DNA of 34,131 nucleotides, taken from positions 1 through 34,131 of the IMG/VR virus record IMGVR_UViG_3300045988_046485; one strand, 5' to 3'. Source of the DNA: a virus. This document shows, piece by piece, positions 1-34,131 of this stretch. A model generated the notes under the pieces. It saw only the letters and a list, made by a program, of their open reading frames with translations. It was not told where the DNA came from and ran no database searches. Made by a program: the position numbers and the translations under genes. Numbering within the stretch: the stretch's first letter is position 1; each line of letters opens with the position of its first letter.

Positions 1-53
1 CTTCTGCCTTTGCAGGTTCTTCTGCCTTTGCAGGTTCTTCTGCCTTTGCAGGT
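1..53. repeat. Terminal overlap identical to 34079-34131, built from the 18-bp tandem unit TCTTCTGCCTTTGCAGGT (2.9 units)
   Basis: Direct comparison of the first and last 53 nt shows they are identical. Because of the 18-bp period, overlaps of 17 or 35 nt are equally self-consistent. Confidence 0.9.
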
Positions 54-325
54 TCGGGCTTCGCTTTCTTCGGGGCTGCGGTCTTTGTCGGTTCGCTAAA
101 CGTAGGCGCTACGGGTTGCGATGGTTCGCTAAACGCTGGCACGGCTGTAGAGGTAGTTTTGCTGACATCTACGGGCTTTTCTTCCTTTTTAGGTGCAACT
201 ATGTGCGTTTCTACCGAAACGTCGTCAGAAGCGCCCGAAAGTAATTCTTTCAACATCTTAGTAACGTTAATAACTTCTTGTTCGTCTCTCCCGTCAAATT
301 CAAATGATAATGTAGTAACTTTCAT
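1..325 (-). CDS. N-terminal part of a wrap-around ORF (about 173 aa after collapsing the end overlap) with a Pro/Ala/Lys/Glu-rich linker containing PAKAEE x3
   Basis: ATG at 325..323 follows the genome-typical leader AAAAACAAAGATTATG. The open frame runs off the window start (MKVTTLSFEFDGRDEQEV...PKKAKPEPAKAEEPAKAEEPAKAE). It continues in frame at 34078 downward only if 1-53 and 34079-34131 are the same sequence. Confidence 0.7.
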   Translation of the reverse strand, partial: MKVTTLSFEFDGRDEQEVINVTKMLKELLSGASDDVSVETHIVAPKKEEKPVDVSKTTSTAVPAFSEPSQPVAPTFSEPTKTAAPKKAKPEPAKAEEPAKAEEPAKAE

Positions 326-356
326 AATCTTTGTTTTTATATGGTTTCTAATTAAT

Positions 357-632
357 TTATGCGTCTTTATACTTTTTGCCCTGCAATATGCGCTCGGCAA
401 CCTGCACGACCATCATGTTATAAAATTCGTTGTACTCGTCGCAGTAGATGTACATGTGTTCGACATCTACCGGGTATTTCACGCCTTCCATTGTCGATAC
501 GTAGTAGGGTAATATAAACCCCTCGAACGTAGGCATGCTCTTTGCCGCTTCGATAACTTCGTACTTGCTGCTTTTAATCGAGGCAGATAGATGCTTTTTA
601 ACTTCTGCGATGATAAACTCTTTCTCTTTCAT
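357..632 (-). CDS. hypothetical early protein (91 aa)
   Basis: ATG at 632 with leader ACAATTTAAAAAGTAGAATTATG, immediately downstream of promoter copy P1. No motif recognised. Confidence 0.75.
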   Translation of the reverse strand: MKEKEFIIAEVKKHLSASIKSSKYEVIEAAKSMPTFEGFILPYYVSTMEGVKYPVDVEHMYIYCDEYNEFYNMMVVQVAERILQGKKYKDA

Positions 633-657
633 AATTCTACTTTTTAAATTGTTGATG

Positions 658-699
658 CAAATATAACGCTTTTATCAATACGTTGGTTCATCCATTAAC
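658..699 (-). promoter_or_regulatory. Early promoter copy P1 (GTTAAT-N28-TATATTTG)
   Basis: Minus strand reads GTTAATGGATGAACCAACGTATTGATAAAAGCGTTATATTTG. The -7 box TAnnTTTG is at 665..658. Geometry matches the five other copies. Confidence 0.65.
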
Positions 700-913
700 G
701 TTTTTTATTATATATTGCTTCCAACATGGGTTGCATGAAGTCATATGTTACGCCCTCGTATTGGTAACTATCAAAATGCCCGTCGTGGCGTACCTCGGTG
801 AAAGGAGCGCTTTGTTCCGTGCCTTTATCGTCTAAGAATATAAGGATGTGGCTTTTCATCTCGAACTTACCGTCTTTAATCGTCTCTCTGAAAATACAGT
901 TAATCGCTTTCAT
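695..913 (-). CDS. hypothetical early protein (72 aa)
   Basis: ATG at 913 with leader GATTAAAAAGTAGAATTATG. First ORF downstream of promoter P2 and the tandem structured leader. Its stop codon lies inside the GTTAAT box of P1. Confidence 0.7.
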   Translation of the reverse strand: MKAINCIFRETIKDGKFEMKSHILIFLDDKGTEQSAPFTEVRHDGHFDSYQYEGVTYDFMQPMLEAIYNKKR

Positions 914-944
914 AATTCTACTTTTTAATCGTTTTATACTTTTT

Positions 945-1145
945 AAAAAACTTCGGTGATTGAATCCCTTTCACTTTTCAATCTTTCCCTTTCGGGTATC
1001 GTGTCCCTGGTTTCGGTGAGGAACAACCTCTGTTTTTTTTTTGTTGTCTTAAGAAAACCCGGTGATTAAATCCCTTTCACTTTTTAATCTTTCCTTTTTC
1101 GGGTTTCGTGCTTTTAGTTTCGGTAAAAAGCAACCTTGTTTCCTT
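945..1145 (-). ncRNA. Tandem pair of ~95-nt structured RNA domains (unit B 1145..1051, unit A 1038..945) in the 5' leader of the 72-aa gene
   Basis: Two homologous units each have three helices whose sequences differ between units but stay complementary. P1 is GCUUUU/AAAAGC versus GUUCCU/AGGGAC. P2 is GAUUAAA/UUUAAUC versus GAUUGAA/UUCAAUC. The closing helix is AAGGAAAC/GUUUUCUU versus AAAAAAC/GUUUUUU. Loops are conserved: YACCGAAACY and AAGUGAAAGGGA. Confidence 0.55.
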
Positions 1146-1154
1146 TTGACATTA

Positions 1155-1196
1155 CAAATATACGGCTTTTATCAATAGGTTGTACATTCCGTTAAC
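1155..1196 (-). promoter_or_regulatory. Early promoter copy P2 (GTTAAC-N28-TATATTTG)
   Basis: Minus strand reads GTTAACGGAATGTACAACCTATTGATAAAAGCCGTATATTTG, followed by GTAATGTCAAAAGGAAA, which is shared with copy P4. The predicted start is about 1147-1149, 2-4 nt before the first RNA helix. Confidence 0.65.
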
Positions 1197-1218
1197 ATTA
1201 TTTAGGAATAAAAGTGCT

Positions 1219-1574
1219 CTGTCTCACTTAAAACGTTGAAAACCAGCCGTTTAAAAAATGAGATTTCATACTGTGCCACCCCTCGAAAATGCGCTGTCTC
1301 ACTTAACGAGCTACAAACCAAGCCGTTACAACGGAAAAAGCCAACTGTGCCAGGTGAGGCTGATGTTTTCCTATAACTTTATTTGGAATATATAAAATAC
1401 TACTATACTACGAATATTTAGTAGAGGGGGTAAATTTCAATAATCACCAAAATAAAGTGTTATACCATTTTCACTGTCTCACCTGGCACACCTCTATAAA
1501 TAACTATAATACAGCAAGTTAAGTGAGACAAAGACTGTGCCACCTAAAAACCGTGCCTGGCACAGTGGCACAGT
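1219..1574. repeat. Non-coding hub R1: iteron cluster, AT-rich core, iteron cluster
   Basis: 9-mers of the family CTGT[GC][CT]CA[CG] or its complement start at 1219, 1271, 1294, 1345, 1474, 1483, 1523, 1535, 1558 and 1566. A 129-nt AT-rich gap holds the conserved block CCAAAATAAAGTGTTATACCATTTT (1447-1471). No ORF of credible length is present. Confidence 0.85.
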
Positions 1575-1583
1575 TTGAGACGC

Positions 1584-1612
1584 AAAAAGGGCACATTCCG
1601 AAGAATGCACCC
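1584..1612 (-). terminator. Rho-independent terminator ending the late (lysis) operon
   Basis: Minus strand reads GGGUGCAUUC-UUCG-GAAUGUGCCC followed by UUUUU, 13 nt after the stop at 1625. Two G-U pairs make the stem perfect only on the minus strand. Confidence 0.85.
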
Positions 1613-1624
1613 TTAAATCGTGTT

Positions 1625-2215
1625 TTACTTAAACTTCACAGCTATGTCTATTTTCATTTTAGTTTTGGGGTTTTTGTTAGAAACGTCATATTCTACCGAC
1701 TTGACGCCCCATCTGAAAAAGAGGAATCGTTTCTTTCTAATTGAGATTACCCCCGTTATCGTGTCCGTACCTTGGTACGAAAGCTCCGTGCTGTCTCCTC
1801 TTTGCTCCGAACGTATCGTGTTCCACGGGTCTCGGTATTCGGCTATCAGCGCACCGTTAATCGTGTCGGTTCTCACAACCTCCTTAATAACGGTCTTTGT
1901 TACTACCTTACTAACTGATAGCGCGTCCTTCAAACGAACGTCAAGCGCTTTCACTTCATTGTATAGGTCTGTGTTCTGCTTCTTTAGCTCCCTCGCGGAT
2001 AGCTCCAAGGCTTTACGCTTCACAGCGGCATCGCCCAGCTTTGATATGTATTGTACTTCGGTTTCGTTCATCGCGTCTATATTCCTATCCAGACGTTCGA
2101 TTTCGGCCTTTTGCTTTTTCACGGTATCTACCAACTTTGATATGATACCAATTACAACCATGATAGCAAAGGCGTATATCATGATTTTCTTTAGGCTACT
2201 CATACTTGATTGCAT
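1625..2215 (-). CDS. membrane-anchored coiled-coil protein, spanin-like lysis accessory (196 aa)
   Basis: N-terminal TM segment IMIYAFAIMVVIGIISKLV is followed by a charged coiled coil and a beta-rich C-terminus. It overlaps the endolysin stop and is the last gene of the lysis cassette. Confidence 0.5.
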   Translation of the reverse strand: MQSSMSSLKKIMIYAFAIMVVIGIISKLVDTVKKQKAEIERLDRNIDAMNETEVQYISKLGDAAVKRKALELSARELKKQNTDLYNEVKALDVRLKDALSVSKVVTKTVIKEVVRTDTINGALIAEYRDPWNTIRSEQRGDSTELSYQGTDTITGVISIRKKRFLFFRWGVKSVEYDVSNKNPKTKMKIDIAVKFK

Positions 2216-2711
2216 TAATACGGTTCATCCATCCCCTGCGGTATTTCTCATTCTTCGGGCGCGCCTTGCAAATCTCGTCGATAAACTTTTTCCGGTCTGC
2301 CTTGATAGTGTCAAACAGCTTTTTAGGGTCTGCCGCGTTGATGGCTGCGATAGTCTTCGCGCCTACCAGCCCATCGGATACAACGCCCAAAAGCTTTTGA
2401 GGCCTTTTAATGCCATGTACCCCCGAAGCCCACACCCAATCTACTACAATATTGGCTACTGATTGGTTTTTAATCTCGTCAGCCCTCCACCTATCCCAGT
2501 ACAACGACTTGAATACGTCATGCCATTCGGCACCCGACATGTTTTTCAAGTCGTTGACGGTAGGTGCTTTAAGGCCCTTTTTCCGTCTGTACTCGGTGAA
2601 CGTACCTATAGTTATGCCCTTGTTGGTTGCACCCCCTAAATCATCGGGGTCATTAACGAAACCGCCTTCCCACTGTAGGATGAACGGTTCTAACTTACTG
2701 CTGTTCGCCAT
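2196..2711 (-). CDS. endolysin, glycoside hydrolase family 108 lysozyme with C-terminal peptidoglycan-binding domain (171 aa)
   Basis: N-terminal motif WEGGFVNDPDDLGGATNKGIT is the GH108 signature. The C-terminus has the PG_binding_3-like ...YRRGWMNRINAI. Confidence 0.9.
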   Translation of the reverse strand: MANSSKLEPFILQWEGGFVNDPDDLGGATNKGITIGTFTEYRRKKGLKAPTVNDLKNMSGAEWHDVFKSLYWDRWRADEIKNQSVANIVVDWVWASGVHGIKRPQKLLGVVSDGLVGAKTIAAINAADPKKLFDTIKADRKKFIDEICKARPKNEKYRRGWMNRINAIKYE

Positions 2712-3207
2712 CTTCTTTCCTTTCTTCTATGGGTATATCATACTCACCGTCTTTAATCTTCTTTTTAAGGCTAAAGTATTTGCTATTGGCAATACTATTC
2801 AATACCTTTATAAATTCATTAGACGGCTGGATAATGCGTAGGTTCTTGGTTATGTTCCTCGCATATATAATAAGGAATATACCCGTGAGACCCTTAATTA
2901 ATATCCGATAATCAATACCGGGTTCCAACATATTACAAGTAAGCGCAACAAAAAACAATATAGCGCTCGTCAAGAATAGCTCCTTAACCGCCTGCATTGT
3001 CTTTTTGTGCTGATACGGTTTGCCCTTTCGGTGGTCTGCGAGATACCCGGCTAACCAGTTTAGGGCGGTCACTATCACAACAATAAATATAAGGTCCCTC
3101 ACATCCGAAACAACTGTCAGAACGGTAACAGCGAAAAACATTCGGAAGTAAGTTTCTAAACTTTCTATCACTTGATAAGACCGATACGCGAATTCTGAAC
3201 TACACAT
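2695..3207 (-). CDS. holin-like multi-pass membrane protein
   Basis: Three or four hydrophobic segments (FFAVTVLTVV.., LIFIVVIVTALNWLAGYL, LFLTSAILFFVALT, LTGIFLIIYA) and a charged C-terminal tail, directly upstream of the endolysin. The track start at 3240 is TTG, so the first ATG (3207) is used; ATG 3141 is also possible. Confidence 0.6.
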   Translation of the reverse strand: MCSSEFAYRSYQVIESLETYFRMFFAVTVLTVVSDVRDLIFIVVIVTALNWLAGYLADHRKGKPYQHKKTMQAVKELFLTSAILFFVALTCNMLEPGIDYRILIKGLTGIFLIIYARNITKNLRIIQPSNEFIKVLNSIANSKYFSLKKKIKDGEYDIPIEERKEDGEQQ

Positions 3208-3599
3208 ACCTTTATAAACCCGTCTTTTTTCATACGGCAAATCAAAGGTTCTAAAAACAAATCGGCTTTGCCCCGTTCGGCCTCAAACCTTTTAACTTTA
3301 CTCGTGTCGGGAACAACTACTGAACCTCCGTACGTCTGAATCTTCATCCCGGTGGTTGTACTGTTTTGGTCGGCAATCTGCAAGTAACGGGCAAAGGCAT
3401 AGTAGCTTATAACCTTTTCCGCGCCTGCGAAGTCGGCACCGTCCGCAATGTACTCGTCCGGGATGGCGTCGTACATCGCCCCCACCTGGGGCAGTATATC
3501 TAATAGGTCGGCCTCAAAGAAGGCCTTCTCTATCTTGTTATCTTTGACGTCCGTCGCTATTTCAAACAGCGTCCGAAACTTCTGTATTGGGTATGCCAT
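3168..3599 (-). CDS. hypothetical virion/morphogenesis protein (about 143 aa)
   Basis: ORF between portal and holin. The start is uncertain (ATG 3617 or 3599), and both overlap the portal 3' end. No motif recognised. Confidence 0.6.
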   Translation of the reverse strand: MAYPIQKFRTLFEIATDVKDNKIEKAFFEADLLDILPQVGAMYDAIPDEYIADGADFAGAEKVISYYAFARYLQIADQNSTTTGMKIQTYGGSVVVPDTSKVKRFEAERGKADLFLEPLICRMKKDGFIKVCVVQNSRIGLIK

Positions 3600-4716
3600 T
3601 TTCAAATTTATTTTCAATTTCAGTTACTGACGGGTCAACCCCGAATACTTGGTATAATTCACGCGAAATACGTTGCCGTACCTTTGCGAGGCTGTTTCTA
3701 TAGATACGTTGCAACTCCTTCATAACTTCACCCGAAGCGTTCGAGAACGTTAACAGCGAGCTATCAATAAGGGGCAATGGGATGTTATAGGCGGCTATCG
3801 CGATATCCTTTCGTAGCGGCTCCACATACGCCTTATACAGCTCCCTATCTATCGGGCTGCCTAGCTGGTCCACCTTGATAAAAGGTTTGTCCGTGGCTAC
3901 GTTCTCATCACGAACGGTAAGGACTGAACCTGCGTTTTCACTACCCATCATTTCGGAAAGAGTATCGCGGAATTCTTGTTGCGCCTGCTCTGTCTCAAAA
4001 TCACCGTGTGAAACAATACTACACATGTGAAAACCACGCCCTAAAGTACGGTTAACGTACCGCCCGTTCTTGTCCTCCGCACCCATCTCGTTACGTACCG
4101 CGTGGAACGTACTGATAGGATAAGGCCGGGTAGTGCTAAGGTTCACGTATAAGAGTTGCCCTTTGTGGTTCTCGATACCTCCGCATTCCTCAACCTCGGC
4201 TGCGAAGCTTTCGGGGTTGAACGTAGGGTAAACAATGGAGTTACCTTTAACACTTGTTGACTTTACGCTCTGTTTCTCCCAGTTGTTGAACACTCGCCAA
4301 CTCTTTACCGTAGGGTCATTCTTATAGTTGTCGTTCATCTCGGCACGAACGTATTCAAACGGAACGTTGTACACGTTTTTGGGCTGGTAGCCTGCTGGCG
4401 TTAAACCATACTGCACTACCCAAGCCCAGCCCTTAAAACGTGCAACATCGTTTGCCGTAGCTTCTAACACATCATTCATGTTACAGCCGTTGTCGTTCGT
4501 CATTTCCGCGAAGTCCTTGTTTTTGAACCCTTCACAGATTATATTCTCCGTCATTTTTTCGACGGCCGCACTCGCTGTCTTTGACGCGTATATGAGTTCG
4601 GCAATTTCCTGCGGATAAAGGTTTCCCTCTCCGTAGTTAATCACTCTATCGCCCGTATTCGCTGAGAGCTTAAGCGCTTTTTCTACTAATAATGCTATTC
4701 GGCTGTAACCAATCAT
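3562..4716 (-). CDS. putative portal protein (384 aa)
   Basis: The segment MMGSENAGSVLTVRDE..KVDQLGSPIDRELYKAYVEPLRKDIAIAAYNIPLPLI resembles the conserved NAG...IA.afgvP core of HK97-type portal proteins. No other ORF in the genome looks portal-like. Confidence 0.55.
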   Translation of the reverse strand: MIGYSRIALLVEKALKLSANTGDRVINYGEGNLYPQEIAELIYASKTASAAVEKMTENIICEGFKNKDFAEMTNDNGCNMNDVLEATANDVARFKGWAWVVQYGLTPAGYQPKNVYNVPFEYVRAEMNDNYKNDPTVKSWRVFNNWEKQSVKSTSVKGNSIVYPTFNPESFAAEVEECGGIENHKGQLLYVNLSTTRPYPISTFHAVRNEMGAEDKNGRYVNRTLGRGFHMCSIVSHGDFETEQAQQEFRDTLSEMMGSENAGSVLTVRDENVATDKPFIKVDQLGSPIDRELYKAYVEPLRKDIAIAAYNIPLPLIDSSLLTFSNASGEVMKELQRIYRNSLAKVRQRISRELYQVFGVDPSVTEIENKFENGIPNTEVSDAV

Positions 4717-4720
4717 GATG

Positions 4721-5071
4721 CTATTCTTTATTAATTTCTACAAAACAATCTGCGTAGGCTGGGTTCTCCTTCATAAGTCGTTCGGCTATCTCGTCTGTCA
4801 TGTTCGCGCTCTTATACACGACACCATCGACGTAATGCACGATACGGGCACCCGGTTTCATCGCCCACTTATAGACGATTTTAGCCAGATACTTCGTTTC
4901 ATACCACAAAGATAAAAATTCCATATCCATATGGCAATTAGTATCAAGTTTTAGACCCGTCATTGTATAATACGCATCTAATTTCTCTTGTAATGTTACT
5001 TCCTTTGGTTGAGTAACTTCCGGGTCAGTGCTTTCGCCCTGCCCGGTAATGTTAGTTAATTCTTCGCTCAT
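4721..5071 (-). CDS. hypothetical protein (116 aa)
   Basis: ATG 5071, tightly packed between paralog 3 and the portal. No motif recognised. Confidence 0.7.
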   Translation of the reverse strand: MSEELTNITGQGESTDPEVTQPKEVTLQEKLDAYYTMTGLKLDTNCHMDMEFLSLWYETKYLAKIVYKWAMKPGARIVHYVDGVVYKSANMTDEIAERLMKENPAYADCFVEINKE

Positions 5072-5087
5072 TTTCTTTTCGATTTAA

Positions 5088-5645
5088 TTAGGGTACCTGG
5101 GGTGTATATGGGGTTGAAAGCGCGTCGTAATCCTCTTTTGCCATGTTGTGGATAGTCGTGCCTACCTGCCAATCTTCAACGCCATATGTATATGTGAAAT
5201 AGTCGCTCGCCGTAGAATCCCCCACAAGTTCAGTACAAACCAAGGGAGCGCCCAAACCGTAGACCTTAACCTTTCCCGATACGTGTTCTACTGCAATGAC
5301 GAGTTCTGCGCGTGCCATAAGGTCTACTACGCGCATCGGTTCGGTTGACGTTGTGTTTACGAGCATACTAAAATTCTTAAACGTAACCGATACATCGTAA
5401 GCACCAGGCATAATGTCCTGCGATTTAAGACCTACCGTGACGGTAAGCGCGTTATTAACCGCCGTTACATTGTATCCCACTGCCCCAGCCACACGAGTAA
5501 TAGTCGCCACGCCCCCAATTACCGTAAAACTCGCAATATCAGAAGCATTAATAAGCTTTGCCGATATTGGGCTACCCATGTCCGAGGGGTTTGGAGCACC
5601 GCACGGCAGCGTCAAGTTGCCTCCAATTTTTCCTATACATGCCAT
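5088..5645 (-). CDS. virion structural protein, paralog 3 of 3 (185 aa), possibly tail-tube-like
   Basis: Starts MACIGKIGGNLTLPC. It shares the N-terminal C-x11-C, DIASFTV and G..Y....N.L.V blocks with the two upstream ORFs. Confidence 0.7.
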   Translation of the reverse strand: MACIGKIGGNLTLPCGAPNPSDMGSPISAKLINASDIASFTVIGGVATITRVAGAVGYNVTAVNNALTVTVGLKSQDIMPGAYDVSVTFKNFSMLVNTTSTEPMRVVDLMARAELVIAVEHVSGKVKVYGLGAPLVCTELVGDSTASDYFTYTYGVEDWQVGTTIHNMAKEDYDALSTPYTPQVP

Positions 5646-5676
5646 ATTATTTTTTCCTTTCTTTTTTAGTTAATTA

Positions 5677-6216
5677 TTAGCTAAGTGCTGCAGTATAAAG
5701 AGCGTCATACACGGTTGCTATGGCCAGTATGTTATCTTCCCCAATAACATTTTCGGGTGTCTCCAGCGTTGCGGTAGTCCATCCTCCGTTATCGTGCGAA
5801 CTGCTTTCGGACGCGGTGGCATATAGACCGTAATACAATCCGTAGACGTACGCGCCAGCCACACCGGGGCGTGCCGCCAAAACAACGAACGAGCCGTTAG
5901 TTAACGCGGCTTGTAAAGCCCGGCATGTGGAATCTGCCGCGCGCGTTATAGTCAGCGATGCCGAGTGCGTGTAGGCGTTCGGCGCGCCCTCGTTTACTTT
6001 TAGAGTTGACGAAACAACAAGCGAGCGCTTAACGGTGTCAATTCGGTAGGCTTTTGCCCCCTGAGCTAGGGTAATAGCGGTAACTGCGTTGTTTGCACTG
6101 TCCACGGTAAAACTCGCGATATCCGCTTTATTAATGATAATAGCGCTAACTAAACCAGTCGCGCCCGTGTCGCAATCATAGGCAATTGCGTTTGCCAATT
6201 TTGTAATACATGCCAT
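5677..6216 (-). CDS. virion structural protein, paralog 2 of 3 (179 aa)
   Basis: Starts MACITKLANAIAYDC and contains ADIASFTV. Clearly homologous to 5088-5645 and 6221-6754. Confidence 0.7.
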   Translation of the reverse strand: MACITKLANAIAYDCDTGATGLVSAIIINKADIASFTVDSANNAVTAITLAQGAKAYRIDTVKRSLVVSSTLKVNEGAPNAYTHSASLTITRAADSTCRALQAALTNGSFVVLAARPGVAGAYVYGLYYGLYATASESSSHDNGGWTTATLETPENVIGEDNILAIATVYDALYTAALS

Positions 6217-6220
6217 ATCT

Positions 6221-6754
6221 TTAAACTCCTACTTTTGCTTTGATTGAATTAATAGCGACAACCGACACAGCCATTAAGTAATTACCTGCCGAACCTTCCG
6301 GGGCTGTCAACGTTACCGTAGTAAACCCGGCGTTTGCGTTGCTGTCCGAATCCATACCGGAGCATTCCAGTGGGGATGTGAGTCCAATAAATGAATACGT
6401 ACCGTCTTGGTATTCAGCAAGTACATAGAACTTACCGCTCAAAAGAGAGCGTACGCGTGAAACCACAGCGACATCCCTACCTGCCAATTTAAAACTAACA
6501 CTGAAATCCAATTTTGCCGAAGCGTCCATTGTTCGGATAGCCGATGTAATTTGTATATTTTGCTTATACCCTTCCACAAGTATAGCAACAGCACCCGAAG
6601 CAAAGGAAGCATTCAAAACCGTAGTGTGGAGCTCGTTCTCCGTCAGTGAAACGTCTTCCGCGTGCATCAGATAGATGTTTTTCACACCGACCTGCGGAAT
6701 AGTACAGCCCACAGTGATGTTGCCACTAAGTTTATTTAAACAACTTTTTGCCAT
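6221..6754 (-). CDS. virion structural protein, paralog 1 of 3 (177 aa)
   Basis: Starts MAKSCLNKLSGNITVGC with the same C-x11-C spacing. First gene after the capsid-gene terminator. Confidence 0.7.
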   Translation of the reverse strand: MAKSCLNKLSGNITVGCTIPQVGVKNIYLMHAEDVSLTENELHTTVLNASFASGAVAILVEGYKQNIQITSAIRTMDASAKLDFSVSFKLAGRDVAVVSRVRSLLSGKFYVLAEYQDGTYSFIGLTSPLECSGMDSDSNANAGFTTVTLTAPEGSAGNYLMAVSVVAINSIKAKVGV

Positions 6755-6768
6755 ATTATTTTTGAAAT

Positions 6769-6800
6769 AAAAAAGGGGTTGGGTTAATATCCCAACCCCT
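6769..6800 (-). terminator. Rho-independent terminator/attenuator immediately after the major capsid gene
   Basis: Minus strand reads AGGGGUUGGG-AUAUUAA-CCCAACCCCU followed by UUUUUUAUUU: a 10-bp GC-rich stem, 24 nt after the stop at 6824. Confidence 0.85.
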
Positions 6801-6823
6801 CTTATTGTTAATACTAATTTTCA

Positions 6824-7768
6824 TTACGCAGACTCGTGCAACCACATCTGCATCTTCTCGGGCGCTACCAGCATGGCATCTGCCGCGAACAAAGTCTGTG
6901 AGTAGTAGTTACGGCTCTTTGCATCCTGGATGAACGGTGCGATGTTAGTAGAGCTACCTTCCAAGGCAATCTGAATATTTTCCTTCGGTGTGAATACTAT
7001 GAAAGCATCTGTATTACCGTCAACCAAGGCGGCGTTAGACACGTGTCGCAGCTCTGTAATCTTATACCCCTCGAAGAAGTAAACCGGGCGGCCGTCCACG
7101 ATATCGGACTGGGCAGCGCTGTTATCTCTATCCTGCAAAAGGTTCTTATAAAGGCGCATAACGTTAGACGTTACGAAGAACTCCGAGGTATCAAGTGTAT
7201 CGGGGCGCTGTGCGTCGATAGCTCCACGAAGTGCAGCAAGAACGCCTGCTGTGTCAAGAGTCAAAACGTTTTCAGTTTCTCCACTATCTTTAAACTGCTT
7301 GATGATACCGCCGCGCGTAAAGATACCGTAGCCCGTAGCCTCTACCTTAGTGTCGCCATCCAACCAAGCGAGGCGCAATAAGTCAGCTTCCAACACCTTC
7401 AATACTTCGGACTGGATGAATCCAGCCAAATCGGTTGCAGAGAAATCATCTTCCAGGTTAATACCGCGAGCCACCATTTTGCCCCACAAAGACTGCAAAC
7501 AGATTTCGATAGGCAGTTCGATAGGTGCGTGTGTGTAATACTTAACCTTGTCGGCTACGCTATTGTAGAAATATTCGCCACCGCAGCCTGCTGATTTGCG
7601 CAAAGCCTTGTCGGCAGCCGTAAGGGAAACAACGGGCGTGTTGTTAGCGATACCGTTAAGTACGGTGATACCGTTAGAAATCTCACCAGCCAAACCGACG
7701 GTCAAAGAGATAACTTCGTTCAAACTGTTAATGTTCAGTCTGTTAAGGTCTGTAAATGTAAATGCCAT
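6824..7768 (-). CDS. major capsid protein (314 aa), presumed HK97 fold
   Basis: The size, the position directly after the prohead protease-scaffold gene and the strong terminator after it fit a capsid gene. No diagnostic motif can be read by eye. Confidence 0.7.
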   Translation of the reverse strand: MAFTFTDLNRLNINSLNEVISLTVGLAGEISNGITVLNGIANNTPVVSLTAADKALRKSAGCGGEYFYNSVADKVKYYTHAPIELPIEICLQSLWGKMVARGINLEDDFSATDLAGFIQSEVLKVLEADLLRLAWLDGDTKVEATGYGIFTRGGIIKQFKDSGETENVLTLDTAGVLAALRGAIDAQRPDTLDTSEFFVTSNVMRLYKNLLQDRDNSAAQSDIVDGRPVYFFEGYKITELRHVSNAALVDGNTDAFIVFTPKENIQIALEGSSTNIAPFIQDAKSRNYYSQTLFAADAMLVAPEKMQMWLHESA

Positions 7769-7799
7769 AATTTCTTAATTTTTTTTGTTTGTTCAAATG

Positions 7800-8762
7800 T
7801 TATTTTTTGTAAAATCTCTTTGCCGCTTCGGCTACCGCGTCACGACTAAGGGCTGTTTCTTTCTTTTTGTCCTTTGGAATGTTTACCGGGGGGACACCGG
7901 GTTTCGCTGTTGCGCGGCTAAACTGTGAGGTCATCGCTGCCATTGACGCTGTAAGCGTTGCAATAGATGTTTCAAGCGCTGCGATACGGTTTGCGAATTC
8001 TTCGGGTACGGCTGCCGTTTCGGATTCTGTTGCCCCTTCTTCTGCCTCGTAGGGCTTAACTTCGGTAATCACACCGCTTTCGATGGTGATAACCAAAATA
8101 CCTTCATCGACTTGAATTTGTACCTCACCATCCGGGTGAACGTTGCCTTCGCTATCAAAGACCTTATCACCGATAGCCATCACCTCACCAGCCGCCTCGA
8201 TAGTAATGCTATTACCATCCACGGTTTCTACTGTTTCCGTTGCAAACTGCGTCTTTTGGAATAGATTTGCAAACGAGCTGAAAAATTTGTTCATTTTTTT
8301 CTCTGTTTTATTGTTATTAAAAAGGCTTTCCGTGGCGGCTGGAAGCCCCACTAAATCACATGAATACAATTCTACAAACTCGGTAACGTCAAGAATACCG
8401 TCATTCAATTCTGCCGCATTGTAACCAACTACAGAAACACCCAACATATCGGGCTCTTTTTCTATCATGGTTGCGATAAACTTCGCTTCATTGGGGTAGG
8501 CTGTCTCAAGTGCTTCGGACATCTCGAAGTCAGCAAAGGCCGCGCCATTCTCGTAAACGAAGTTCGTAAACTTGCCTAAATACCCGTCCAGCATATCGCT
8601 GCCGTTGTGGGTACGTCTGCAATGGACTGGCTTACGGTTTCCGAGCGCTACAACGCTTTTAACTGCCGCGTCCGTAATAGAAAGGGGGTATTCCCCACCT
8701 TCGTACATCCCAAAGTTGGTCGTTAACCCGGCCTGAATAATTCTAAGCTTTTTAAATTTCAT
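7800..8762 (-). CDS. prohead protease (HK97/S78-like) fused to a scaffold-like coiled-coil C-terminus (about 320 aa)
   Basis: The N-terminal half has PVHCRRTHNGSD..LGKF and ..LYSCDLVGLPAATESLF, resembling the H...G and E.S.V..PA blocks of S78 proteases. The C-terminus is acidic then alpha-helical (ANRIAALETSIATLTASMAAM). ATG 8762 is chosen because of its AAACAATTTTTATG leader. Confidence 0.6.
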   Translation of the reverse strand: MKFKKLRIIQAGLTTNFGMYEGGEYPLSITDAAVKSVVALGNRKPVHCRRTHNGSDMLDGYLGKFTNFVYENGAAFADFEMSEALETAYPNEAKFIATMIEKEPDMLGVSVVGYNAAELNDGILDVTEFVELYSCDLVGLPAATESLFNNNKTEKKMNKFFSSFANLFQKTQFATETVETVDGNSITIEAAGEVMAIGDKVFDSEGNVHPDGEVQIQVDEGILVITIESGVITEVKPYEAEEGATESETAAVPEEFANRIAALETSIATLTASMAAMTSQFSRATAKPGVPPVNIPKDKKKETALSRDAVAEAAKRFYKK

Positions 8763-8788
8763 AAAAATTGTTTTTGTTGTAACACGTG

Positions 8789-8796
8789 CAAAGATA
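8789..8796 (-). promoter_or_regulatory. Isolated TAnnTTTG box (TATCTTTG) in the 78-nt gap before the protease gene
   Basis: A -7-like octamer lies 27 nt upstream of ATG 8762. No convincing -33 TTG is present. Confidence 0.25.
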
Positions 8797-8840
8797 GCGC
8801 CTTTTGTCGTATGCGCCACCTCTGCACGAGTTGATTAATA

Positions 8841-11342
8841 TTAGAAAGTTGCGAAGCCCTTGACTACCGCCACGTCGTTTTGCCCTGCGTTGATGTCCTG
8901 CACCGATACAACCGGGTTAGGCATGCTCATAACTGCGTCGATAACAACTCCAGCCAGTTGGTTAATGCTTTCGCTCGATAGGCGCACGTTATCGGACTGC
9001 CTAACCATTCGGTTTGCTTCGGAGATGCTCGCAGCCAAACCGCCATCAGCAAACTTGTAAAGCCCGGACGTACCGAAAGAGTTACCCCCGTGTGCCTCGT
9101 TAACAGCTGACAAAGCATTAATCTCTGCACTGGCTGATTTCTTCATGATATAGACGTTTTCACCTCCTTCGGCCTCGAACACCTGCCCGTTATCGCCTCG
9201 GAATGTTACACCGCCTTGTGCGTGTGACTTGCCGAATATCTGACCGCCCTTTGCGTACTTCTTAACGCTGCTTACCTTTGTTTCGGGTTCTTTCTGTTTG
9301 GCAATGCTCGCAACTTGTTTCATACCGAAAGCAATAACTATCGCGGCTTGTGCGATACCGAGTATACCACCTTGTGCCAGTGCTTTAGTAGCACCGATAT
9401 AAGTGTTAATGGTTGCTTGAACCACACCGAACGCCTTACCGATTGCACTCTCCTCGCCCAGCAAAGTAGACATCTGCCCTGCGAGACCTGCGGTCATTGT
9501 CAGCTCTGCGTTAACGCGTGCCCTCGTATTCTCCTCTTTAGCTTTCTCGTATTTCGATTGGATGAGGGCTGTGTCCGCCCCTATCTTCTCGGCCGCTGCT
9601 ATCTCCTGGGCATACTGCGCGTCTAATGTAGCTTGCCTTAACTCGTATTCGTTCGTTATGTTAGCCATCTGCAACTCCTTTAGGTTCGCTTCATCGAGGG
9701 CTTTCCTTTCTTTTTCGGCACGGTCTTGTTCTTCTCGCATCTGCTGTTCCAGCTGTAGCACGCCTAATTGGAACGACTGTTCCCGATTAGCAAACTCTTG
9801 TTGCGAGATTAAACCCTGCTCTAAACGGTAACGTTCAAGCTTTAAACTTTCCTCAACGTATGCCTTTTCGTTTTCAAGTTTTAACGCTATACTGTCATTA
9901 GCTATTTCCTTTTCCTGCAAAGATAGCTCTAACTTGGTGCGCGCTTCCTCGAACTGTTTAATTGTCTGCTCCTGCAACTCTCGCTTCGCTTTTTCCGCGT
10001 CCTGCGCTGCCTTTATAGCCGCTGCCGCCTTCTTCTCCTCGTTGGCCTTAAAGGCGGCTGCGTTCTTTGCGTTCTGCTGGGCTACCAATCCGCTTGCCTG
10101 GTTTTCCAGCTCTTTACGCTGTGCGATGTATTCGGCTTGCTTGCTTTGAAGGTCTGCAAGCGCTTGCATCTCGGCACGTCTATCTTCTTTGGATGTGTAC
10201 CCGAGTTCGTTTTGCGCCTTTATCTGTTCATACTTCTGTTTCAATACGCCAACCTCGGCTGCCTCCATCTGCTTAAGGATGGCGATGCCCTTTTGCGCGG
10301 CTGCGTTCCGTTCGTTCGTGCTCTTTAGCTGGTCTCCTACAAGCGTCTTTTGTGTTTGCAGCTCTCTACGCATCGCGGTAACGGTAACAAGGTTCTTTGT
10401 TTCCGCCTCGTATATCGCTAATTCCTGCTGGGATAGTGTTTTAGCTGCGTTTGCTGCCTTCGTCGTCTCCTCGGTTATCAGCCCCAGAGACGAAAGAAGC
10501 GCTACAACCTTGTCGCTTACCCATGTGAACGCCTCGGCTATGCCCGTCAGCATATCGGTTACCCCGTCAAGTATTCGCGAGAAGATAACTTCAAACGGTG
10601 CGAACGCTGCCTTAAGTGCTGCTGCCGCCTCGCTGTTACGTTTTACCAGCTTTTCGATAGTAGAGGCGAGAAGCAAGACAAGCGATATGATAGCTAACAA
10701 CGGGTTAGCCTTGATTACCGCATTAAACGCCTTGAAACCTTGTGTTCCGATATTCAGAGAGGACACCAGCGAACCCGTAGCGCCCGAAAGCCCCTTTGTA
10801 TTGCTTAACGCTTCCTGTACGCTTTCCGCGTAGTTACCTACGTTTCTGCGGTTATCGCCCACGGCCCTTTCCATCTCCTTAAGTCTGTCGGAAATCTCTT
10901 TGGTCTCGGTAACAAGCGCTTTACCCTCGTCCGTATTGTTACGGGTTGCCGCGCTCATGGCGTTCAGCTCCTTGGTGTTCTTCGCCAACTGTGCGCGTAA
11001 AGCGTCTACGCTGTCTTCCTGGCTCTTTAACAGCGTAGTGTTTACCTTGATAGCCGAGTTATTGTCAGAAATGGACTTATTGGTATCTGTTAACTGTTTT
11101 GTTAAAGATACTTGAGCTTTCGTCGCTTCGGAAACGACTTTCTTATACTCGTCCTGCGACAAGCTGCCGGACTTGAAAGCCTTTCCTGCCTCGTCCAATT
11201 GTTTTTTCTCGTCCTTCAACGCGCTTTGCAAAGACTTCTTTGTCTCTGCCAGTTCAAGCGACTTTGCAATTAACGCGTCCAGCCCGTCGAGTGCTTCGGA
11301 AGTATCGAAAGAGAGGTCTAATAATGTAACTTGTTCAGCCAT
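8841..11342 (-). CDS. tape-measure-like protein (833 aa)
   Basis: Almost entirely heptad-like K/E/A/Q-rich helix, with an internal hydrophobic segment (ANPLLAIISLVLLLASTI) and a second near the C-terminus (GGILGIAQAAIVIAFGM), then a Gly-rich C-terminal region (YAKGGQIFGKSHAQGGVTF..). Confidence 0.7.
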   Translation of the reverse strand: MAEQVTLLDLSFDTSEALDGLDALIAKSLELAETKKSLQSALKDEKKQLDEAGKAFKSGSLSQDEYKKVVSEATKAQVSLTKQLTDTNKSISDNNSAIKVNTTLLKSQEDSVDALRAQLAKNTKELNAMSAATRNNTDEGKALVTETKEISDRLKEMERAVGDNRRNVGNYAESVQEALSNTKGLSGATGSLVSSLNIGTQGFKAFNAVIKANPLLAIISLVLLLASTIEKLVKRNSEAAAALKAAFAPFEVIFSRILDGVTDMLTGIAEAFTWVSDKVVALLSSLGLITEETTKAANAAKTLSQQELAIYEAETKNLVTVTAMRRELQTQKTLVGDQLKSTNERNAAAQKGIAILKQMEAAEVGVLKQKYEQIKAQNELGYTSKEDRRAEMQALADLQSKQAEYIAQRKELENQASGLVAQQNAKNAAAFKANEEKKAAAAIKAAQDAEKAKRELQEQTIKQFEEARTKLELSLQEKEIANDSIALKLENEKAYVEESLKLERYRLEQGLISQQEFANREQSFQLGVLQLEQQMREEQDRAEKERKALDEANLKELQMANITNEYELRQATLDAQYAQEIAAAEKIGADTALIQSKYEKAKEENTRARVNAELTMTAGLAGQMSTLLGEESAIGKAFGVVQATINTYIGATKALAQGGILGIAQAAIVIAFGMKQVASIAKQKEPETKVSSVKKYAKGGQIFGKSHAQGGVTFRGDNGQVFEAEGGENVYIMKKSASAEINALSAVNEAHGGNSFGTSGLYKFADGGLAASISEANRMVRQSDNVRLSSESINQLAGVVIDAVMSMPNPVVSVQDINAGQNDVAVVKGFATF

Positions 11343-11354
11343 AATGTTTTGTTT

Positions 11355-12962
11355 TTAATTGTTAACGGCTATTAATGTAACGTCAGCCGTGCCCGTTGAC
11401 GCGTCCCAGTTGCTAATAGCTCTAAGATAGAACCAAGCGCCCAACTCGTCTATATAATACAGCCCGTCCGACTTCATGTTTTTAATATCGAAATAGGTTA
11501 GCCGCATCTTCGCTGTCACCTGCCACCCCGGGGAGAACCTTTCGTAATGCCCGGCTATCGTAGCACGGTATCCACTGGCACGGTTGAAATAGTTATCGGG
11601 TATCCAGCTCGAACCGCTCGCCCTTATCATAGAGGCGTATGGGCGAGGCGCGCCCGGGTTTACGGGGAAGTTACTTTCTCCTGCGGTCTCCTGCGTGGAT
11701 ATCGCACCACCATAGCCGCCCACGGTTTGTGTTAACTCGCCTACCTTTACTGCGTATGTTCGTGCCGCGCCTGCTGCTTCAGACACCTTAACCGTACTTG
11801 TGTCTATCTTGCCCGTCCAGTTTTGCCGATACGTCGAAGACGTAGACGGGTTTATGAACGGCTTTAGTGTTAGCAAAAACGGTGAGGACTGGAACTCATA
11901 AGTCCAGCAAAACGCCTTGCAAAACGCCTGCACAATATCGAACGGGGTATTCAGCCCCATCGTTGACACTAAGTCCCATGCATACGCTGGGGACCCAACC
12001 GCCTTGATACGGAACGATATATAATACGCTTCGGTAGTAGGTACGGAAGTAATAGGCGTACCCGAATAAACCATAGAACTCGAAGAGGTTGTAAACCCGA
12101 AATTCAAGTCTCGTGCCGGTCTCGGGGTTATTATACACGACGTGGTGCCGGGGCTAACCGGGTAGTAGGGATAATTGCCATCGGGTCTTACGGTTCCGCG
12201 AGCAAAAGGCAAAGCGAATGCGCCCCCGTTACTTCGTAGGTAAACGGTTGCGGGGGCGGTAGGCGGTAGGATAACGAACGAATCGGGAGTAAATTCAAGG
12301 TCGAACGTAGAGCCTACCATATACGTGAAACATGTTGCTACGTCGTTATTCTCCGCTATCATGTAATTTGCAGCGTACACCGAACCCCTAAGCCCGTCAT
12401 GCGCACCCTTAAAGACCAACTGGCTTTCCGCGTCCTTGTAATCGCCTGCCGTTTTCGTTTCCCGGTCTGCCACGTATGCGAGTTCTACGGGTGTCGTCCC
12501 GTTAAACGCGTGTAGATTGGGCATAATTACCGGGGTAGGGTACGCATAGTTAAGACTATCCTCGTATGTCGAAAATTGGTACGCTGGCGTTTCAAAGGTA
12601 GGTATATTAACTACCGGGGCGCGGAGGGTCGAAAGCTTCGATACGGTTTCAATGAGTTCAATCGTATAGCTATCCAGTTCAGCGGACACACGGGCACGGA
12701 ACAAGCCGCCACCGAACGGGACGTCAAGCCCCGAAAACGAAATCTCGGCTACATACGGGGAATTCCGCGTGTAGTAACCGGGGAAGCGTTCGGACTTTAG
12801 CACCAGGTCATTAACTTGTGACCGGGGCACGGTGATGCTCCCCGAGTAGCTTACGGTGCGCTCGGAAAACTTAATCGGATCCGGGTTGTTGATGGTGAGT
12901 TTTACCGCACCGGGTGCCACACCGTCCAATAACACACCGTTTATTCTTATTTGTACTTCCAT
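11355..12962 (-). CDS. tail/baseplate protein (535 aa), possibly receptor-binding or Tal-like
   Basis: The beta-rich N-terminus MEVQIRINGVLLDGV...LTINNPDP is typical of siphovirus tail-tip proteins. It lies adjacent to the tape-measure-like gene. Confidence 0.5.
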   Translation of the reverse strand: MEVQIRINGVLLDGVAPGAVKLTINNPDPIKFSERTVSYSGSITVPRSQVNDLVLKSERFPGYYTRNSPYVAEISFSGLDVPFGGGLFRARVSAELDSYTIELIETVSKLSTLRAPVVNIPTFETPAYQFSTYEDSLNYAYPTPVIMPNLHAFNGTTPVELAYVADRETKTAGDYKDAESQLVFKGAHDGLRGSVYAANYMIAENNDVATCFTYMVGSTFDLEFTPDSFVILPPTAPATVYLRSNGGAFALPFARGTVRPDGNYPYYPVSPGTTSCIITPRPARDLNFGFTTSSSSMVYSGTPITSVPTTEAYYISFRIKAVGSPAYAWDLVSTMGLNTPFDIVQAFCKAFCWTYEFQSSPFLLTLKPFINPSTSSTYRQNWTGKIDTSTVKVSEAAGAARTYAVKVGELTQTVGGYGGAISTQETAGESNFPVNPGAPRPYASMIRASGSSWIPDNYFNRASGYRATIAGHYERFSPGWQVTAKMRLTYFDIKNMKSDGLYYIDELGAWFYLRAISNWDASTGTADVTLIAVNN

Positions 12963-12965
12963 TTT

Positions 12966-13985
12966 CTAAGGTTCTACTATTTCAAATTTGCATTTAAAGT
13001 TAACCGCCCTTCCGAGCGCACCGCCTTGTATGTTCAGCGCGTTCGGGTTCTGTATCGTAACGCGTGCCCACTGGCGTGTAGCCAAAGGGAATACCCCGGC
13101 AACCTCGCCCGAACGTGAAAGCCAATACAGCGCATTTTGGTTATCTTCCGTTACTACTACGTTTATCGTAACGTCGTAGGACAACACACGGTTGCCACCC
13201 GAGAAATTAACCAAGTAAGTGGGCACAATACGGTATTGGTCAAAATACATCGTATCATAAGCCCCTTTGCTGTTAAGCCATCGAAGCGTTACCCGTTTGT
13301 TAGGGTCGGGGCAATACGGGTATTTACGTTCAAAACGTGCGTAGCCCCATACGCTGGCATCGTTTGAGGTTCTGAACTGATACGTGCCTATATTGGCGAT
13401 GTTTGTACTGGTGTGCATAGACCAAATGTCGGATGTTACCGAACTGCCGTACCTGTACCGTAATCTACCATCCGAGTTAGCCGTAATTTGCCCGTATCTC
13501 AAAGCAAAGTTAAAAGGTGCACCCGTTAAAGGGCTGTTGAGAAACGAAGCACAGCTAAAGTCCAATTGGTTAAACAGCCCGTTACCATAGTCCGATAGGT
13601 TGCGCGTGTCTACCTGTGATGCAAATCGCCCGTCCGCTATTGGGGCATGAATTACTCGTATACCGATAGACTTCAACGTGCCTTCCATGTATCGTATATC
13701 CAACCGATCCGTGAAGTCGGTAAACCCGAGACCTCCGTTAATGCTCTCTGTTATGCTCGGTGTGGCTGCTGCCATCATCGACATATCCAATACCGCTCCC
13801 TCGTATGGGGTAACTGTAACTGTTGCCTTCTGCTCCCCGTTACGTGAAAAGATAAGTGCTATACTCGTAACCGAGCCGACCTGCTCCAGGCGTATAGGGC
13901 GATAGAGACCTGCGCCGATGCCGCCGATGTAGATCATGCCGCCTTCCGTTGCCGTTTGACTGTTTAATAGGTTTCTTATAATCAT
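12966..13985 (-). CDS. tail protein (339 aa), possibly distal-tail (Dit)-like
   Basis: Beta-rich, with an ATGA-type overlap with the upstream gene, and immediately precedes the 535-aa tail protein. Confidence 0.45.
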   Translation of the reverse strand: MIIRNLLNSQTATEGGMIYIGGIGAGLYRPIRLEQVGSVTSIALIFSRNGEQKATVTVTPYEGAVLDMSMMAAATPSITESINGGLGFTDFTDRLDIRYMEGTLKSIGIRVIHAPIADGRFASQVDTRNLSDYGNGLFNQLDFSCASFLNSPLTGAPFNFALRYGQITANSDGRLRYRYGSSVTSDIWSMHTSTNIANIGTYQFRTSNDASVWGYARFERKYPYCPDPNKRVTLRWLNSKGAYDTMYFDQYRIVPTYLVNFSGGNRVLSYDVTINVVVTEDNQNALYWLSRSGEVAGVFPLATRQWARVTIQNPNALNIQGGALGRAVNFKCKFEIVEP

Positions 13986-14422
13986 TGCTTTTTAGTTAAA
14001 ATGGTTAATATCTCTGCCCTTACTATCCGGGACACCTCTACTGTGATACGTTGCACCATCTCGGGGGTCAGTATCTTACTTGCCACACCGCCAGCGTTGT
14101 ATTCGTTAGGTACGCTGATACCGTCCCTTTTAATCACATAGGCAATCGCGTAGGCGGCTTCTTCGGGTATGTCCGTACCTGCGTTCTCGTTCTTGTCTTT
14201 TATCCACTGTTTGATTGCCGAGATTGGCGGCATCGTGCCGGGTCTACGTCCGTCTTCCATCTGATAGATGTATGCCGGGGCTACGATACGAACGCCACCG
14301 GGGTATTCCTCGACTTGTGTTTTCTTATCAAAGTTACCCGAGGCGTTCAGCTTCATAGCGTAGTAGTTGGCTACAATCTCATCACGAATCTTTTTAACCG
14401 CCTGTACTACTTCGCTGTTCAT
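13982..14422 (-). CDS. neck/tail-completion-like protein (146 aa)
   Basis: The block EDGRRPGTMPPISAIKQWIKDK resembles the G.R.G..PP....W...K block of HK97 gp10-type head-tail proteins. This match is weak. Confidence 0.4.
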   Translation of the reverse strand: MNSEVVQAVKKIRDEIVANYYAMKLNASGNFDKKTQVEEYPGGVRIVAPAYIYQMEDGRRPGTMPPISAIKQWIKDKNENAGTDIPEEAAYAIAYVIKRDGISVPNEYNAGGVASKILTPEMVQRITVEVSRIVRAEILTILTKKQ

Positions 14423-14424
14423 GC

Positions 14425-14769
14425 TTACAAGTATTTAAACCAGGCGTAGGGTTTACGGTTTTTTAGGTATTCGGTATCGTGGTCATTGGCGTACGCCTCT
14501 TTCTCGAAGCCCATTCTATCATACGGCTTATCGTTCGGGTCGCATGGTTTCTTTTCAAAACTCCACGCAAAGTAACGTATTACCCACTCGATACCGTACC
14601 AAACGTAAAAAGGCACGTAAAGCATTTCGCGCATCTGTTTGGTGTGAATGCTTTCGTGTCTTATTGTCTTTTCACCTATATAGGCGTTGCCGCGAACGAA
14701 CAACACGCCAAAGAGGTTAATCGCTTTGAAGCCCTTAAAGGGGATGAACTTGTTTCTGATAATCTTCAT
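14425..14769 (-). CDS. small HExxH-motif protein (114 aa), putative Zn-metallopeptidase-like
   Basis: Contains GFKAINLFGVLFVRGNAYIGEKTIRHESIHTKQ (HExxH followed by Q) and a downstream FEKEAY. It is preceded by a 79-nt gap holding its own promoter-like element. Confidence 0.55.
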   Translation of the reverse strand: MKIIRNKFIPFKGFKAINLFGVLFVRGNAYIGEKTIRHESIHTKQMREMLYVPFYVWYGIEWVIRYFAWSFEKKPCDPNDKPYDRMGFEKEAYANDHDTEYLKNRKPYAWFKYL

Positions 14770-14802
14770 AATTTCGTGTGCCGTTCATTAGTTAACGACG
14801 CA

Positions 14803-14833
14803 CAAAAGTACGTAGTATATAACTACAAAACAA
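14803..14833 (-). promoter_or_regulatory. Late-type promoter candidate (TTGTTTTGTAG-N12-TACTTTTG)
   Basis: The minus strand matches the Bacteroidota -33 TTG / -7 TAnnTTTG layout and is near-identical in layout to the element upstream of terS (17809-17839). Confidence 0.5.
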
Positions 14834-14848
14834 GCTGCGTTAAGTCTG

Positions 14849-15250
14849 TTAACCGAATTTGTAGACATCCAAAACGGCCTCCCATCCCGATTTAATGCTA
14901 TCGTATTGGTTCTGCACTTTCGACAAGCGAATAGCGCCTACCTCGTAGCCGCACACGAACGGTGCTAACATCTCATGTATTAAACGGTCTGTGCGTATCA
15001 GTGTCTCAATCTCTACGGCATCATCGCGCATATACTCGGACGTGCCCATACAACGTATTACAATAGTGTAGCCGTTACTACGCGGTACGTTCACGTCGTT
15101 ATAAAAGCCCGTGGTTATGTCCAGAGTGAAGAAGTCCACCGATAAACTGTTTGCCGCTACGTTCTGTACGACTGTATCTCCGAACACCAGCGGAAGCCCT
15201 AAAGCTGCCGCACGTGTATTCGCTGTGTTGTAAATTGTCTCAAAGGTCAT
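14849..15250 (-). CDS. hypothetical structural-module protein (133 aa)
   Basis: ATG 15250, 3 nt after the upstream stop. No motif recognised. Confidence 0.7.
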   Translation of the reverse strand: MTFETIYNTANTRAAALGLPLVFGDTVVQNVAANSLSVDFFTLDITTGFYNDVNVPRSNGYTIVIRCMGTSEYMRDDAVEIETLIRTDRLIHEMLAPFVCGYEVGAIRLSKVQNQYDSIKSGWEAVLDVYKFG

Positions 15251-15253
15251 ATG

Positions 15254-15868
15254 TTAACGGTTTTTATATTGTTGTTTCTTTAATTCACGTTTCTCTTTCT
15301 CTATCTCGTCATTACGTTTGGCGATTGCCAGCATAGCGTCCGAGTAGTTTATTTGCTTCGCCTCGTCAAAGCTACAGTGGAAAAGCTCGGCCGTTACCTG
15401 CACAAGTCCGAGAAGGTTTTTTGCCTGCTTGATATTCTCGTCCCCAGTCAACGCGCTTTCACCGCCTTTGCCGTGCATGTTTTGGAAAATCACCTGCTCC
15501 AGCCCGTCGGCAATCTCCAACTGTTTAACTATGAACTTGTCAAGCTTCACGGCATCGACGACGGTAACGGGTTCGTAGTTATCATCAGTCCATGCCTTGA
15601 TGCGTTCTAATGCGTCCTCGGCTCTCCGTGTCTCGAGGATAGCCCATAAACCAATCTCCTCAATGTCCTTAAGGCGGTACACTGCTTTGCCGTTACGGGT
15701 TGCAACCTGGGAGGGCTTAAGGTATTTGATGAGGTCTTTAAGCAAGCGTTCCTCATCGCGCGTCATTCGTACCGTGCCATCGGCTGGCATGTTCGCGATA
15801 CGGAGCATAGCTGCTCGGTTACGAATATTAGCAATTTTGAAAGATAGTCTAAAAAGTAAATTCTTCAT
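15254..15868 (-). CDS. hypothetical structural-module protein (204 aa)
   Basis: First ORF after terL. Helical and charged at the C-terminus (EIEKEKRELKKQQYKNR). No motif recognised. Confidence 0.7.
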   Translation of the reverse strand: MKNLLFRLSFKIANIRNRAAMLRIANMPADGTVRMTRDEERLLKDLIKYLKPSQVATRNGKAVYRLKDIEEIGLWAILETRRAEDALERIKAWTDDNYEPVTVVDAVKLDKFIVKQLEIADGLEQVIFQNMHGKGGESALTGDENIKQAKNLLGLVQVTAELFHCSFDEAKQINYSDAMLAIAKRNDEIEKEKRELKKQQYKNR

Positions 15869-15912
15869 TTTAAAGCGTTTTAAGCGACTTTCTTTGTCGC
15901 GGTTAGTAGTTA

Positions 15913-15944
15913 CCCACTATCGGGGGAGTAAATCCCGTAGTGGG
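15913..15944 (-). other. Intergenic stem-loop between terL and the next gene
   Basis: CCCACTA-TCGGG..CCCG-TAGTGGG forms an interrupted 11-bp stem with no U-tract after it. A second small hairpin, GCGAC-N7-GTCGC, lies at about 15886-15902. Confidence 0.5.
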
Positions 15945-15954
15945 CAAGCAAATG

Positions 15955-17100
15955 TTATTTAGGGCGATACTTACGTATTAGGTAATCTACGCCATAACGC
16001 AAAGCGTCGAGTGAGTGGTTCCAAGCGTCTATAGGTTCGTTGGTGTACGTATCGGTTGCCTCGTCCTTTATCCATTTGTAGTTATCCAGCTCATCAAGTA
16101 GCTTAACGCTGCGTTTCGTTACGTGCAGTTTGAACTGCTTCACCTGCGCAATGCCAGCTGCCACAGAGCCGCGCCCCTTAACACACGGTATCGCCTTGAT
16201 ACGTCTTTGCTGTAGCTCCACAATACTCTTTTGCTCCGCACTATCGCACACGGTAACGACGCGGTTAAGCCCCTGGCTCGTCAAGTAGTCGGCTATCGCG
16301 CTGTTAAGTAGGCCCGTCTCATAGCAAAGTAAATCTATGTACAAATTCCAGCCCTCAAAGCGTATATCAACAATGGCGGTGGGGTCGTTAACGAAACCGA
16401 AGTCAAGCCCGATGCACCGCCCTGTGAACGTTTCGGGTAATTCGTCGATAACTTCATAGTGGGGGTAAACGTTTCCCTCTACGCCGCCCGTCTCGCCTTC
16501 ACCGTAGACGCGCCACCAGTTGGCATCGTCCTTGTTCTTCTCGATTGCGCCTACCTGCTCTTTGGTTAGGTAAGGGTTATCTTTGTACGTTGAATGGATG
16601 GTTATGTATCTGTCACCTACGAACTCGGTTTCGCCCCAGAACTTCCGCACGGGGTTGAAGTCGATAATAACCTTTTTACGCGTACGGATATCAAGCTGCC
16701 TAAAGATTTCACGCGGTATGCCTTGGGCCTCGTTCACAAAGAGAATATCACGTGCAGGGCCGTGCACCTTTGAAGCGTTATCAACGCCAAAGAATTCTAT
16801 CATACATCCGTTGGGGTACGTGTAACATCCCTCGGTCTTGTTGAACGAATTCTCATCCCATACACCCTCGGAGGCCAACATCTGTTTGAAGTCTCGCTGC
16901 ATGCCTCGCTTCACCATCGGAAGTGTAGCGGCAACGCACGAAACAATAAGGGGCTTTTCGGAGTTGGAGCAAAGGATATGCAGCATTTGCAACGTTGCCC
17001 ACGTCTTGCCGGAACGTGTGCCGCCCTTTGATGCGACACCACGTATTCGGGGGTCGACGAAAGCCGCCAATAGCTTTTCAAATGTGTATGTTACATTCAT
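15955..17100 (-). CDS. terL: terminase large subunit (381 aa), PBSX/Terminase_3-like
   Basis: Walker A is SKGGTRSGKTWATLQ, Walker B-like is ILFVNEAQ, and a C-terminal nuclease-like region reads ..GLDFGFVNDPTA.. and ..DALRY.. . Its start overlaps the terS stop (TGATG). Confidence 0.9.
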   Translation of the reverse strand: MNVTYTFEKLLAAFVDPRIRGVASKGGTRSGKTWATLQMLHILCSNSEKPLIVSCVAATLPMVKRGMQRDFKQMLASEGVWDENSFNKTEGCYTYPNGCMIEFFGVDNASKVHGPARDILFVNEAQGIPREIFRQLDIRTRKKVIIDFNPVRKFWGETEFVGDRYITIHSTYKDNPYLTKEQVGAIEKNKDDANWWRVYGEGETGGVEGNVYPHYEVIDELPETFTGRCIGLDFGFVNDPTAIVDIRFEGWNLYIDLLCYETGLLNSAIADYLTSQGLNRVVTVCDSAEQKSIVELQQRRIKAIPCVKGRGSVAAGIAQVKQFKLHVTKRSVKLLDELDNYKWIKDEATDTYTNEPIDAWNHSLDALRYGVDYLIRKYRPK

Positions 17101-17723
17101 CAGATACCCCCTAACTTTTGTAGGTTCTTGACGGCATCCTCGGAAAGCACATTGACCTGCATAGCCTTTGTGCCGGCTTCCTTACCGTTGCTCGTAACGT
17201 CTTTAAGGTCTCGCAACCCTCGTAGCTTCGCCATGTAGTTAGCGTCCACCATCCCAGCAAGGGCTGCTTCGTCCATCTCGGTTGTGATAAGCTCCTTTAT
17301 CAGAGTGTAGCCTAATAGAAGGTTCTCGGCATCGGGGTTCGTCTCTGAGGCCTTTTCCAGCTTCGCCATGTTCTTATTGAAGTCCTTTATAGACCAGCCT
17401 ATGAAAAGGCAGAAGCCGCCAACAGAGGGCGCGCGTTTCTTCTCCACGGGTACCTTCTGCCCTGCTGCTGCGCCACCTTTCAATATCTCATATTGGGTAT
17501 AGGGGTTCTTCTCGCAAAAGTTCATGTATTCCGCCACATAATTAATACACTCGTCGATGCTGTTAAGCGTAGCGCCTTTAACGCCTCGTGTCTGCACGAC
17601 TTCATAAAGTTGTGTGCATGCCTTCAGCTCTTCCTTTGGTTTCGGGGGTGTCCCGGTTGCCTGCCCTTTCTTGATTTCCTTTTTCGTATCGGGGGCGGCT
17701 TCTTTCTTTGTTCTTCCTGCCAT
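17100..17723 (-). CDS. terS: terminase small subunit (207 aa)
   Basis: Lys-rich N-terminus, then ..KRAPSVGGFCLFIGWSIKDF.., resembling the HTH-like P.t..GLa.flGis block of small terminases. It lies directly upstream of terL. Confidence 0.7.
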   Translation of the reverse strand: MAGRTKKEAAPDTKKEIKKGQATGTPPKPKEELKACTQLYEVVQTRGVKGATLNSIDECINYVAEYMNFCEKNPYTQYEILKGGAAAGQKVPVEKKRAPSVGGFCLFIGWSIKDFNKNMAKLEKASETNPDAENLLLGYTLIKELITTEMDEAALAGMVDANYMAKLRGLRDLKDVTSNGKEAGTKAMQVNVLSEDAVKNLQKLGGI

Positions 17724-17740
17724 AATTGTTAATTGGTTTT

Positions 17741-17780
17741 GTGCGTGCGTGGGTCAATAATCAATGTCCGTGCGCGCGCG
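17741..17780. promoter_or_regulatory. Two 11-nt alternating purine-pyrimidine tracts flanking TCAATAATCAAT in the terS leader
   Basis: Sequence is GTGCGTGCGTG (17741-17751), TCAATAATCAAT (17754-17765), GTGCGCGCGCG (17770-17780), lying 18-57 nt upstream of the terS ATG. Confidence 0.5.
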
Positions 17781-17808
17781 GTCTATTACTCCCTTAAGAG
17801 TGTGGGGG

Positions 17809-17839
17809 CAAAAGTACATAACTTCTCGCCACAAACCAA
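17809..17839 (-). promoter_or_regulatory. Late promoter candidate for the packaging/structural operon (TTGGTTTGTGG-N12-TACTTTTG)
   Basis: Same octamer TACTTTTG and same N12 spacing as 14803-14833. It lies 85 nt upstream of the terS ATG and 46 nt downstream of the nearest R2 iteron. Confidence 0.5.
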
Positions 17840-17884
17840 CCTGCAATCAGTCGTGAAAATCAAAAACATTTTACAAAGTAGGGG

Positions 17885-18282
17885 GTGGCACAGATAACGC
17901 ACTGTCCAACAACGAGTTACAAGCGTTTTTGCCTACTGTGCCAGGCACGTTTCTGGTGGCACACCTCGGGTGGCACAGATAACGCGCTACGTATCAGACC
18001 GTTAGGGCGACTGTGCCACTGTGCCAGGCAAAAAGCACTTTTCTAACACTTGGTTTATAAATAGTATATATTACTGCTATCTCTACATTGCAATTACCAT
18101 ATATTTTTCCAAATAAAGTGTTATACCTATTTTATACTATTTAGTGGCACAGTGTAGATAACTATATATAGGTCAGTGAGTTATCTGTGCCACTTGCTGT
18201 GCCACCCTACATTTTTCCTGGCACAGTAACTGTTAACGATATTGTGTATCAGCACTTTAAGTGAGACAGATGGGTGAGACAT
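17885..18282. repeat. Non-coding hub R2: iteron cluster, AT-rich core, iteron cluster (paralog of R1)
   Basis: 9-mers start at 17885, 17936, 17956, 17970, 18011, 18019, 18144, 18185, 18197, 18218, 18261 and 18274. The extended 16-mer GTGGCACAGATAACGC occurs twice (17885, 17970), and its inverted 14-mer is at 18180-18193. A 125-nt AT-rich gap holds CCAAATAAAGTGTTATACCTATTTT (18109-18133). Confidence 0.85.
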
Positions 18283-18493
18283 GCCTATTTATTTTACCAG
18301 CCATACTTGATTATCAGCACGTTAGCACGGGGCATCTTTTGATAAGGAATTTTCAATTAACAATCTAAACACTTTTTAAGAATTGAGCTTTCATAAAAGA
18401 TAATTACAAAGGGCGATTTCTGACTATTTGTAAGCCGAAACCGTCCTTTTGCTATCATTTTTTAAAGGTATATGCTATTCGTAAGGGGCACTA

Positions 18494-18910
18494 TCATTTA
18501 GTAACTTTATTGCTTTCCCACCTATCAAATAGCCAACCGTCCGAGTTCCAATGCCAAACCATTTTCGTGCCATCAGGGAAAAGGGTTGCCCGGCTTATCC
18601 TTCCCTCCTTGTCTATGGTGTATCGCCTGGGTACGTCTTGTTCGTTCCGCTTCTCCTCGTCACGTCTCGCCTCGTCCCGGAACAAGTATTGCCGCTTATT
18701 AACTTCCTGCTTATACGTGAAGTCCTGCTCCCCTATATAGGCCGCCAGCTTATCTATCCACTTCCGGCATTCACGGGCCGATACGCTACCACGCCCCCAT
18801 CTATCCTTTTTAACTCCCTTCCCGAAGCCGTACCGCCTTATGAACTCCCAAATGATGAACGTGTGTACATTGAGGCACACCGCCAAGTCCATAAAACTAA
18901 CTTTCTTCAT
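18494..18910 (-). CDS. hypothetical protein (138 aa), possible DNA-binding N-terminus
   Basis: The N-terminus FMDLAVCLNVHTFIIWEFIRRYG looks like a short helix-turn-helix, followed by a charged linker and a W-rich C-terminus. Last gene before hub R2. Confidence 0.65.
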   Translation of the reverse strand: MKKVSFMDLAVCLNVHTFIIWEFIRRYGFGKGVKKDRWGRGSVSARECRKWIDKLAAYIGEQDFTYKQEVNKRQYLFRDEARRDEEKRNEQDVPRRYTIDKEGRISRATLFPDGTKMVWHWNSDGWLFDRWESNKVTK

Positions 18911-19187
18911 GCACGATGTTTTTAAGCTTTATATACTTGTAATATGCCCCGGCTCGCGGCTTCTTCATAAACACGTCGCCTCCAAATGTGCTCTTTAATT
19001 CTCCGCCCGGCAGGCTCCACGCGTTCACCTCGTCTGCTACACTTTCGTGTACCTCGGCTATAATCACGTCTTTTATGCACGTGTAGCCCACTACCCTAAT
19101 ACCAATAAGGTATTCCACTTCGTCGACCCTTGCGGCCGTCCTATCGCCCCATTTAAGCTTATGGGGAAGCTTTGGTTCTTTAGTCAT
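18897..19187 (-). CDS. hypothetical protein (about 96 aa)
   Basis: The track start at 19214 is GTG; the first ATG (19187) has an A-rich leader. No motif recognised. Confidence 0.65.
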   Translation of the reverse strand: MTKEPKLPHKLKWGDRTAARVDEVEYLIGIRVVGYTCIKDVIIAEVHESVADEVNAWSLPGGELKSTFGGDVFMKKPRAGAYYKYIKLKNIVHEES

Positions 19188-19223
19188 TTCCTTATTCTTG
19201 TTTTCATTAAACACTCCATTTCA

Positions 19224-19337
19224 TTATTCGTCGTACTCCCCAGCTATATTCCGGGCTACGAATTTAGCTACGAGCCACAAGCCAGTTACCAAACCTGCCC
19301 CTATTGCTATTCCAAATAAACACATTAATGCTTCCAT
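19224..19337 (-). CDS. small single-pass membrane peptide (37 aa), below the ORF-track cutoff
   Basis: Translates as MEALMCLFGIAIGAGLVTGLWLVAKFVARNIAGEYDE. It fills an otherwise empty 128-nt gap; ATG 19337 is 5 nt after the upstream stop. Confidence 0.45.
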   Translation of the reverse strand: MEALMCLFGIAIGAGLVTGLWLVAKFVARNIAGEYDE

Positions 19338-19342
19338 ATCTT

Positions 19343-19771
19343 TTAAATTTTTGATGATACATTTTCTAAACCGTCTCCCATGCTTACAAGCTTCATACCG
19401 CCGTGCTTACCGCGGATATAGGCAGCCTGCACGTTGCCGTGCTCGTCCGCCGAGAATTGAATACCCGACACACACTCGTGCTCCTTGATAAGCTCGCCTA
19501 TTGTCTTATGCTTCGGGGCTTCCTCTCCGTCCACCAGCTCGCCCAGAGGTTCTTCCAGCGTCCCGGCGTTGCGGTATTCATAAGACAGAAATTCATCCTC
19601 GGACACACTCATGTCGTTAGCGCCCCAGGATGACCAACCGTCCGCGTGGTCAACTCCCACTATCACACCGTGCATATCGTTCCAACCGACCACCACACCG
19701 GCATACTCGCCGTTCTTGTTGAATACCGCACGGCCCGCGTACAGCATCGCGAAATCTTTGTTTCTAATCAT
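19343..19771 (-). CDS. hypothetical protein (142 aa)
   Basis: ATG 19771, 5 nt after the upstream stop. No motif recognised. Confidence 0.7.
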   Translation of the reverse strand: MIRNKDFAMLYAGRAVFNKNGEYAGVVVGWNDMHGVIVGVDHADGWSSWGANDMSVSEDEFLSYEYRNAGTLEEPLGELVDGEEAPKHKTIGELIKEHECVSGIQFSADEHGNVQAAYIRGKHGGMKLVSMGDGLENVSSKI

Positions 19772-19776
19772 AACTC

Positions 19777-20040
19777 CTAATCTATTAAATCGTCAATACT
19801 AACATACAAATAACTTTCACACTCCTTGAATACGACGTCGTGCAAATCTATATCCGCCCAACCGCCGCATTGCGAAGCATCTACTATCAGCACCGGGGCA
19901 CCTTTAAAACTACTGTATCCCACTACTTCTAATTTCTCACCGCGGCAGTAGGCTAACCGCCATATGTACTTTTCCAACGGGTGGGCTTCTTTCTTAAACT
20001 GTGAATACATCTCACTAACTGCTTTTGAATACTTTTCCAT
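19777..20040 (-). CDS. hypothetical early protein (87 aa)
   Basis: ATG 20040 with leader CAACGATTTAAAAACAGAAGATTATG directly downstream of promoter copy P3. Confidence 0.7.
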   Translation of the reverse strand: MEKYSKAVSEMYSQFKKEAHPLEKYIWRLAYCRGEKLEVVGYSSFKGAPVLIVDASQCGGWADIDLHDVVFKECESYLYVSIDDLID

Positions 20041-20066
20041 AATCTTCTGTTTTTAAATCGTTGATA

Positions 20067-20108
20067 CAAATATAACGCTTTTCCCGTTATGTTGGTTCTT
20101 TCGTTAAC
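20067..20108 (-). promoter_or_regulatory. Early promoter copy P3 (GTTAAC-N28-TATATTTG)
   Basis: Minus strand reads GTTAACGAAAGAACCAACATAACGGGAAAAGCGTTATATTTG. Confidence 0.65.
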
Positions 20109-20109
20109 A

Positions 20110-20259
20110 TCATTTAAGCATTAAACTATCCTTCAGCGATAGCCCGTACTCTAATTGCTGTAGCTTGAAATTACGTTGTATGCTGTCCGCGGCGGTCTGC
20201 ATCACGGTGCAGCCTACCAATAGGAGTAGGACTGCGATAACTGCTATTAACTTTTTCAT
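20110..20259 (-). CDS. small lipoprotein (49 aa precursor), below the ORF-track cutoff
   Basis: Translates as MKKLIAVIAVLLLLVGCTVMQTAADSIQRNFKLQQLEYGLSLKDSLMLK, with a KK n-region, a hydrophobic core and the lipobox L-V-G-C. Its ATG overlaps the SNF2 stop as ATGA. Confidence 0.6.
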   Translation of the reverse strand: MKKLIAVIAVLLLLVGCTVMQTAADSIQRNFKLQQLEYGLSLKDSLMLK

Positions 20260-21644
20260 TTCTTGCTGTAAAATTCCATAAGTTCTTTAATACTTGCCAT
20301 TAACCCGTCTTGTGTCTCGCGCTTACCTTCGAGTGATTTTATTATCTTCTCATCGATTGTGCCACGCGTCACTATATGGCGTATCGTTACGGGCTTGCCT
20401 TGTCCCTGGCGGTACAACCGGGCGTTGAACTGCTGATACAGTTCGAGAGACCACGTATTACCGAACCAAATTATATTATGTCCGCCTTTCTGTAAATTGA
20501 GACCGTGCCCGGCTGATGCTGGGTGTGTAACCAGTACGGGAATCTTCCCGGCATTCCAGTCGGCTATCTGTTCGGGTTTCTCTAACTTCACAGGTCTGTA
20601 GGCTTTTAGCTTCTGCATGATGCGTTCAAGGTCATGCTTATAAGAGTAGGCGATAAGAACGGGTTCACCGTTGGCAGCTTCTACAAGTTCTTCGAGCTTA
20701 TCCAGCTTTTCATCGTGAATGTCTTTAACGTTTCGTTCCGCGTCGTATATCGCACCGTTTGCGAATTGCTGTAGCTTATTGGATAGTGCCGCAGCACTTG
20801 CCGCACTTATCGGTTCGTCCGAGTTTATGAGCTCCAATATCTGCTCTTTCTCGAATTCTCTGTACATCGCCAATACTTTAGGGTCGAGGTCTACGTAATC
20901 GTACAACATAATCTTATCGGGCATTTTCAAATAGTCCTCGGCAGTCATTGATATTGTTATGTCGCTGATGAGGTCACTTATTTGCTGCTCCGTTTCGTTC
21001 TGGGGGGCTTTCAGTTCATAGGTATAAACTATATCACCGTTGCGTTTCCCGGGTCTGAAAAACCTATCCCGGTACGCTGTCACTGTTTTGCCCAGCCGTT
21101 GACCCTCGTCAACTAAATACATTTGGGCGAATAGGTCTATCAGTCCGTTCGGGGCTGGTGTCCCGGTGAGGCCTACAACGCGCGGAATGAATTTACGTAC
21201 TTTACGCATTGCCCGGAAACGTTTGGAGGCGTGGTTCTTAAAACTGCTCAATTCGTCGATAACTACCATATCGTAGGGGAGTTTAACGCCTCCGCATTCC
21301 AGCACAAGCCAAACAATGTTATCACGGCTCACCGCGTATATATCGGCTTTGGCTGCCATCGCTTCGCGCCTCTGCTTGGCCGTCCCGTCAATCACGGAGA
21401 TGGTAAGGCCCTGCAAGTGCTTCCAGTTCTTTATCTCATCGCCCCATGTAACCTGCGTTACTTTCTTCGGAGCAATAACCAGGGCATTACTTATAATGCA
21501 GTTATCCAAAAGCTCTTTTATGGCGGTCAACGTGGTAACGGTCTTTCCCAAACCCATATCCAAGAACAAAGCGCAATACTCGTTGTCTATTATATGGCTC
21601 ACGCCTCGCTCTTGGTATTCGTGTAAATTGCTCCTATCTAACAT
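20256..21644 (-). CDS. SNF2/Rad54-family helicase (462 aa)
   Basis: Motif I is LDMGLGKT, motif II is VVIDELSSF and motif III is LTGTPAPN. The C-terminal helicase domain ends in ..RLYRQGQGKPV.. (motif VI). Confidence 0.9.
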   Translation of the reverse strand: MLDRSNLHEYQERGVSHIIDNEYCALFLDMGLGKTVTTLTAIKELLDNCIISNALVIAPKKVTQVTWGDEIKNWKHLQGLTISVIDGTAKQRREAMAAKADIYAVSRDNIVWLVLECGGVKLPYDMVVIDELSSFKNHASKRFRAMRKVRKFIPRVVGLTGTPAPNGLIDLFAQMYLVDEGQRLGKTVTAYRDRFFRPGKRNGDIVYTYELKAPQNETEQQISDLISDITISMTAEDYLKMPDKIMLYDYVDLDPKVLAMYREFEKEQILELINSDEPISAASAAALSNKLQQFANGAIYDAERNVKDIHDEKLDKLEELVEAANGEPVLIAYSYKHDLERIMQKLKAYRPVKLEKPEQIADWNAGKIPVLVTHPASAGHGLNLQKGGHNIIWFGNTWSLELYQQFNARLYRQGQGKPVTIRHIVTRGTIDEKIIKSLEGKRETQDGLMASIKELMEFYSKK

Positions 21645-21834
21645 CTCCTGCCTCCTTTATTACTTTTTCGCATAGACTTGTAAGCCTCATGAGTTCTAAC
21701 TTTAAGCGCATAACGTCCAATATAGGGGCGCTTCTCATTGCGTTTAAATCTTTGCCAGTAATACCGTTTACTTTAGTTTGTAGATGGCAGCCCTGGGAGG
21801 CCACCTCTACATTTATATAATTACATTTAGCCAT
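21634..21834 (-). CDS. hypothetical protein (66 aa)
   Basis: ATG 21834; overlaps the SNF2 start by 11 nt. No motif recognised. Confidence 0.6.
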   Translation of the reverse strand: MAKCNYINVEVASQGCHLQTKVNGITGKDLNAMRSAPILDVMRLKLELMRLTSLCEKVIKEAGDVR

Positions 21835-21838
21835 CGTC

Positions 21839-22075
21839 TTACATTAATTTAGTTCGGTACCACACGCATATACTTTTGAAATCTCTTTCCTCGGGAAGCT
21901 CCCCGAGTTGTTTACGGGAAAGGAAAATAACGTCTTTGGTTATATCGTCTTCGAGTTGTTTCATTACTTGTTTCTCATCTCCGTACTTCTTATCACGTAC
22001 ATACATTACTCCGCTCTTTAAGCTAAAGTACAGCCCCAAGCGGTATTCAATCTCATTCTTAATTCCTTTTTTCAT
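21839..22075 (-). CDS. hypothetical protein (78 aa)
   Basis: ATG 22075; tight packing. No motif recognised. Confidence 0.6.
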   Translation of the reverse strand: MKKGIKNEIEYRLGLYFSLKSGVMYVRDKKYGDEKQVMKQLEDDITKDVIFLSRKQLGELPEERDFKSICVWYRTKLM

Positions 22076-22098
22076 GATTTTCTGCTTTTAATTTGATA

Positions 22099-22437
22099 TC
22101 ACAAAGATAATGGTTTTTGCGATATGCTGGTTATTTCCTTAACTTTATTTAAGAAGAAAGTTATTGCGTTGTCCCTGCTCTCCAAATCGTCGATAACAAA
22201 AACCGTGAAGCCGAGCGCCCTTAACTTCTCATGTATATAGGCCTGTATCTTTGTTGGTTTCTTCCCGGTGGTCTTTATCTCGGCAAAGCCTACGTAACCA
22301 CCCTGGCAAATTACCATCCTATCGGGCAAACCTTTTATAAAGGTGGATAATAATTTTATTACCCACACTTTCTTTGTTCTGTTTAGGCGCTCGCTAAACG
22401 TGCGCTCTAAATCTTTTTCACTTATTATATCCATCAT
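22099..22437 (-). CDS. VRR-NUC domain nuclease (112 aa)
   Basis: GLPDRMVICQGGYVGFAEIKTTGKKPTKIQAYIHEKLRALGFTVFVI matches the VRR-NUC G.PD...f.E.K....l...Q core. Confidence 0.85.
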   Translation of the reverse strand: MMDIISEKDLERTFSERLNRTKKVWVIKLLSTFIKGLPDRMVICQGGYVGFAEIKTTGKKPTKIQAYIHEKLRALGFTVFVIDDLESRDNAITFFLNKVKEITSISQKPLSL

Positions 22438-22603
22438 TTCTCAATTTGTTTTCAAATACGACTGTTTCGGAGAACTCCCCTGCATCGTGGTCTACTGTTG
22501 TTGTATAGATGTGCCCGTTATACGCACCCCCATACTTTAAAACCTCTCCGTTATGTACTATTTCGTCTCCGATACCGTACGCGTATTCTTGGTTGCTTAT
22601 CAT
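22418..22603 (-). CDS. hypothetical protein (61 aa)
   Basis: ATG 22603 forms an ATGA overlap with the upstream gene. No motif recognised. Confidence 0.55.
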   Translation of the reverse strand: MISNQEYAYGIGDEIVHNGEVLKYGGAYNGHIYTTTVDHDAGEFSETVVFENKLRNDGYNK

Positions 22604-23358
22604 AGCGTGAATTGAATTGCTTTGTTTATTATTTTAAAATAGCTTAAAAATTCGGGGTATGAACCATCCGAGCGCTTTGCCGACATATTGCGGTAGGAAA
22701 ACACTTCCCCCTTCATACCAAAGTAGCGGAGTAGGCGACCGTCATGTGTTATGATATAATCGTACTTCTCGTAGTTCTTGCCTTCGCGCCCTATCTTTAG
22801 GGAACTCCTGTGATTGCCAAAAAGGCTGCTATACCTTATTTTGAACGTTTTTGGCGGCAGGTGCGTTTCCGGGGAGTAAAGCCATTGTTCTAACCCCGAA
22901 AGGTCTGCATACAAGTGGCTGCCCTCCGCGTCAACACCCAAGTACATATAGGGGGCGTTACCAGTCATGAACACCGAGTAACCGACATACTTACCGTCCC
23001 ACTTCGTTCCCTCAATATAGAACGTTGCTGGCTTCATTGTCTCGTCCAAGCAAAATACCGTTGTATCGTCGCTTTCCTCGTCCTCTACGGGCTTTTCTGC
23101 CTCGGCTGGTGTAACTACCTTGGTTTCCTTTAAAACTTCCTTAGATAGCTCCGCAATGCGATATTTGCAAATGTGGATAATCTTTTCATAATCCACTGTT
23201 CGGGGTTCGCCCTCCTTGCTGCGTAGCACGCGTTTCACTATATCCGCGTCCCAGGGGTTAAGATTATATTCTTTCCAAATGTCCCATGGCTGGATAGCAT
23301 GTTCGGCATAATCGGACTTTCCTACGTTGTAACTCTGTATGTTTTCATTTGTTGGCAT
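22600..23358 (-). CDS. DUF3310-like N-terminal domain fused to an unknown C-terminal domain (252 aa)
   Basis: The N-terminus ..YNVGKSDYAEHAIQPWDIWKEYNLNPWDADIVKRVLRSK.. resembles the DUF3310 core (Y..iqp.d.i..w.l.f..gnviKY..R..K). Residues from about 100 to 252 are unassigned. Confidence 0.6.
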   Translation of the reverse strand: MPTNENIQSYNVGKSDYAEHAIQPWDIWKEYNLNPWDADIVKRVLRSKEGEPRTVDYEKIIHICKYRIAELSKEVLKETKVVTPAEAEKPVEDEESDDTTVFCLDETMKPATFYIEGTKWDGKYVGYSVFMTGNAPYMYLGVDAEGSHLYADLSGLEQWLYSPETHLPPKTFKIRYSSLFGNHRSSLKIGREGKNYEKYDYIITHDGRLLRYFGMKGEVFSYRNMSAKRSDGSYPEFLSYFKIINKAIQFTL

Positions 23359-23506
23359 AACACAATATTATTTTATTTGTTTTGAACTCATTTTTATAAA
23401 ACTCCCGTGCCATCTCCACGGTTGGAAATACCCCATCTCCAGGGGTAGGATAATAAGAGGTACGTCCCCCTTCGTTTACTGCGATAACTTTTAAGATAGT
23501 AACCAT
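23345..23506 (-). CDS. small hypothetical protein (53 aa), below the ORF-track cutoff
   Basis: Translates as MVTILKVIAVNEGGRTSYYPTPGDGVFPTVEMAREFYKNEFKTNKIILCYANK. ATG 23506 is 1 nt after the upstream stop, and the ORF fills a 149-nt gap. Confidence 0.45.
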   Translation of the reverse strand: MVTILKVIAVNEGGRTSYYPTPGDGVFPTVEMAREFYKNEFKTNKIILCYANK

Positions 23507-23507
23507 T

Positions 23508-23711
23508 TTAATTGTTTTCTACGTTAATGAACTCCGTTAAATCCTTCATGCTCGTTTCTGTAAGTTGGCGCGTGTAGCTCTGTCCCAGCATACCAATAAA
23601 CGGTTTGCCTTCCACGTGCATAATGCGCGATACATGTTCAACGTTGATAAACTCCACTTGTAATTCACCCTTAACTACGAATTCCAGTCTGATAAAATTT
23701 CCACTTTTCAT
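23508..23711 (-). CDS. hypothetical protein (67 aa)
   Basis: The track start at 23750 is TTG. ATG 23711 has the typical leader ACAATTTTAAAAAGAAAAATTATG. Confidence 0.6.
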   Translation of the reverse strand: MKSGNFIRLEFVVKGELQVEFINVEHVSRIMHVEGKPFIGMLGQSYTRQLTETSMKDLTEFINVENN

Positions 23712-23779
23712 AATTTTTCTTTTTAAAATTGTATATACTGTAATAAACAACGGAGACTTAAAAAGGTTCTCCGATTACC

Positions 23780-24868
23780 CTATTTTTTTTTGTTTAATAA
23801 TTGTTTTACTATTTCCTCTGCTATCCTCTTAACTACCGGGACGGCTACACTGTTACCGAATTGCTTGTATGCCTGCACTTTAGATACCACCACATTGAAA
23901 GGGCGCTCCCCGGTGTTCTTATCGGATGCCCAACCGTCCGAGATTATATTATACCCCTGCAGTCTGCCAGCTTCTTCTACCGATAATTTACGGGGGTTCA
24001 ACCCTTTTTCTGTTTGGTCTATCAGACAGCTCTGCCCGTCCTTATAGTATACTGCTGTTAGTGCGCCGACAAATTCTACCTCCCCGGTGTACTTCTTGTA
24101 TCCAAATCCCTTGCCGTTCTTCACGTTATTCTCTTTTCTTCGTTTATGTCCTTCCCAGGCTTTGTCACTTATCGGTAACGTGTCGGGTGTGTCCTTCAAT
24201 ATATCGGATAATCTCGTAGAGATTGCCCCGGTCTTTGCCTTCTCCTTGTCGTATATAGTATTTCCGTTTATGTCTATTCCGTATGGGAACCAGAAGCCGT
24301 CAGAGCTTATGCTATCCTTGTGCCAAGCCACTATAAACAAGCGTTCTCTATTCTGCGGAAGTCCGAAATATCGTGCGTTAACTATGTCGTAGGCATACGC
24401 GTAGCCAAGCTCTTCTATTGTATCTAAAATAACTTTTAACGTGTTGCCGCCATCGTGCGTCTTTAGCCCTTTAACGTTTTCGAGAAATAATACTTTAGGG
24501 GGTGTCCCGGCTTCTACCTTGGCTTTTATCAAGTTCGCTATGTTAAAAAACAATGTTCCTCGTGTGTCCTCGAACCCCTTTTTAAGTCCTGCGTTCGAGA
24601 ACGGCTGACACGGAAACCCACCGCAGCACACGTCGAACGTCGGGACATCTTCGGCATTAACCTTTGTTATATCGTCGTTGAAAAATAGGTATTCTCCGTT
24701 ACTGTCTTTTAAAAATAGAGAAGGCTCGTCGTCTTTATAATTGGCTTCATACGTTAATCTCGCATACTTGTCTAATTCGCTCGCAAAAACGCATCTGCCT
24801 CCAGCACTTTTCATCGCGGTGTGGAAACCGCCTATCCCTGCAAATAAATCTATAAACTTAAATTCCAT
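23780..24868 (-). CDS. DNA (cytosine-5)-methyltransferase (362 aa), with no cognate endonuclease seen
   Basis: Motif I is FIDLFAGIGGF, IV is GGFPCQPFS, VI is LENVKGL, VIII is QNRERLFIV and X is GNSVAVPV. Confidence 0.93.
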   Translation of the reverse strand: MEFKFIDLFAGIGGFHTAMKSAGGRCVFASELDKYARLTYEANYKDDEPSLFLKDSNGEYLFFNDDITKVNAEDVPTFDVCCGGFPCQPFSNAGLKKGFEDTRGTLFFNIANLIKAKVEAGTPPKVLFLENVKGLKTHDGGNTLKVILDTIEELGYAYAYDIVNARYFGLPQNRERLFIVAWHKDSISSDGFWFPYGIDINGNTIYDKEKAKTGAISTRLSDILKDTPDTLPISDKAWEGHKRRKENNVKNGKGFGYKKYTGEVEFVGALTAVYYKDGQSCLIDQTEKGLNPRKLSVEEAGRLQGYNIISDGWASDKNTGERPFNVVVSKVQAYKQFGNSVAVPVVKRIAEEIVKQLLNKKK

Positions 24869-24919
24869 GATTATTATTTTTTTTTTAAATTGATATACTG
24901 TAATAACAAAAACACTTCT

Positions 24920-25330
24920 TTAATTGTTCAACGCTTCAACCATTTTTTTAAGCTCTCCGCGGCTTACGGCTATACTGAAAATCTCCGTTAACTTCTCGGT
25001 GATAACCCAGGTACCATTAAGCTTTTGGAAATACGCCTCGTTGTTGCTCGGGTTGTTTAGGCTCACAGTCTCGCCCTTTCGGGGTTTGTATTCCGCAAGG
25101 CTTGCGAGAGTCACCGCGGCTTCCTCGGGTGTACCTAAATGGACTTTCATAATATACCTTTCGGTCTCACGCGTTACCGCCTCAATGGTTATAGACCCAT
25201 CTGTATCTACCAATTTGCAAACGCCCATGCGGAAGGACTTTAATACATCGGGCTTGCCTTGTGATGTTATTTGGCTGAATGCTGATACACTTGTAAGAAT
25301 TAACACTGCTAAAACTACTAACTTTTTCAT
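24920..25330 (-). CDS. secreted/periplasmic protein with a cleavable signal peptide (136 aa)
   Basis: MKKLVVLAVLILTSVSAFSQ has a K-rich n-region, a hydrophobic core and an A-F-S-Q cleavage-type site. The mature part has no recognised motif. Confidence 0.65.
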   Translation of the reverse strand: MKKLVVLAVLILTSVSAFSQITSQGKPDVLKSFRMGVCKLVDTDGSITIEAVTRETERYIMKVHLGTPEEAAVTLASLAEYKPRKGETVSLNNPSNNEAYFQKLNGTWVITEKLTEIFSIAVSRGELKKMVEALNN

Positions 25331-25413
25331 AATCTTTTGTTTTTAAATTGTTATATGATATAAACAACGGATGCTTTGTGAAGGTTCACCGTTATCGCCT
25401 TATTAATTTTTAT

Positions 25414-25761
25414 TTATTTATTCTTTCTATAGAATGCTCTATATGCTTTTTCGATGGCTTCCAAATTAGCTTTAGACTTTGATACCTTTAAAACAGTGTC
25501 CCAGTGGTTGAGACTCATTTCCTTTTTGTAGACGATACCTTTTGCCTGCATAAAGCTTTCAGCTGCACTGATTTCGTCTTCGTTATAACCTCTACTGGAG
25601 AAGGACAAACCAACTGTAGTTAATACGTTGCTATTAAAAGCGTAACCCAACATCACGGCCAATTTCCAAAGCTTGTTATTGAGGAAATTAATCTCTCCCA
25701 AACATGTTGCGTTCTCTTTTGTTGCTGCCGGTGCAAATACTTTGTAGCTTAAATTAGTCAT
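25414..25761 (-). CDS. hypothetical early protein (115 aa)
   Basis: ATG 25761 lies downstream of promoter copy P4. No motif recognised. Confidence 0.7.
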   Translation of the reverse strand: MTNLSYKVFAPAATKENATCLGEINFLNNKLWKLAVMLGYAFNSNVLTTVGLSFSSRGYNEDEISAAESFMQAKGIVYKKEMSLNHWDTVLKVSKSKANLEAIEKAYRAFYRKNK

Positions 25762-25802
25762 AATCTTTATTTTTAAATTGTTATTATTTCATTTTGACAT
25801 TA

Positions 25803-25844
25803 CAAATATAGGGTTTATTCTGATACGTTGTATCTTTCATTAAC
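25803..25844 (-). promoter_or_regulatory. Early promoter copy P4 (GTTAAT-N28-TATATTTG)
   Basis: Minus strand reads GTTAATGAAAGATACAACGTATCAGAATAAACCCTATATTTG, followed by GTAATGTCAAAATGAAA (shared with P2). Confidence 0.65.
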
Positions 25845-25890
25845 ACTGTTTAAGAATAAACCCTTTTTTAGTCAATCTGTTAACAAGTCG

Positions 25891-28341
25891 TTAACTTTCA
25901 AACATGCTATCCACGTCTACGTTAACAATTCTTTTGAATCCCCTTTGTTGTCCGTATGGCTTCACTCTCTGTCTGCTACGTTCCCATCCGGGTAACTTGT
26001 TCAGTATGTCGTTAATCTCGGAAGCATCTCTGGCCTTAATCTTTCCTACCTCGAAGCCTAAAGCCTCAACCAGCACGCCCGTAGCGCTAACGAAGTCCAT
26101 CTGTACGCAGTCCTCTTTTGTTATCTCGTCCTCGTCGTAATTCTCGTAATACATACGACGTTCCAGAGGGAACATCTTCTCCCAGTTGGTCGGTACATAC
26201 ATATCGCAATACTTTGCAACGGCTTCGGTGCGCGGGTCTGTCTCGAAGTGCTCCTCTCTGCCTTGTTCGGCTATTACTTCGGCCTCTGCTGACAGCAACG
26301 TAGACACACCGCGGAAATACATATTAACGGCCTCCGCCCATAACTGGTCTACGTATGCCGGGAAATCGGCCTCGAAGATAAGATGGGTGTTTTCGTTGGC
26401 ACGTACACGTACGGGTAAAAATCTACGCCCCCCTGTTGCGTCCTTCAAAAACTCGTCCTTGTTGGTCGTCCCAAAGAAAACGCACTGGCGCGGAAAGTTC
26501 TTGGTAACGCGCCCGTACGCTGGTCTAAAACTGTCCTCGGTCTTGGTGATGAAGTTCTTAACCATCTCCACCTCTGAACGTCTCATTGCTGATAACTCGG
26601 CTATTTCCAGTATCCAGCTACCTTGCAATTGTTCAAAAGCCGATTTACCATCCATCGTTGACAAGCTATCCGAGAACCACTGTTTACCCAGCATCTTAAG
26701 GAATGTACTTTTTCCCGCTCCTTGGTCGGACTGTAAGACCAGCATACTATCAAATTTGCAGCCCTTTTGGAAGATACGTTTAACAGCGCCCACCAGCATG
26801 ATACGGAAAGCCTCGCGAGTGTATATGTTATCCTCCGCACCGAGTATATCAATCAACGCGGTATCTACCCGTTCTGTGCCGTCCCATTCTAATTTTGTCA
26901 GATAGTTCTGCACCGGGTGGAAAGAGTTAATCTCGGCAACAAGTGAGATAGCATCATCTACCTTAAACGAACTACTGATGCCGTAAACATCTTCGATATG
27001 TTTTCTAACGCCTGCAAAATCTACGTCTTGGAAATCCGTGCTGCTATCCTTCGGTCTCCATATCGGGGTACGGGTAACCACCCTGCGTTCTTTAAATAGG
27101 TCACGGGCTATCAAGCCTTTTAAATTCGGGTCATACTTAAGTATTAAACCCAGGTTCTTTGCGCTCGGTAAGTAATTACCTTTTTTATCTACTTCGAGTT
27201 CTGCCATCACTTTTTCAAATGATACCTCGGGCACGTTATCATGTACCTCTTCGGGTTCTATCGTCTCCTCGAAGTCGTTCATAACCTCGGTAGCCTTTGC
27301 CAGCAAACGAGACGCGCGCATTTCCGCTACCTTTGCGTCCTTGTTTACAAGTTCATTCATCGCGTCTGTTGACTTCGTGCGGTCTTGTCCCTTATCCATC
27401 TTACCGAACTTGTGTACACGTACCAAGTCATAGGCATTAAACACGTGGTTTCCTTGGATAGGGTCGTTGTTATGGAACGAATAGGCGAACATATCATCAA
27501 AAGTAAGCATGCCCCCGGAGGTAGAACCACCGCTATACGTCCATCTATCGGGTTGGTCTGTTGGCTCGTAAACGTCCGGCAAGTATTCCGCGATAACTTC
27601 TGAAATGGTGTACGCCCGGCAAAAGTCGCCTACCGTACCTTCCTTTAGCGTCGGGTCTTGCTGCTCCTTAATGAAGGTACGTACTTCGCCTTTCTCATCC
27701 TTGTGGTATGCCCATTCCGTCGTGTTGTGCCAATCTTCGTACATGTTAAGGTATTCGTTGACGTCTAAAGGAAACTCGCACAACTGTGAATAGTCGGTGT
27801 AGTCATAATCTACGTCTCGGGACACCGAGGGGAAGAACATACAGCGTTCGGGCTGAAACGTCGTGCGGTCATACAAATCTATCCCGGTAATCTCGGCAAC
27901 CTTCCTGGCAATAGCTTCGTACTGCTCACCGTCCACGGGTTCGGACAATGGAATGATAACACGGTATCGAAATGTATTTGCCTTCGGGTTATGCTTATGC
28001 GTCCCGTGTATGATGCACGCACAGTTTATCACTGCGAAAAATCGCTCCGGAAAATCTGCCTCTCCGTAGTCGATATCAAGCACCAATAGCGAACGCTCGC
28101 CTACGTTGTTTTTGTTTCGCCTGCTACCGAATAACTCACCGCCCATGAATGCGCCTACGTCTTTAATCGCCCCTTGTTCGGCTTTGCTCGCTGCCATGAA
28201 CTCGCGGTATGTTTCCTCCGTTACTTTCGCACTGGTGAACCTCTTTACAAGTTCCTCCCATGTGTAGGTACGGTTTTTCCAACTTACCGATTTGGCATTC
28301 GTCGCAGTGGCAACCTTAAAAGTCATTTTCTTTAAATCCAT
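25891..28341 (-). CDS. primase-polymerase fused to a VirE/D5-type P-loop helicase (816 aa)
   Basis: The N-terminus has LLVLDIDYGE (catalytic DxD) and GTHKH. The C-terminal half has Walker A LQSDQGAGKSTFL and VirE-like ILEIAEL / GGRRFLPV blocks. Confidence 0.85.
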   Translation of the reverse strand: MDLKKMTFKVATATNAKSVSWKNRTYTWEELVKRFTSAKVTEETYREFMAASKAEQGAIKDVGAFMGGELFGSRRNKNNVGERSLLVLDIDYGEADFPERFFAVINCACIIHGTHKHNPKANTFRYRVIIPLSEPVDGEQYEAIARKVAEITGIDLYDRTTFQPERCMFFPSVSRDVDYDYTDYSQLCEFPLDVNEYLNMYEDWHNTTEWAYHKDEKGEVRTFIKEQQDPTLKEGTVGDFCRAYTISEVIAEYLPDVYEPTDQPDRWTYSGGSTSGGMLTFDDMFAYSFHNNDPIQGNHVFNAYDLVRVHKFGKMDKGQDRTKSTDAMNELVNKDAKVAEMRASRLLAKATEVMNDFEETIEPEEVHDNVPEVSFEKVMAELEVDKKGNYLPSAKNLGLILKYDPNLKGLIARDLFKERRVVTRTPIWRPKDSSTDFQDVDFAGVRKHIEDVYGISSSFKVDDAISLVAEINSFHPVQNYLTKLEWDGTERVDTALIDILGAEDNIYTREAFRIMLVGAVKRIFQKGCKFDSMLVLQSDQGAGKSTFLKMLGKQWFSDSLSTMDGKSAFEQLQGSWILEIAELSAMRRSEVEMVKNFITKTEDSFRPAYGRVTKNFPRQCVFFGTTNKDEFLKDATGGRRFLPVRVRANENTHLIFEADFPAYVDQLWAEAVNMYFRGVSTLLSAEAEVIAEQGREEHFETDPRTEAVAKYCDMYVPTNWEKMFPLERRMYYENYDEDEITKEDCVQMDFVSATGVLVEALGFEVGKIKARDASEINDILNKLPGWERSRQRVKPYGQQRGFKRIVNVDVDSMFES

Positions 28342-28344
28342 TCC

Positions 28345-30363
28345 CTAATCTTTTTTATAATAATCTGTTATGTAACCTGCTGCTCGCAATGGAATGTTGA
28401 CTGCCCACCATGGGGCGTTGCACATCGCATCTATCATCGCGTTAAGCGTTAATTCTTCGTTCCCGTCTTTAGGTATTTCCGCGGCTATTTCGTCGTGCAC
28501 ATGCAGCACAATGTTATAACCCATATCGAATACCTTGAAAATCGCATTCGCCAGTAAATCGCGGCTTATTGCCTGCACAATGTTCTCCGTTAGCTTGCCT
28601 CCATAGGTGTGTAACTTCGCCCATTTGCCCGTGGTTTGTTCTTGCCCCATGTAGGATATATCCTGCACGTCGAACTCACCGTTCGCTCCCGATATTGTTC
28701 TACTGCTTAAACGCGCGGAGGGGTAAAAAAGTTTTCGCCCCGAGGGTAATTCTATTGTCATTGCACCGCCCTCATATCTGAATGTTATCGTAGAAAGCTC
28801 ATCGATAACGAACGTTTGCGGTCTGCGTGTACCTATACACATTTTTGCAGCATTTTCTAAAGACTTCCACAAAGATACTACTTTTTTGTTAGCTTCTCTC
28901 CATTTTGACAATATTTGAGGTTTTTCTTCTTCCGTTAACGCTTTCTTGGTATCCATCGTAGTAAGGGCGTTAACCCCACCCCCATAACCTAATGCAAGCT
29001 CGGCAACCTTTCCGCGCTGTCTTAGCTCGTCGCCTTTATGAACGGGAACACCGAACATCTTAGACGCGGAAGCGCAATATATATCTGCCTTTGGGTCTTT
29101 GAACAAATCAAGCCTCCATTTTTCGTTAGCTACCCAGGCAATTACACGGGCCTCAATGGCCGAGAAGTCAGCCACCGAAAAGGTGTACCCTTCGGGGGCA
29201 ATAAACGCGGTACGGATAAGCTGCGATAGAATGTGTGTGGGCTTCTCATACATTAATTCCATCAGCGATAAATCATGCAACTTTGCCAGGTCTCGCGCTT
29301 CGTCCAGCTCCTCGATATGGTTTTGCGGTAGGTTCTGCAACTGAACCAAACGCCCGGCCCATCGCCCGGTACGGTTAGCACCATAGTATCTAAACAGCCC
29401 TCTAATACGGTCTCCTCGTCCTGCGCTCGCGAGGATGGCGGTGTATTTAGCATTCGATGTTTTACCTATTTCCCTGCGTAGCTCGATAACGTCTAACACC
29501 GCTTGCTTATCCGCTTCGGAGACGTTTTCAAGGCTCGCAATCTCTTTTATAACATCCTCTATCACTCCCTTTGTTAGCGACGAAACAACCACCCCGGTAC
29601 GCTCCTTAATGAAGCTCTTTAGCTGGGGCATGGACTTAAGAGAACCGATACCGTATTTGCTTTCGGCTATCTCGGCTAATTTCTGCTTATATTCTTCGTC
29701 CATATCCCGGGCGGCCGTCGCTAATTGCAAATCGGCACGTATTCCGTAGTCGTTTATGCGTTGGTCCGCTGCATATATCTTTTGCTCTATTTCGGGAAAT
29801 TCAAACCTTGATAACTTACCGAATATTTCCTTTTCAGAAAGCACGTCATAGAGCAGGTATTCTTTGAACTCTTCCCAGGCTTCCGGGTCATGCTCGGGGA
29901 GGTTACGGGTACGCCCACCGTTCGTCTTTGTAGGTTTGCACGGTACGGAGAAATAACGGATAAGGTTTTTGCCCGTGCCTAATTTCTTATCCTGCAAATC
30001 GAGAATCTGTGAAACCGCGTCAAGCGATGGCGGCATACCGCAATAGAGCGCCATGTTAGCCGTACAGAAGAATCGCATAGGACTTATATCAAAGCCGTAT
30101 TCCTTCAAACAGACGCGCTCAAACGTAGCGTTGTGGGCTACTATAACTACTTCCGGGTCATTAGCTACAGATGCGAACAACTCGTTAAACTCTGTACGCC
30201 CGTTGGGGGTTGTAAGGTCTATTATTGATACCCCCGTGTCGGTGTCCCACATATAACCGCAAAGGAGTATCTCGAAATTCTCGTCCTCACAGTATTTATA
30301 GTTACCAGCGCTTTTAATGTCTGTAGTACTAAAGGTTTCCAGGTCAATGAATAAATTTCGCAT
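28345..30363 (-). CDS. family A DNA polymerase with 3'-5' exonuclease domain (about 672 aa)
   Basis: Exo I is FIDLETFS and Exo II is AHNATFE. Pol motif A is DFSAIEARVIAW, B is RQRGKVAELALGYGGG and C is VLHVHDEI. The track start is GTG; ATG 30363 is used. Confidence 0.93.
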   Translation of the reverse strand: MRNLFIDLETFSTTDIKSAGNYKYCEDENFEILLCGYMWDTDTGVSIIDLTTPNGRTEFNELFASVANDPEVVIVAHNATFERVCLKEYGFDISPMRFFCTANMALYCGMPPSLDAVSQILDLQDKKLGTGKNLIRYFSVPCKPTKTNGGRTRNLPEHDPEAWEEFKEYLLYDVLSEKEIFGKLSRFEFPEIEQKIYAADQRINDYGIRADLQLATAARDMDEEYKQKLAEIAESKYGIGSLKSMPQLKSFIKERTGVVVSSLTKGVIEDVIKEIASLENVSEADKQAVLDVIELRREIGKTSNAKYTAILASAGRGDRIRGLFRYYGANRTGRWAGRLVQLQNLPQNHIEELDEARDLAKLHDLSLMELMYEKPTHILSQLIRTAFIAPEGYTFSVADFSAIEARVIAWVANEKWRLDLFKDPKADIYCASASKMFGVPVHKGDELRQRGKVAELALGYGGGVNALTTMDTKKALTEEEKPQILSKWREANKKVVSLWKSLENAAKMCIGTRRPQTFVIDELSTITFRYEGGAMTIELPSGRKLFYPSARLSSRTISGANGEFDVQDISYMGQEQTTGKWAKLHTYGGKLTENIVQAISRDLLANAIFKVFDMGYNIVLHVHDEIAAEIPKDGNEELTLNAMIDAMCNAPWWAVNIPLRAAGYITDYYKKD

Positions 30364-30399
30364 AATCACTTGTTTTAATTGTTATTACTATTATAACGG

Positions 30400-30430
30400 C
30401 AAAGGTACGACAATGTTTTTAATAAACAAG
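30400..30430 (-). promoter_or_regulatory. Standard-type promoter candidate for the polymerase/primase operon (TTG-N19-TACCTTTG)
   Basis: Minus strand reads CTTGTTTATTAAAAACATTGTCGTACCTTTG, with the -7 box at 30407..30400, 36 nt upstream of ATG 30363. Confidence 0.45.
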
Positions 30431-30432
30431 AA

Positions 30433-30475
30433 AAAAGGCTACTAATTGCATTTATTTAACAATTAGTAGCCTTTT
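30433..30475 (-). terminator. Strong rho-independent terminator (16-bp perfect stem) after the metallophosphoesterase gene
   Basis: AAAAGGCTACTAATTG-N11-CAATTAGTAGCCTTTT has A/T runs on both sides, so it could act on either strand. On the minus strand it is followed by UUUUUUCUUG. Confidence 0.85.
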
Positions 30476-30478
30476 AAC

Positions 30479-31582
30479 TTAATCGGCAAAAATAGGCGAG
30501 TAGAAAATAAATCCTCTCTTTTCATTCAGAATAACGTATGTTTGTTGCGGTTCTTCATGTGCCAGTCCGTGCCCCATTGCGAACGCGTCGAAACCTTTCA
30601 GAGAGCCGTTAACACAAACCTCTTTAGTGTATACCATTTGGTGGTAATGCCCCAAAAAGGCTTTATCAATCTTTATTGTTTGGTTCATTTTGGCGTACCA
30701 TCTCATCATTGACGGGTAAATGCCCCCGATACCTCCAGCCGTGCGGAATTGATGCCCGTGCGCGAATAAAATTTTCTTTCCGTACACGTCGATATAGGCA
30801 AATTCACTTTCCGGGATAATGAAGTTAAACCTTGTAAGCCCCATAAGTGTTAGAGTGTGTTCGATGTCCTTGTAGAGGAAATACTCATAATTCATCTCGA
30901 AACCGTTGCTAAATTGCATCTTTTTTGTAGTTCTTGAATGGTTTCCGCAAATGCCGATGACAGTAATTTTGTTAACCTCGGGTAACTGGTCGTGCAGATA
31001 CTTAAGCCCGGAAATAATTAGGTTCTTAACAAAGCTAACACCGCGCATAGGTGACATGCTATTCGTTTGCTCGAGTTCGGGGTGGATATAGCCGCCTATC
31101 ATATCGCCAATCAAACCAATAACCAAGTTATCTACGGGCTTTTTCTTTATCATGTAGGCGGCATTCGCAAAGAAATTAGTGATACGCTTTTCTGCGATAT
31201 CCTTGTTATACTCGTTTTTGCCCAATACTGTAGAAGCCTTTACTACTTCGTCAGCGTGCCAGTCCGACGCGATAAGAAAGCCCGTATTACCCTCGTCAAG
31301 TGATGTCTTTTTCTTCGGTGTGATGTCTACCAGTTCGACGGGCGGCGCGTCCTTCTTCAAACCGATAATACCCTTTAGTTCTTCTTCGTTGTAATAACTT
31401 TTAAGCTCCTCTATCAACGGGTCTACCAATATTTCGATAGGTTCGCTTTCCGATACTGTATGCCCGTTCATTCGTGCATTCCAGTACGCTGTATCTCTCT
31501 TTGTGTACTTCTTCACGGGTTTGCCCGTTGCCTTTGAAATTCTAACCCCCTGCGCGTTTATGTATGAATCACTTTTTCCCAT
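30479..31582 (-). CDS. calcineurin-like metallophosphoesterase (367 aa), possibly an Mre11/SbcD-like nuclease
   Basis: Ordered motifs are SDWHAD, GDMIGG, GNHSR, HGHQF and GHYHQ. Confidence 0.85.
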   Translation of the reverse strand: MGKSDSYINAQGVRISKATGKPVKKYTKRDTAYWNARMNGHTVSESEPIEILVDPLIEELKSYYNEEELKGIIGLKKDAPPVELVDITPKKKTSLDEGNTGFLIASDWHADEVVKASTVLGKNEYNKDIAEKRITNFFANAAYMIKKKPVDNLVIGLIGDMIGGYIHPELEQTNSMSPMRGVSFVKNLIISGLKYLHDQLPEVNKITVIGICGNHSRTTKKMQFSNGFEMNYEYFLYKDIEHTLTLMGLTRFNFIIPESEFAYIDVYGKKILFAHGHQFRTAGGIGGIYPSMMRWYAKMNQTIKIDKAFLGHYHQMVYTKEVCVNGSLKGFDAFAMGHGLAHEEPQQTYVILNEKRGFIFYSPIFAD

Positions 31583-31600
31583 TTTTGCTTTTTAAATTGT

Positions 31601-31618
31601 GGGGGCCTTTACGCCCCC
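31601..31618 (-). other. GC-rich stem-loop between the SSB and metallophosphoesterase genes
   Basis: GGGGGC-N6-GCCCCC lies 19 nt upstream of ATG 31582, with no U-tract. Confidence 0.5.
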
Positions 31619-31652
31619 GGGTTCTTATTAATGTTTTTTACTCTGAAAAGGG

Positions 31653-32198
31653 TTACTTAAATAAATCGTCGTTCTCGTCGATATCCACCGTATCGAAATC
31701 GTCAAGACTTGTTCCACCATCCAGGCGTTCACCGTCTGCCGTCTTCTGTATTCCGTTCAGCCCTACACCTACACCGTATTTCCCGGTAAACTCATAAGGG
31801 TAAAAAGACACCGCTACATTACCGTAACATCCGCTATACACCTCGTTTTTGTCTGTGATGTACTGTTTACGGCCATCGATAACGATAGGAGCGCCTTGTG
31901 CCTCTTTACGCTTCGCGTTGATGAAATAACACCCCTTGAATTCTGCACCGTCTTTTTCTTCGTCGCCATCTCTTAATGGGTTATTCCATGTCTTGGGGTC
32001 TTTGCCTGCGAGTTTAGGATATTTAGTCTTAAACGTTGCGCGCTCGGCCTCAATTGCCGCCTTAATCTTTGGAACCTCCGGGCTGTTCTTGTCAATCAGT
32101 AGACAAACGCTATACGTTGCGTCACCTTGGCCGTTAACTTGTGATGCTTCAAACACACGTACATAACTCAATCTCGCATTTTTAATCATTGCTTTCAT
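31653..32198 (-). CDS. single-stranded DNA-binding protein, DUF2815-like (181 aa)
   Basis: The N-terminus ..ARLSYVRVFEA.. is typical of DUF2815 phage SSBs. The C-terminal tail is acidic (DDFDTVDIDENDDLFK). Confidence 0.7.
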   Translation of the reverse strand: MKAMIKNARLSYVRVFEASQVNGQGDATYSVCLLIDKNSPEVPKIKAAIEAERATFKTKYPKLAGKDPKTWNNPLRDGDEEKDGAEFKGCYFINAKRKEAQGAPIVIDGRKQYITDKNEVYSGCYGNVAVSFYPYEFTGKYGVGVGLNGIQKTADGERLDGGTSLDDFDTVDIDENDDLFK

Positions 32199-32259
32199 AT
32201 TACACTTTTTTTCTTTTTGTCCTCTAAGCGGTTCGGACGTTCCGTTTTTAAATCGTATG

Positions 32260-32301
32260 CAAATATAACAAATAAATCTGTAAGTTGTTCGCTCTGTTAA
32301 C
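32260..32301 (-). promoter_or_regulatory. Early promoter copy P5 (GTTAAC-N28-TATATTTG)
   Basis: Minus strand reads GTTAACAGAGCGAACAACTTACAGATTTATTTGTTATATTTG. The GTTAAC box contains the stop codon of the upstream gene. Confidence 0.6.
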
Positions 32302-32614
32302 CTTGTTTAACTTTAAAAGTTTTTGGAGCTATTGAAATAGCGTAATCTAAATCTCTTTGGTCAGCGTTACGTATTATATACTCTTTCGACTTGACGGGAT
32401 ATTTCATAATCTCATATCTATCCCATTTTAAAATGACTGCCAGCTCTGATGCCGTCACTTCCTTAAGGGCTGCCAAAAGAGCTTGCATGTTATTAGAATC
32501 CCTTTCGATTTCCTTTTTACTCCATGTTCGGAATTGCTTCTTATTCCAAAACTTTGTTAGTTTGTCAAGCTCTTCGTTACTCATTGTTCCCTGGTTGAAT
32601 TTAGATGTACTCAT
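32297..32614 (-). CDS. hypothetical early protein (105 aa), possible winged-helix DNA binder
   Basis: ATG 32614 lies downstream of P6. The segment VTASELAVILKWDRYEIMKY looks HTH-like; this is weak. Confidence 0.65.
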   Translation of the reverse strand: MSTSKFNQGTMSNEELDKLTKFWNKKQFRTWSKKEIERDSNNMQALLAALKEVTASELAVILKWDRYEIMKYPVKSKEYIIRNADQRDLDYAISIAPKTFKVKQG

Positions 32615-32659
32615 AATCTTTTTGTTTTTAAATTAGTTGTTATCTCTCTTTCGATGATG

Positions 32660-32701
32660 CAAAGATAACAACTAATTTGTTACGTTGGTTCTTTCGTTAA
32701 C
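32660..32701 (-). promoter_or_regulatory. Early promoter copy P6 (GTTAAC-N28-TATCTTTG)
   Basis: Minus strand reads GTTAACGAAAGAACCAACGTAACAAATTAGTTGTTATCTTTG. Confidence 0.6.
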
Positions 32702-32706
32702 TTCTT

Positions 32707-33885
32707 TTATGAATTTAATTCCTCAAACATATCTAAAGTAGGTTGTATCGGTTCTCTTTTATCGCTTTCCGGTGCGAGCGTTGGCGCGCCCTGGGGCTTG
32801 ACTATAACACCATCCAACAGAACCGTTAACGGCTTCTTTCCTACGGTTCGTTCCAGGTCTCCGATGCCTTTTATCTTCGTATTGATAAGGGCTTCCCGGT
32901 CAAAACCTGCCTCCGTTAGCCGTTTTAAGGCCTCTGCTTCGTCTTTAATGACCCGTGCCGACCTGCCCTCCACCAGCTTCCACCCGTTAACGTGCTTGCC
33001 GCTTAAGGCTTCGGACATCGCAAACTGTTTAACTGATGCCAGCCAATCGCTAAACATGTCCGCCTTATTGAGTATATCCCCTATTTCTTCCAAAGATAGG
33101 GCTTTGGTTTCTCCGTGGGTCTCGAACTCGTTAACCAGTGCGTCACGTTGCGCCCGGCATTGTGCCTTAAACTTGCAGAACTTACAGTGCGCCCCTACTT
33201 TCGCTTCTCCCTGCCCGGCAAATGCTTTCTCTGCCGTGGGTCTTAGTACGTGTATCGCCCAGTGGGTTAAATCTCGTGCCGTCATCTCGAATACCGGGAA
33301 GTGCCCCAGGCGTACCTGTGCAATGTGCATACGTACCGTTTCTATTTTAGACTGCTTTTCGGGCGGTAGGGAACGAAGAACGCCAAGCGCGTACAACATT
33401 AGCTGCGTGTTGTTCTCGGCTTCCACCTGCACGCCCTTTCCGTACTTAAGGTCTATGATGTTTAGAACCTTTTCGCCTACTATGTCGCAGTCGCAGCTAC
33501 CGAAACAATCGGGTACATACATTGTTAGGTCAAACTTTCGTTCTATGCTCATTCCCGCGCCCTCTATGACCTCGTAAACGTCGCACACGTAGCACACGTA
33601 ATCGGTTACGTACTTATCCATCTCGGGGTTGTAATACTTGTTTTCCGCAATATCTTTTGGTACGGGCAATTCATCAAGTAGGGGGGTGTATTCCCCGGCT
33701 AAATACTTCCGTATTGCGTGCTCTGCCAACTCGTGAGCTACTGTTCCCTCTTCCGATGCCGCGCTTCCCGTGCTCGGTATGTTTTCTTCCAACCGTGCGG
33801 ACGGTGTGCAGTTCATCCAGCGGTGCGAGCTACTGGGAGATAGGAGCGCATGCGCGCGCTCGTTATGGTTTATCTGTTCTTTCAT
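32707..33885 (-). CDS. PD-(D/E)XK exonuclease with Cas4-like Cys cluster, DUF2800-like (392 aa)
   Basis: The N-terminus has LSPSSSHRWMNCTPS, the nuclease core is DCDIV...IIDLKYGKG, and a C-terminal CKFCKFKAQC combines with the N-terminal Cys in a 4-Cys arrangement. Confidence 0.8.
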   Translation of the reverse strand: MKEQINHNERAHALLSPSSSHRWMNCTPSARLEENIPSTGSAASEEGTVAHELAEHAIRKYLAGEYTPLLDELPVPKDIAENKYYNPEMDKYVTDYVCYVCDVYEVIEGAGMSIERKFDLTMYVPDCFGSCDCDIVGEKVLNIIDLKYGKGVQVEAENNTQLMLYALGVLRSLPPEKQSKIETVRMHIAQVRLGHFPVFEMTARDLTHWAIHVLRPTAEKAFAGQGEAKVGAHCKFCKFKAQCRAQRDALVNEFETHGETKALSLEEIGDILNKADMFSDWLASVKQFAMSEALSGKHVNGWKLVEGRSARVIKDEAEALKRLTEAGFDREALINTKIKGIGDLERTVGKKPLTVLLDGVIVKPQGAPTLAPESDKREPIQPTLDMFEELNS

Positions 33886-34131
33886 CTTGTCAAGGGGTAA
33901 TTTTCAATACGTTGTTTAAGTAATGCGAATTTAGAGGCGCTAACCTTTGAAAGTGATGTGCCCCCGAACTCCAAAAGTATAGATGCCATTTCGTCACGGG
34001 TAACGTGCCCAGACTTTACACTGGATATTACGAGGTGTTGCATTTCCTTTAAAGTAGGTGTTTCATCCTTTGTTTCTTCTTCTGCCTTTGCAGGTTCTTC
34101 TGCCTTTGCAGGTTCTTCTGCCTTTGCAGGT
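33882..34131 (-). CDS. C-terminal part of the wrap-around PAKAEE-repeat ORF
   Basis: Reads PAKAEEPAKAEEPAKAEEETKDETPTLKEMQHLVISSVKSGHVTRDEMASILLEFGGTSLSKVSASKFALLKQRIENYPLTR, then a stop. The stop overlaps the ATG of the exonuclease gene (ATGA). Confidence 0.7.
   Translation of the reverse strand, partial: PAKAEEPAKAEEPAKAEEETKDETPTLKEMQHLVISSVKSGHVTRDEMASILLEFGGTSLSKVSASKFALLKQRIENYPLTR
34078..34131. repeat. 18-bp tandem repeat x3 (TCTTCTGCCTTTGCAGGT); the last 53 nt duplicate nt 1-53
   Basis: Direct reading of the sequence. Confidence 0.9.

What the first reader, a model, noticed from the sequence alone, without database searches (positions are those of the whole stretch)
945..1145. Tandem pair of ~95-nt multi-helix RNA domains with compensatory mutations in the first early leader
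A 235-nt leader lies between promoter P2 (-7 box 1162..1155) and the 72-aa gene (ATG 913). It holds two homologous units on the minus strand, B (1145..1051) and A (1038..945). Helix sequences differ between the units but stay complementary. P1 is GCUUUU/AAAAGC (1131-1126 / 1115-1110) in B and GUUCCU/AGGGAC (1024-1019 / 1008-1003) in A: three double compensatory changes plus one U-A to U-G change. P2 is GAUUAAA/UUUAAUC (1089-1083 / 1070-1064) in B and GAUUGAA/UUCAAUC (983-977 / 964-958) in A. The closing helix is AAGGAAAC/GUUUUCUU (1145-1138 / 1058-1051) in B and AAAAAAC/GUUUUUU (1038-1032 / 951-945) in A, followed by a conserved GGU/ACC step. Single-stranded parts are nearly invariant: L1 YACCGAAACY, junction ACGAWACCCGAAA (CCC-GAAA-GGG in A) and L2 AAGUGAAAGGGA. 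The U-G pair in P1 of unit A is a C-A mismatch on the plus strand, so the fold is strand-specific and matches the direction of transcription. I do not recognise it as any known riboswitch or sRNA class. Two junction-type domains in tandem at the 5' end of an immediate-early transcript could be a ligand- or protein-sensing leader, a decoy RNA or a processing/stability module.
Basis: seen in the sequence. Interest (0 to 1): 0.8.

Follow-up and report, generated by a model that had tools for sequence, protein, structure and literature searches.

The report
New structured RNA in gut phages
Two tandem copies of a previously unclassified, roughly 100-nucleotide four-helix RNA sit at the very start of an early transcript of a gut Bacteroides phage; the same RNA recurs, with compensating base-pair changes, only in related phages, so the fold is real but what it does is still unknown.

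Summary
The window is a ~34-kb Bacteroides siphophage genome.

I collected 89 copies (55 distinct cores) from cultured Bacteroides and Phocaeicola phages, IMG/VR and human-gut metagenomes. In these, 96.4% of cells pair, nine pairs change on both sides, and the closing helix has at least five unrelated sequence solutions. Rfam 15 has no match. Among 185,579 species genomes the only true copy is on a phage-sized contig.

In 39 of 41 distinct promoter-proximal copies a canonical Bacteroidetes -7 box ends 18-19 nt upstream, so the RNA starts at about +1 with its 5' end base-paired. Only one of six early promoters in the window carries it. A sister phage has a small HExxH protein gene in the same slot. 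In EMB1 the RNA has its own promoter, no ORF and a U-run before the next promoter. At least nine unrelated genes follow it.

I conclude it is a new phage-restricted RNA family. My favoured function is an accessory, self-contained partner-binding RNA (0.4). Rivals are a put-like RNA polymerase modifier, a 5' stabiliser and a riboswitch.

The parts
1155..1198 (-). Phage early promoter: conserved upstream element (TTAACGGAATGTACAACCTATTGATAAAAGCCG) plus a Bacteroidetes sigma-ABfr -7 box, TATATTTG, at 1162..1155.
   Evidence: Sequence. It is one of six copies of a promoter-region repeat family in the window. The -7 consensus TAnnTTTG is taken from PMC7366714.
1046..1150 (-). Unit B, the promoter-proximal RNA domain (105 nt), running from the predicted +1 (GUC) to GAC. 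P0 outer 1150-1148/1048-1046; P0 inner 1145-1138/1058-1051; P0' GGU 1135-1133 / ACC 1063-1061; P1 1131-1126/1115-1110 (L1 1125-1116); P1b C1103-G1093 and C1102-G1094; P2 1089-1083/1070-1064 (L2 1082-1071).
   Evidence: Covariance-model hit 1043-1154, 126.2 bits; MFE fold; covariation in homologs; P0 test; fixed 18-nt spacing from the -7 box.
1039..1045 (-). Short A-rich spacer between the two units; the A-run continues into the 5' strand of unit A's P0.
   Evidence: Sequence.
945..1038 (-). Unit A, the distal RNA domain (94 nt), closed by an A-run/U-run helix. P0 1038-1032/951-945; P0' GGU 1028-1026 / ACC 957-955; P1 1024-1019/1008-1003 (L1 1018-1009); P1b CCC 996-994 / GGG 989-987 with a GAAA loop; P2 983-977/964-958 (L2 976-965).
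   Evidence: Covariance-model hit 937-1042, 107.9 bits; MFE fold; covariation.
914..944 (-). A-rich, unstructured translation-initiation leader of the next gene (AAAAAGUAUAAAACGAUUAAAAAGUAGAAUU). It is similar in length and sequence to the whole leader at RNA-less promoters.
   Evidence: other box-to-ATG distances are 25-45 nt.
695..913 (-). 72-aa ORF of unknown function, the first gene after the RNA in this phage. Other phages carry at least eight other unrelated first genes here.
   Evidence: no significant Pfam or PHROG hit.

Best explanation
What it is (high confidence, about 0.95): a genuine, previously unclassified family of structured RNA domains, restricted to one clade of ~33-37-kb siphophages of gut Bacteroides and Phocaeicola. 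Each unit is ~95-105 nt. A long closing stem (P0, then a purine-purine internal loop, then an invariant GGU/ACC step) carries a four-way junction with P1 (6 bp, 10-nt loop UACCRAAACU), a short variable hairpin P1b, and P2 (7 bp, 12-nt loop AAGUGAAWGGRA). The junction strands are invariant (RGAnACC and AAAG).

The promoter-proximal unit is transcribed from about +1 of a phage early promoter, and its closing stem pairs the first three bases of the transcript. A second unit often follows in tandem.

How it most likely works (inferred, confidence about 0.4): the RNA domain itself is the functional product. It would be an accessory early non-coding RNA, made in quantity at the start of infection, kept stable by its buried 5' end, and acting through its invariant loops and junction by binding a specific host or phage partner (a decoy or sponge type of host-takeover or counter-defence factor). 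It would not control the particular gene behind it.

Shown here: the fold, its conservation, its position at +1, its variable copy number (0-4 per genome), its replacement by a protein gene in a sister phage, and its stand-alone arrangement in EMB1. Inferred: that it accumulates as RNA, that it binds a partner, and what that partner is.
For: Fold and family: 55 distinct cores are 96.4% paired, against 52% or less when partners are slid; nine pairs change on both sides; 96 double-change cells against 35 +/- 4 in shuffles. RNAalifold independently finds the same helices. P0 cognate flanks pair at -7.6 kcal/mol, against -3.3 for non-cognate and -2.8 for shuffled, with at least five sequence classes.

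Phage restriction: three IMG/VR scans, one genome scan and one metagenome scan, each filtered with the covariance model, yield only ~30-37-kb phage-like contigs. Rfam has no match.

Self-contained accessory module:
(i) Only one of six homologous early promoters in the window carries it; box-to-ATG is 241 nt there against 25-45 nt elsewhere.
(ii) Sister phage BU241P2 has the identical promoter, the same first 14 transcribed bases and the same downstream leader, but a 120-aa HExxH ORF in the slot, and shows no copy by blastn.
(iii) In EMB1 a full promoter drives ~270 nt with no sense ORF over 25 aa, ending in the unit plus U9, followed by a second full promoter for the next gene.
(iv) At least nine unrelated first genes follow it at 40-219 nt.
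(v) Copy number varies from 0 to 4 per genome, and hybrid units show unequal recombination.

Stability: in 39 of 41 distinct proximal copies a canonical -7 box ends 18-19 nt before AGGUU; the other two (L060, L108) have the same 18-nt spacing behind a box with one substitution. The terminal GUC (GUCGG in Phocaeicola phages) always pairs with GAC (CCGAC).
Against: There are no expression data: neither accumulation of a discrete RNA nor any partner has been shown. No host homolog exists that the RNA could mimic, which removes the simplest decoy model of mimicking a host RNA. In most genomes the RNA is physically the 5' part of an mRNA, so a cis effect on that mRNA (stability, elongation, translation) is equally compatible with most observations. 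The fixed promoter spacing could reflect common descent of a promoter-plus-RNA block and not selection. The U-run after distal units is the 3' strand of P0, not a canonical terminator tail, so EMB1's 'stand-alone' transcript may read through into the next gene. The accessory-slot argument is positional only.
Confidence: 0.4

Rival explanations
1. A put-like cis-acting RNA that binds the transcribing RNA polymerase. The nascent 5' domain would fold, dock on the host sigma-ABfr RNA polymerase elongation complex, and make it resistant to pausing or termination across the long unidirectional early modules, as HK022 putL and putR do behind PL and PR.
For: The position parallels putL/putR, which lie downstream of the two early promoters, with putL pairing from about +3 of the transcript (PMC9378689). 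Here the RNA starts at about +1 at a fixed distance from the -7 box. It occurs behind up to two module-initial early promoters per genome, after the lysis genes and after vapE (L029 has both). It is independent of downstream gene identity. Its conserved loops and junction fit a protein (RNA polymerase) contact.
Against: Five of six early promoters in the window, and entire sister phages with the same gene order, lack it, so early transcription does not depend on it. Terminator-like sites in the early region are at chance level (20 against 16.6 +/- 4.1) and weak on the sense strand. Tandem duplication is not a put feature. The architecture differs: a ~100-nt four-way junction against ~70 nt with two stem-loops.
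Confidence: 0.2
2. A 5'-terminal stabiliser or processing module. The folded domain would bury the triphosphorylated 5' end and block 5'-end-dependent decay (pyrophosphohydrolase, then RNase E/G- or J-type entry), lengthening the life of the early mRNA. Tandem copies would add redundancy, as with tandem exonuclease-resistant RNAs of flaviviruses or the 5' stem-loops of ompA and the phage SP82 stabiliser (from my own knowledge).
For: The first three to five transcript bases are always paired in P0, and the 3' strand of P0 has adapted to whatever initial transcribed sequence the promoter provides (GUC...GAC; GUCGG...CCGAC). The same GUCAAAAGGAAA start occurs at RNA-less promoters, so the unit was fitted onto it. 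It is gene-independent and dispensable, which is compatible with a quantitative booster.
Against: A simple hairpin would suffice for 5' protection, and this model does not explain two invariant 10-12-nt loops and an invariant junction. Distal units are not at a 5' end. In EMB1 a new promoter separates the unit from the next gene. The RNase repertoire of the hosts was not examined here.
Confidence: 0.2
3. A riboswitch or protein-responsive leader. Each unit would be an aptamer for a metabolite, second messenger or regulatory protein, and would control expression of the downstream early genes.
For: The anatomy is typical of an aptamer: covarying helices around invariant junction and loop nucleotides, a variable closing helix, and tandem arrangement as in the glycine and NAD+-I classes. 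It lies in a long 5' UTR (237 nt against a typical ~23-32 nt in Bacteroides).
Against: No expression platform was found. There is no terminator hairpin or start-site-sequestering alternative, and the gene's own A-rich ~30-nt leader follows unchanged. The distance to the ORF varies from 40 to 219 nt with unrelated intervening sequence. At least nine unrelated, uncharacterised first genes follow. In two architectures a promoter intervenes. There is no Rfam class match.
Confidence: 0.1
4. Not an RNA element. The repeats would act as DNA: double-stranded protein-binding sites (iterons or operators), or a single-stranded DNA structure at an origin next to the repeat array at 1210-1580.
For: An array of short direct and inverted repeats typical of protein-binding sites lies immediately upstream. 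Family-wide MFE is the same on both strands, and G-T wobbles would also be tolerated in ssDNA.
Against: Helices are maintained by double compensatory changes while their sequences drift, which dsDNA sites do not require. The ACCGAAA/TTTCGGT triplet of unit A is not conserved in relatives (L1 ACCAAAA or ACUGAAA; junction CCCUUAAAAGG or CCCCCACCAAAAGG; 3' CACCGGG). Every copy lies sense, directly behind a promoter at fixed spacing. Wobble asymmetry favours the sense strand 27:9.
Confidence: 0.05

Closest known systems
HK022 put RNAs (putL/putR), cis-acting processive antiterminator RNAs
   Same: Both are phage-encoded structured RNAs placed directly downstream of early promoters, with related copies behind two early promoters of one genome. 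In both, pairing begins within the first few transcript bases, function resides in the RNA itself, and there is no dependence on the identity of downstream genes (PMC9378689).
   Different: put is ~70 nt with two stem-loops in a V shape (plus a triplex), whereas this RNA is a ~100-nt four-way junction. put is needed for HK022 early expression, whereas this RNA is absent from most early promoters and from sister phages. Tandem duplication and a stand-alone unit are not seen for put. No terminators needing suppression were found. The host RNA polymerase and sigma factor belong to a different phylum.
Riboswitch aptamers arranged in tandem (glycine, NAD+-I/nadA; from my own knowledge)
   Same: Both have multi-helix junction domains with invariant unpaired nucleotides and covarying stems, two homologous domains head to tail, and a location in a long 5' UTR.
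   Different: No Rfam class matches. There is no expression platform and no coherent set of regulated genes. Copy number and spacing vary freely (1-2 per array, and 0-4 per genome). The RNA starts exactly at +1.
Phage pseudo-ToxI / type III antitoxin RNA repeats (from my own knowledge)
   Same: Both are tandem direct repeats of a structured RNA behind a promoter in a phage genome, with copy number changing by recombination, and both fit an RNA-only counter-defence logic.
   Different: ToxI-type units are ~34-45 nt pseudoknots cut out by the cognate toxin and have host-encoded originals next to a toxin gene. Here the units are ~100 nt, no host copy exists in 185,579 species genomes, and there is no adjacent endoribonuclease gene.
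Exonuclease-resistant RNAs (xrRNA) of flaviviruses and bacterial or phage 5' stabiliser stem-loops (from my own knowledge)
   Same: Both are compact junction folds, often duplicated in tandem, that protect the RNA lying 3' of them. Here the 5' end is buried in the closing helix.
   Different: xrRNAs are three-way junctions with a ring-forming pseudoknot in 3' UTRs of eukaryotic viruses. No pseudoknot could be supported here, and bacterial stabilisers are simple hairpins without conserved loops.
Anonymous candidates in large catalogues of viral and gut structured RNAs (PMC10690425; PMC8040213)
   Same: Those pipelines mined IMG/VR and human-gut intergenic regions for covarying motifs, so this motif may be among the 8,495 unnamed 'DNAVirus_X' entries.
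   Different: I could not check this because the supplementary files are not held. The main text never mentions Bacteroides/Bacteroidales, tandem copies or promoters. No function or anatomy is described there.

Membership tests
Any Rfam 15 family (4,227 covariance models, including all riboswitch and self-cleaving ribozyme classes, 6S, tmRNA, Y RNA, phage RNAs) | Score at or above the family's gathering threshold, or at least a suggestive E-value | tested here: not met
   No hits in the whole window at gathering thresholds. With permissive filters and E<=10 over 600-1700, the only hits are two unrelated weak matches outside the element.
HK022 put RNA | Located just downstream of a phage early promoter, with pairing starting in the first bases of the transcript | tested here: met
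   In 39 of 41 distinct proximal copies a canonical -7 box ends 18-19 nt before AGGUU; the other two have the same spacing behind a box with one substitution. The terminal GUC is paired. putL facts come.
HK022 put RNA | About 70 nt, two stem-loops side by side, no multi-helix junction | tested here: not met
   The RNA is a four-way junction of ~95-105 nt.
HK022 put RNA | Suppresses downstream terminators or pauses in cis by binding the RNA polymerase beta' zinc-binding domain | not testable with these tools
   Only indirect evidence is available: terminator-like sites downstream are at chance level, and the RNA is dispensable in sister phages.
Riboswitch (generic) | Conserved aptamer: covarying helices around invariant junction and loop nucleotides | tested here: met
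Riboswitch (generic) | Expression platform (terminator, anti-terminator or start-site sequestration) overlapping the 3' part of the aptamer | tested here: inconclusive
   None was seen in folds of the full leader or in the terminator scan. The sequence between unit and ORF is unrelated in different architectures. Rho-dependent or non-canonical platforms cannot be excluded.
Riboswitch (generic) | Association with a functionally coherent set of downstream genes | tested here: not met
   At least nine unrelated small ORFs of unknown function follow it, and two architectures have an intervening promoter.
Type III antitoxin RNA / phage pseudo-ToxI | Short (~34-45 nt) tandem repeats with a host-encoded original next to a ToxN/AbiQ-type toxin gene | tested here: not met
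   Units are ~100 nt. There are no true copies in bacterial genomes apart from one phage-sized contig. No endoribonuclease gene is adjacent.
phi29-type packaging RNA (pRNA) | Two loops with 4-nt intermolecular complementarity; a phage with protein-primed replication and no TerS/TerL | tested here: not met
   By inspection, L1 (UACCRAAACU) and L2 (AAGUGAAWGGRA) share at most a CC/GG complementarity. Relatives encode small and large terminase subunits.
tRNA / tmRNA / tRNA-like | Cloverleaf recognised by ARAGORN | tested here: not met
   ARAGORN finds no genes in the window.

The most novel reading that the evidence does not exclude
The units are an RNA-only counter-defence or host-takeover factor. 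They would be an early, abundant, nuclease-protected aptamer-like RNA, dosed by tandem copy number, that sequesters a host protein or an immune signalling molecule in Bacteroidales. This would be a kind of phage anti-defence RNA unrelated to CRISPR-repeat mimics, tRNAs or ToxI mimics. It would sit in the same swappable slot behind the first early promoter where a sister phage carries a small metalloprotease-like protein.
Probability: 0.2. Interest if true: 0.85.

Novelty: new variant of a known kind. Interest (0 to 1): 0.62.

Why it matters
Phages of the dominant human-gut Bacteroidales are poorly understood at the RNA level, and Bacteroidota use a non-standard sigma factor, lack Shine-Dalgarno-led initiation, and lack Hfq and ProQ. 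This is a covariation-supported structured RNA with no relative in Rfam. It is confined to one phage clade, placed at the first nucleotide of early transcripts, and present in several cultured, plaque-forming phages (EMB1/EMB2, BU2-1, BX788P2, and the BM127, BD26 and BV series) whose hosts are genetically tractable. It is therefore directly testable. Whichever candidate role holds (partner-binding decoy, polymerase modifier or 5' protector), it would be the first such RNA described for Bacteroidales phages. Natural variants with 0, 1, 2 or 4 copies, and a protein-for-RNA swap at the same slot, provide ready-made controls.

Tried and rejected
1. Known RNA families: rejected after a whole-window Rfam scan and a permissive local scan; tRNA and tmRNA rejected by ARAGORN.
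2. Host-encoded original or mimicry: rejected. A pattern scan of 185,579 species genomes gave 20 hits, of which 19 score at noise with the covariance model and one is a 34-kb phage-like contig.
3. Wider family with diverged L2/P2: rejected. A scan anchored only on the 5' half found three more close members and 35 chance hits.
4. Extra cryptic copies in the window: none (filters off).
5. Antisense sRNA acting on the phage's own mRNAs: complements of L1, L2 and the junction occur no more often than in shuffles.
6. Strand assignment by folding energy: fails family-wide, so I used wobble asymmetry and orientation instead.
7. Loop-loop (L1-L2) or GGU-ACC alternative pairings: possible on paper (three invariant ACC and three invariant GG motifs; 28 of 55 isolated cores fold without the terminal GGU/ACC closing pair, and the examples printed use the junction ACC instead). 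But all partners are invariant, so there is no covariation evidence; left open.
8. My first promoter regex, which assumed a -33 TTTG, found none of the real early promoters, and one search was also badly designed. I replaced both with the repeat-family copies.
9. EMB1's ~170-nt stretch upstream of its unit as a decayed unit: not supported by the model.
10. Protein-coding reading: there is no sense ORF; the two 37-38-aa ORFs are antisense and overlap the repeats.
11. Hammerhead-like core and CRISPR-repeat handle resemblances, considered by eye: the relevant bases lie in covarying or variable segments, so I rejected both.

Full report
**1. The observation**

The window is a circularly permuted, ~34-kb phage genome: bases 1-53 repeat at 34079-34131. 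It is about 77% identical to cultured Bacteroides uniformis siphophages such as BU241P2, EMB1/EMB2 and BU2-1.

The -7 box TATATTTG is at 1162..1155. Unit B helices are at 1145-1138/1058-1051, 1131-1126/1115-1110 and 1089-1083/1070-1064. Unit A helices are at 1038-1032/951-945, 1024-1019/1008-1003 and 983-977/964-958. The ATG is at 913.

The two units align at 87% mean column identity. The unconstrained MFE fold of the 237-nt leader gives the same architecture twice (z = -1.98). The complementary strand folds no better than shuffles (z = +0.13). No sense-strand ORF of 30 aa or more crosses the region.

**2. It is a family, and the fold covaries**

- **Collecting homologs.** A sensitive blastn of the 231-nt region found copies in 35 cultured phage records, from Bacteroides and Phocaeicola phages. 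Nearly all lie in unannotated gaps; two records show an overlapping hypothetical-protein annotation. The six loci I fetched all lie on the gene-sense strand, and so do the copies tabulated later.
- **Wider scans.** Pattern scans of IMG/VR, of one genome per species and of JGI/ENA metagenomes were filtered with a covariance model built from 44 sequences. These gave 89 copies, 69 unique with flanks and 55 unique cores.
- **No intermediates.** True members score 91-132 bits and everything else scores 17 bits or less, so no intermediate relatives were found.
- **Core covariation.** On a structure-blind MAFFT alignment of the 55 cores, my four-helix structure has 96.4% of cells paired, against 29-52% when partners are slid by 1-3 columns. 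Nine pairs change on both sides. There are 96 double-change cells against 35 +/- 4 in shuffles. Five of six P1 pairs and three of seven P2 pairs covary. RNAalifold found the same helices on its own.
- **Closing helix.** Indels blur P0 in the alignment, so I tested it separately. Cognate 5' and 3' flanks pair at -7.6 kcal/mol on average, against -3.3 for flanks from different sequence classes and -2.8 for shuffled flanks. At least five unrelated solutions exist: GUC..AAGGAAAC/GUUUUCUU..GAC; GUCGG..GGGAG/CUACC..CCGAC; AUAUC..GGAUCGG/CCGAUCC..GAUAU; AAAAAACUA/UAGUUUUUU; and AAAAAAC/GUUUUUU.

**3. Anatomy**

Each unit is a four-way junction. P0 is long and interrupted by a 2x2 or 3x3 purine-purine internal loop such as AGA/GAA or GA/GA. 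It leads to an invariant GGU/ACC step (P0'). From that step emerge:
- P1, 6 bp, with loop UACCRAAACU;
- the junction strand RGAnA;
- P1b, with two invariant C-G pairs plus a variable third pair and a loop of 4-10 nt;
- the strand AAA;
- P2, 7 bp, with loop AAGUGAAWGGRA, which abuts P0' directly.

Part of this invariance was imposed by my search patterns. However, the blastn-derived Phocaeicola copies (77-80% identical overall) share the same motifs, and a scan that left L2 and P2 free found nothing different.

**4. Which strand, and RNA or DNA**

Folding energy does not separate the strands family-wide: sense is -21.8 and antisense -22.0 kcal/mol. The case for sense RNA rests on three points:
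- Wobble asymmetry at well-supported pairs is 27 G-U against 9 A-C cells.
- Every copy examined lies sense to the unidirectional genes.
- In 39 of 41 distinct promoter-proximal copies a canonical TAnn[T/C]TTG box ends 18-19 nt before AGGUU. The other two (L060, L108) have the same 18-nt spacing behind a box with one substitution.

With the published Bacteroidetes -7 consensus (PMC7366714), this geometry puts +1 at about the G of GUC, and those first bases are paired in P0.

The triplet is peculiar to unit A and is not conserved in relatives.

**5. Distribution and context**

- **Phage-restricted.** The only true hit among 185,579 species genomes is a 34,063-bp contig binned into a MAG. The true metagenome hits that carry a sample description are labelled human gut, and most come from 30-35-kb contigs; a few come from longer contigs (64.5 and 128.9 kb) or short fragments.
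- **Genome layout.** Relatives' genomes run in one direction: structural genes, lysis genes, a gap, the replication module (methyltransferase, exonucleases, SSB-like protein, DNA polymerase, VapE helicase), a second gap, then small genes and terS. The RNA sits in either or both gaps. L029 has tandem pairs in both, four units in all.
- **One promoter in six.** The window has six copies of the phage's early-promoter family. Box-to-ATG distances are 25, 26, about 27, 41 and 45 nt, and 241 nt for this one.
- **Protein-for-RNA swap.** Sister phage BU241P2 keeps the promoter, the same GUCAAAAGGAAACA start and the same downstream leader and 72-aa gene. In the slot it carries a 120-aa ORF with an HEVAH motif, giving weak SprT-like and astacin-like matches. 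It has no copy by blastn.
- **Stand-alone unit.** In EMB1 a full promoter right after vapE drives ~270 nt without a sense ORF over 25 aa. That stretch ends in a distal-type unit and U9, and a second full promoter then starts the next gene's mRNA. The 277-nt RNA folds at z = -3.25.
- **Unrelated downstream genes.** Across architectures at least nine unrelated first genes follow, 40-219 nt away, none with a known function.
- **Copy-number change.** Hybrid units (a proximal 5' flank with a distal 3' flank) and single-unit versions of the window's arrangement show that copy number changes by recombination between units.

**6. Mechanism**

Shown: a conserved fold made from +1 of an early promoter, its buried 5' end, its dispensability, its variable dosage, its independence from downstream genes, and one stand-alone arrangement.

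From this I favour, at about 0.4, that the RNA domain is itself the product. It would be an accessory early RNA that is stable because its 5' end is paired, and that acts through its invariant loops and junction on a specific partner.

The simplest version, mimicry of a host RNA, is not supported because no host copy exists. Antisense action on phage mRNAs is not supported either.

The main rivals are:
- **A put-like polymerase-modifying RNA (0.2).** It shares the striking positional logic of putL/putR. It is weakened by dispensability and by the lack of terminators to overcome.
- **A 5' stabiliser (0.2).** It explains the paired 5' end, but not the conserved loops or EMB1.
- **A riboswitch (0.1).** The anatomy is aptamer-like, but there is no platform and no coherent regulon.
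- **A DNA-level reading (0.05).**

**7. Comparison with the known, and novelty**

No Rfam family matches. ARAGORN finds nothing. Defining features of put RNA, type III antitoxin repeats and pRNA were tested and at least one fails in each case (see the membership table).

Two large catalogues of anonymous candidate RNAs (PMC10690425, PMC8040213) could contain the motif. Their supplementary data are not held here, and the main text does not describe it.

I rate it as a new family within a well-known general kind, namely orphan structured RNAs of phages. The unusual combination is a +1 start, tandem dosage, a swappable slot and phage restriction.

**8. Verdict**

The element is real, conserved and unclassified, and its function remains open. 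Because several member phages are in culture, decisive experiments are straightforward. Interest is 0.62.

Noticed in passing
window 1210-1580: Between the end of the late/lysis operon and the RNA-bearing early promoter lies a dense array of short repeats. TTAAGTGAGACA occurs in three direct copies plus inverted copies, and ACTGTGCCAC/G in four direct copies plus inverted copies, together with a terminator-like hairpin at 1566..1550. It looks like a cluster of protein-binding sites (operators, iterons or a packaging site). BU241P2 has a different repeat (TGCACAG) at the same place.
   Followed up: partly
window -7 boxes at 665..658, 1162..1155, 20074..20067, ~22109..22102, 25810..25803, 32667..32660 (minus strand): There are six copies of a ~57-77-nt early-promoter family with a conserved upstream element (TTAAC-GAAAGAACCAAC-GTA...) and a TAnnTTTG box, but no canonical -33 TTTG. 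Leaders are 25-45 nt at all but the RNA-bearing copy.
   Followed up: partly
window 23712-23749, 24872-24909, 25330-25367; L029 10010-10035; L003 1362-1380: A second repeated motif (sense strand TTGTTATTAcAGTATAtCAATTT, or GTTATTATAGTATCAAT) sits ~25 nt upstream of several ATGs, where the early -7 box would be. It may be a second promoter class. In Phocaeicola phages it directly precedes the second RNA unit and overlaps that unit's outer P0 helix.
   Followed up: no
L001 1325-1345 and most lysis-proximal loci of relatives: The sequence AAAAGAGGU|CACCAAGAC follows the units in many phages. It looks like a unit whose whole core between GGU and CACC has been deleted. The CACCAGGAC part is also present in RNA-less BU241P2. 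It may be a footprint of gain and loss by recombination.
   Followed up: partly
L129 786-1148 (minus), Bacteroides phage BU241P2: A 120-aa ORF with an HEVAH zinc-metalloprotease motif occupies exactly the slot where other phages carry the RNA. Its matches are weak: astacin (E 5e-5, just above Pfam's cut-off) and SprT-like (E 6e-5, just below it). There is no PHROG match.
   Followed up: partly
window 1-71 and 34043-34131: The window's ends overlap (1-53 = 34079-34131) inside an 18-bp tandem repeat (CTTCTGCCTTTGCAGGTT). This indicates a circular or terminally redundant assembly that breaks within a repeat-containing coding region.
   Followed up: no
L004 1036-1205 (EMB1): The ~170-nt non-coding stretch between EMB1's first promoter and its RNA unit is not a recognisable unit. 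The whole 277-nt transcript folds unusually well (z = -3.25), so it may hold another structured element. A 13-nt string identical to L2/P2 of the Phocaeicola-type units (TGAATGGAATTTA) also occurs just after the unit, in the upstream element of the next promoter (1313-1332, 9.2 bits).
   Followed up: partly
L070/L088 (contig OMGF01000181.1, 64,546 bp) and L066 (OGLQ01000047.1, 128,884 bp): Some metagenome contigs carrying the RNA are two to four times the phage genome length and hold identical copies. They are probably concatemeric assemblies and not prophages. No integrase is annotated in the cultured relative BU2-1.
   Followed up: no

Follow-up and report, generated by a model that had tools for sequence, protein, structure and literature searches.

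Two paralogous iteron hubs as probable SaPI-type replication origins in a circular Bacteroides siphophage

The two long non-coding gaps of the phage genome analysed here are probably a pair of paralogous replication origins, each read by the C-terminal winged helix of the phage's own primase-helicase, here called PriRep. This proposal draws on sequence comparison among related phages, on a structural model of the protein and on analogy with the Rep initiators of the SaPI elements. The window, by which we mean the whole stretch of DNA that was analysed (34,131 nt), carries one of these elements, hub R1, at 1219-1573 and the other, hub R2, at 17885-18283. The best reading of both, as judged from the sequence comparisons, is that they represent SaPI-type origins of the PriRep initiator which would have become detached from the initiator gene and duplicated. 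This type of origin is known from Staphylococcus islands; two co-evolving copies of it, half a genome apart, are an undescribed arrangement, and no published description of these hubs in Bacteroidales phages was found in the literature searched.

The window is a circular Bacteroides siphophage genome. It was assembled as a circle of ~34.08 kb, in that the first 53 bases recur exactly at the end (1-53 = 34079-34131), and its A+T content is 54.1%. The nearest database relatives, at ~75% DNA identity, are siphophages of Bacteroides uniformis (BU730P1, BU2-1, BU241P1/P2, BU183P1, EMB1/2 and C2_18_80S2P), and the hosts of farther relatives are Phocaeicola, Parabacteroides and B. thetaiotaomicron; the family consists of siphophages of Bacteroides, Phocaeicola and Parabacteroides with genomes of roughly 34-38 kb. 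All credible genes of the window lie on the minus strand. Followed in the direction of transcription, the map begins with R1, the early promoter and a set of small early genes, continues through a DUF2800 nuclease, an Enc34-type single-strand binding protein, a phosphoesterase and a family A DNA polymerase, and then through the 816-aa VapE-type primase-helicase, an SNF2 helicase and a VRR-NUC nuclease with further small genes to R2. From R2 it runs through the small and large terminase genes and the tail, head and lysis genes to a terminator and back to R1, such that R1 heads the early/replication operon and R2 the terminase/late operon. The GC skew of the window falls monotonically and is uninformative on origins, because every gene sits on one strand. 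Searches of the whole window returned 0 Rfam matches at gathering thresholds and 0 tRNA genes by ARAGORN, and the GenBank records of the relatives leave both hubs as empty, unannotated space. The 53-base end overlap sits in an 18-nt tandem repeat that codes the PAKAEE repeats of the wrap-around ORF (starting at 325, minus strand); because the overlap falls in this repeat, the number of repeat units and the frame of that ORF across the junction are uncertain.

R1 comprises ten short iterons in both orientations, eight of them exact and two near matches to the 9-mer CTGTSYCAS, arranged around two AT-rich stretches, which agrees with the count of about ten given in a preliminary description of this DNA. 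The promoter-proximal arm (1219-1353) holds four iterons of the same orientation, in which GAGACAG and GGCACAG types alternate: CTGTCTCAC at 1219 and 1294, CTGTGCCAC at 1271 and CTGTGCCAG at 1345. This arm is built from two 75-nt direct repeats (1211-1256 and 1286-1331), and an extended form of the iteron, CTGTCTCACTTAA, was found as described at 1219 and 1294, with the inverted form TTAAGTGAGACA at 1519. There follows an AT-rich core (1354-1473; 72.5% A+T), which is presumed to be the unwinding region; other places in the genome exceed the cores of R1 and R2 in A+T content. An AT-rich separator between the two clusters had been noted correctly, and the length of 129 nt assigned to it is the start-to-start spacing of the flanking repeats, the repeat-free core itself being 120 nt long. 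The core also holds the imperfect palindrome that had been recognised previously, whose arms (1373-1386 with 1447-1463) are exactly complementary over 9 nt (1376-1384 with 1450-1458), as well as a block, GGTATAACACTTTATTTTGG in the minus-strand reading, that is kept in R2 and in relatives. At the core edge (1474-1491), a further CTGTCTCAC at 1474 abuts the inverted near copy CTGGCACAC at 1483, and in relatives the same slot is occupied by a tandem pair. Beyond a second, short AT-rich stretch (1492-1522; 77% A+T), whose equivalent in relatives is TATTATAATATATTATATGTA, the terminator-proximal arm (1523-1573) carries the near copy GTGAGACAA at 1523, CTGTGCCAC at 1535 and the complements CTGGCACAG and GTGGCACAG. 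Both complements are present as listed, and their starts, formerly placed at 1558 and 1566, are to be moved to 1557 and 1565. Three of the four iterons in this arm are inverted relative to the promoter-proximal arm, and over the hub as a whole the four sites on the promoter side are alike whereas four of the six beyond the core are inverted. R1 is overlapped by three short ORFs on the plus strand (46, 45 and 73 aa). They are antisense to every gene, and a close relative (L035) has a 1-nt deletion inside two of the three, on which grounds the earlier view that the region contains no credible ORF stands.

The placement of R1 between the late terminator and an early promoter, P2, is also correct, since a terminator and a -7 box flank the hub. 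On the side from which transcription arrives, R1 is immediately preceded by the intrinsic terminator of the late/lysis operon (~1584-1614, minus strand), which consists of a 12-bp hairpin with a U-tract (dG -19.9, z -4.8). The hairpin (~1589-1612) was missing from the output of a sigma-70 promoter scan, which is not meaningful for Bacteroides, and was confirmed by folding. On the opposite side of the hub, the -7 box of P2, TATATTTG (1155-1162, minus strand), lies 57 nt past the last iteron and points away from the hub; relatives have kept this box. The Bacteroides -7 consensus is TAnnTTTG, which this box fits. P2 is one of two near-identical early promoter-like sequences on the minus strand (640-700 and 1150-1200) of the form A(A/C)C(G/C)TATTGATAAAAGC(C)GT(T)ATATTTG, each with a TAnnTTTG box, one of which precedes a set of leader repeats and the other a 91-aa gene (357-632). 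The leader repeats, directly downstream of P2 (943-1145, minus strand), are two tandem copies of a ~100-nt element that are 86% identical over 50 nt. The element occurs as a single copy in relatives, including Phocaeicola phages and more loosely BT16, and folds as a hairpin, the loop of which (ACCGAAAC) is invariant and the stem of which shows compensatory changes, followed by the conserved motif GAAAAGTGAA(A/G)GGGATT. It has no match in Rfam and may serve the early operon as a structured 5' leader or as a small RNA.

R1 is not unique in the genome. Its paralogue R2, which separates the final early gene from that of the small terminase, has the same repeats, with 12 iterons of which 10 are exact and 2 near, and the same core (18028-18143; 75.9% A+T). 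The two hubs can be aligned to each other and to the corresponding regions in relatives. A block common to both had been pointed out before, and indeed AAATAAAGTGTTATACC is exact in both hubs, inside a ~25-nt stretch with one indel and one mismatch; in the gene sense, the conserved block of R1 is carried by R2 as GGTATAACACTTTATTT(T)GG. A genome-wide count of the 9-mer family, one of the checks that had been proposed, gave 19 occurrences of CTGTSYCAS on both strands, compared with 0.82 +/- 0.95 (maximum 4) in 100 dinucleotide shuffles, and 18 of these 19 fall in the hubs (8 in R1, 10 in R2 and 1 elsewhere in the window). The hub centres are separated by 16.7 and 17.4 kb on the circle, and a conserved segment next to the core is specific to each position, TAGCATTTACCACTAT in R1 and GTGTATTTTGAGGGG in R2. 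Identity is 83-85% between different phages at the same position and 72% between the two copies inside one phage, which indicates that the duplication is old and that both copies have been maintained. Only the repeats evolve in concert between R1 and R2. The iteron consensus of the hubs is STG-RS-ACAG, and the two sub-types present in the window, GTG-GC-ACAG and GTG-AG-ACAG, differ at two positions that also vary inside other phages (GACCAG/GCCCAG; GCACAG/ACACAG); these two positions are probably tolerated rather than read. Between R2 and the start codon of the small terminase gene, the leader of that gene (17735-17800, minus strand) contains a GC-rich stretch in which purines alternate with pyrimidines (CCGCGCGCGCACGGAC ... 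CCCACGCACGCAC). All B. uniformis-group relatives have a stretch like it (CTCGCGCATCTCTTTAAGAGACCGCG.GCACACACG), and it could be a leader of the late operon with some structure, or a site of regulation.

Both the motif and its layout are conserved well beyond the window. The examination of related phages that had been recommended earlier found the element at both positions in every complete genome examined (13 of 13) and, among metagenomic (IMG/VR) relatives, in at least a dozen. In the complete GenBank genomes of the B. uniformis group the element occurs twice and no more, always at these two positions (10/10). Three distant phages, with primase-helicases that are 42-59% identical, have a shared repeat set in both gaps, namely GGAACAC in BV674P5, GGATAGG in BT16 and an inverted GTGTTCA-type in PM116P1. 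Phages of the B. uniformis group conserve the AT-rich core as well as the places at which repeats occur, and the repeat sequence is phage-specific and of identical type in both copies: CACAGAT; CACAGTA; GACCAG (with GCCCAG or GGCCAG); TGTCACA; or, in the window's own clade, GGCACAG together with GAGACAG. In that clade, when the four closest genomes (primase-helicase 93-97% identical) were compared, the share of variable columns was 3.6% in the iterons and 4.2% in the core versus 15.4% in the spacers (Fisher p ~1e-5). Two IMG/VR relatives (L018 and L019) have mixed repeat types in each of their hubs (GACACAG/CTGTGTC, CTGGTCAC and ACACAGTA) and a wing in the primase-helicase that is one residue longer (AANARPVV), and may be intermediates in a change of specificity.

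The protein that is predicted to read these repeats, PriRep (25891-28341, minus strand; 816 aa), combines a primase with an SF3 self-loading helicase-initiator resembling SaPI Rep. It contains a Pfam VapE-like domain (E 2e-80), and its profile, searched against the PDB with hmmsearch, matched 7PDS, the SaPI1 Rep-DNA complex, over residues 387-738 (E 2e-104). A homologue search with the C-terminal domain alone returned 2 hits and was too shallow for structure, and the full-length alignment of 108 homologues was used instead; the resulting AlphaFold2 model has a mean pLDDT of 89.8 and superimposes on Rep1 (Foldseek) with a TM score of 0.84-0.87 over the whole chain at 32-33% identity. By sequence and by model, then, PriRep is a true member of the Rep family with a fused primase. 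Its C-terminus, encoded at 25930-26109 on the minus strand (residues 745-804), is modelled as two helices (753-760 and 770-782) and a beta-hairpin wing (786-804), a block in which pLDDT is 89-94 up to residue 800 and which has the predicted fold of a winged helix. The last ~100 residues of PriRep are 32-40% identical to those of the B. uniformis-group relatives, versus 60-92% for the rest of the protein. One PriRep cluster has 464 member sequences.

The association of the repeats with PriRep is supported by co-variation. A total of 25 B. uniformis-group genomes were typed by iteron, and every alignment column of ~34 protein families, among them the lysis genes, all early genes and the small terminase, was screened for columns diagnostic of type. 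Between the CACAGTA and CACAGAT types the sole diagnostic column is primase-helicase 793, where 12 of 13 CACAGTA phages and none of the CACAGAT type have Asn; these two classes were told apart by bases next to the conserved CACAG core that may contribute little to binding. For the GACCAG type the diagnostic columns are primase-helicase 794 (Arg) and 478, plus single columns in two other proteins, one in an HNH protein carried by only two GACCAG-type phages and one in a 61-aa ORF. Residues 793 and 794, neighbours in the first wing strand, form the only site that tracks both contrasts in iteron type. In the wing stretch, a phage of the GACCAG type (L032) and one of the CACAG type (L013) differ by one nucleotide, CAA to CGA, giving Gln794Arg. 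Since the hubs lie 8-10 kb from the wing codons in genomes that are otherwise mosaic, the association suggests selection for compatibility rather than linkage. The co-variation comes from few independent lineages, the GACCAG type being represented by two near-identical genomes (L007 and L021) plus L032. It also has an exception in L031, an IMG/VR locus that covers only R1, where CACAGTA-type tandem repeats occur together with the wing found in the CACAGAT phages L004 and L011; this wing, SAKARPI, is otherwise paired with GCACAGAT repeats. L031 may have arisen by recent recombination; alternatively, the two bases that follow CACAG may go unread. The screen of metagenomic loci superseded a first one, in which substitutions private to BU183P1 were compared with nine phages and the comparison group was mosaic.

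Other candidate readers fared less well. The binders named in the preliminary description (the products of 18494-18910, 32297-32614 and the wrap-around ORF) have no column diagnostic of iteron type, and neither these three nor five other small early proteins matched a Pfam or PHROGs family. The 32297-32614 product initially appeared promising, being 75% identical to that of EMB2 and ~52% to the others, and was rejected as C2_18_80S2P has EMB2-like repeats yet a BU183P1-like protein. The small terminase was likewise rejected, as it is 98-99% identical between BU183P1 (GACCAG) and CACAG-type phages and has no diagnostic column.

The hubs have their closest counterpart in the SaPIs, whose Reps are self-loading helicases that double as initiators and recognise iterons of 5-6 nt through a C-terminal winged helix (PMC9371898). 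SaPI origins lie just after the rep gene and have 6-12 iterons with an AT-rich region in the middle, at least two iterons per side and the sides in opposite directions, and the matching of protein to iteron is specific to each element (PMC9371898). The present system is like that of SaPI1, SaPI5 and SaPIbov1 in its homologous SF3 self-loading initiator with a C-terminal winged helix, in which the primase fusion recalls SaPI5, in having at least six short iterons flanking an AT-rich centre (10 sites in R1 and 12 in R2) and in the opposite orientation of iterons on the two sides of the core (in R1, four alike and four of six inverted). It differs in belonging to a tailed phage of Bacteroides rather than a Gram-positive satellite, in iterons of 7-9 nt rather than 5-6 nt, in the presence of two arrays per genome, each beside an operon start, and in the distance of 8-10 kb between array and rep gene, whereas the SaPI array follows rep directly. 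The analogy is incomplete in this phage lineage because the array is not beside the rep gene: a repeat hub directly after the initiator gene is absent from the window and from all of the Bacteroidales-type loci (0/56). Among distant homologues of 38-43% identity, the top-ranked repeat hub begins at the stop codon of the gene and is followed by an AT-rich stretch in 21 of 77 IMG/VR loci (L039, L070, L072, L074, L075, L092 and others), for example as GGTAACA x14 in L092 and GGTATCCAT x10 in L039. These arrays, which follow VapE/VirE-type genes of the same protein family in other phages and elements, resemble the hubs in their 8-14 short repeats in both orientations and their AT-rich stretch. They occur as a single copy abutting the stop codon, an arrangement from which the Bacteroidales phages depart.

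Partial parallels may also be drawn with two phages that have separated repeat clusters. In phage P4, the alpha protein reportedly combines primase, helicase and origin binding and ends in a winged helix, and its ori and crr, 4.5 kb apart and unlike in structure, are said both to be required for a single origin. P4 thus shares with the window two separated clusters of the same iterons on one small genome and one multifunctional protein, a role that is predicted here; however, the present clusters are full paralogues ~17 kb apart, in contrast to the P4 pair. The Bacillus phage SPP1 is said to have two origins, oriL (inside the initiator gene) and oriR, with repeated boxes beside AT-rich DNA bound by G38P, which reportedly needs the separate loader/helicase proteins G39P and G40P. 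SPP1 is likewise a siphophage with two distant origins of repeat boxes and AT-rich DNA served by one phage initiator, as predicted for the window, but G38P is unrelated to PriRep and depends on a loader and a helicase, and oriL lies within its gene.

The suggestion that iterons around an AT-rich core represent a replication-origin layout is therefore backed by the homology of PriRep to SaPI Rep, by the co-variation of the wing and by the post-gene arrays of distant homologues. A mechanism can be proposed from the SaPI system together with the co-variation. By analogy with SaPI Rep, PriRep would bind the iterons of R1 and R2 through its C-terminal winged helix, without an accessory loader, and hexamers would assemble on both sides of the AT-rich core. 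PriRep may then melt the core and load itself as the replicative helicase, upon which its N-terminal primase would prime and the family A DNA polymerase of the phage would extend. That binding, melting and the start of forks take place at both hubs is inferred from these two lines of evidence. The hubs face each other nearly across the circle, one in front of the early operon and one in front of the late operon, and we tentatively entertain a further possibility, that they act as a coupled pair, in which R1 may serve early theta replication and R2 late replication tied to transcription or packaging, or in which PriRep may mediate pairing of the hubs.

An origin of bipartite form, with one hub as the true start and the other as a cis-acting partner (an enhancer like P4 crr, or a handcuffing or copy-control site), is a less probable variant of this reading. 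Separated clusters of the same iterons reportedly constitute the ori/crr layout of P4, and the copy-specific segments beside the core, TAGCATTTACCACTAT in R1 and GTGTATTTTGAGGGG in R2, hint at non-identical roles. However, both hubs keep the full architecture, with both arms, both AT-rich stretches and the conserved block, and R1 and R2 are similarly constrained, such that neither copy is marked as degenerate. It is also improbable that the hubs are regulatory arrays, that is, operators or enhancers without any part in origin function, bound by PriRep or another phage protein, through which early transcription (R1) and late transcription (R2) are switched or timed. Each hub does lie directly upstream of an operon start, R1 ending 57 nt from the P2 -7 box and R2 preceding a TAnnTTTG box and the small terminase gene, a placement that would suit a role in transcription just as well, and initiators of iteron plasmids commonly autoregulate. 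Against this, no small early protein co-varies with iteron type, the sole co-varying reader being the helicase-initiator; an operator does not need a conserved 120-nt AT-rich core between opposed sites; and like arrays in distant homologues follow the rep gene and not promoters, leaving the regulatory reading with no support of its own. PriRep at the hubs could nonetheless influence the adjacent promoters as a second role.

Use of the repeats as pac sites for the small terminase is very unlikely. R2 is immediately upstream of the small terminase gene, and some GenBank records of relatives begin inside the R1 equivalent; however, the record start points of the relatives' assemblies are scattered, a second pac site half a genome away, past the lysis genes, lacks a rationale, and a small terminase that is nearly unchanged across differing iterons, with no column tracking their type, is difficult to reconcile with recognition of these repeats. 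Hardly any weight can be given to the remaining explanation, that the repeat is neutral or selfish, for instance a small mobile element that inserted twice, and functionless for the phage. The two copies do occupy the only two long non-coding gaps, but the positions, the architecture and the copy-specific features are kept from B. uniformis phages to those of Parabacteroides and B. thetaiotaomicron, the iterons and core are selectively conserved, the genome holds no copy of the element elsewhere, and no DNA match to R1 was found in the plasmid collection.

If the two hubs are indeed origins read by PriRep, several consequences follow. Phages of this type are common in sewage and gut metagenomes, and the location of their putative origins opens the question of how they replicate to concrete and cheap experiments. 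The relatives provide a natural specificity table of wing residues in the winged helix versus iteron bases, in which Gln794Arg goes with the change from CACAG to NCCAG, and which opens the recognition code of SaPI-type self-loading helicases to direct testing. Pairs of phage origin and initiator with orthogonal specificities may supply parts for Bacteroides genetics, and origin decoys could possibly confer phage resistance. The separation of the origin from the initiator gene and its duplication also raise the question of why a co-directionally transcribed circle would keep two. Were the hubs to act as a coupled pair, this would represent a replication architecture undescribed for tailed phages and conserved in a large family of Bacteroidales phages of the human gut.

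A final observation concerns DNA modification genes in the early region. A 362-aa ORF (23780-24868, minus strand), read by sequence motifs alone, resembles a cytosine-5 DNA methyltransferase; it is absent from the closest relatives, or matched over about half its length at 25-29% identity. Several relatives have adenine methylases or other DNA methyltransferases annotated elsewhere in the early region, and methylase content therefore varies among these phages.

Follow-up and report, generated by a model that had tools for sequence, protein, structure and literature searches.

The phage genome described here carries two non-coding hubs, R1 and R2, in which clustered 9-bp iterons stand on both sides of an A+T-rich core. 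What do these hubs do, which protein reads their iterons, and why are there two of them? Based on homology, module anatomy and co-variation among relatives, we suggest that R2 and R1 probably constitute a duplicated origin of the type known from the staphylococcal SaPI satellites, and that this origin is read by the phage's own primase-helicase.

Genome and gene setting

The window, i.e., the whole stretch of 34,131 nt that was analysed, represents the genome of a lytic Bacteroides siphophage, about 34.08 kb in size and circularly permuted. Its ends overlap by 53 nt, which gives a circle of 34,078 bp. The G+C content is 45.9%, and all genes in the window lie on one strand. Because of this one-sided gene arrangement, GC and AT skews are monotone over the whole genome and carry no origin or terminus signal. 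The replication module includes an SF3 primase-helicase, PolA, an SNF2 helicase, DUF2800/DUF2815-type proteins (labels following the BU1-1 annotation) and a VRR-NUC-type nuclease. No DnaB or helicase loader was found among the ORFs scanned, and many small early ORFs have no assigned function. A scan of the window against Rfam returned no RNA family. The gene next to R2 in the direction of transcription is terS, in agreement with the initial annotation, and terL follows it. The features discussed below are listed in Table 1.

Table 1. Coordinates of the two hubs, their parts and the associated features in the window.
Feature	Position (nt)	Strand	Details
Repeated early-promoter element copy	1136-1212	-	directly downstream of R1; -7 box TATATTTG at 1162-1155; family D1, 5 copies
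Hub R1, paralogous second module	1219-1573		ten iterons
R1 iterons	1219, 1271, 1294, 1345; 1474, 1483, 1523, 1535, 1557, 1565		start positions on one side; on the other side
R1 A+T-rich core	1354-1473		120 nt, 27.5% G+C; holds box 1447-1471
Predicted terminator hairpin ending the late arc	1583-1615	-	just upstream of R1 by transcription; 97% invariant
terS, small terminase	17100-17723	-	phrog_606, E=1.6e-11; first gene downstream of R2, then terL
Bacteroides-type -7 box TACTTTTG (TAnnTTTG), putative, late terS-terL operon	17809-17816	-	~70 nt downstream of the last R2 iteron
Hub R2, predicted Rep-type origin module	17885-18282		left iterons / A+T-rich core / right iterons
R2 left iteron set	17885-18027		six: 17885(-), 17936(+), 17956(-, 1 mismatch), 17970(-), 18011(+), 18019(+)
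R2 A+T-rich core, presumed DNA unwinding element	18028-18143		116 nt, 24.1% G+C
R2 core box CTTTTCTAACA	18038-18048		
R2 core box CCAAATAAAGTGTTATACCTATTTT	18109-18133		
R2 right iteron set	18144-18282		six: 18144(-), 18185(+), 18197(+), 18218(-), 18261(-), 18274(-, 1 mismatch)
Terminator-like hairpin ending the early arc	18400-18446	-	stems 18411-18420 / 18437-18446, then minus-strand T-rich run
Primase-helicase, VapE / SaPI Rep1 family, predicted iteron reader	25891-28341	-	816 aa; PF05272, E=2e-80
C-terminal winged helix of the primase-helicase	25891-26109	-	residues 745-816, wing GWERSRQRVKPYGQQRGFKRIV; predicted hypervariable specificity determinant

Organization of the iteron hubs

The exact motif CTGTGCCAC was found nine times in the window against 0.14 copies expected, and all nine copies fall within 1271-1573 or 17885-18205. 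The wider 9-mer family CTGTSYCAS has 19 copies in the window (0.82 expected; shuffle maximum 4), 18 of them inside the two hubs. When one mismatch is allowed, the hubs' 812 nt, or 2.4% of the window, hold 23 of the 56 matches.

The twelve iteron positions originally assigned to R2 were all recovered, ten as exact family members and two, at 17956 (GTGGCACAC) and 18274 (GTGAGACAT), as one-mismatch copies. The core that splits them is indeed A+T-rich, with 24.1% G+C against 45.9% for the genome. Its second box, CCAAATAAAGTGTTATACCTATTTT, matches CCAAAATAAAGTGTTATACCATTTT of R1 (1447-1471) in the same orientation, and the two differ by two 1-nt indels or, as first described, by one indel and one substitution. 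The extended iteron GTGGCACAGATAACGC attributed to R2 is present at 17885-17900 and 17970-17985 and, inverted, at 18180-18193. The distances between the two cores on the circle, 16,662 and 17,416 bp, also agree with those given earlier.

The core-proximal iterons of R2 converge on the core (18011+ and 18019+ versus 18144-). The left doublet, CTGTGCCACTGTGCCAG, is oriented toward the core and is invariant among close relatives. Both orientations occur on each side of both cores, which corresponds to the opposed iterons by which SaPI origins are defined. In the right half of R2, the segment 18144-18193 forms an imperfect palindrome of inverted extended iterons (GTGGCACAG..GATAAC / GTTATCTGTGCCAC). 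As its inverted repeats would lead one to expect, the right iteron region folds better as ssDNA than shuffled sequences do (z = -3.75). Inspection by eye revealed no DnaA-box-like sequence, and no canonical TAnnTTTG promoter in the A+T-rich cores.

Transcription signals around the hubs

A scan for sigma-70 promoters and terminators gave hits at chance level and is uninformative for Bacteroides, and promoters were called by eye with the Bacteroides TAnnTTTG consensus. The -7 box TACTTTTG (minus strand, 17816-17809) falls inside the late-type promoter candidate that had been placed near R2. Its position aligns with TACCTTTG in relatives, and the match to the consensus makes it a putative late promoter. 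The leader RNA from this promoter to terS is no more stable than shuffles (z = -0.61). On the R1 side, the consensus match of TATATTTG was likewise read by eye from the sequence. The -7 box of the next operon lies 55-90 nt downstream of the hub end in both cases (R1: 1155-1162; R2: 17809-17816).

Upstream of R2 by transcription, the early arc ends in a hairpin whose counterpart in close relatives has a perfect stem (GGGCGGTTTC/GAAACCGCCC), and in B. uniformis phages a clean hairpin occupies this site. This hairpin is a candidate terminator. Since each hub follows a predicted terminator and precedes the next operon's promoter, both hubs should be transcription-free.

Conservation and paralogy of R1 and R2

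The hubs are under strong constraint. In eight genomes of the window clade, the centre of R2 (18007-18230) is 91% invariant versus 46% at the third codon positions of terS/terL; the iteron nucleotides of R2 are 88% and its core 90% invariant. The corresponding values for R1 in eight close genomes are 96.6% and 80%. Overall, the hub constraint equals that of second codon positions.

R2 had been described as a second copy of the R1 architecture. This holds for the shared iterons and core layout, but not for similarity detectable by blastn within the window: a comparison of the window with itself gave no R1/R2 match at E<1e-5. Within the window the hubs have in common just the iterons, a 21-nt exact inverted doublet and the 25-nt box, and their paralogy becomes plain only when relatives are aligned. 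In R1 and R2 of the B. uniformis relatives, both core boxes have aligned counterparts (TTTTYCTAWA and CCAAAATAATGTTTTACCCC), and the hubs of the other genera also show a TTTTCCTATA-like box.

Nearly all relatives examined, down to 42% primase identity, carry two hubs at the same positions, after the lysis genes and upstream of terS. Among the cultured relatives, both hubs are found at both positions in nine of nine, and a direct R1/R2 paralogous segment of 200-290 bp with 75-84% identity in eight of nine. Two paralogous segments about 13 kb apart were detected in five of eight remote relatives (42% primase identity); in L113, the one remote genome checked for this, they lie after the lysis genes and upstream of terL. 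The iteron itself is specific to each lineage, with at least seven iteron classes over about 70 related genomes. In 21 of 24 genomes R1 and R2 agree in class, and in none do they conflict, which suggests that one protein serves both hubs. The BS162P3-like clade yielded no clear 7-mer iteron class. The R1/R2 similarity proposed earlier as a check is therefore present in relatives: the pair is ancient, and R1 and R2 co-evolve.

These data bear on the idea that the pair is a functionless duplication remnant, or a recombination hotspot kept similar by gene conversion. A comparison of six relatives among the B. uniformis phages showed the right halves of the two hubs to be closer to each other within one genome than across certain genomes; this points to sequence exchange or concerted change. 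However, the pair has been retained, with iterons particular to each lineage, over a range of primase identity from 97% to 42%; it is constrained like second codon positions, and its iterons co-vary with a protein domain. We consider a remnant or hotspot extremely improbable.

The predicted initiator and its co-variation with the iterons

Residues 395-740 of the primase-helicase match SaPI1 Rep1 in complex with dsDNA (PDB 7PDS; phmmer E=5e-76). The AF2 model of residues 395-816 (pLDDT 91.7) aligns with 7PDS over 438 columns (Foldseek TM 0.82, 33-34% identity). In the C-terminal domain (CTD), a helix-helix-beta-hairpin arrangement was predicted for residues 745-804. When the CTD was modelled alone (pLDDT 87), the only significant matches were to the SaPI1 Rep1 CTD (TM 0.69-0.78), followed by forkhead and ORC winged helices with weak scores. 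Judging from these models, the protein is a structural homologue of the SaPI1 Rep initiator-helicase, including its C-terminal winged helix, the part with which SaPI Reps read their iterons.

The CTD is the most diverged part of the protein: the winged-helix region is 38-43% identical to that of orthologues in B. uniformis phages versus 81% elsewhere in the protein. A word-index protein search with the CTD alone returned only four homologues, and a helicase plus CTD query was used for the alignment. Among 41 primases with a core more than 95% identical, pairs of the same iteron class were 6.8 points more alike in the C-terminus than other pairs, compared with a difference of just 0.3 points in the core. 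The permutation value (p = 1e-4) is not a true probability since the sequences are phylogenetically related. The signal is limited to columns 781-840 of the primase alignment, i.e., the wing.

When 47 ORFs were scanned column by column, residues that discriminate the classes came up in the primase wing (32 versus 8 genomes), and the only other match was an HNH gene. The ten "discriminating" columns of this HNH endonuclease are a lineage artefact: the gene is sporadic (9 versus 3 genomes) and missing from most genomes. A mixed combination was seen in the relative L043, whose primase core is of the B. uniformis/window type (77% identity to the window versus 58-60% for primases of Phocaeicola phages) and whose wing is of the Phocaeicola type, together with the Phocaeicola-type iteron TGGAACA. 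Co-variation thus suggests that the iterons and the initiator CTD form matched specificity pairs.

Function of the hubs

Three explanations had been offered in the initial annotation: dual origins, a pac/terminase recognition region, and binding platforms for a separate regulator. Dual origins gained support from the SaPI-like anatomy, from the encoded SaPI1 Rep homologue, and from the fact that, among early-region proteins present in most genomes, only the primase wing tracks the iteron class. The other two have become disfavoured.

If R2 were a pac region, TerS would bind its repeats around a cleavage core, and R1 would be a paralogous second pac. The position of R2 directly upstream of terS and terL suits this, and the arrangement of its repeats around a core is reminiscent of known pac sites. 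Moreover, the relative EMB2 was reported to use headful (pac) packaging with a circularly permuted genome (PMC9584325). Against this stands the behaviour of TerS itself, which was rejected as the iteron reader: none of its columns separates the iteron classes, and the co-variation signal sits in the primase wing. Genomes L048 (CTGTGTA) and L002 (CTGTGCA) are identical in the N-terminal 110 residues of TerS, class D genomes (CTGGTCA/CTGGCCA) have a class-B-like TerS, and TerS of the window is no more diverged than its neighbours (77%) despite the different window iteron. R1 with the same iterons also lies 16.7 kb from terS, in every genome. A pac function of the repeats is accordingly very unlikely; a pac site may be located elsewhere in or near R2 or terS.

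The hubs could also be operator or enhancer platforms of a dedicated regulator, distinct from the primase-helicase, which would control the early promoter beside R1 and the late one beside R2 and couple early shut-off to late turn-on. The short distance from each hub to the -7 box of the next operon and the many small early ORFs without known function are in line with this. But there is no candidate protein, as the primase-helicase wing is alone in the early arc in tracking the iteron class. A small regulator encoded downstream of the primase was considered and rejected, since this slot holds shuffled accessory genes; its FaeA-like winged-helix protein is essentially identical in classes B and C and missing from many genomes. 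In addition, an A+T-rich core with inward-pointing flanking iterons is atypical of an operator, and the adjacent promoters differ in type (early repeat element versus late). We therefore give such a regulator very little credence.

For the duplicated origin, we suggest the following scheme by analogy with SaPI Reps. The fused Pri-Rep would recognise the 9-bp iterons (CTGTGCCAC and variants) via its C-terminal winged helix. Initiator hexamers would assemble on each side of the 115-120-nt core and melt this A+T-rich DNA without a separate loader. The hexamers would then run as the replicative helicase with the fused primase. Initiator binding, melting, helicase loading and the start of replication at the hubs are all predicted on the basis of this analogy. 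Binding of the initiator beside both promoters may additionally have a regulatory side-effect.

Several observations speak against the origin reading. A SaPI origin lies directly downstream of rep, while no iteron cluster is found beside the primase gene (25891-28341) here, the hubs being about 7.6 kb downstream and about 7 kb upstream of it. The GC skew lacks an origin signal, and a site just upstream of terS would suit packaging too. The co-variation is a correlation among phylogenetically related sequences. Furthermore, sequence conservation of the A+T-rich core, which includes two boxes common across genera, exceeds what a simple unwinding element needs, and another function or a host factor may be involved.

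The two hubs may differ in their roles, with the primase-helicase still reading the iterons of both. One hub, plausibly R1 at the head of the early arc, would fire, and R2 would be an initiator-bound auxiliary site. R2 could then act in one of two ways. As a programmed fork barrier, in the manner suggested for SPP1 oriR, it would switch theta to concatemer (sigma) replication just before terS; as a cis enhancer comparable to P4 crr, it would contact the origin by looping. In the six relatives among the B. uniformis phages that were compared, the left hub half is position-specific (87-100% identity for R1 vs R1, 63-73% for R1 vs R2) and the right half alone is common to R1 and R2; the hubs are thus not interchangeable copies. 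The extended iterons are specific to R2, and R2 adjoins the packaging genes. SPP1 offers a precedent: gp38 binds each of its two origin-like regions, which have the same organization; initiation takes place at oriL, and stalling at oriR, with gp38 bound there, was proposed as the trigger of the replication switch (PMC6316719). Given these oriL and oriR regions, calling paired hubs unusual, as was done at first, was overstated. Nevertheless, the full module (two-sided iterons, A+T-rich core and both boxes) is present in both hubs in every lineage, both cores are strongly constrained, and an unwinding core would be superfluous for a pure barrier or enhancer. For these reasons we regard a division of labour between the hubs as unlikely.

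A broader and rather doubtful view extends the duplicated origin further. Here the two complete modules, each at the start of an operon, would be a built-in device coupling replication to the gene-expression and packaging programme, and the diversification of wing and iterons would create private replicons. Hexamers at R1 and R2 would start or stall forks and, while bound, would also gate the neighbouring early and late promoters; conversion from theta to concatemer replication would take place at the terS/pac end of the genome. Selection would favour replicons that co-infecting relatives or satellites cannot exploit. Some wing-iteron pairs differ by one base and two residues, and many co-occur in one metagenome.

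Significance of the proposed two-origin layout

Literature searches found no description of the hubs: they go unmentioned in both the EMB1/EMB2 announcement and the BU1-1 paper, and in a paper on a rumen Bacteroides phage only a 15-nt overlap was named as a putative origin. Gut Bacteroides phages of a large family most likely share a conserved two-origin layout, which was previously undescribed there. The family, for which the name "Bacteroiduroviridae" has been proposed, is large (about 200 genomes) and abundant and comprises cultured phages of human-gut Bacteroides and Phocaeicola. The present analysis gives its first concrete, testable origin prediction and names the cis sites, the initiator and the specificity residues. 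If correct, it would extend the self-loading initiator-helicase mechanism of SaPI Reps from staphylococcal satellites to lytic phages of another phylum. Recognition by winged helices and the specificity of replicons could be studied on the matched wing-iteron pairs that the relatives offer as a natural series. For phage engineering and Bacteroides vectors, the primase-helicase gene plus one hub is a candidate minimal replicon. With the hubs conserved as a pair at two fixed positions, down to 42% initiator identity in the one remote relative checked, one may ask why the phage should have two origins and why at these sites.

Comparison with known systems

In pac sites such as SPP1 pacL/pacC/pacR and P1 pac, TerS-binding repeats surround a cleavage core. 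R2 is similar in adjoining terS and in having repeats on both sides of a core. It differs in that TerS shows no co-variation with the repeats, which co-vary with the primase-helicase instead, and in that a second, equally conserved copy lies far from terS.

Iteron plasmid origins (RepA/TrfA/pi) have initiator sites beside an A+T-rich unwinding element, and their initiators use a winged-helix DNA-binding domain. The repeated sites by an A+T-rich element and the winged-helix domain are shared with the hubs. However, the iterons of plasmids usually stand as direct repeats to one side of the A+T-rich region, and plasmid Rep proteins are not helicases and require host DnaA, DnaB and DnaC, whereas the iterons here are two-sided and the predicted initiator is of the helicase type. 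No plasmid Rep fold appeared in the fold searches.

The satellite phage P4 is another two-site precedent, with ori and crr. Its alpha protein combines primase, SF3 helicase and a C-terminal winged-helix origin-binding domain in one polypeptide, and its iterons lie at two separate cis sites. The same holds here for the single polypeptide and the two iteron sites, but crr is an iteron-only auxiliary region, whereas both hubs have an A+T-rich core and both conserved boxes. Although the CTD of alpha is likewise a winged helix, alpha was absent from the PDB fold matches at E up to 10 for both models (395-816 and the CTD alone).

The oriL and oriR of SPP1 resemble the hubs as two distant regions with repeats and an A+T-rich unwinding element, many kilobases apart on a circular map and presumably read by one initiator. 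In both phages, one of the two lies in or beside the late region, within a segment that transcription signals enclose. Both are siphophages that package by the headful mechanism, and each has all its genes on a single strand. The differences concern the machinery, since SPP1 uses gp38 with the loader gp39 and the DnaB-type helicase gp40 versus a predicted self-loading SF3 primase-helicase here, and also the placement. SPP1 oriL is located inside gene 38 and the two origins are about 13 kb apart on 44 kb, whereas both hubs are intergenic and nearly opposite each other.

The closest comparison is with the SaPIs (SaPI1 Rep1, SaPIbov1 and SaPI5 PriRep5), whose origins have 6-12 iterons around a central A+T-rich region with at least two opposed iterons on each side (PMC9371898). 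SaPIs are staphylococcal satellites, while the present genome is that of a lytic Bacteroidota siphophage. SaPI iterons are 5-6 bp long versus 9 bp here, and the SaPI origin adjoins rep, in contrast to two full copies about 7 kb either side of the initiator gene, at both operon boundaries. The A+T-rich core with boxes conserved across genera is a further difference. Nevertheless, the initiators are homologous (VapE/SF3 ATPase with a winged-helix CTD), the primase is fused to the helicase as in SaPI5, and specificity is assigned to a hypervariable CTD, as predicted here from co-variation. The origin layout is also the same, with 6+6 iterons in R2 and 4+6 in R1 around cores of 24-28% G+C.

Genome Organization

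The two ends of the window are identical, and the genome is therefore circularly permuted, with a length of 34,078 bp. Nearly every long ORF lies on the minus strand. The relatives of this phage are cultured lytic Bacteroides uniformis siphophages (BU1-1, BU2-2, BU3-1, EMB1, EMB2, BU241P1/2 and others) with a DNA identity of ~80%, and more distant relatives have B. salyersiae and Phocaeicola as hosts. EMB2 has been reported to be a circularly permuted phage with headful (pac) packaging (PMC9584325), and the family name 'Bacteroiduroviridae' was proposed for the group (PMC12694917). Read along transcription, the genome consists of an early/replication arc (small ORFs, exonuclease, SSB-like protein, PolA, 816-aa primase-helicase, SNF2 helicase and others) and a late arc (terS, terL, structural genes, holin, endolysin and a DUF6549 protein).

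The assembly junction falls within an 18-nt tandem repeat, CTTCTGCCTTTGCAGGTT, which is translated as PAKAEE repeats within an early protein of 173 aa that spans the window ends. This is the most diverged shared protein of the genome (only ~33% identity to its B. uniformis-phage counterparts), and a Pfam search gave no match for it. A C-5 cytosine DNA methylase (PF00145, E = 4e-82) was found in the window and in at least part of the window clade, and was missing from five of the six compared B. uniformis-phage genomes. BU2-2 gave a weak partial match to it (29% identity, half its length), and the BU2-2 annotation places a DNA methyltransferase elsewhere in that genome.

Coordinates of the features in the window and of the paralogous hubs in two remote phage loci
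Feature	Position	Strand	Remark
Identical window ends	1-53 = 34079-34131
Assembly junction	1-71 and 34043-34131
~77-nt repeated element	639-715, 1136-1212, 20048-20124, 22083-22159, 25784-25860, 32679-32718
First early ORF	695-913
50-nt direct repeats	943-992, 1049-1098
Early-promoter element copy, -7 box TATATTTG	1136-1212		flanks R1
Hub R1	1219-1573		non-coding
Hairpin, late arc end	1583-1615		flanks R1
terS leader	17724-17808		late promoter to terS start codon
Bacteroides-type -7 box TACTTTTG before terS	17816-17809	minus	flanks R2
Hub R2	17885-18282		non-coding
Terminator-like hairpin, early arc end	18400-18446	minus	flanks R2
C-5 cytosine DNA methylase	23780-24868	minus
Hypervariable slot	24920-25761
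816-aa primase-helicase	25891-28341	minus	VapE-like SF3 ATPase domain
Hubs of L100	538-815 / 14604-15120
Hubs of L113	3194-3447 / 16154-16670

Iteron Hubs and Flanking Signals

The repeat CTGTGCCAC occurs nine times in the window versus 0.14 expected, and the 9-mer family CTGTSYCAS occurs 19 times versus 0.82 expected (largest shuffle value, 4). All but one of these 19 copies lie within the hubs R1 and R2. In R2, 6 + 6 iterons stand on either side of a 116-nt core with 24% G+C; in R1, 4 + 6 iterons surround a 120-nt core with 27.5% G+C, the value for the whole genome being 45.9%. These counts bear out the overall architecture of repeats around an A+T-rich core described in the initial annotation, whose twelve R2 iteron positions were all correct, ten being exact family members and two having one mismatch. 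The 25-nt box common to both hubs and the spacing of 16.66/17.42 kb were also as it described, as was the extended iteron GTGGCACAGATAACGC, which is present as two direct copies and an inverted one. Otherwise, R1 and R2 are too diverged to match each other in a blastn search of the window against itself.

Based on consensus and conservation in relatives, we infer a terminator on one side of each hub and the promoter of the next operon on the other, so that both hubs are predicted to be transcription-free stretches directly upstream of that promoter. Every early or middle transcription unit is headed by a repeated element of ~77 nt, the copies of which are 60–78% identical and carry a minus-strand Bacteroides -7 box TAnnTTTG, usually TATATTTG. 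Relatives have 5–7 copies in corresponding places, and the element is probably the early promoter cassette of the phage.

The 50-nt direct repeats (TTAAAAAACTTCGGTGATTGAATCCCTTTCACTTTTCAATCTTTCCCTTT, 86% identical) sit in the ~240-nt leader between the R1-adjacent early promoter and the first early ORF, and BU1-1, BU2-2 and BU3-1 have related sequence in their leaders on the R1 side. The terS leader is G+C-rich, with alternating purine/pyrimidine runs (GTGCGTGCGTG, GTGCGCGCGCG). Its motif GCGCGCGGTCT is kept within the window clade, and aligned relatives retain a related GC-rich ..CGCGGTCT.. stretch. As RNA, this leader had a stability not above that of shuffles (z = -0.61).

Conservation of the Hub Pair

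Non-coding gaps at the two hub places were present in all nine complete relatives compared, and self-comparison revealed a direct R1/R2 paralogous segment (200–290 bp, 75–84% identity) in eight of them. In the joint alignment of the window and six B. uniformis-phage relatives, the common order starts with left iterons and a TTTTYCTAWA box, continues with an A+T-rich stretch and a CCAAAATAATGTTTTACCCC box (CCAAATAAAGTGTTATACC in the window), and ends with right iterons; hubs of other genera also show a TTTTCCTATA-like box. Among remote phages (primase 42% identical), the contigs of which derive from other metagenomes, five of the eight loci examined have two paralogous segments that flank the primase gene and are separated by ~13 kb. 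Two such loci, L100 and L113, are included in the table, and L104, L109 and L111 contain two paralogous iteron hubs as well. The iteron of the remote phages differs from that of the window (CGTAAACA / GTAAACAAT). In L113, where GTAAACAAT iterons flank a very A+T-rich core, one hub lies after the holin/endolysin genes and the other upstream of a 175-aa ORF plus terL. This ORF, at the terS position, gave no family match. The first gene past the R1-like hub of L113 encodes a predicted HTH repressor-like protein.

The initial annotation had considered a recent accidental duplication, to be recognized by the absence of R1/R2 similarity in relatives; since the pair is found across relatives, this reading fails, and the pair is ancient and conserved. 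The iterons of the window also occur in ten or so IMG/VR contigs, 84–92% identical to it. In eight genomes of the window clade, the share of invariant alignment columns in R2 and R1, respectively, was 88% and 97% for iteron nucleotides, 90% and 80% for the A+T-rich core and 72% and 82% for spacers between iterons. The corresponding values for terS/terL codon positions 1, 2 and 3 were 87%, 91% and 46%, and the hub constraint therefore matches that of second codon positions. The depth of conservation and this constraint exclude the hubs as a functionless duplicate.

Sorting by dominant 7-mer repeat gave at least seven iteron classes among about 70 related genomes: TGGCACA (the window clade), CTGTGCA, CTGTGTA, CTGGTCA/CTGGCCA, TGGAACA, CTGTTAC and CTGTGAC. 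R1 and R2 belonged to the same class in 21 of the 24 genomes with both hubs available and a callable class; the other three were below the count threshold, and no class conflicts were found. Among the six B. uniformis-phage relatives, left hub halves group by position (R1 with R1), and right halves are often closer within a genome than between genomes. Therefore, the two hubs evolve in a concerted manner at the iterons.

No 7-mer class could be called in the BS162P3-like clade (L007, L087, L088, L089, L091 and L114). It does have hubs, which show only weak paralogy to each other, and its R1 contains a long palindrome; the primase C-terminus of this clade is also of a different type, WEFCGIVGNDKTYGKQASYVRKC. 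It is possible that the iteron of this clade is longer or more degenerate, e.g., CTGTACWGGGCA.

Candidate Iteron Reader

Residues 395–740 of the primase-helicase match the SaPI1 Rep1–dsDNA complex (PDB 7PDS, E = 5e-76), and the AlphaFold2 model of residues 395–816 (pLDDT 91.7) showed a TM of 0.82 to 7PDS over 438 columns. The fold matches that followed (NrS-1, ASFV PrimPol, MPXV E5 and SaPI5 PriRep5) were all primase-helicases. The last ~70 residues are predicted to fold into two helices plus a beta-hairpin wing. When modelled separately (pLDDT 87), the C-terminal domain matched significantly only that of Rep1 (TM 0.69–0.78), with weak-scoring forkhead and ORC winged helices coming next. SaPI Reps are self-loading initiator-helicases, the C-terminal winged helix of which reads short iterons (PMC9371898). 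Their origins contain 6–12 iterons, half on either side of a central A+T-rich region and with at least two in opposite orientation on each side, and one hexamer is believed to load on either side (PMC9371898). R1 and R2 share exactly this anatomy.

The primase-helicase evolves fastest in its C-terminal ~100 residues, which are 38–43% identical between the window and B. uniformis phages versus 81% for the remainder. Among 41 distinct primases with cores >95% identical, same-class pairs were more alike than different-class pairs by 6.8 points in the C-terminus (permutation p = 1e-4), with a difference of 0.3 points in the core. The tests are correlative and the sequences related, and the p-value is therefore not a true probability. 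Co-variation was ~0 along the primase except in the wing (alignment columns 781–840), where it reached 10.7 points, and this localization is a stronger argument than the p-value. Class CTGTGTA corresponds to the wing GW[K/R]R.A[D/E] (8/8), CTGTGCA to GWQR.A[N/G/K] and CTGGTCA to GWQRAAGRRAV. At the locus L043, the primase core is of the B. uniformis/window type (77% identity to the window), and both the wing and the iteron, TGGAACA, are of the Phocaeicola type. In a column scan covering all 47 BU1-1 ORFs across these loci, class-discriminating positions were confined to the primase wing (32 vs. 8 genomes), save for an HNH gene. This sporadic gene (9 vs. 3 genomes) was regarded as a lineage artefact.

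The initial annotation had offered dual origins, regulator platforms or a pac/terminase region. As for TerS reading the iterons of a pac site, no TerS column separates the iteron classes, TerS N-termini are identical alongside different iterons, and the same iterons occur in R1, far from terS. This reading is disfavoured, although a pac site may be located in or near R2, or within terS. A dedicated regulator reading the hubs is likewise disfavoured: no candidate protein tracks the iterons, and the hypervariable slot just downstream of the primase-helicase gene holds shuffled accessory genes, including a FaeA-like winged-helix protein that does not differ between classes. Matching slots in the related loci L001–L114 contain unrelated small genes (also lipoprotein-like ORFs and methylase fragments), shuffled among otherwise near-identical genomes without a link to iteron class.

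In our view, the primase-helicase is likely to be the iteron reader, and the hubs are likely to be elements of the origin type. Dual origins are supported by the SaPI-type anatomy, the initiator homology and the wing–iteron co-variation. A serious alternative is that the hubs are unequal, only one firing and the other serving as an initiator-bound barrier, the role proposed for SPP1 oriR, or as an enhancer. In line with such a split, the left halves are position-specific and R2 adjoins the packaging genes, but both A+T-rich cores are complete and constrained, which argues for two full origins. Unequal hubs are a refinement of dual origins, not a contradiction.

Comparison with Known Systems

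The hubs and the primase-helicase are predicted to work like the SaPI origin and Rep, and the initiator belongs to the Rep family by sequence and predicted fold. However, the SaPI origin is a single copy adjacent to rep, whereas here there are two, ~7 kb away on either side of the primase-helicase gene. There is also a likeness to phage P4, where iterons lie at ori and crr and the primase-helicase ends in an origin-binding winged helix. In the present phage, however, each of the two sites is complete, and the P4 origin-binding domain was not among the fold-search matches of the primase-helicase models. In SPP1, oriL and oriR have the same organization and gp38 is bound at both; oriL is where replication starts, and the proposed trigger of the switch to concatemer synthesis is stalling at gp38–oriR (PMC6316719). 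SPP1 is similar in having two like origins, but its replication proteins are unrelated to those of this phage.

No description of the hubs was found in the publications on these phages or by searching full texts. What appears to be new is a putative SaPI-type iteron origin that is duplicated, placed at both operon boundaries and co-evolving with the initiator wing, and that is conserved among the sequences compared from a large family of gut Bacteroidota phages. No new principle is involved; the prediction is well defined, can be tested directly and concerns an important group of phages, and the wing–iteron pairs provide a useful natural series of specificity pairs.
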